Positions 1 through 64,000 of a stretch of DNA of 64,000 nt are shown piece by piece. A model generated the notes under the pieces. It had not been told where the DNA came from. It saw only the letters and a list, made by a program, of their open reading frames with translations, and searched no databases. The DNA is taken from assembly GCF_051903065.1 (NCBI RefSeq), contig NZ_CP178438.1; one strand, 5' to 3'. The position numbers and the translations under genes were made by a program. The stretch comes from Escherichia coli (GTDB lineage: Bacteria > Pseudomonadota > Gammaproteobacteria > Enterobacterales > Enterobacteriaceae). Every line of letters begins with the position of its first letter. Positions within the stretch are counted from its first letter, which is position 1.

Positions 1-707
1 ACATTGATACCAGCGACTTTTATGGTCCGCACGTCACCAATCAGATTATCCGCGAAGCGCTTTATCCTTACTCTGACGATCTGACAATTGTCACTAAAAT
101 TGGTGCGCGGCGTGGAGAGGACGCATCCTGGTTGCCCGCATTTTCTCCGGCAGAGCTGCAAAAAGCGGTGCACGATAATCTACGTAATCTCGGCCTGGAC
201 GTACTGGATGTGGTTAACCTGCGCGTGATGATGGGGGATGGTCATGGCCCGGCGGAAGGATCGATTGAAGCCAGCCTGACCGTGCTGGCAGAGATGCAAC
301 AACAAGGCCTGGTAAAACATATTGGCCTAAGCAACGTCACACCGACGCAGGTTGCAGAGGCGCGCAAGATTGCCGAAATCGTCTGTGTGCAGAACGAATA
401 CAACATTGCTCATCGTGCTGATGACGCAATGATTGAAGCTTTGGCTCGTGACGGCATTGCCTACGTGCCGTTCTTTCCGCTCGGGGGCTTTACGCCGCTG
501 CAATCTTCCACGCTTTCCGATGTTGCTGCGAGCCTGGGTGCAACACCAATGCAGGTGGCGCTGGCGTGGCTGTTACAACGTTCACCGAATATTTTGCTGA
601 TCCCAGGGACGTCTTCTGTTGCGCATTTACGGGAGAATATGGCTGCTGAAAAATTGCATCTTTCTGAGGAAGTGTTGTCTACGTTGGATGGTATTTCGCG
701 AGAATAA
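1..707 (+). CDS. ydbC: Aldo-keto reductase family oxidoreductase, 5'-truncated by window edge
   Basis: ORF runs in frame from the window start to a stop at 707; AKR-like sequence (IPGTSSVAHLREN); position upstream of ydbD. Confidence 0.75.
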   Translation, partial: IDTSDFYGPHVTNQIIREALYPYSDDLTIVTKIGARRGEDASWLPAFSPAELQKAVHDNLRNLGLDVLDVVNLRVMMGDGHGPAEGSIEASLTVLAEMQQQGLVKHIGLSNVTPTQVAEARKIAEIVCVQNEYNIAHRADDAMIEALARDGIAYVPFFPLGGFTPLQSSTLSDVAASLGATPMQVALAWLLQRSPNILLIPGTSSVAHLRENMAAEKLHLSEEVLSTLDGISRE

Positions 708-940
708 CGAATATACAAAAGGGAAAGATGCATTTCCCTTTTGTTTCTTTTTTAATGGCATGGAGTGCATATGTTTAAGCCCAGGATTTGCAGCTGGATA
801 GGTTTACTTCCCCTGTTTATGCTGAGTCTTCCAGTACAGGCGGAACTTCGATGCGTTGCAAATGCAGTTGATATTGAACTTTTTTTTCTGCGGCTACCGC
901 TGAAGATAAACAACAAGTTGAACAAGCTATCAACAGTAGC

Positions 941-3076
941 GTGAATCTTGTCCCCTTCGGTTTATCTGCATCGGACTGGAAAGTGCATCGTGGCGATTTA
1001 GTGATAGAAGGTAATATAGAGAGTAATCAAAAATTGATTGTTCTTGGCAATTTGACAGTCAAAGGTAATATTTCCACTTTCTCTCTTTCTAATCCATGGG
1101 TTATTCTCGGTAACGTGACGGCAACGAATATAGTTACGGATTCACCACTGTTAATTACCGGTTCGATAAATGCAAGTGGACTGGTATTTATCGACTCATA
1201 TTACGATAATCCGTCTACGATTAAGGGGAGTATTAATGCGCGTGGGATATTTATCAATGACATAATTGCACCTGTTGTTGCGTCTTCGACAAATAGTGAA
1301 TTCATGGTCCGTGCGAGTGACAAAAATGACACTGAAAATGTCAAAAAAGCGCTGATGATAATAAATCCTGATGCATATTATTGGGGTCTAATAAATGATG
1401 AAGATGCTCTGAAAGAAATTTTTAAGCGAAGCAATATTCGCATGGCAGGGAATGTCTGTAATCAGATGAAAAAAGAAGCGCTGTTTCGCCCTAAGCCTTC
1501 TCCTGAGTTAGTGCAGGAATTGCAAATGCTGGATGAAGGCAACGTTGCTGCATTTGAAGGACGAGATATTGCGACATTTGATCTTGCCATAATGCGAACT
1601 CTCCCAAGGCTTAAAGGAATTTCAGCTAACCTACGCAAACAACTTATTAATAGCAATGATGGACAAACGATTGCAAGTATGGCGAGATATATGCCTGACA
1701 ATGAGATTCTGGAGTTGACCGATCAGCAATTGGGTTACCAGCCTGTTGTTCTGGGGTTGCTCGACCGTGAACCGCTCTCTGTCGAAATAATGACGCGAAT
1801 GAGTCATCTACCTGATGGTGTCGGTCCGTTGAATCTTGCGCTACGTGAAAATCTTCCTCTGGATATCGTCATGACTCTGGCGAAAAGAGATTGGGATATG
1901 ATCATTCAGGAGCTTTATAAAGATGCGTGGTTATTGCCCGAATCCATTATTGATGGCTATATCCGCAGTGATGATTCCTCTATTCGTCAGGTCGGTGCTG
2001 GAGGACAACTCACCTACAATCAGGCAATGCAGTTGGCGAACGATTCATCAAACGATGTTGTCACAAGCTTAGCGTTAAAGCTGGCAGAGATGAAACACCA
2101 TGGTCAATTGTTGCGGATGACGCCACAAGAGAGTGACAAAATAGCAGTATATTTATACCAAAAATTCGAGAATGACGATGATCTAATAGGTGCGTTATTT
2201 TTAGCGTTGCCAGATAACTTACAGTTTAATTTTGTTAAAAGGATGGAGAAAAAATCCCCTGCCTATTTTTGCTGTCGGGATATGCAGATAATTCACTCTG
2301 ACGCTGCTTTACAACGGTTATTGACACGTTTCAACGATCCTGAGGGGTGGAGTAATCTGGCGAAAAATCAGTATCTGAGCACGTCGATGAAACAAAAAAT
2401 TTGGCAACGTGCTTTATCGCATCGGAAAAATAATCCCAAAGCAGATTCAGATGCATATGAAACCAGCGCTGATATGATTTTGTCTGAGCTTATCAGCTAC
2501 GGTGAAGTTGATGACCAGATGCTATTAAATGCCACCTCTCTGATACGTTCGGACGACTGGGACTTTTTAGAGAGAGCATTAATTAGTTGGGATAATTTAC
2601 CCGCTGTTGTTCTCAAGGAATTACAGCAAAACACGCTACGCAATGATATTTGGGCGAAGTTTTTTCTGAGGCAGGAAAACAGTTCCCGTGCGCAGGTTAA
2701 CGAAGCGTTACGTGTTTATTATGCACTAGACCCCGATGCGTTAGCACAACTGGATGTACTGGCAAAACAACCGGATCGTATATGGTGGAGTACACTGGCG
2801 AAAAGCAATCTCACATTTTTCAAGTTCGGCGCACTTAACAACCGCCACACACCGCCTGCGGTACTGGCGGCAGAAATTGATCCCGAGTGGTGGATTGTGG
2901 CGATGAATAATCTCCGTTTTCCAGTTGATGTATTAAAGGCGAGGCTGAAACGTGATCCTTTGCTGGCGTTAGAGCTTGTTAACCCTGAACTGGATTTAGT
3001 TCGCCAGCTGGCGCTTAACGGTAAGACGCGCGCAATACGGGAACAAGCGATGAGAAAACTTGATGAGTTGTATTGA
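941..3076 (+). CDS. ydbD: YdbD-like large periplasmic protein; main ORF from GTG, with the signal-peptide segment (771-941) in another frame
   Basis: 711-aa ORF; an upstream 57-codon segment starting ATG 771 encodes a signal peptide (MFKPRICSWIGLLPLFMLSLPVQA) and joins this ORF if one T is added to the T8 run at 880-887. Confidence 0.7.
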   Translation: MNLVPFGLSASDWKVHRGDLVIEGNIESNQKLIVLGNLTVKGNISTFSLSNPWVILGNVTATNIVTDSPLLITGSINASGLVFIDSYYDNPSTIKGSINARGIFINDIIAPVVASSTNSEFMVRASDKNDTENVKKALMIINPDAYYWGLINDEDALKEIFKRSNIRMAGNVCNQMKKEALFRPKPSPELVQELQMLDEGNVAAFEGRDIATFDLAIMRTLPRLKGISANLRKQLINSNDGQTIASMARYMPDNEILELTDQQLGYQPVVLGLLDREPLSVEIMTRMSHLPDGVGPLNLALRENLPLDIVMTLAKRDWDMIIQELYKDAWLLPESIIDGYIRSDDSSIRQVGAGGQLTYNQAMQLANDSSNDVVTSLALKLAEMKHHGQLLRMTPQESDKIAVYLYQKFENDDDLIGALFLALPDNLQFNFVKRMEKKSPAYFCCRDMQIIHSDAALQRLLTRFNDPEGWSNLAKNQYLSTSMKQKIWQRALSHRKNNPKADSDAYETSADMILSELISYGEVDDQMLLNATSLIRSDDWDFLERALISWDNLPAVVLKELQQNTLRNDIWAKFFLRQENSSRAQVNEALRVYYALDPDALAQLDVLAKQPDRIWWSTLAKSNLTFFKFGALNNRHTPPAVLAAEIDPEWWIVAMNNLRFPVDVLKARLKRDPLLALELVNPELDLVRQLALNGKTRAIREQAMRKLDELY

Positions 3077-3245
3077 ATAACAGCGTAATAATTTTTAACC
3101 ACTTGATTTATTGGGATAATCATTCCTGACAGTGAGTCCCCAATACCTTGATATATTCTGAATTTTTAATGAAGCGTCGTGTTGCGATATCTCCGTCAGG
3201 GGAATTGATGCACCATAGCGCAAACCGAATTATCAAGGATTGATA

Positions 3246-3851
3246 ATGACGCTCTACCAGATAAAACCGCTCTTTCAGTCGCTGTTAAGGCCGACGATGT
3301 TTTGGCTTTATAAGCACCATGTTACAGCGAATCACATCACTCTTGCTGCACTGGCGCTTTCTCTTATTACCGGATTACTGTTGATGTTGGTCGCACAACC
3401 CATCCTCTTTTTGCTATTGCCCATCGTGCTTTTTATCCGTATGGCGCTCAATGCGCTGGATGGCATGTTGGCGCGTGAGTGCAATCAGCAAACACGTCTT
3501 GGGGCGATTTTGAATGAAACTGGCGATGTTATTTCCGATATTGCGCTCTATTTACCGTTTTTATTTTTACCAGAAAGTAACGCATCACTCGTAATACTAA
3601 TGTTATTTTGCACCATATTGACTGAGTTTTGCGGTTTACTCGCGAAGACGATTAACGGTATTCGCAGTTATGCCGGTCCATTCGGCAAAAGCGATCGTGC
3701 GTTAATATTTGGGTTGTGGGGGCTGGCCGTTGCCATTTATCCACAGTGGATGCAATGGAATAATCTTTTATGGGGCATTGCTTCAATTCTGCTTATCTGG
3801 ACTGCGATTAATCGTTGTCGGAGTGTGCTCCTGATGAGTGCTGAAAGATAA
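3246..3851 (+). CDS. ynbA: CDP-alcohol phosphatidyltransferase family membrane protein
   Basis: 201-aa multi-TM ORF from internal ATG; ATGA overlap with next gene. Confidence 0.8.
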   Translation: MTLYQIKPLFQSLLRPTMFWLYKHHVTANHITLAALALSLITGLLLMLVAQPILFLLLPIVLFIRMALNALDGMLARECNQQTRLGAILNETGDVISDIALYLPFLFLPESNASLVILMLFCTILTEFCGLLAKTINGIRSYAGPFGKSDRALIFGLWGLAVAIYPQWMQWNNLLWGIASILLIWTAINRCRSVLLMSAER

Positions 3852-4747
3852 TGCTGGAAAAATCTCTGGCAACACTTTTCGCGTTGTTAATTTTAGCAAC
3901 GCTGATAAACCGTTTTCGGGTATGGCGGTTACCGGAGAGAAAAGAGGATGAAGTTACATTACGTATTCGTACCTGGTGGGGTATCGTCATTTGTTTTTCA
4001 CTGGTGATTTCAGGTCCACGCTGGATGACGTTGACGTTTTTTGCGCTGATAAGTTTTCTGGCATTGAAAGAATATTGTACGCTTATATCCGTACATTTTC
4101 CGCGTTGGTTATATTGGGTTATTCCTCTTAACTATTTGCTTATCGGTTTTAATTGCTTTGAGCTGTTTCTGTTATTTATACCTTTGGCTGGGGTTCTGAT
4201 ATTAACCACCTGGCGAGTTTTAGTAGGTGATACCTCCGGTTTTCTGCATACCGTGAGCGCCATTTTTTGGGGCTGGATAATGACCGTTTTCGCCTTGAGT
4301 CATGCCGCCTGGTTATTAATGTTGCCAACCACAAATACCCAGGGCGGGGCGTTACTGGTGTTATTTATTTTGGCGTTAACAGAGTCAAACGATATTGCAC
4401 AGTATTTATGGGGGAAATCCTGCGGCAGAAGAAAAGTGGTCCCCAAAGTCAGCCCGGGAAAAACGCTGGAAGGTCTGGTGGGGGGCGTAATCACCACCAT
4501 GATTGCGTCACTGATTATTGGGCCGTTGCTGACACCGCTAAATACATTACAGGCATTATTAGCGGGTTTGTTAATTGGTATTAGTGGTTTTTGCGGCGAT
4601 GTAGTGATGTCAGCCATCAAACGAGATATTGGTGTTAAAGATAGCGGAAAACTATTACCAGGACATGGCGGACTCCTTGACAGGATTGACTCATTAATTT
4701 TCACCGCTCCGGTATTTTTTTATTTTATTCGCTACTGCTGTTACTGA
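3851..4747 (+). CDS. ynbB: CdsA-like phosphatidate cytidylyltransferase paralog
   Basis: 298-aa membrane ORF, CTP_transf_1-like C-terminus (KRDIGVKDSGKLLPGHGGLLDRIDS). Confidence 0.8.
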   Translation: MLEKSLATLFALLILATLINRFRVWRLPERKEDEVTLRIRTWWGIVICFSLVISGPRWMTLTFFALISFLALKEYCTLISVHFPRWLYWVIPLNYLLIGFNCFELFLLFIPLAGVLILTTWRVLVGDTSGFLHTVSAIFWGWIMTVFALSHAAWLLMLPTTNTQGGALLVLFILALTESNDIAQYLWGKSCGRRKVVPKVSPGKTLEGLVGGVITTMIASLIIGPLLTPLNTLQALLAGLLIGISGFCGDVVMSAIKRDIGVKDSGKLLPGHGGLLDRIDSLIFTAPVFFYFIRYCCY

Positions 4748-4762
4748 AGGAAAATAGAGAAA

Positions 4763-7826
<3,064 letters not shown>

Positions 7827-7879
7827 GTGGATTGAGATGTGGACTGAATATCTACAGTCCACATCAAGACCGTGTCCGG

Positions 7880-8494
<615 letters not shown>

Positions 8495-8685
8495 TTATAG
8501 ATGTTTGAATGGGCGATGCCCCGTTGCTTGTTGACACTTTATTCACAATCCTGCCACAGAGATAGCGCAATAAATCGAAGCCTATGTTCGAATTTATTGA
8601 ACAACGCATAGAAAGCCGCGATGTGGTACTCTATATCTATCATTTAAAAGAAAATTAATCAGGCAGACTACTGCCCACTAACGTT

Positions 8686-11600
8686 ATGACAGAACAACAA
8701 AAATTGACCTTTACTGCCTTGCAGCAGCGGCTGGATTCGCTGATGCTGCGTGACAGGCTGCGTTTTTCTCGCCGTCTGCACGGCGTGAAGAAGGTTAAAA
8801 ATCCTGATGCACAACAGGCCATTTTCCAGGAGATGGCGAAAGAGATTGACCAGGCGGCAGGGAAAGTCCTGCTGCGTGAAGCGGCACGACCGGAAATTAC
8901 TTATCCTGACAATTTACCGGTTAGTCAGAAAAAACAGGACATTCTCGAAGCGATTCGTGATCACCAGGTGGTGATCGTCGCCGGGGAAACGGGTTCTGGT
9001 AAAACGACTCAGTTACCGAAAATCTGTATGGAGCTGGGGCGCGGGATTAAAGGGCTGATCGGCCATACCCAGCCGCGTCGCCTGGCGGCAAGAACGGTAG
9101 CGAACCGTATTGCGGAAGAGCTGAAAACGGAGCCGGGCGGTTGCATCGGTTACAAAGTGCGTTTCAGCGATCACGTAAGTGATAACACGATGGTCAAGCT
9201 GATGACCGACGGTATCCTGCTGGCGGAGATCCAGCAAGACCGCCTGCTGATGCAGTACGACACTATCATTATTGACGAAGCGCACGAACGCAGCCTGAAT
9301 ATCGATTTTTTGCTCGGCTATTTGAAAGAGTTGCTGCCGCGGCGTCCTGACCTAAAAATCATTATCACTTCCGCGACTATCGACCCGGAACGCTTTTCGC
9401 GCCACTTTAATAATGCGCCGATTATTGAAGTCTCCGGTCGGACCTATCCGGTGGAAGTGCGCTATCGCCCGATTGTTGAAGAAGCCGATGACACCGAGCG
9501 CGATCAATTGCAGGCGATTTTTGACGCCGTAGACGAACTGAGCCAGGAAAGCCCCGGCGACATTCTGATCTTTATGAGCGGCGAGCGGGAAATTCGCGAT
9601 ACCGCCGATGCGCTGAACAAGCTAAATCTGCGTCATACCGAAATCTTGCCGCTTTATGCGCGGCTTTCGAACAGCGAACAGAACCGCGTGTTCCAGTCGC
9701 ACAGTGGACGGCGTATTGTGCTGGCGACCAACGTCGCGGAAACCTCGCTGACCGTACCGGGGATTAAATACGTTATCGACCCCGGTACAGCACGTATCAG
9801 CCGCTACAGCTATCGCACCAAAGTGCAGCGTTTGCCGATTGAGCCGATTTCCCAGGCGTCTGCCAATCAGCGTAAAGGCCGCTGTGGTCGTGTGTCCGAA
9901 GGGATCTGTATTCGTCTCTATTCCGAAGACGATTTCCTCTCGCGCCCGGAGTTTACCGATCCGGAGATTCTGCGTACCAACCTGGCCTCGGTTATTTTGC
10001 AGATGACCGCGCTGGGGCTGGGCGATATCGCTGCGTTCCCGTTTGTCGAAGCACCGGATAAACGCAATATCCAGGATGGCGTGCGTCTGCTCGAAGAGCT
10101 GGGCGCGATCACCACTGATGAACAGGCCAGCGCCTATAAACTGACGCCGCTCGGTCGCCAGCTCTCGCAGTTGCCTGTCGACCCACGTCTGGCGCGTATG
10201 GTGCTGGAAGCGCAAAAACATGGCTGCGTGCGTGAGGCGATGATTATCACGTCCGCGCTCTCCATTCAGGATCCGCGCGAACGTCCGATGGACAAACAGC
10301 AGGCATCGGACGAAAAACATCGTCGCTTCCACGACAAAGAATCCGACTTCCTCGCGTTTGTAAATCTGTGGAATTATCTTGGCGAGCAGCAAAAGGCGCT
10401 TTCTTCTAACGCCTTCCGTCGCCTGTGTCGTACCGATTATCTCAACTATCTGCGCGTGCGCGAATGGCAGGATATCTACACCCAGTTGCGCCAGGTGGTG
10501 AAAGAGCTTGGCATTCCGGTTAACAGCGAACCGGCGGAGTATCGCGAAATTCACATTGCGTTGCTGACGGGTTTGCTTTCCCATATCGGCATGAAAGATG
10601 CCGATAAACAAGAATATACCGGCGCACGTAACGCGCGTTTCTCCATCTTCCCCGGTTCTGGTTTATTCAAAAAACCGCCGAAATGGGTAATGGTGGCGGA
10701 ACTGGTAGAAACCAGCCGCCTGTGGGGACGTATTGCGGCACGCATCGATCCAGAATGGGTGGAACCCGTCGCTCAGCATTTGATTAAACGTACCTACAGC
10801 GAACCGCACTGGGAACGGGCGCAGGGCGCGGTGATGGCAACGGAAAAAGTCACCGTTTATGGTTTGCCGATTGTTGCCGCGCGCAAGGTCAACTACAGCC
10901 AGATCGATCCGGCGTTATGTCGTGAACTCTTTATTCGCCACGCGCTGGTGGAAGGTGACTGGCAGACGCGTCACGCATTCTTCCGTGAAAACCTGAAACT
11001 GCGGGCCGAAGTGGAAGAGCTTGAACACAAATCACGTCGCCGCGATATTCTGGTTGATGACGAAACGCTGTTTGAGTTCTACGACCAGCGCATCAGCCAC
11101 GATGTAATCTCCGCTCGTCACTTCGACAGCTGGTGGAAAAAAGTCAGCCGCGAAACGCCTGATTTGCTCAACTTTGAAAAGAGCATGTTGATCAAAGAAG
11201 GGGCGGAAAAGATCAGCAAGCTGGATTACCCGAACTTCTGGCATCAGGGCAATCTCAAGCTGCGTTTGAGCTATCAGTTTGAGCCCGGCGCGGATGCTGA
11301 CGGTGTGACCGTACATATTCCGCTGCCGTTACTTAACCAGGTTGAGGAAAGCGGGTTTGAATGGCAGATCCCCGGTCTGCGCCGCGAACTGGTGATTGCT
11401 CTGATTAAATCGTTGCCGAAACCGGTACGCCGTAATTTTGTACCCGCGCCAAACTACGCCGAAGCGTTTTTAGGCCGCGTCACACCGCTGGAGTTACCGT
11501 TGCTTGACAGCCTTGAGCGCGAGTTACGGCGGATGACCGGCGTTACCGTTGACCGCGAAGACTGGCACTGGGATCAGGTGCCCGATCACCTGAAAATCAC

Positions 11601-12588
11601 CTTCCGCGTGGTGGATGACAAAAACAAGAAGCTAAAAGAAGGGCGCTCGCTACAAGATCTGAAAGATGCGCTGAAAGGCAAAGTGCAGGAAACGCTGTCT
11701 GCGGTGGCGGATGACGGTATCGAGCAGAGCGGCTTACATATCTGGAGTTTTGGGCAACTGCCGGAAAGCTACGAGCAGAAGCGCGGCAACTACAAAGTGA
11801 AGGCGTGGCCGGCGCTGGTGGATGAGCGCGACAGTGTGGCGATCAAACTGTTTGATAACCCGCTGGAGCAAAAACAGGCAATGTGGAACGGTCTTCGCCG
11901 TCTACTGCTGCTGAATATTCCATCGCCGATCAAGTATTTACATGAGAAGTTACCAAACAAAGCCAAGCTTGGACTGTACTTTAACCCGTATGGCAAAGTG
12001 CTGGAGCTGATCGACGACTGTATCTCCTGCGGTGTGGATAAATTGATCGACGCCAATGGTGGCCCGGTCTGGACGGAAGAAGGCTTTGCTGCGCTGCATG
12101 AAAAAGTGCGTGCCGAACTGAACGACACGGTGGTGGATATTGCGAAGCAGGTCGAGCAAATCCTTACGGCAGTGTTCAATATCAACAAGCGTCTGAAAGG
12201 GCGGGTGGATATGACCATGGCGCTGGGGCTTTCTGACATTAAAGCGCAGATGGGCGGGTTGGTATATCGCGGTTTTGTCACTGGTAACGGCTTCAAACGG
12301 CTGGGCGACACGCTGCGTTATTTGCAGGCGATTGAAAAACGGCTGGAAAAACTGGCGGTTGATCCACATCGCGATCGTGCACAGATGCTGAAAGTCGAAA
12401 ACGTCCAGCAGGCGTGGCAGCAATGGATCAACAAACTGCCGCCTGCACGTCGTGAGGATGAAGACGTGAAAGAGATCCGTTGGATGATAGAAGAGCTGCG
12501 CGTTAGTTACTTCGCTCAACAACTTGGTACGCCTTATCCGATTTCAGATAAGCGTATTTTGCAGGCGATGGAGCAGATTAGCGGTTAA
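8686..12588 (+). CDS. hrpA: ATP-dependent RNA helicase HrpA (DEAH-box)
   Basis: 1300-aa ORF; Walker A GETGSGKTTQ, DEAH box IIIDEAHERS. Confidence 0.95.
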   Translation: MTEQQKLTFTALQQRLDSLMLRDRLRFSRRLHGVKKVKNPDAQQAIFQEMAKEIDQAAGKVLLREAARPEITYPDNLPVSQKKQDILEAIRDHQVVIVAGETGSGKTTQLPKICMELGRGIKGLIGHTQPRRLAARTVANRIAEELKTEPGGCIGYKVRFSDHVSDNTMVKLMTDGILLAEIQQDRLLMQYDTIIIDEAHERSLNIDFLLGYLKELLPRRPDLKIIITSATIDPERFSRHFNNAPIIEVSGRTYPVEVRYRPIVEEADDTERDQLQAIFDAVDELSQESPGDILIFMSGEREIRDTADALNKLNLRHTEILPLYARLSNSEQNRVFQSHSGRRIVLATNVAETSLTVPGIKYVIDPGTARISRYSYRTKVQRLPIEPISQASANQRKGRCGRVSEGICIRLYSEDDFLSRPEFTDPEILRTNLASVILQMTALGLGDIAAFPFVEAPDKRNIQDGVRLLEELGAITTDEQASAYKLTPLGRQLSQLPVDPRLARMVLEAQKHGCVREAMIITSALSIQDPRERPMDKQQASDEKHRRFHDKESDFLAFVNLWNYLGEQQKALSSNAFRRLCRTDYLNYLRVREWQDIYTQLRQVVKELGIPVNSEPAEYREIHIALLTGLLSHIGMKDADKQEYTGARNARFSIFPGSGLFKKPPKWVMVAELVETSRLWGRIAARIDPEWVEPVAQHLIKRTYSEPHWERAQGAVMATEKVTVYGLPIVAARKVNYSQIDPALCRELFIRHALVEGDWQTRHAFFRENLKLRAEVEELEHKSRRRDILVDDETLFEFYDQRISHDVISARHFDSWWKKVSRETPDLLNFEKSMLIKEGAEKISKLDYPNFWHQGNLKLRLSYQFEPGADADGVTVHIPLPLLNQVEESGFEWQIPGLRRELVIALIKSLPKPVRRNFVPAPNYAEAFLGRVTPLELPLLDSLERELRRMTGVTVDREDWHWDQVPDHLKITFRVVDDKNKKLKEGRSLQDLKDALKGKVQETLSAVADDGIEQSGLHIWSFGQLPESYEQKRGNYKVKAWPALVDERDSVAIKLFDNPLEQKQAMWNGLRRLLLLNIPSPIKYLHEKLPNKAKLGLYFNPYGKVLELIDDCISCGVDKLIDANGGPVWTEEGFAALHEKVRAELNDTVVDIAKQVEQILTAVFNINKRLKGRVDMTMALGLSDIKAQMGGLVYRGFVTGNGFKRLGDTLRYLQAIEKRLEKLAVDPHRDRAQMLKVENVQQAWQQWINKLPPARREDEDVKEIRWMIEELRVSYFAQQLGTPYPISDKRILQAMEQISG

Positions 12589-12615
12589 CCCTGCTATTTG
12601 CCTGATAAATCTAAA

Positions 12616-12646
12616 ACCCGGTAAGCATTTAGCGCCGGGTTTTTTA
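12616..12646 (+). terminator. Rho-independent terminator candidate downstream of hrpA
   Basis: GC stem ACCCGG...CCGGGT followed by TTTTTTATT. Confidence 0.55.
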
Positions 12647-12859
12647 TTAATTCTAAAACGGTAAGGGCAAAAATTCAGGAATTCAGAAAAATACAATTCT
12701 CTGCTGCAAGATGAATAATGTTTATCTACAGCATTTCCTTAAAAGATATGTCAGGCTTGCGGAGTGGCGGTTAAGGAAATACGACATCCTCCTTTCAGAG
12801 TGCTCCGCTTCTCACTATTATCTCACGCAGTATTCTTAAGGGAACGATAAGGAGGAACC

Positions 12860-13660
12860 ATGAACAATACCCCGTTTCCGACGCTTTCGACGGCAACCAT
12901 AGATGCCATAAATGTTATCGGACAGTGGCTGGCGCAGGATGATTTCTCCGGTGAGGTGCCGTATCAGGCCGATTGCGTGATCCTTGCAGGCAATGCGGTT
13001 ATGCCGACTATCGATGCGGCATGTAAGATTGCCCGCGATCAGCAAATTCCTTTACTGATTAGTGGTGGTATCGGTCACTCGACAACTTTTTTGTATAGCG
13101 CCATCGCACAGCATCCGCACTACAACACTATCCGCACCACTGGCAGAGCAGAAGCGACCATCCTGGCGGATATCGCTCATCAGTTCTGGCATATTCCGCA
13201 TGAAAAAATCTGGATTGAAGACCAGTCAACAAACTGCGGTGAAAACGCACGCTTTAGCATCGCGCTATTGAATCAGGCCGTAGAACGAGTTCACACAGCT
13301 ATCGTTGTACAGGACCCCACCATGCAGCGGCGCACGATGGCGACGTTCCGCCGTATGACCGGGGACAATCCCGATGCACCACGCTGGTTAAGTTATCCCG
13401 GATTCGTTCCTCAGTTAGGAAATAACGCAGACAGTGTAATCTTTATTAATCAGTTACAAGGATTATGGCCGGTTGAGCGTTATCTCTCACTACTCACTGG
13501 CGAGCTGCCGCGTTTACACGATGATAGCGATGGCTACGGTCCCCGCGGGCGAGATTTTATCGTTCACGTTGATTTTCCGGCAGAAGTCATTCAGGCATGG
13601 CAAACGCTTAAACACGATGCGGTGCTCATCGAGGCGATGGAAAGTCGCTCGTTACGTTAA
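12860..13660 (+). CDS. ydcF: DUF218-family protein
   Basis: 266-aa ORF with RBS GGAGG upstream of ATG. Confidence 0.8.
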
Positions 13661-13856
13661 AAATTGCCCGTTTGTGAACCACTTGTTTGCAAACGGGCAT
13701 GATTCCTGACTTTTATTTCTGCCTTTTATTCCTTTTACACTTGTTTTTATGAAGCCCTTCACAGAATTGTCCTTTCACGATGCCGTCTCTCTGATGATTG
13801 ATGTTAATTAACAATGCATTTACCAAAAACAAACATATAAATCACAGGAGTCGCCC

Positions 13857-15296
13857 ATGTCAGTACCCGTTCAACATCCTATGTATATTGATGGACAGTT
13901 TGTTACCTGGCGTGGAGACGCATGGATTGATGTGGTAAACCCTGCTACAGAGGCTGTCATTTCCCGCATTCCCGATGGTCAGGCCGAGGATGCCCGTAAG
14001 GCAATCGATGTAGCAGAACGTGCACAACCAGAATGGGAAGCGTTGCCTGCCATTGAACGCGCCAGTTGGTTGCGCAAAATCTCCGCCGGGATCCGCGAAC
14101 GCGCCAGTGAAATCAGTGCGCTGATTGTTGAAGAAGGGGGCAAGATCCAGCAGCTGGCTGAAGTCGAAGTGGCTTTTACTGCGGACTATATCGATTACAT
14201 GGCGGAGTGGGCACGGCGTTACGAGGGCGAGATTATTCAAAGCGATCGTCCAGGAGAAAATATTCTTCTGTTTAAACGTGCACTTGGCGTGACTACCGGC
14301 ATTCTGCCGTGGAACTTCCCGTTCTTCCTCATTGCCCGCAAAATGGCTCCCGCTCTTTTGACCGGTAATACCATCGTCATTAAACCCAGTGAATTTACGC
14401 CAAACAATGCGATTGCATTCGCCAAAATCGTCGATGAAATAGGCCTTCCGCGCGGCGTGTTTAACCTTGTTCTGGGGCGTGGTGAAACCGTTGGGCAAGA
14501 ACTGGCGGGTAACCCAAAGGTCGCAATGGTCAGTATGACAGGCAGCGTCTCTGCAGGTGAGAAGATCATGGCGACTGCGGCGAAAAACATCACTAAAGTG
14601 TGTCTGGAATTGGGTGGTAAAGCACCAGCTATCGTAATGGACGATGCCGATCTTGAACTGGCAGTCAAAGCCATCGTTGATTCACGCGTCATTAATAGTG
14701 GGCAAGTGTGTAACTGTGCAGAACGTGTTTATGTACAGAAAGGCATTTATGATCAGTTCGTCAATCGGCTGGGTGAAGCGATGCAGGCGGTTCAATTTGG
14801 TAACCCCGCTGAACGCAACGACATTGCGATGGGGCCGTTGATTAACGCCGCGGCGCTGGAAAGGGTCGAGCAAAAAGTGGCGCGCGCAGTAGAAGAAGGG
14901 GCGAGAGTGGCGTTGGGTGGCAAAGCGGTAGAGGGGAAAGGATATTATTATCCGCCGACATTGCTGCTGGATGTTCGCCAGGAAATGTCGATTATGCATG
15001 AGGAAACCTTTGGCCCGGTGCTGCCAGTTGTCGCATTTGACACGCTGGAAGATGCTATCTCAATGGCTAATGACAGTGATTACGGCCTGACCTCATCAAT
15101 CTATACCCAAAATCTGAACGTCGCGATGAAAGCCATTAAAGGGCTGAAGTTTGGTGAAACTTACATCAACCGTGAAAACTTCGAAGCTATGCAAGGCTTC
15201 CACGCCGGATGGCGTAAATCCGGTATTGGCGGCGCAGATGGTAAACATGGCCTGCATGAATATCTGCAGACCCAGGTGGTTTATTTACAGTCTTGA
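13857..15296 (+). CDS. aldA: Lactaldehyde / glycolaldehyde dehydrogenase (NAD+)
   Basis: 479-aa ORF; aldehyde dehydrogenase motifs ELGGKAP and catalytic-Cys region GQVCNCAER. Confidence 0.9.
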   Translation: MSVPVQHPMYIDGQFVTWRGDAWIDVVNPATEAVISRIPDGQAEDARKAIDVAERAQPEWEALPAIERASWLRKISAGIRERASEISALIVEEGGKIQQLAEVEVAFTADYIDYMAEWARRYEGEIIQSDRPGENILLFKRALGVTTGILPWNFPFFLIARKMAPALLTGNTIVIKPSEFTPNNAIAFAKIVDEIGLPRGVFNLVLGRGETVGQELAGNPKVAMVSMTGSVSAGEKIMATAAKNITKVCLELGGKAPAIVMDDADLELAVKAIVDSRVINSGQVCNCAERVYVQKGIYDQFVNRLGEAMQAVQFGNPAERNDIAMGPLINAAALERVEQKVARAVEEGARVALGGKAVEGKGYYYPPTLLLDVRQEMSIMHEETFGPVLPVVAFDTLEDAISMANDSDYGLTSSIYTQNLNVAMKAIKGLKFGETYINRENFEAMQGFHAGWRKSGIGGADGKHGLHEYLQTQVVYLQS

Positions 15297-15306
15297 TGAG
15301 TGAAAG

Positions 15307-15330
15307 AGGCGGAGGTTTTTTCCTCCGCCT
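15307..15330. terminator. Bidirectional rho-independent terminator between aldA and gapC
   Basis: Perfect inverted repeat AGGCGGAGG-TTTTTT-CCTCCGCCT. Confidence 0.8.
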
Positions 15331-15337
15331 GTGCGCG

Positions 15338-16339
15338 TCAGAGTTTAGCGAATTTTTCGAGGGTGCGAATAAGCTGCGTGACGAAGCCATATTCGTTATC
15401 GTACCAGGCGACCGTTTTCACCAGTTGTAAATCGCCCACGGCGGTAATTTCCGTTTGCGTGGCATCAAACACCGAACCGAAATGGCTGCCAATGATATCG
15501 GAAGAGACTATTTCTTCATCGGTATAACCAAATGACTCGTTATTGGTGGTTGCTTGTTTAAGTGCGTTATTCACCTCTTCGGTAGTCACTTTTTTTCCGA
15601 GAATGGACACCAGCTCAGTGACCGAACCTGTTTTCACCGGTACGCGTTGCGCATGACCTTTCAGTTTGCTGCTCAGTTCCGGTATCACCAGACCAATGGC
15701 TTTTGCCGCCCCCGTAGTGTGGGGAATGATATTTTCTGCCGCGGCGCGTGAAGCACGTAAATCTTTACCACGCGGGCCATCCACCAGTGACTGGGTGCCA
15801 GTATATGCATGAATGGTCGTCATCGTGCCGACTTCTATCCCGAAACTGTCATGCAAGGCTTTGGCCATCGGCGCAAGACAGTTAGTAGTGCATGATGCCA
15901 CGGAAACAATGGTGTCGTTGCTATCCAGAGTGTCGTCATTGACGTTATAAACGATAGTTTTCATTTCACCGGCAGGGGCGGAAATCAACACCTTCTTCGC
16001 GCCAGCATCAAGATGCGCCTGCGATTTCTCGGCGGAGGTATAAAAGCCAGTACATTCGACAATGATTTCTGCACCTTTCGCTTTCCACGGAATATTTTTA
16101 GCCTCTTTTTCGGCGTAAACCGCGATACTTTTCCCATTAACGATAAGTGAATCTTCCGTAAAATCAACGCTCCAGGGGAACGGTCCGTAGTTTGAATCAT
16201 GTTTCAGCAGGTAGGCGAGAATTTTTGGAGAAGTGAGATCATTAATAGCGACAACGTCTATGTTGCTTTTGACTTCAAGTAATCGACGCAACACCAGTCG
16301 ACCGATACGACCAAAACCGTTAATACCAACTTTACTCAT
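15338..16339 (-). CDS. gapC: Glyceraldehyde-3-phosphate dehydrogenase, apparently intact
   Basis: Uninterrupted 333-aa ORF; NAD-binding INGFGRIGR and active-site [10 protein letters not shown]. Confidence 0.85.
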
Positions 16340-16527
16340 GGTTTTCTCCTGTCAGGAACGTTCGGATGAAAATTGATCCTTTCCAGGCTTAGACCAGGAT
16401 GGCGGGATGGGCAATCTCCATTCTTACAGTGAAACGTAACGTACTGAAAACGGGTGAACAATATTTAATGAAATTTTGAGAAAAGCCCGTTATGTTAACG
16501 GAAAATTATGTTAAAGCAGGAAATGTT

Positions 16528-17058
16528 ATGGAAAATAAATACTCAAGGTTACAAATCGGCATTCACTGGCTGGTCTTTTTGCTGGTTATCGCAGCGTGTT
16601 GCGCAATGGAGTTTCGTGGTTTCTTCCCACGTAGCGATCGACCGCTCATCAACATGATTCATGTTTCCTGTGGCATCTTAATTCTCGTGCTGATGGTGGT
16701 TCGTCTTTTGTTAAGACTGAAATACCCAACCCCGCCGATTATACCTAAGCCGAAACCGATGATGACGGGACTGGCGCATTTGGGACATTTGGTGATTTAT
16801 CTCCTGTTTATTGCGCTGCCAGTGATTGGTTTGGTGATAATGTATAACCGGGGCAACCCGTGGTTTGCGTTTGGTTTGACGATGCCTTACGCTTCAGAGG
16901 CCAATTTCGAACGGGTAGATAGCTTAAAGTCGTGGCATGAAACGCTGGCGAATCTGGGATATTTTGTCATCGGGTTGCACGCTGCGGCTGCACTGGCACA
17001 CCACTATTTCTGGAAGGACAACACACTTCTACGCATGATGCCGCGTAAACGTTCCTGA
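16528..17058 (+). CDS. cybB: Cytochrome b561
   Basis: 176-aa multi-TM ORF from internal ATG (MENKYSRLQIGIHW). Confidence 0.85.
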   Translation: MENKYSRLQIGIHWLVFLLVIAACCAMEFRGFFPRSDRPLINMIHVSCGILILVLMVVRLLLRLKYPTPPIIPKPKPMMTGLAHLGHLVIYLLFIALPVIGLVIMYNRGNPWFAFGLTMPYASEANFERVDSLKSWHETLANLGYFVIGLHAAAALAHHYFWKDNTLLRMMPRKRS

Positions 17059-17302
17059 AGGATATTTAAAGAAAACGCCTGTACTAAAACCGACCCGTGG
17101 TACAGGCGAAGAATACGGGTCTACATCGGAAGCGCCTATTATATTTATTTGTATGATAAATAAAACCATAATCCTTGCCCATACGTCCATCTGGCTTATT
17201 TTTAATCAATTCACCCGATCTTTGATCTCATCAACGGTATCAAAATAAACCAGCGTATAACGTTCAAATCGCACATAAGATTCGATAAACCATGGAGGTT
17301 AT

Positions 17303-17476
17303 ATGAAAAAACTGGCACTTATTTTGTTTATGGGAACGCTTGTTTCCTTTTATGCCGATGCCGGGCGCAAACCCTGTTCTGGTTCGAAAGGGGGGATCTC
17401 ACACTGTACGGCAGGCGGCAAATTTGTCTGTAATGATGGTTCTATTAGTGCATCGAAAAAAACATGCACTGACTGA
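17303..17476 (+). CDS. ydcA: Small secreted protein (57 aa)
   Basis: Short ORF MKKLALILFMGTLVSFYADA with signal peptide; RBS GGAGG upstream. Confidence 0.6.
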   Translation: MKKLALILFMGTLVSFYADAGRKPCSGSKGGISHCTAGGKFVCNDGSISASKKTCTD

Positions 17477-17547
17477 AGTGTAAAAGGGGTGCCATGAGAA
17501 AATGAATCTGCTAGTCAGATGCGCGGGGAAAATCCCCGCGCTTGCCC

Positions 17548-17697
<150 letters not shown>

Positions 17698-17760
17698 AGC
17701 CTTTCTCCTTGCCGGATGGCGGGTAAGAGGCTAACATCTGAATTGCTTGGTTCATTCGTT
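17698..17760 (+). ncRNA. sokB: Candidate sokB antisense RNA region (antitoxin of hokB)
   Basis: Inferred from hok/sok locus organisation (antisense to the mok/hok leader); boundaries not determined. Confidence 0.3.
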
Positions 17761-18029
17761 GGCCTCGGTTGATAGAAATATCGGTCGGGGCCTTCGTCTT
17801 TCTGATTCCCGGTTAGCCTGAAAACAGAAAGTCTCAGGCACCCGTGAGCATCCTATGTGGTTTCCTTAGGGACGAAAATAATCACCTGACGAAATTGCGT
17901 GCTGTTTTCCAGAATTTTTCGTCATTCGGGTTAGCCAGTTTAACCATTCGTTACTCTCTTCATTCCAATGGCATTAATCTTCTCTGCAATAATTGTTGTA
18001 AAAATGTGACGCAAAGAGGCTTTTAGTCG

Positions 18030-18056
18030 TAAGTAATTACCGTCAAATGCCGATGA
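18030..18056 (+). promoter_or_regulatory. Sigma-28 (FliA) promoter candidate for trg
   Basis: TAAGTAAT - 11 nt - GCCGATGA, about 40 bp upstream of trg ATG; matches TAAAGTTT-N11-GCCGATAA. Confidence 0.6.
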
Positions 18057-18095
18057 CTTTCTATCAGGAGTAAACCTGGACGAGAGACAACGGTA

Positions 18096-19736
18096 ATGAA
18101 TACAACTCCCTCACAGCGATTAGGTTTTTTGCATCACATCAGGTTGGTTCCGTTATTTGCCTGCATTCTAGGCGGTATCTTAGTTCTATTCGCATTAAGT
18201 TCAGCCCTGGCTGGCTATTTCCTCTGGCAGGCCGATCGCGATCAGCGTGATGTTACTGCGGAGATTGAAATTCGGACCGGGTTAGCGAACAGTTCAGATT
18301 TTTTGCGTTCAGCCCGGATCAATATGATTCAGGCCGGGGCTGCGAGTCGTATTGCGGAAATGGAAGCAATGAAGCGAAATATTGCGCAAGCCGAATCGGA
18401 GATTAAACAGTCGCAGCAAGGTTATCGTGCTTATCAGAATAGGCCGGTGAAAACACCTGCTGATGAAGCCCTCGACACTGAATTAAATCAACGCTTCCAG
18501 GCTTATATCACGGGTATGCAACCTATGATGAAATATGCCAAAAATGGCATGTTTGAAGCGATTATCAATCATGAAAGTGAGCAGATCCGACCGCTGGATA
18601 ATGCTTATACCGATATTTTGAACAAAGCCGTTAAGATACGTAGCACCAGAGCCAACCAACTGGCGGAACTGGCCCATCAGCGCACCAGCCTGGGTGGGAT
18701 GTTTATGATTGGCGCGTTTGTGCTTGCCCTGGTCATGACGCTGATAACATTTATGGTGCTACGTCGGATCGTCATTCGTCCACTGCAACATGCCGCACAA
18801 CGGATTGAAAAAATCGCCAGTGGCGATCTGACGATGAATGATGAACCGGCGGGTCGTAATGAAATCGGTCGCTTAAGTCGTCATTTACAGCAAATGCAGC
18901 ATTCACTGGGGATGACAGTAGGGACTGTTCGACAGGGCGCGGAAGAGATTTATCGTGGCACCAGCGAAATTTCCGCTGGCAATGCGGACCTTTCATCTCG
19001 CACCGAAGAACAAGCGGCGGCTATCGAACAAACTGCCGCCAGCATGGAGCAACTCACTGCGACGGTGAAACAGAATGCGGATAACGCGCATCATGCCAGC
19101 AAACTGGCGCAAGAGGCTTCTATTAAAGCCAGCGATGGCGGGCAAACGGTTTCCGGTGTAGTAAAAACGATGGGCGCTATCTCTATGAGTTCGAAGAAAA
19201 TTTCTGAGATCACCGCCGTCATCAACAGTATTGCTTTCCAGACGAATATTCTGGCACTGAATGCTGCCGTTGAAGCCGCGCGAGCGGGTGAGCAAGGGCG
19301 TGGATTTGCCGTTGTCGCCAGCGAAGTACGGACACTCGCAAGCCGCAGCGCTCAGGCGGCGAAAGAGATTGAAGGCTTGATCAGTGAATCAGTCAGGTTA
19401 ATTGACCTGGGGTCGGATGAGGTGGCAACGGCAGGGAAAACCATGAGCACTATTGTTGATGCCGTCGCGAGTGTCACACATATCATGCAGGAAATCGCCG
19501 CCGCCTCGGATGAACAAAGTAGAGGCATAACTCAGGTTAGCCAGGCGATTTCTGAAATGGATAAGGTGACGCAACAGAATGCTTCTCTGGTAGAAGAGGC
19601 CTCAGCAGCGGCGGTGTCCCTTGAAGAACAGGCTGCACGATTAACTGAGGCGGTGGACGTATTCCGTCTGAACAAACATTCTGTGTCGGCAGAACCTCGC
19701 GGAGCGGGTGAACAAGTTAGTTTCGCTACGGTGTGA
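18096..19736 (+). CDS. trg: Methyl-accepting chemotaxis protein III (ribose/galactose sensor)
   Basis: 546-aa ORF; two TM segments, HAMP, conserved MCP signalling domain ([36 protein letters not shown]). Confidence 0.9.
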
Positions 19737-19748
19737 AAATGTTCAAGG

Positions 19749-19766
19749 AGGGATCGACAGATCCCT
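19749..19766. terminator. Hairpin between convergent trg and ydcI
   Basis: AGGGAT-CGACAG-ATCCCT inverted repeat; weak T tract. Confidence 0.4.
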
Positions 19767-19773
19767 TCACCTT

Positions 19774-20697
19774 TCAGAACGGCATTGATTTTCGAATAGC
19801 GTTAATCATCAACTGGCAACCAGAAGAGAACGTCGCATCTACGCGGGTCAGTATTCCAATCGGTTCGCCTGCACCATGTCCCGGAACAGGCAGGGCCACC
19901 AGCGTGGCATGACGCAGGTCGTCTTTTACCGCGCCAGAAGGGACAAACCACACGTAATCGTATTCAACCGTAAGTTGACGGGATAGCGAAGCAGACAGCG
20001 TTTCGATACAACCCGAAGGAATTTTACATCCCTGGCTCTGCACTAATGCATCTGAATGCTGGCGTGGCGCAGTGCCTTCTGGTGATACAACGACCGGCCA
20101 TTCCAGCACCCGGCTTAGCGTTACGTTCTCCTGAAGTAGCGGATGATTAGGGCGGACAACCAGCTTCAGCGATTCAAGAAACAGCAGTTCGTAATTAAGC
20201 CCGGTCATCAGTTCAGGATCTGACATCCGACCAATGCCGATATCGATTTCCCCGGTTTTCAACCCCGCCAGAATCATAGGGTTACTCATTGTCGCAACTT
20301 GCAAGGTCGTCTCTTTTTGTTGCTGATGAAACTGACCTATAACCGAAGGTAATATCCCCAGTGCCGCAGTAGGTAGTGCACCAACCCTGACGACATCATT
20401 ATTAGGACCTTCTTTACGATTAAGCGACTGTCCGGCAGTGTTGATGGCGTCAAGAACTCTGACTGCATGCGTTAAAAATTGTTCGCCGGGTAAGGTAAGT
20501 TGCGCCCCCTGACGACCACGCTCAAACAAGCGAGCGCCCGTCAGCTGCTCCAGTTCATTCAATGTTTTAGAGAGCGCAGGTTGACTCAAATTAAGGGTTT
20601 CAGCCGCGCGCCCCAAAGTTCCTTGTTGTGCGACAGCTACGAATGTATGAAGGTGGCGCAAACGGATGCGCTGACTAAACAGACTATTTTTTTCCAT
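19774..20697 (-). CDS. ydcI: LysR-family transcriptional regulator
   Basis: ORF 19774-20838; start placed at internal ATG giving 307 aa; N-terminal HTH (LRHLHTFVAVAQQGTLGRAAETLNLSQPALSKTLNELE). Confidence 0.8.
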   Translation of the reverse strand: MEKNSLFSQRIRLRHLHTFVAVAQQGTLGRAAETLNLSQPALSKTLNELEQLTGARLFERGRQGAQLTLPGEQFLTHAVRVLDAINTAGQSLNRKEGPNNDVVRVGALPTAALGILPSVIGQFHQQQKETTLQVATMSNPMILAGLKTGEIDIGIGRMSDPELMTGLNYELLFLESLKLVVRPNHPLLQENVTLSRVLEWPVVVSPEGTAPRQHSDALVQSQGCKIPSGCIETLSASLSRQLTVEYDYVWFVPSGAVKDDLRHATLVALPVPGHGAGEPIGILTRVDATFSSGCQLMINAIRKSMPF

Positions 20698-20913
20698 AAG
20701 CGATGTTAAAAACGAAGCGGTGTCGCTGACAAGTGAAGTTGTTTGATTATGATAACTTGATTGCAAAGTATTATTAACAATTAAAGCAATTATGTTACAG
20801 CAAAATGGATAATATTGATGTTTTCGCGGCGAGATCACAGTTTGTAAATTCTTCCCGCCGGAGTGAATGCGGTTACCTACACTCCAGATTACTGACCACT
20901 GGAGGCAGACACT

Positions 20914-22257
20914 ATGGCGAACAGCATCACGGCGGATGAGATTCGGGAACAGTTTTCGCAGGCAATGTCAGCCATGTACCAGCAAGAAGTTCCGCAATAT
21001 GGCACGCTGCTGGAACTGGTAGCTGATGTGAATCTGGCTGTGCTGGAAAACAATCCTCAACTGCACGAAAAAATGGTAAATGCAGACGAGCTGGCGCGAC
21101 TGAATGTTGAACGTCATGGGGCGATTCGCGTTGGGACTGCACAAGAGCTTGCTACTCTTCGGCGGATGTTTGCCATTATGGGGATGTACCCGGTGAGCTA
21201 TTACGATCTCTCGCAGGCAGGGGTGCCGGTACATTCGACAGCATTTCGGCCCATTGATGATGCTTCTCTGGCGCGTAATCCCTTCCGCGTTTTTACCTCC
21301 TTACTCCGCCTTGAGCTTATCGAGAACGAAATTTTGCGCCAGAAAGCGGCGGAGATTCTGCGTCAGCGCGATATCTTCACCCCACGTTGCCGACAACTGT
21401 TAGAGGAATATGAGCAGCAGGGCGGTTTTAACGAAACACAGGCACAGGAGTTTGTGCAGGAAGCCCTGGAAACGTTTCGCTGGCACCAGTCAGCAACGGT
21501 AGATGAAGAAACCTATCGCGCCTTGCACAACGAACATCGGTTGATTGCTGATGTGGTCTGTTTTCCTGGATGCCATATCAACCATCTGACGCCACGTACG
21601 CTGGATATTGACCGGGTGCAGTCGATGATGCCTGAATGCGGAATTGAACCAAAAATTCTGATCGAAGGGCCGCCGCGCCGCGAGGTACCGATTTTACTAC
21701 GCCAGACCAGCTTTAAAGCACTGGAAGAGACGGTGTTGTTTGCGGGACAGAAACAGGGCACGCATACTGCGCGCTTTGGTGAAATTGAGCAGCGTGGCGT
21801 GGCATTAACGCCGAAAGGGCGACAACTGTATGATGATCTTCTGCGTAACGCTGGAACCGGGCAGGATAATCTCACTCACCAAATGCATTTACAGGAAACC
21901 TTCCGCACTTTTCCTGACAGTGAGTTTTTAATGCGTCAGCAAGGGCTGGCATGGTTCCGGTACCGTCTGACGCCTTCAGGTGAGGCGCATCGTCAGGCGA
22001 TTCATCCCGGAGACGATCCACAGCCCTTAATTGAACGTGGTTGGGTCGCGGCGCAACCCATTACCTATGAAGATTTCTTGCCCGTTAGCGCGGCGGGGAT
22101 CTTCCAGTCAAATCTGGGTAATGAAACGCAGGCACGCAGCCACGGTAATGCTAGTCGCGAAGCATTTGAGCAGGCGTTGGGTTGTCCGGTTTTGGATGAG
22201 TTCCAGCTTTATCAGGAAGCGGAAGAACGCAGTAAACGTCGCTGTGGTTTGCTTTAA
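20914..22257 (+). CDS. ydcJ: DUF1338-family metalloprotein
   Basis: 447-aa ORF. Confidence 0.8.
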   Translation: MANSITADEIREQFSQAMSAMYQQEVPQYGTLLELVADVNLAVLENNPQLHEKMVNADELARLNVERHGAIRVGTAQELATLRRMFAIMGMYPVSYYDLSQAGVPVHSTAFRPIDDASLARNPFRVFTSLLRLELIENEILRQKAAEILRQRDIFTPRCRQLLEEYEQQGGFNETQAQEFVQEALETFRWHQSATVDEETYRALHNEHRLIADVVCFPGCHINHLTPRTLDIDRVQSMMPECGIEPKILIEGPPRREVPILLRQTSFKALEETVLFAGQKQGTHTARFGEIEQRGVALTPKGRQLYDDLLRNAGTGQDNLTHQMHLQETFRTFPDSEFLMRQQGLAWFRYRLTPSGEAHRQAIHPGDDPQPLIERGWVAAQPITYEDFLPVSAAGIFQSNLGNETQARSHGNASREAFEQALGCPVLDEFQLYQEAEERSKRRCGLL

Positions 22258-22481
22258 ATTCTGACCATCCGCCTTTGCAAAAATTTGCCTGATTTTACAA
22301 ACGAATCAGGCTCATCCCATCGACATAAAAAAAATGCCGATTTATGCATATTCTCTCAGTTCAACAATTGGATTATTAATAAATATTGTCTAGAGTGAGC
22401 GGTCATAAATAAGCACTTTCTTGCCGCTGAAAACGACCAGCGCGGGACCATTCACAACACCAGAAGGACTCACTTTCAGGT

Positions 22482-24137
22482 ATGGATCGTAGACGATTTA
22501 TTAAAGGTTCAATGGCTATGGCCGCCGTGTGCGGTACCAGCGGCATTGCTTCTCTTTTTTCTCAGGCGGCATTCGCGGCAGATTCTGATATTGCCGACGG
22601 GCAAACCCAGCGTTTTGACTTCTCCATTCTACAGTCAATGGCGCACGACTTAGCGCAAACAGCGTGGCGTGGTGCGCCTCGTCCGTTACCTGACACGCTG
22701 GCGACAATGACGCCGCAGGCTTATAACAGTATTCAATACGACGCCGAAAAATCGCTCTGGCATAACGTTGAGAACCGTCAACTGGACGCTCAGTTCTTCC
22801 ATATGGGAATGGGATTCCGTCGCCGCGTTCGTATGTTTTCTGTAGATCCAGCAACACATCTGGCGCGTGAAATTCACTTTCGCCCGGAGTTGTTCAAATA
22901 CAACGATGCAGGTGTTGATACCAAACAATTAGAAGGGCAAAGCGATCTCGGCTTTGCCGGTTTTCGCGTGTTTAAAGCCCCCGAACTGGCGCGCCGTGAT
23001 GTAGTATCATTCCTTGGCGCGAGTTATTTCCGCGCCGTTGATGACACATATCAATACGGTTTGTCGGCCCGCGGCCTGGCGATTGACACTTACACCGACA
23101 GTAAAGAAGAGTTCCCCGACTTTACCGCCTTCTGGTTTGATACGGTAAAACCGGGGGCAACTACCTTTACCGTTTATGCGTTGCTCGATAGCGCCAGCAT
23201 TACTGGTGCCTATAAGTTCACTATCCATTGTGAGAAAAGTCAGGTGATTATGGATGTGGAAAATCACCTGTATGCGCGCAAAGACATTAAACAGCTGGGC
23301 ATTGCGCCGATGACCAGTATGTTCAGCTGCGGTACTAATGAACGACGGATGTGCGACACCATTCATCCGCAAATTCATGACTCTGATCGTCTGTCCATGT
23401 GGCGGGGCAACGGCGAGTGGATTTGCCGTCCGCTGAATAATCCGCAAAAATTGCAGTTCAATGCTTACACCGACAACAACCCGAAAGGGTTTGGTTTATT
23501 GCAACTGGATCGTGACTTCTCCCATTATCAGGACATTATGGGCTGGTATAACAAACGCCCAAGTCTGTGGGTGGAACCGCGTAACAAGTGGGGTAAGGGC
23601 ACCATCGGCCTGATGGAAATCCCAACAACGGGCGAAACGCTGGATAACATTGTCTGCTTCTGGCAGCCAGAAAAAACTGTAAAAGCGGGTGATGAGTTTG
23701 CATTCCAGTATCGTCTGTACTGGAGTGCGCAACCGCCTGTTCATTGCCCATTAGCGCGCGTTATGGCGACGCGTACCGGCATGGGCGGTTTCCCGGAAGG
23801 TTGGGCGCCAGGTGAACACTATCCCGAAAAATGGGCGCGTCGTTTTGCCGTCGATTTCGTTGGTGGTGATCTGAAAGCTGCCGCACCAAAAGGCATTGAG
23901 CCGGTGATTACGCTTTCCAGTGGGGAAGCGAAGCAAATCGAAATTCTCTATATTGAACCCATTGATGGTTATCGTATTCAGTTTGACTGGTATCCGACTT
24001 CGGACTCCACTGATCCGGTCGATATGCGGATGTATCTGCGTTGTCAGGGGGACGCTATCAGTGAAACATGGCTGTATCAGTATTTCCCGCCAGCGCCGGA
24101 TAAACGTCAGTATGTTGACGACCGCGTGATGAGTTAA
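22482..24137 (+). CDS. opgD: Glucans biosynthesis protein D (periplasmic, Tat-exported)
   Basis: 551-aa ORF; twin-arginine signal [16 protein letters not shown]. Confidence 0.9.
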
Positions 24138-24276
24138 TCGTTTTTTCTTCGGCACCTTCTTCGGGAGGTGCCGTCTGGTTAAACACGATCCCGCTCGCAT
24201 TTTTCCCTAAGTTAAATGAGTAATCTGATGGTGTGTATTTCAGATACACCTTGTCAGCCACTAACAGGGAGTGCGT

Positions 24277-24501
24277 ATGTTTCCAGAATATCGAGATTTA
24301 ATATCCCGTCTGAAAAACGAAAATCCTCGCTTTATGTCCTTGTTCGATAAACACAATAAACTTGATCATGAAATTGCCAGAAAGGAAGGTTCCGACGGTC
24401 GAGGGTACAATGCGGAAGTGGTCCGCATGAAAAAACAAAAGCTACAGTTAAAAGATGAGATGCTCAAAATCCTGCAGCATGAGAGCGTCAAAGAGGTGTA
24501 A
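24277..24501 (+). CDS. ydcH: DUF465-family small protein
   Basis: 74-aa ORF from first ATG (ORF track starts at GTG 24271). Confidence 0.7.
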   Translation: MFPEYRDLISRLKNENPRFMSLFDKHNKLDHEIARKEGSDGRGYNAEVVRMKKQKLQLKDEMLKILQHESVKEV

Positions 24502-24510
24502 ACTTTCCTA

Positions 24511-24534
24511 AGCCGCCAGCCAGGCGGCTTTTTT
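24511..24534 (+). terminator. Rho-independent terminator after ydcH
   Basis: AGCCGCC-AGCCA-GGCGGCT followed by TTTTTT. Confidence 0.7.
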
Positions 24535-24563
24535 AACAACTGCATGGATTGACTGGAGATAAG

Positions 24564-25103
24564 ATGACTGAAACGATAAAAGTAAGCGAATCACTTGAAT
24601 TACATGCTGTTGCAGAAAATCACGTCACTCCTCTTTATCAGTTAATCTGTAAAAATAAAACCTGGTTACAGCAGTCGCTAAACTGGCCGCAGTTCGTTCA
24701 GAGTGAAGAGGACACGCGAAAAACGGTGCAGGGTAATGTGATGTTGCATCAACGCGGCTATGCCAAAATGTTCATGATTTTCAAAGAAGATGAACTTATC
24801 GGCGTTATCTCGTTTAATCGTATTGAACCACTGAACAAAACCGCTGAAATCGGCTACTGGCTGGACGAATCTCATCAGGGGCAGGGGATCATTTCTCAGG
24901 CGCTGCAGGCACTGATTCATCATTACGCCCAGTCTGGTGAACTTAGACGCTTCGTGATCAAATGTCGGGTGGACAATCCGCAAAGCAACCAGGTCGCTTT
25001 GCGCAATGGTTTTATCCTTGAAGGTTGCCTGAAACAGGCTGAGTTCCTGAATGATGCCTATGATGATGTGAACTTATACGCGCGTATTATCGATTCACAA
25101 TAA
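24564..25103 (+). CDS. rimL: Ribosomal-protein L7/L12 serine N-acetyltransferase (GNAT)
   Basis: 179-aa ORF from internal ATG; GNAT fold sequence. Confidence 0.85.

Positions 25104-64000: not shown

Follow-up and report, generated by a model that had tools for sequence, protein, structure and literature searches.

A clonally inherited single-base frameshift beside the T8 tract of ydbD in Escherichia coli

The break in ydbD described here is already known as such. RefSeq PGAP flags the gene as 'frameshifted' in three genomes, ECNB21-M121 (LA372_RS12040), 23CRST027 (AC6IZ1_RS08595) and 23CRST031 (AC6I2E_RS10370), without naming the missing base. The gene, the coordinates and the allele are the same as in the window, i.e. 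the 64,000-nt stretch of E. coli DNA from contig NZ_CP178438.1 that we analysed. A second closely related case is the CAA-T6 haplotype of ydbD, found for example in CP53, CFSAN061761, OkiPb01684, 14EC001 and EC20-72C-1. Its -1 frameshift falls within the ten bases affected in the window and leads to an identical shifted tail ...FFLRLPLKINNKLNKLSTVA and an identical stop; the gene has no other lesion there, and the state is fixed on one haplotype. In CAA-T6, however, the T run itself went from T7 to T6 in a Gln37 background and the state is common, whereas the window allele, which is rare, keeps its run length, lacks a C and has Leu at codon 37.

Contingency loci with homopolymer tracts are found in Campylobacter, Neisseria and Haemophilus. 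They resemble ydbD in having a homopolymer early in the gene for an exported protein and in occurring as ON and OFF alleles within one species. The ydbD tract differs from them in being short and fixed in lineages, and in that the ON and OFF alleles of the window's lineage have tracts of the same length; a tract of 8 nt is on the short side for such loci. The pseudo pseudogenes rescued by transcriptional slippage (Baranov et al. 2005, PMC1088944) are like the window allele in that a single-base frameshift occurs in some strains at an A/T homopolymer, where a non-templated insertion could put the frame right. The runs in those cases are 9 nt long and were made by the mutation itself, while the run in the window is 8 nt long and was not lengthened.

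Layout of the split gene

The initial annotation had read the locus as two frames, the first a signal-peptide frame of 57 codons opened by the ATG at 771 and the second a 711-codon ORF that begins at the GTG at 941. It had also placed a T8 run between the two starts and predicted that one base added at this run would give a single 768-aa protein. All of these statements agree with the sequence: the run is preceded by C879 and followed by C888, and the fused frame has no other stop. The features are listed in Table 1.

Table 1. Features of the ydbD locus in window coordinates.
Feature	Position	Strand	Description
Terminator-like hairpin and T tail	715..754	+	12-pair stem with T-rich tail, lying between pdxI (stop at 707) and the start of ydbD
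GGAG Shine-Dalgarno-like motif	762..765	+	5 nt 5' of ATG 771; read from the sequence, putative function
ydbD pseudogene, whole gene	771..3076	+	2,306 nt versus 2,307; collinear with intact 768-aa ydbD, flanked by pdxI and ynbA
Predicted Sec signal peptide MFKPRICSWIGLLPLFMLSLPVQA	771..842	+	codons 1-24; K3/R5 n-region, hydrophobic core, V-Q-A at -3..-1
Truncated 57-codon frame	771..944	+	signal peptide followed by 33 residues, of which the final 21 are out of frame; TGA 942-944
Lesion site	879..879	+	one C in place of the CC of the nearest intact alleles (codon 37 CCT = Pro)
T8 run	880..887	+	length equals that of the intact CCT8 alleles
Remaining ydbD frame, residues 58-768	941..3076	+	GTG 941, 711 codons, otherwise intact
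C-terminal DUF2773	2831..3073	+	Pfam PF10971, residues 688-768 of the repaired protein, E = 5.3e-44

The split is real and not a chance pattern of ORFs, because the intact 768-aa orthologues of K-12, O157:H7, TUM13936, MS1665 and FLI21 are annotated from the same ATG. These orthologues keep the upstream ATG together with its signal-peptide frame rather than starting at the downstream GTG, an arrangement that the initial annotation had also considered. The gene order pdxI-ydbD-ynbA is present at the locus as in other E. coli, and the extent of the whole gene matches the 'frameshifted' PGAP feature in 23CRST027 exactly.

The frame opened at 771-773 encodes MFKPRICSWIGLLPLFMLSLPVQA/ELRC..., where the predicted cleavage site was placed using the -3/-1 rule. 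K-12, O157, TUM13936, MS1665 and FLI21 share the hydrophobic core and the VQA/ELRC site but vary in the n-region. The peptide CVANAVDIELFFLR would be diagnostic of the truncated product, and the exact 57-codon peptide (P0001) is present in public assemblies, where the exact 711-aa product (P0016) is found on ~24 contigs. The GTG of the second frame overlaps the upstream stop (GTGA, 941-944), and we found no Shine-Dalgarno-like sequence 5' of it. The DUF2773 match scores 148.7 bits against a cut-off of 25. The RefSeq name points to a bactofilin-type N-terminal region, for which no Pfam or NCBIfam match was found at E <= 0.01; a weak MinC-like match to residues 67-126 (E = 0.008) is far below the cut-off.

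The missing base and its inheritance

A comparison of T-run length among relatives, as proposed in the initial annotation, placed the frameshift beside the run and showed the run to be unchanged in length. The window and ECNB21-M121 read GAA-C-T8 at this site, while TUM13936, 14EC033 and O157 read GAA-CC-T8 (alignments A1 and A2); within 870-895 the clone allele has the sequence GAACTTTTTTTTCTG. The lesion had been placed inside the T8 homopolymer, which is one base off, since intact and broken alleles alike have T8 and the missing base is a C directly 5' of the run. Judged from these alignments, the lost base would most simply be one C of the CC pair adjoining T8. With a C restored at 879 the frame runs through 768 aa free of internal stops, so that the gene has a single lesion, and the C-restored protein differs at 6 residues from that of TUM13936 and at 8 from that of O157.

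The repair suggested at first, i.e. C-T9, would give Leu37, whereas all the intact alleles have Pro, Ser or Gln at this residue. An 81-mer carrying C-T9 has no exact match in any of the 3,444 complete E. coli genomes, and we therefore rejected a T9 to T8 contraction as a simple explanation. A frameshift adjacent to a homopolymer hence need not be a change in run length. Once the nearest intact allele was taken as the reference, the lesion shifted by one base, and the inferred ancestral residue 37 became Pro instead of Leu.

The exact window allele (80-mer) is carried by three of the 3,444 complete E. coli genomes, and only these three are ~100% identical to positions 1-25000 of the window, the next being 99.0% identical. 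The carriers were isolated from human faeces in Ecuador and from meat in China. The window has 3 differences in 50,000 positions to 23CRST027, and its positions 601-3300, which cover ydbD and its flanks, are 100% identical to both 23CRST027 and 23CRST031. ECNB21-M121 differs by two SNPs in ydbD, and its 25-kb match is ~776 bases longer, the extra sequence lying outside this gene. The clone-specific SNPs are A1004, T1855 and T2637. We fetched 10 draft or SRA assemblies out of the ~24 with an identical 711-aa ORF, and all 10 carry GAACT8CTG and are identical to positions 1-4576 of the window; the same allele was seen in five further runs. No variation of the tract was observed among the clone members (three complete and 10 draft/SRA, n = 13).

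Our analysis suggests that this is, with high probability, a genuine and clonally inherited loss-of-function allele of ydbD. An ancestor with the intact ...GAA CCT TTT TTT TCT... would have lost one base, most simply a C. Translation from the ATG at 771 now departs from the ydbD frame at codon 37 and ends after 57 codons, giving at most the signal peptide and a 33-residue fragment. The other 711 codons have neither a Shine-Dalgarno sequence nor a signal peptide, and little or no exported YdbD would be expected for this reason. Within the clone the mutation is fixed and stable. The pseudogene option of the initial annotation is thus supported, given the heritable lesion and the PGAP 'frameshifted' flag in three RefSeq genomes. 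Several points count against this reading. Some residual product could arise through the U8 that is still present or through the overlap of stop and start at GTGA, and the final C-T8 state is by itself compatible with either a one-step deletion of a C or a route of two steps. The rest of the ORF is also intact, so that the lesion is recent or the downstream frame is still somewhat constrained.

Metagenome data are a further point against it. Short metagenome contigs join C-T8 to alleles not seen in the clone, but these contigs are mixed-strain mosaics. We considered the C-T8 metagenome contigs L016-L021 (Logan, ENA) for dating the allele and tracing its spread and rejected them as haplotype evidence, since each combines common alleles in a mosaic; L017 and L019, though obtained from a single run, have different sequences.

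Other explanations of the allele

The C-T8 state could also have been reached through the T run, either by slippage from CCT8 to CCT7 with a later C to T change, or by a C to T change to an in-frame CT9 (P37L) with a subsequent contraction to CT8. The gene would still be a pseudogene in this case, but the mutation would be owed to the T run, as initially proposed. The tract is indeed established as a -1 hotspot. In the 90% cluster of the 57-aa peptide there are 32 variants of the form ...DIE[P/Q/S]FFLRL..., which are true T-run contractions, and the contractions occur in CCT, CCA, CAA and TCA backgrounds. CCT7 is found in two public contigs (L023 and L024) with the same N-terminal background, but these contigs do not have the clone-specific SNPs A1004 and T1855. 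Moreover, neither CCT7 nor CT9 occurs in any of the 13 clone members examined, both CT9 and exact CCT7 are found in 0 of the 3,444 complete genomes, and two events are needed where one suffices. We consider such a two-step origin unlikely.

Another explanation is that the frameshift is leaky. Insertion of one extra U by RNA polymerase on T8, or a -1 slip on U_UUU_UUU, would give a full-length exported YdbD with Leu37, and reinitiation at GTGA would give a cytoplasmic 711-aa form. The slippery motif U_UUU_UUU is present at 881-887 in the right register, with zero-frame codons CUU UUU UUU, and the -1 frame after the slip continues as UCU GCG GCU, which is ydbD; CVANAVDIELFFSAATAEDK is the junction peptide expected if the frame is restored. 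The direction fits as well, a deletion of 1 nt in the DNA being offset by a 1-nt insertion in the RNA or by a -1 slip, and the 711 codons that follow are still intact. In E. coli, transcriptional insertions cluster in A/T runs, and their frequency grows exponentially as the runs lengthen (PMC5574713), and frameshift alleles rescued by slippage have been described in E. coli (PMC1088944). We assessed the slippage potential of 881-887 from these two papers and from PMC4066793, which reports that heptamers without a stimulator reach only 2-10 times the 0.055% background. According to Baranov et al., 9-mers are slippage-prone and 8-mers are non-slippery (PMC1088944), and the run in the window is an 8-mer of the non-slippery class. 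Traverse and Ochman found no case of transcriptional rescue (PMC5574713). No Shine-Dalgarno-like stimulator is visible in the sequence upstream of the slip site, and the region 870-960 shows no stimulatory fold, its folding energy being -17.2 kcal/mol (z = -0.84) with 37 of 200 shuffles folding as well. Reinitiation at GTG 941 is disfavoured by the missing Shine-Dalgarno-like sequence noted above, and the layout of two ORFs is not conserved, being found in 3/3,444 genomes while the orthologues are single ORFs. Slippage on the retained U8 might rescue the product at a low level, and we regard the leaky reading as improbable.

We may extend this to the species and speculate that the T tract at codons 37-40 is an evolvable weak point, through which lineages repeatedly switch off exported YdbD. 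The window allele would then be the leakiest one, a hypomorph making a little YdbD(L37), because it is the sole OFF allele that keeps the full T8. We give this idea only a slim chance.

The initial annotation had also raised a phase-variable switch, in which reversible length changes at high frequency would toggle the exported YdbD. The location is suggestive, as a T7-T8 run lies at codons 37-40, just past the signal peptide of an envelope-stress-induced gene (PMC2731931), and independent -1 alleles are known in several backgrounds. However, the ON and OFF alleles of this lineage both have T8 and differ in CC versus C, and the tract is invariant in the 13 clone members. Exact CCT7 and CCT9 were found in none of the 3,444 genomes versus 265 with CCT8, using 80-82-mers; such matches overlook alleles with SNPs in the flanks, and the peptides P0007 and P0011 show that CCT7 alleles of this kind do exist. 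The common T6 state lies on one tight haplotype, with 0-3 differences in 3.7 kb versus 23-30 to the T7 loci, and so arose once and has persisted. A contingency switch is therefore not supported and is very improbable here. The role given to the homopolymer stands in part: in other lineages of ydbD, -1 indels recur at the tract as a hotspot, and in the window the run is not altered.

Single-base indels next to homopolymers are a classic artefact, and the contigs L022, L024, L030 and L031 do combine T-run contractions with several frame breaks typical of noisy reads, but the suggestion of a sequencing or assembly error in a genome with an intact ydbD has next to no chance and is refuted by the recurrence of the identical allele, which different laboratories in different countries assembled independently and which at least 15 separate runs contain, by its presence in the three complete genomes, sampled in two countries, in 10/10 draft/SRA assemblies and in the five further runs, by its restriction to the clone matching the window (0 of ~3,441 other complete genomes), and by the affected base, which is a C and not the length of the run.

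Repeated loss of ydbD

ydbD is dispensable, weakly constrained and repeatedly lost in E. coli, often at or beside the T tract. We consider it dispensable because it carries an IS1 insertion in 14EC033, an internal stop in Res13 and the T7 to T6 frameshift in a haplotype of 65-67 complete genomes, and because it is absent from roughly 1,000-1,500 of 5,426 genomes. The 28 nonsynonymous versus 20 synonymous codon differences to K-12 point to weak constraint. The literature on E. coli ydbD is nearly empty, and the only relevant item is an entry in a table of sigma-E induction, where the gene is listed as 'induced by methylglyoxal'.

The clone from Ecuadorian faeces and Chinese meat has lost a predicted exported protein that many E. 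coli lack anyway, and the finding has little import beyond annotation hygiene. On a small scale, ydbD illustrates how a mutational hotspot can drive parallel gene loss. Because ydbD is repeatedly disabled at the same ten bases in different lineages, the site could serve as a convenient natural marker for lineage typing. Contraction alleles recur across the species in CCT, CCA, CAA and TCA backgrounds, some of the low-count ones being possible read errors, and the CAA-T6 state is fixed on its single haplotype and is also present on at least 1,000 contigs.

The split reading frame and the missing base

The gene ydbD (771-3076, plus strand), found in the chromosomal order pdxI-ydbD-ynbABCD-azoR-hrpA and onward, is an ordinary, lineage-specific pseudogene in this E. 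coli and is annotated already; what we add is a correction of the missing base, most simply a C and not a T, and the finding that E. coli lineages have repeatedly lost ydbD at the adjoining tract. The reading frames and the T run described in the initial annotation are all present at the positions listed below. The frame departs from ydbD at codon 37 and ends at codon 58, and the remainder of the gene is intact. One base added at the T run does restore a 768-residue protein with no further stop, as had been proposed. Orthologues do not natively start at the downstream GTG, since K-12, O157:H7, TUM13936, MS1665 and FLI21 all have an annotated, intact 768-aa ydbD that begins at the same ATG. A strong terminator-like hairpin (715-754, a 12-pair stem plus a T tail) takes up most of the 63 nt that separate ydbD from the stop codon of pdxI, and no sigma-70-like promoter was found between this hairpin and the ATG.

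Elements of the split ydbD gene
Feature	Position	Remark	Basis
GGAG	762-765	upstream of ATG 771	read from sequence
57-codon frame MFKPRICSWIGLLPLFMLSLPVQAELRCVANAVDIELFFLRLPLKINNKLNKLSTVA	ATG 771 to TGA 942-944		read from sequence
711-codon ORF	GTG 941 to 3076		read from sequence
T8 run	880-887		read from sequence

We aligned the tract region with the nearest intact ydbD alleles. In 14EC033, O157:H7 and TUM13936, the last being the intact genome nearest to the window (99.0% over 25 kb), the tract is GAA CCT TTT TTT TCT GCG (E P F F S A), i.e. CC followed by the same T8; in the window and in ECNB21-M121 it is GAA C TTTTTTTT CTG. Further lineages carry CCA-T7, TCA-T7 (K-12) or CAA-T7. Because the nearest intact alleles have the same T8, the T run in the window is of wild-type length, and the simplest change is that the CC just 5' of the run has lost one C. 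The suggested comparison of T-run length, made with these nearest alleles, gives T8 on both sides and not the missing T that the proposed repair implied. The repair proposed earlier, a C-T9 tract encoding Leu37, restores the frame but is rejected as the ancestor, its 81-mer being matched exactly by none of 3,444 complete E. coli genomes, versus 265 for the CC-T8 81-mer.

Three routes would end in the same sequence, namely deletion of a C, CCT8 to CCT7 followed by C to T, and C to T (giving CT9) followed by T9 to T8. We consider the one-step deletion probable because it needs just one event, none of the 3,444 complete genomes has CT9, neither CCT7 nor CT9 occurs in clone members or close relatives, and the CCT7 contigs recovered lack the clone-specific SNPs. 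A two-step origin through either intermediate is kept alive by the hotspot behaviour of the T run, but it needs more than one event with intermediates absent from the clone, and seems unlikely.

Inheritance in one clone

Only three of the 3,444 complete genomes contain the exact 80-mer of the window, i.e. ECNB21-M121, from meat in Zhejiang, China, and 23CRST027 and 23CRST031, from human faeces in Santo Domingo, Ecuador, and only these three are ~100% identical to window positions 1-25000. The window differs from 23CRST027 at 3 of 50,000 positions and is not simply a copy of one of the three; ECNB21-M121 differs by two SNPs within ydbD and, outside the gene, is longer by about 776 bases over the 25-kb match. 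In a collection of 15 billion proteins the exact 711-aa product was found on about 24 contigs (NCBI drafts and Logan assemblies from independent SRA/ENA runs). All ten fetched contigs with this ORF have GAACTTTTTTTTCTG and are identical to window positions 1-4576, and the exact 57-aa peptide occurs in five further runs. The same allele in separate complete genomes, drafts and runs rules out the sequencing or assembly error that had been offered as one explanation. Six short metagenome contigs with C-T8 (L016-L021, from Logan and ENA, window ~513-2497) were set aside as haplotypes, since each mixes alleles that belong to other E. coli haplotypes and two contigs of one run (ERR1950666) disagree with each other.

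The pseudogene, another of the explanations offered, holds: PGAP labels ydbD 'frameshifted' in all three RefSeq genomes, the same object as the window allele. The deletion is older than the split of the Chinese and Ecuadorian sublineages. Since then the already broken gene has gained a derived nonsynonymous change, P623L (T2637), in the window/23CRST sublineage, and a synonymous change at position 1756 is private to ECNB21-M121; these changes fit neutral drift once the gene was inactivated, in a very small sample.

Switching, recoding and recurrent loss at the tract

The window allele behaves neither as a contingency locus nor as a programmed recoding site by the tests for each. The phase-variable homopolymer that had been suggested is contradicted by the equal tract length of the ON and OFF states, the lack of tract variation among the 13 clone members examined, and the absence of exact matches to CCT7 and CCT9 (80- and 82-mers) versus 265 for CCT8.

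The split gene would yield the signal peptide plus a 33-residue fragment, and exported YdbD is presumably not made because the 711-codon remainder has no signal peptide and no SD-like sequence before GTG 941. Leaks through slippage or reinitiation are conceivable. The mutant frame at the retained run reads CUU UUU UUU, which places U_UUU_UUU (881-887), a potential -1 slip site, in the right register; RNA polymerase could equally restore the frame by inserting one U, and both routes would give ...DIELFFSAATAEDK... Reinitiation at the GTGA stop-start overlap would yield at most a cytoplasmic truncated protein. Published data argue that slippage rescue would be small, as heptamers without stimulators reach 2-10 times a 0.055% background (PMC4066793), eight-base runs are deemed non-slippery in contrast to nine-base runs (PMC1088944), and no stimulatory RNA structure is predicted here (z = -0.84). 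The likeness to the 'pseudo pseudogenes' of Baranov is only superficial.

By exact-sequence look-up, the 57-aa peptide falls in a 90% cluster of 32 distinct 57-aa peptides, most reading ...DIE[P/Q/S]FFLRLPLK..., which are true T-run contractions (CCT8 to CCT7; CCA, CAA or TCA T7 to T6) on several backgrounds. Logan contigs include some rare contraction alleles that carry several frame breaks and are probably read errors. A close and commoner parallel to the window allele is CAA-T6 (GAA CAA T6 for T7 at codons 37-40 of ydbD, corresponding to window 876-888; L008, L013, L014, L015 and L045), present in 65 (+2) complete genomes versus 310 with the intact CAA-T7 81-mer; at least 1,000 public contigs encode its 57-aa peptide, and PGAP also calls ydbD 'frameshifted' in these genomes. 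CAA-T6 is the sole lesion in the gene and forms one tight haplotype: five T6 loci differ mutually by 0-3 positions in 3.7 kb versus 23-30 from four T7 loci, and CAA-T6 therefore arose once and has been inherited stably. The tract is a recurrent -1 mutational hotspot with each state fixed in its own lineage, a pattern of parallel gene loss and not of switching.

YdbD and other genes of the window

YdbD probably carries a typical Sec signal peptide, judged by its K/R n-region, hydrophobic core and V-Q-A at -3 to -1; alleles share the core and cleavage site and vary in the n-region. The repaired protein has DUF2773 at its C-terminus (residues 688-768, Pfam E = 5e-44). RefSeq names the product 'DUF2773 domain-containing bactofilin', and residues 1-687 (window 771-2830) gave no Pfam or NCBIfam match to a bactofilin domain at E <= 0.01; apart from DUF2773, these scans gave only a sub-threshold MinC-like match, at residues 67-126. 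We found no functional hints beyond a source name, 'protein involved in detoxification of methylglyoxal', and the entry 'induced by methylglyoxal' for ydbD in a sigma-E-induced table (PMC2731931).

The gene looks dispensable, as IS1 has inserted into it in 14EC033 (L005 3786-4483), and it carries an internal stop in Res13-Sevr-PER07-33 (L009 2432-4738), is missing from roughly 1,000-1,500 of 5,426 complete genomes, Nissle 1917 among them (the pdxI end alone matches), and in this allele differs from K-12 at 28 nonsynonymous and 20 synonymous codons.

Elsewhere in the window, the annotation of the near-identical 23CRST027 gives an IS200/IS605 tnpA with an internal stop and an adjoining intact insQ, a TnpB-family RNA-guided endonuclease gene (28770-30492). 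At 15338-16339 on the minus strand the annotation has 'gap', an intact gene for type I glyceraldehyde-3-phosphate dehydrogenase; the corresponding gapC of K-12 is a pseudogene.

Follow-up and report, generated by a model that had tools for sequence, protein, structure and literature searches.

The gene at positions 15338-16339 on the minus strand of the 64,000-nucleotide stretch of Escherichia coli DNA analysed here (hereafter the window) is almost certainly a normal, ancestral and intact E. coli gapC, which encodes a bacterial-type, NAD-dependent phosphorylating type I GAPDH. The coding sequence runs uninterrupted from an ATG start through 333 codons to a TGA stop; no in-frame stop was found within it in either the six-frame list of open reading frames or the raw sequence, and alignment to the K-12 gene likewise revealed no internal frameshift or stop in the window copy, such that the single open frame of 333 amino acids proposed in the initial annotation holds. 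A Shine-Dalgarno sequence, AGGAG (16346-16350, minus strand), lies 6 nt 5' of the ATG and is kept in 13 E. coli loci. As in K-12, the gene is convergent with aldA (aldehyde dehydrogenase; 13857-15296, plus strand) and divergent from cybB (cytochrome b561; 16528-17058, plus strand), an arrangement that recurs in Citrobacter and identifies the gene as a member of the gapC orthologue group. Nothing was found against either the identity or the intactness of gapC, and the caveats discussed below concern the function of the window allele. The stop codon of the neighbouring aldA (15294-15296) is TGA in the window; of the 12 further E. coli loci in the alignment, 9 have TAA and three have TAG. This stop-to-stop change is private to the window lineage and harmless.

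Profile comparisons place the protein firmly among the type I GAPDHs. It scored 446.6 bits against the NCBIfam type I GAPDH model TIGR01534 (cut-off 367.2), an equivalog-level match in which residues 3-325 align to positions 1-330 of the 330-position profile, and both Pfam domains are present (Gp_dh_N, 123.9 bits; Gp_dh_C, 192.4 bits). The NAD-binding motif INGFGRIGR occupies residues 6-14, where the Rossmann signature GxGxxG is found as G8-F-G10-R-I-G13, and the catalytic-Cys motif occupies residues 148-157; both are intact, as had been read from the sequence at the outset. Identities of the Epd/GapB and ArsJ types were rejected given scores under the NCBIfam cut-offs: the protein reached 275.1 and 280.6 bits with the Epd/GapB models TIGR01532 and PRK13535 (cut-offs 530.55 and 539, respectively) and 304 bits with the ArsJ-associated GAPDH model NF033735 (cut-off 450), and the neighbouring genes are aldA and cybB, not arsJ. 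The score for the GapA-type model PRK15425 was also below its cut-off (298 bits; cut-off 662). The exact protein is already in NCBI, where it is found on 181 public contigs; it corresponds to the 'gap' coding sequence WP_047624947.1 of E. coli ECNB21-M121, in which the gene itself is identical, and it falls within a cluster of 4,797 E. coli GapC sequences formed at 90% identity.

The K-12 copy of this gene is disrupted, as the initial annotation had stated. The orthologous 'gap' coding sequence of K-12 ER3413 is annotated as a pseudogene ('frameshifted; internal stop'), and in our alignment the K-12 and window genes show 20 differences over 1,002 nt, two of which are lesions of the K-12 copy that are absent from the window. 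Codon 39 (16223-16225, minus strand) is AAA (Lys) in the window and TAA in K-12, and a run of seven A at gene nt 744-750 (15590-15596, minus strand) is shortened to six in K-12, a 1-nt loss that shifts the frame; the other 18 differences comprise 13 synonymous changes and 5 replacements. As Lys39 is found in all enterobacterial orthologues checked, the K-12 state is derived. In our preferred reading, K-12 shares with about a fifth of the sequenced strains a single derived haplotype that combines the nonsense codon 39 with the -1 frameshift in the A7 run, and the window lineage, for which ECNB21-M121 is the nearest genome, never acquired these lesions. The K-12 pseudogene (gapC_1/gapC_2, b1417/b1416) was reportedly described by Hidalgo et al. 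in 1996.

The initial annotation had also proposed a non-K-12 lineage, and this holds: the window aligns collinearly with K-12 over 49.2 kb at 98.36% identity, gapC being no more divergent than its surroundings, and is 99.94% identical over 49 kb to ECNB21-M121, an isolate from meat in Zhejiang. By itself, however, an intact gapC counts for little as evidence of such a lineage, since the K-12 lesions are absent from about 80% of complete E. coli genomes. With a 1.3-kb query, the gapC locus was found in 5,417 of the 5,426 complete E. coli genomes, the median number of places per genome being one and the maximum 2, and nucleotide identity to the window locus was 95.4-100% in 5,407 genomes. Alleles were counted using allele-specific 30-mers in megablast, which reports only near-exact matches; the A6 allele was counted in place of A7, as the BLAST low-complexity filter would mask an A7 query. 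The K-12 TAA allele of codon 39 was detected in 1,153 of the 5,426 genomes and the AAA 30-mer in 3,388, while the A6 frameshift allele was detected in 1,049. The double-lesion haplotype of K-12 is therefore present in about 1,050-1,150 genomes (roughly 20%), natural isolates included, and carriers of the TAA allele extend beyond laboratory strains to isolates from river water, frog, chicken, pig, mastitis milk and humans. Neither codon-39 30-mer matched the remaining ~876 genomes, a result consistent with alleles that carry synonymous SNPs inside the 30-mer; such SNPs were present in three sampled intact loci, those of O157 (nt 129), AR13438 and C4 (both nt 133).

All five TAA loci sampled also carry A6 and are annotated as pseudogenes by NCBI, and the eight loci sampled from other haplotypes all have the full 1,002 nt uninterrupted, with A7 retained; the intactness of these other haplotypes rests on the 8 loci together with the alignment spans in a systematic sample of 39 rows. 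Losses of other kinds also occur. SCPM-O-B-7615 (NZ_CP144926.1, 1022-3199) has IS1A in place of the 3' four-fifths of gapC and the terminal part of aldA, which constitutes an independent loss, and the gene of TW01221 has a further 1-nt loss. The 41-kb locus of EcN_Sk (NZ_CP172017.1), a strain labelled EcN, has the K-12 gapC haplotype within more than 30 kb of sequence whose proteins bear K-12 accessions; either recombination or the origin of the strain as a laboratory hybrid could account for this block. At this locus hokB, trg and hicB are truncated.

The initial annotation further suggested that the product may be a functional second GAPDH, and the residues of the active site are consistent with this view. 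We compared the protein to 98 diverse GAPDH representatives drawn from a 1.8-billion-protein library. The catalytic Cys150 (codon at 15890-15892, minus strand) is Cys in 97 of the 98 and is essential in an enzyme identical at 329 of 333 residues (PMC8615399), and the catalytic His177 (codon at 15809-15811, minus strand) is conserved in 97 of the 98. The protein also has Arg11, Ile12, Asp34, Ser120, Ser149, Thr151, Thr180, Thr182, Arg198, Thr209, Gly210, Arg232 and Asn315; with Cys150 and His177, each of these is the majority residue among the representatives, except Thr182 (Asp in 58 of 98). The phosphate site (Thr180, Thr182, Arg198, Thr209-Gly210 and Arg232) is thus complete, as is the NAD-specifying Asp34.

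Structures and kinetics are available in the literature for a close counterpart of the window protein. PDB entries 7C5F, 7C5H, 7C5P, 7C7K and related mutants, deposited as 'EcGAPDH1', match it at 329 of 333 residues. The accompanying paper names Thr180, Thr182 and Arg232 as Ps-site residues and Arg11, Ile12, Asp34, residue 78, Ser120 and Asn315 as NAD-binding residues (PMC8615399), and every NAD- and Ps-site residue named there is found in the window protein. EcGAPDH1 has a Km(G3P) of 0.73 mM and a high turnover; its activity is lost in C150A and drops 10^3 to 10^4-fold in C150S and H177A (PMC8615399). The words 'gapC' and 'strain' are both absent from the text of this 2021 paper. In the corresponding reaction, Cys150 of GapC would form a thiohemiacetal and then a thioester with His177 serving as the base, hydride would pass to NAD+, and phosphorolysis would yield 1,3-bisphosphoglycerate. 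Pairwise dN/dS among eight intact E. coli gapC alleles is 0.01-0.11, which indicates strong purifying selection and thus selection for GapC function in the species. Together with the characterised 329/333-identical enzyme and the retained active-site residues, this supports a functional second GAPDH, a role that for this particular allele is predicted from its sequence; we infer that the window allele is active and expressed.

Expression would be driven from the divergent intergenic region between gapC and cybB (16340-16527), the predicted location of the gapC promoter. The region upstream of gapC differs from K-12 at 2 of 161 aligned nt, and in a scan of positions 15000-16700 promoter-like sites were no more frequent than in shuffled sequences. 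An Rfam scan of the whole window gave no hit within the gapC locus; elsewhere it placed the RydC small RNA (RF00505, 92.5 bits; gathering score 48) at 17069-17132 on the minus strand, directly downstream of cybB, and the sok antitoxin RNA (RF01794, 111.5 bits) at 17692-17843 on the minus strand, which belongs to the type I toxin-antitoxin pair hokB/sokB, located between cybB and trg. Published data bear on expression in other strains. In K-12, ChIP-seq of sigma-S RNA polymerase shows a peak between gapC and cybB (PMC4447067), gapC_1 is among the regulated genes in a K-12 study of RpoS and cAMP-CRP under carbon limitation (PMC4512719), and in EPEC the gapC transcript has been detected, at a lower level in a csrA mutant (PMC6333774). 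A passage in a paper from Espinosa-Urgel's group, citing Espinosa-Urgel and Kolter 1998, states that environmental isolates have an intact gapC, whose expression is favoured in fresh water (PMC2949598). The O157:H7 GapC has a UniProt entry, and gapC serves as an E. coli qPCR marker (PMC10614358).

At the opposite end of the gene, a GC-rich hairpin with a perfect 9-bp stem and a T6/A6 loop, AGGCGGAGG-TTTTTT-CCTCCGCCT (15307-15330), lies within the 41-nt gap between the convergent stops of aldA and gapC. The minimum free energy of a 61-nt segment that contains it is -26 kcal/mol on the plus strand and -19 kcal/mol on the minus strand (z about -4), and the stem is invariant across 13 E. coli loci. 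Beyond the stem the sequence reads GTGCGCG on the plus strand and CTTTCACTC on the minus strand, with no canonical T-run on either of them, and the hairpin was not among the hits of a consensus promoter and terminator scan of positions 15000-16700. The earlier description of gapC as bracketed by a strong bidirectional terminator is therefore correct as to a strong and conserved hairpin but overstated otherwise, as the T-run is lacking and the structure is found on the 3' side of the gene only. It may well be the shared transcript end of aldA and gapC, a putative terminator role suggested by its structure and placement.

The position of the gene in other genera bears on how the window came to carry it. 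Outside E. coli, the closest GapC relatives are those of E. albertii (96%) and Citrobacter (89%), and the proteins of Trabulsiella, Klebsiella oxytoca/grimontii, Yokenella and Kluyvera are 86-88% identical. The Citrobacter order hrpA-ydcF-aldA-gapC-cybB is the same as that of the window, and the Klebsiella order is ydcF-aldA-gapC; this conserved synteny indicates that gapC is ancestral at the locus and that the intact gene represents the ancestral state. An E. albertii contig (3281-5852) has the order cybB-gapC-ydcF, with aldA apparently missing from the locus. A review nonetheless terms gapC 'laterally acquired' (PMC1796617), and among solved structures from outside E. coli the best matches of the window protein, at about 400-480 bits, outrank its matches to the E. 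coli GapA type, with GapA itself only 46% identical. These observations could be taken to mean that gapC is a foreign gene recently acquired by the window strain through lateral transfer, but this reading is not supported and we regard it as highly improbable. Besides the synteny shared with Citrobacter and Klebsiella, which refutes it at a recent time-scale, the gene is also present in E. albertii, it sits at one place per genome in nearly all complete E. coli genomes (5,417 of 5,426), and divergence from K-12 near gapC (1.6-1.9%) is no different from the mean over 49 kb of the window (1.64%). Synteny and uniform divergence together imply that any transfer of gapC predates the split of Escherichia, Citrobacter and Klebsiella. 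Identity of at least 99% is reached by only 50 genomes, and a recent transfer or a locally imported divergent segment was rejected as the explanation for this, again given uniform divergence over 49 kb and cross-genus synteny. An even less credible possibility is that the open frame is an artefact of assembly or sequencing, for example a homopolymer miscall that restored A7. The site of the frameshift is indeed a homopolymer, a classic hot-spot for errors; however, the K-12 nonsense codon is also absent from the window, and this is a substitution rather than a matter of homopolymer length. Moreover, an independent complete genome has the identical gene, the exact protein recurs on the 181 contigs, and A7 is present in all 8 intact loci sampled, such that the artefact is effectively refuted.

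A scenario that deserves more weight, although it is still unlikely, accepts the open frame and holds that gapC of the window lineage is under relaxed constraint, and is either impaired or heading towards a pseudogene, with G224S and other replacements lowering its stability or activity. Compared with seven other intact alleles, the window gene has seven private changes, three synonymous and four replacements (D68N, G140S, G224S and A253T), and all four replacements are G to A changes at the first codon position. The resulting ratio of replacement to synonymous changes is 4:3 on the window branch, against 9:60 in the other intact alleles (Fisher p = 0.014), a post hoc comparison on seven sites and hence small numbers. 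Codon 224 (15668-15670, minus strand) is AGC (Ser) in the window, whereas the 12 further E. coli loci in the alignment, 7 of them intact and 5 pseudogenes, have GGC (Gly), and Gly is found here in all orthologues checked; among the 98 diverse GAPDHs the position is Gly in 91 (93%), Asn in 3, Asp in 2 and Ser in 1. The private replacements, G224S included, therefore hint at relaxed constraint or impaired stability, and the repeated loss of gapC elsewhere in E. coli, through the K-12 haplotype (~20%), the IS1-associated deletion in SCPM-O-B-7615 and the extra 1-nt loss in TW01221, would accord with such a course. Nevertheless, the catalytic and ligand-binding residues of the window protein are all intact; N68 and S140 occur naturally in orthologues, whereas S224 and T253 occur in none of those checked, although Asn, Asp and Ser are each seen at position 224 in other GAPDHs. 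The presence of the exact protein on 181 contigs further indicates that the allele persists in a successful clone. A broader proposal, which we hold only tentatively and rate slightly above the preceding one, is that gapC is caught in a process of repeated loss across the species, in which the K-12 haplotype is a natural polymorphism (~20%, in humans, livestock, frogs and river water) rather than a product of laboratory domestication, and the window lineage may be in early decay or undergoing a functional shift. The reading we prefer remains that of an ordinary, intact gapC.

Several features elsewhere in the window were also recorded. An IS1 copy is present at 58169-58938, where about 6 kb is missing relative to ECNB21-M121. 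In that genome the segment carries a truncated tssI/VgrG, a PAAR gene and ISAs1, along with genes for an M35 peptidase and a C39 peptidase-domain protein, and its absence from the window points to a deletion associated with IS1. In turn, ynbB, which is interrupted by an IS1 in ECNB21-M121, has no such insertion in the window. An orphan type VI secretion cargo island lies at ~53031-57713 on the plus strand and, by the annotation of ECNB21-M121, includes PAAR, Vgr-family (715 aa ORF) and M23 metallopeptidase (695 aa ORF) genes. At ~28855-30492 an IS200/IS605 remnant retains an intact insQ/TnpB-family gene beside a frameshifted, truncated tnpA, in the same place as in K-12 according to annotation correspondence.

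These results make K-12 the exception at the gapC locus, as most E. coli encode a second bacterial-type GAPDH, one that K-12-based metabolic models and knock-out collections ignore. Intact gapC is already known from literature since 1996-1998 and from UniProt, RefSeq annotation and the PDB, and the enzyme type has been characterised both structurally and kinetically; our additions are modest, and consist of the census that finds the K-12 haplotype in roughly one fifth of complete genomes and the unusual G224S replacement in the allele of the window lineage. Among known systems, the GapC of non-K-12 strains (UniProt P58072, O157:H7) is the product of the same gene at the same locus, with the O157 allele differing from that of the window by about 5 replacements. 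EcGAPDH1 (PDB 7C5F and others; Zhang et al. 2020/2021) shares with the window protein the catalytic Cys150/His177 pair and the NAD and phosphate sites, and is set apart from it by the four lineage-private substitutions of the window. The K-12 gapC occupies the orthologous locus between aldA and cybB, with 98.2% nucleotide identity over the 1.3-kb query and the same 3' hairpin, but has TAA at codon 39 and A6, neither of which is found in the window. Epd (GapB), the erythrose-4-phosphate dehydrogenase, is a homologous E. coli enzyme of the GAPDH fold to whose family the window protein does not belong. The housekeeping glycolytic GAPDH of E. coli, GapA (PDB 1S7C, 1DC4, 1GAD), has the fold family, the motif SCTTNCLAP and the reaction in common with the window GapC; the two are nevertheless paralogues encoded at different loci, with the 46% identity noted above (the GapA sequence used for comparison is 100% identical to PDB 1S7C), and GapA fits the PRK15425 model whereas the window protein does not.

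Follow-up and report, generated by a model that had tools for sequence, protein, structure and literature searches.

The closest described systems are the FliA (sigma-28) promoters of E. coli K-12, foremost among them trg p1 itself (b1421; Park 2001, Fitzgerald 2014, Hollands 2010). The class 3 promoters of tar, tsr, fliC, motA and flgM share with trg the sigma factor, the TAAAGTTT-N11-GCCGATAA logic and a place in the FlhDC to FliA cascade, but they have near-consensus -35 halves (7-9 bits), direct activation by CRP has not been seen at them, and their ChIP-seq signals, expressed as fold above threshold (FAT), are 48-110 compared with 23 for trg. The nearer relative is aer, which with trg is one of only two E. 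coli sigma-28 promoters found to be under direct activation by CRP (Hollands et al. Mol Microbiol 2010, PMC2859248). The spacing of the CRP site to the -35 and -10 elements is identical in aer and trg, and CRP at aer is centred at -49.5, a position from which it activates sigma-70 promoters very weakly (PMC2859248). Like trg, aer encodes a methyl-accepting chemotaxis protein (MCP)-type transducer and has a CRP 22-mer 28 nt before the -35 octamer, an 11-bp spacer and a sub-optimal core. The individual elements differ in strength: aer combines a good -35 element, TAAAGATA (8.9 bits), with a -10 element, GCCGACAT, that is poor (7.3 bits), and its CRP site matches at 17 of 22 positions; at trg the -35 is poor (4.1 bits), the -10 fair (11.2 bits) and the CRP site weaker (13/22).

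The K-12 promoter has been characterised from several sides. FliA gives a ChIP-seq peak at trg (FAT 23) on the motif TAAGTAATTACCGTCAAGTGCCGATGAC, and trg RNA falls from 108 in motile MG1655 to 4 in a fliA deletion, a significant, 27-fold loss (Fitzgerald, Bonocora, Wade, PLoS Genet 2014, PMC4183435). In microarrays, trg changed -2.0-fold upon fliA deletion and +2.2-fold after FliA induction (Zhao et al. NAR 2007, PMC1935009), and a trg100::lacZ fusion requires sigma-28 (PMC2859248). The p1 start has been placed at -33 (Park et al. 2001) and, by the authors' own directed mapping, at -32 from the ATG (Table 1C of Mendoza-Vargas et al. PLoS One 2009, PMC2760140). CRP binds the trg fragment in gel shifts and activates trg100::lacZ, an effect that is independent of FliA levels (PMC2859248). 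When genomic SELEX was run with FliA holoenzyme alone (Shimada et al. 2017, PMC5493296), both trg and aer were missing from the bound sites listed, which agrees with a need for an activator. The sigma-28 promoter of trg was thus already known from work published between 2001 and 2014, as were its start site, its dependence on FliA and its co-activation by CRP. The value of the present analysis is chiefly that of a control, in which gene, strand and promoter class were all correctly assigned from raw sequence, as the first-pass annotation of this DNA had hoped when it called the motif a useful internal check. Our additions are small: the composite CRP plus sigma-28 layout follows trg across enterobacterial genera in spite of new neighbours, and both core elements stay sub-optimal.

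The window, a stretch of 64,000 nucleotides of E. coli DNA, contains the flagged motif TAAGTAAT-N11-GCCGATGA exactly where it had been reported, at 18030-18056 on the plus strand. The features of the locus are as follows.

18002..18023, strand not assigned: CRP-cAMP binding site AAATGTGACGCAAAGAGGCTTT (13/22 to consensus, aer-like placing)
18030-18037, plus strand: FliA (sigma-28) -35 element TAAGTAAT (from the sequence)
18038-18048, plus strand: 11-nt spacer TACCGTCAAAT (from the sequence)
18049-18056, plus strand: FliA (sigma-28) -10 element GCCGATGA (from the sequence), with the CGA core at 18051-18053 intact
18063..18064, plus strand: trg p1 transcription start (K-12 mapping at -33/-32 from the ATG)
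18063..18095, plus strand: 33-nt 5' untranslated leader of trg, with a GAGAG ribosome-binding region (from the mapped start and the ATG)
18096..19736, plus strand: trg coding sequence, methyl-accepting chemotaxis protein III, the ribose/galactose transducer, 546 aa (open reading frame, RefSeq)

We conclude, with a probability of about 95%, that the flagged motif is trg p1, the single characterised trg promoter, and that it is a FliA promoter co-activated by CRP. The -10 octamer ends 39 nt before the trg ATG (18096), a distance that had been described as the expected one, and the K-12 starts placed on the window leave 6-7 nt between octamer and start. The two experiments that had been proposed as checks, 5' end mapping and FliA dependence of a trg reporter, had in fact both been published for K-12. 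The mapped ends at -33/-32 correspond to 18063/18064 (PMC2760140), trg100::lacZ needs sigma-28 (PMC2859248), and the RNA values are 108 versus 4 (PMC4183435). Together with the ChIP-seq peak, these data support the proposal of a sigma-28 promoter driving a late flagellar/chemotaxis gene.

The window and K-12 represent the same locus, with identical octamers, spacing, leader and CRP-site position, in different strain backgrounds (the window is 100% identical to strain A16). Over 116 bp the two are 96.6% identical, with four substitutions, all outside the octamers, given here as position and window/K-12 base.

18020: C/T
18025: A/G
18029: G/A
18047: A/G

One of these falls at a non-consensus position of the CRP site, and none in the octamers. 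The K-12 motif TAAGTAATTACCGTCAAGTGCCGATGAC differs from the window by the single spacer base at 18047 (A in the window, G in K-12), and from 18048 through the ATG the two sequences are unchanged. The functional data all come from K-12; judging by the sequence, the same FliA/CRP behaviour is to be expected in the present non-K-12 strain.

The identification of the gene as trg, also made in the first-pass annotation, is equally sound. In RefSeq, DNA that is 100% identical to the window carries the annotation hokB / trg / ydcI. Of 5,426 complete E. coli genomes, 5,416 have a match to the 721 bp surrounding the site. Several of these matches are at 100%, including that of strain A16, in which RefSeq annotates hokB, yncP and trg and with which the first 50 kb of the window are collinear throughout. 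The gene order gap-cybB-RydC-ydcA-yncP-hokB/sokB-trg-ydcI-hglS is that around K-12 b1421. The encoded protein is an MCP homologue of Tar, Tsr and Tap, and homologues of it bear the Pfam domains TarH, HAMP and MCPsignal; its scores fall short of the NCBIfam equivalog cut-offs set for Tar, Tsr, Tap and the citrate MCP, which is expected for a distinct MCP. Because an NCBIfam search of the protein matched no Trg-specific model above cut-off, gene identity rests on RefSeq annotation and synteny, and these establish orthology to E. coli K-12 b1421, i.e., the gene is trg.

The interval between cybB and trg holds three further features, all on the minus strand: the RydC small RNA at 17069-17132 (Rfam RF00505, 92.5 bits), the hokB toxin gene at 17548-17697 and a hok/sok RNA element at 17692-17843 (Rfam RF01794, 111.5 bits). 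A strong terminator-like hairpin lies at 17761-17792 on the plus strand, inside the stretch corresponding to K-12 sokB. Coverage of 17480-18200 reaches at least 80% in just 3,962 of the 5,416 matching E. coli genomes, and about one complete genome in four thus shows structural polymorphism in the hokB-trg intergenic region.

How good the motif is depends on which half is considered. It had been said to match the FliA consensus closely, which is true of the -10 octamer GCCGATGA, with 7 of 8 positions shared with GCCGATAA and a score of 11.2 bits (median of regulated FliA promoters, 12.3), but not of the -35 octamer TAAGTAAT, with 4 of 8 positions shared with TAAAGTTT and 4.1 bits (median 8.2). 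Both halves of the trg p1 core are therefore sub-optimal, lying below the median of regulated FliA promoters, and the weak -35 score is inside the range of the bona fide fliA, fliL, flgK and ycgR sites. To score the complete site we used a weight matrix made from the 51 other published FliA ChIP-seq sites (Fitzgerald et al. 2014), with trg left out. The trg site scores 15.4 bits and ranks first among 127,946 window positions; with a matrix restricted to strong sites, it ranks second. In random Markov sequences of 64 kb, 0.41 (or 0.135) sites at least as good occur per window, and the expectation by chance is approximately 0.001 when only the coding strand of the 300 nt preceding trg is considered. 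For all trg upstream regions examined, the site scores ~15-19 bits and the next-best match at most 9. Searches with looser consensus patterns were uninformative and were dropped as a test of significance: TAAA-N15-GCCGATAA with at most 2 mismatches has 12 matches in the window, against 6.2 expected, and GCCGATAA with at most 1 mismatch has 92. The motif by itself is moderate evidence that is statistically not compelling across 64 kb, and conviction comes from its position, its conservation and the published experiments rather than from motif quality alone.

Two other FliA-like sites in the window, both antisense to genes, deserve mention. At 7972-7999 on the plus strand, antisense inside azoR (7880-8485, minus strand), CAAATTTCACATCGGTAATGCCGATAAA scores as high as the trg site (14.6-17.0 bits with the FliA matrix), and the K-12 ChIP-seq table has no peak at the corresponding position (PMC4183435). 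At 40259-40286 on the minus strand, antisense inside ydcU (39458-40399, plus strand), the window carries an exact copy of a K-12 intragenic FliA ChIP-seq site, GCTGGGAATAAACCATATTGCCGATAAA, for which a FAT of 3 and unchanged expression in a fliA deletion have been reported (PMC4183435). This is apparently a weak, non-productive intragenic FliA site.

What the first-pass annotation missed, in implying a stand-alone class 3 promoter, is the CRP site at 18002-18023, through which CRP co-activates trg in K-12 (PMC2859248). In an alignment of trg upstream regions, another block that hardly varies, ...AAAATGTGAC..., stands ~20 nt before the -35 element; this conserved block (17992-18023, ATTGTTGTAAAAATGTGAC...) upstream of the FliA promoter is the published trg CRP site. 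We rejected a reading of its TGTGA block as an UP element or a sigma-70 -35 element in favour of that site. Its TGTGA half-site (18005-18009) is strong and its right half weak, with an overall match of 13/22 to the CRP consensus. The trg 22-mer AAATGTGACGCAAAGAGGCTTT and the aer 22-mer AATTGCGATCTAAATCAAATTA (17/22) are placed alike relative to the -35 octamer, each starting exactly 28 nt before it. Compared with the aer-equivalent position 18062, the mapped trg starts (18063/18064) are 1-2 nt further downstream, and CRP at trg is correspondingly centred at -50.5 or -51.5 by the mapped starts and at -49.5 by the aer-equivalent start.

These elements suggest a simple scheme. FliA-RNA polymerase would read the two octamers, TAAGTAAT at -35 and GCCGATGA at -10, 11 bp apart, and would initiate at 18063/18064 to produce a 33-nt leader followed by the trg ATG. 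CRP-cAMP bound at 18002-18023, with its centre ~49.5-51.5 bp upstream of the start, an unusual placing known from aer, would recruit or stabilise the holoenzyme. By analogy with aer, the only promoter of this kind to have been footprinted for such contacts, activating region 1 of CRP may touch the alpha C-terminal domains of the sigma-28 holoenzyme at trg as well. As a result, expression of trg would be restricted to the late stage of flagellar assembly and favoured in the absence of glucose, which would be sensible for a ribose/galactose receptor.

We then asked how this arrangement is distributed, using the sequence upstream of trg from K-12, from four divergent Escherichia lineages (82-87% identity in the Trg ligand-binding domain), from Citrobacter koseri, Leclercia and Salmonella enterica, from two further assemblies and from Cedecea neteri (a 56%-identical homologue). 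A contig scan with the Trg ligand-binding domain yielded the four Escherichia loci and one irrelevant spirochaete match, and the remoter orthologues came from a protein search. The -10 element, GCCGAT(G/A)A, is unchanged in 12 of 12 aligned upstream regions, and the -35 element is TAAG(T/C)AA(T/A) or TAATCAAA in the orthologues, with a conserved TAA core. The spacer is 11 nt long in ten upstream sequences, from Escherichia to Leclercia, while its letters drift freely. TGTGAC is almost invariant between genera, at an offset of -28 in Escherichia and -29 in other genera, and an AGAGAGxCxACGG block preceding the ATG is kept as well. At a finer scale, all substitutions within E. coli (K-12, AST262) lie outside the two octamers, and the 116-bp promoter region has megablast matches in 4,499 of 5,426 genomes. 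The upstream neighbour changes over the same set: it is hokB in Escherichia, Citrobacter, Salmonella and Leclercia have frmR/frmA-like genes there, and Cedecea has type VI secretion genes. That the promoter and CRP blocks are kept despite these changes indicates that they travel with trg and not with the hok/sok locus. Even the weakness of the promoter might be conserved, considering that the non-consensus -35, TAAG(T/C)AA(T/A), the non-consensus G of GCCGATGA and the fixed-offset CRP half-site are retained as a set in Escherichia, Salmonella, Citrobacter and Leclercia. There is, in our estimation, an even chance that this reflects selection for a sub-optimal, cAMP-CRP-gated trg, and that the unusual -49.5 architecture is an ancestral trait of Enterobacteriaceae and not a peculiarity of K-12.

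Two loci depart from this picture. Upstream of the Trg-like gene of Cedecea neteri (locus 1830-1930), a single sequence of uncertain orthology, the arrangement, judged by eye, is probably TAATGTTT-N12-GCCGATGA; one TGTGA precedes the -35 by just 9 nt, and ~90 nt upstream of the predicted start there is a second 22-mer resembling a CRP site (14/22). The site called there by the rigid weight matrix overlaps the true ATG and was rejected. The CRP/promoter arrangement of this 56%-identical homologue thus seems to be rearranged. In E. coli GPEC1176 (locus ~2440-2515, corresponding to window ~18009-18012), a Mu-like prophage with Mu transposase and HTH genes is found directly upstream of trg. Homology breaks inside the CRP 22-mer, so that the TGTGA half-site is cut off from an intact FliA promoter, and the insertion would represent a natural CRP-site knockout.

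Three other explanations of the motif have to be weighed against a CRP-co-activated trg p1. The least implausible, although we consider it improbable, is that trg has an ordinary class 3 FliA promoter working without an activator, the conserved block upstream being irrelevant or serving something else. Most E. coli sigma-28 promoters indeed need no activator, CRP was unbound at five of the eight regulatory regions tested (PMC2859248), and the trg CRP site is a modest one, with a poor right half and a 13/22 match overall. Nevertheless, the trg fragment is bound by CRP in vitro, and CRP activates trg100::lacZ apart from any effect on FliA level (PMC2859248); the published crp deletion experiment in effect already documents a loss of trg promoter activity at constant FliA. 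In addition, TGTGAC is nearly invariant across genera at an offset of -28 or -29, both promoter halves are sub-optimal, and genomic SELEX with FliA holoenzyme alone did not recover the trg region (PMC5493296).

That the motif is a non-functional chance resemblance, with trg read from another promoter such as a sigma-70 one, is barely credible and is already refuted for K-12, where the ChIP-seq peak sits on the motif and deletion of fliA costs trg 27-fold in RNA (PMC4183435). It draws on the 0.1-0.4 equally good sites per random 64 kb, on the 12 loose-consensus matches in the window and on the many E. coli FliA-like sites that are intragenic with no detectable output (PMC4183435). It is at odds with the mapped start 6-7 nt past the -10 octamer (PMC2760140), with a scan of 17200-18300 in which no sigma-70-like promoter was found, and with the conservation of two blocks around a drifting spacer across genera and upstream contexts. 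Just as remote is the idea that the conserved blocks are part of the hokB/sokB toxin-antitoxin locus, or of a divergent transcript on the minus strand, and do not belong to trg. The proximity of that locus makes it worth considering, since hokB/mokB/sokB is immediately upstream, with the Rfam sok match at 17692-17843 (minus strand), hokB at 17548-17697 and sokB annotated in K-12. Yet ~190 nt separate the motif from the end of the nearest hok/sok feature upstream, and Citrobacter, Salmonella and Leclercia, which have no hokB there, keep both promoter blocks and the CRP block beside trg.

Finally, two features elsewhere in the window are worth recording. At 15338-16339 on the minus strand is an intact type I glyceraldehyde-3-phosphate dehydrogenase gene (333 aa), annotated 'gap', whose counterpart in K-12, gapC, we take to be a pseudogene. 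An IS200/IS605 element occupies 28770-30492, between ydcL and ydcO, and has an insQ/TnpB gene for an RNA-guided endonuclease that is intact, next to a tnpA that an internal stop makes a pseudogene.
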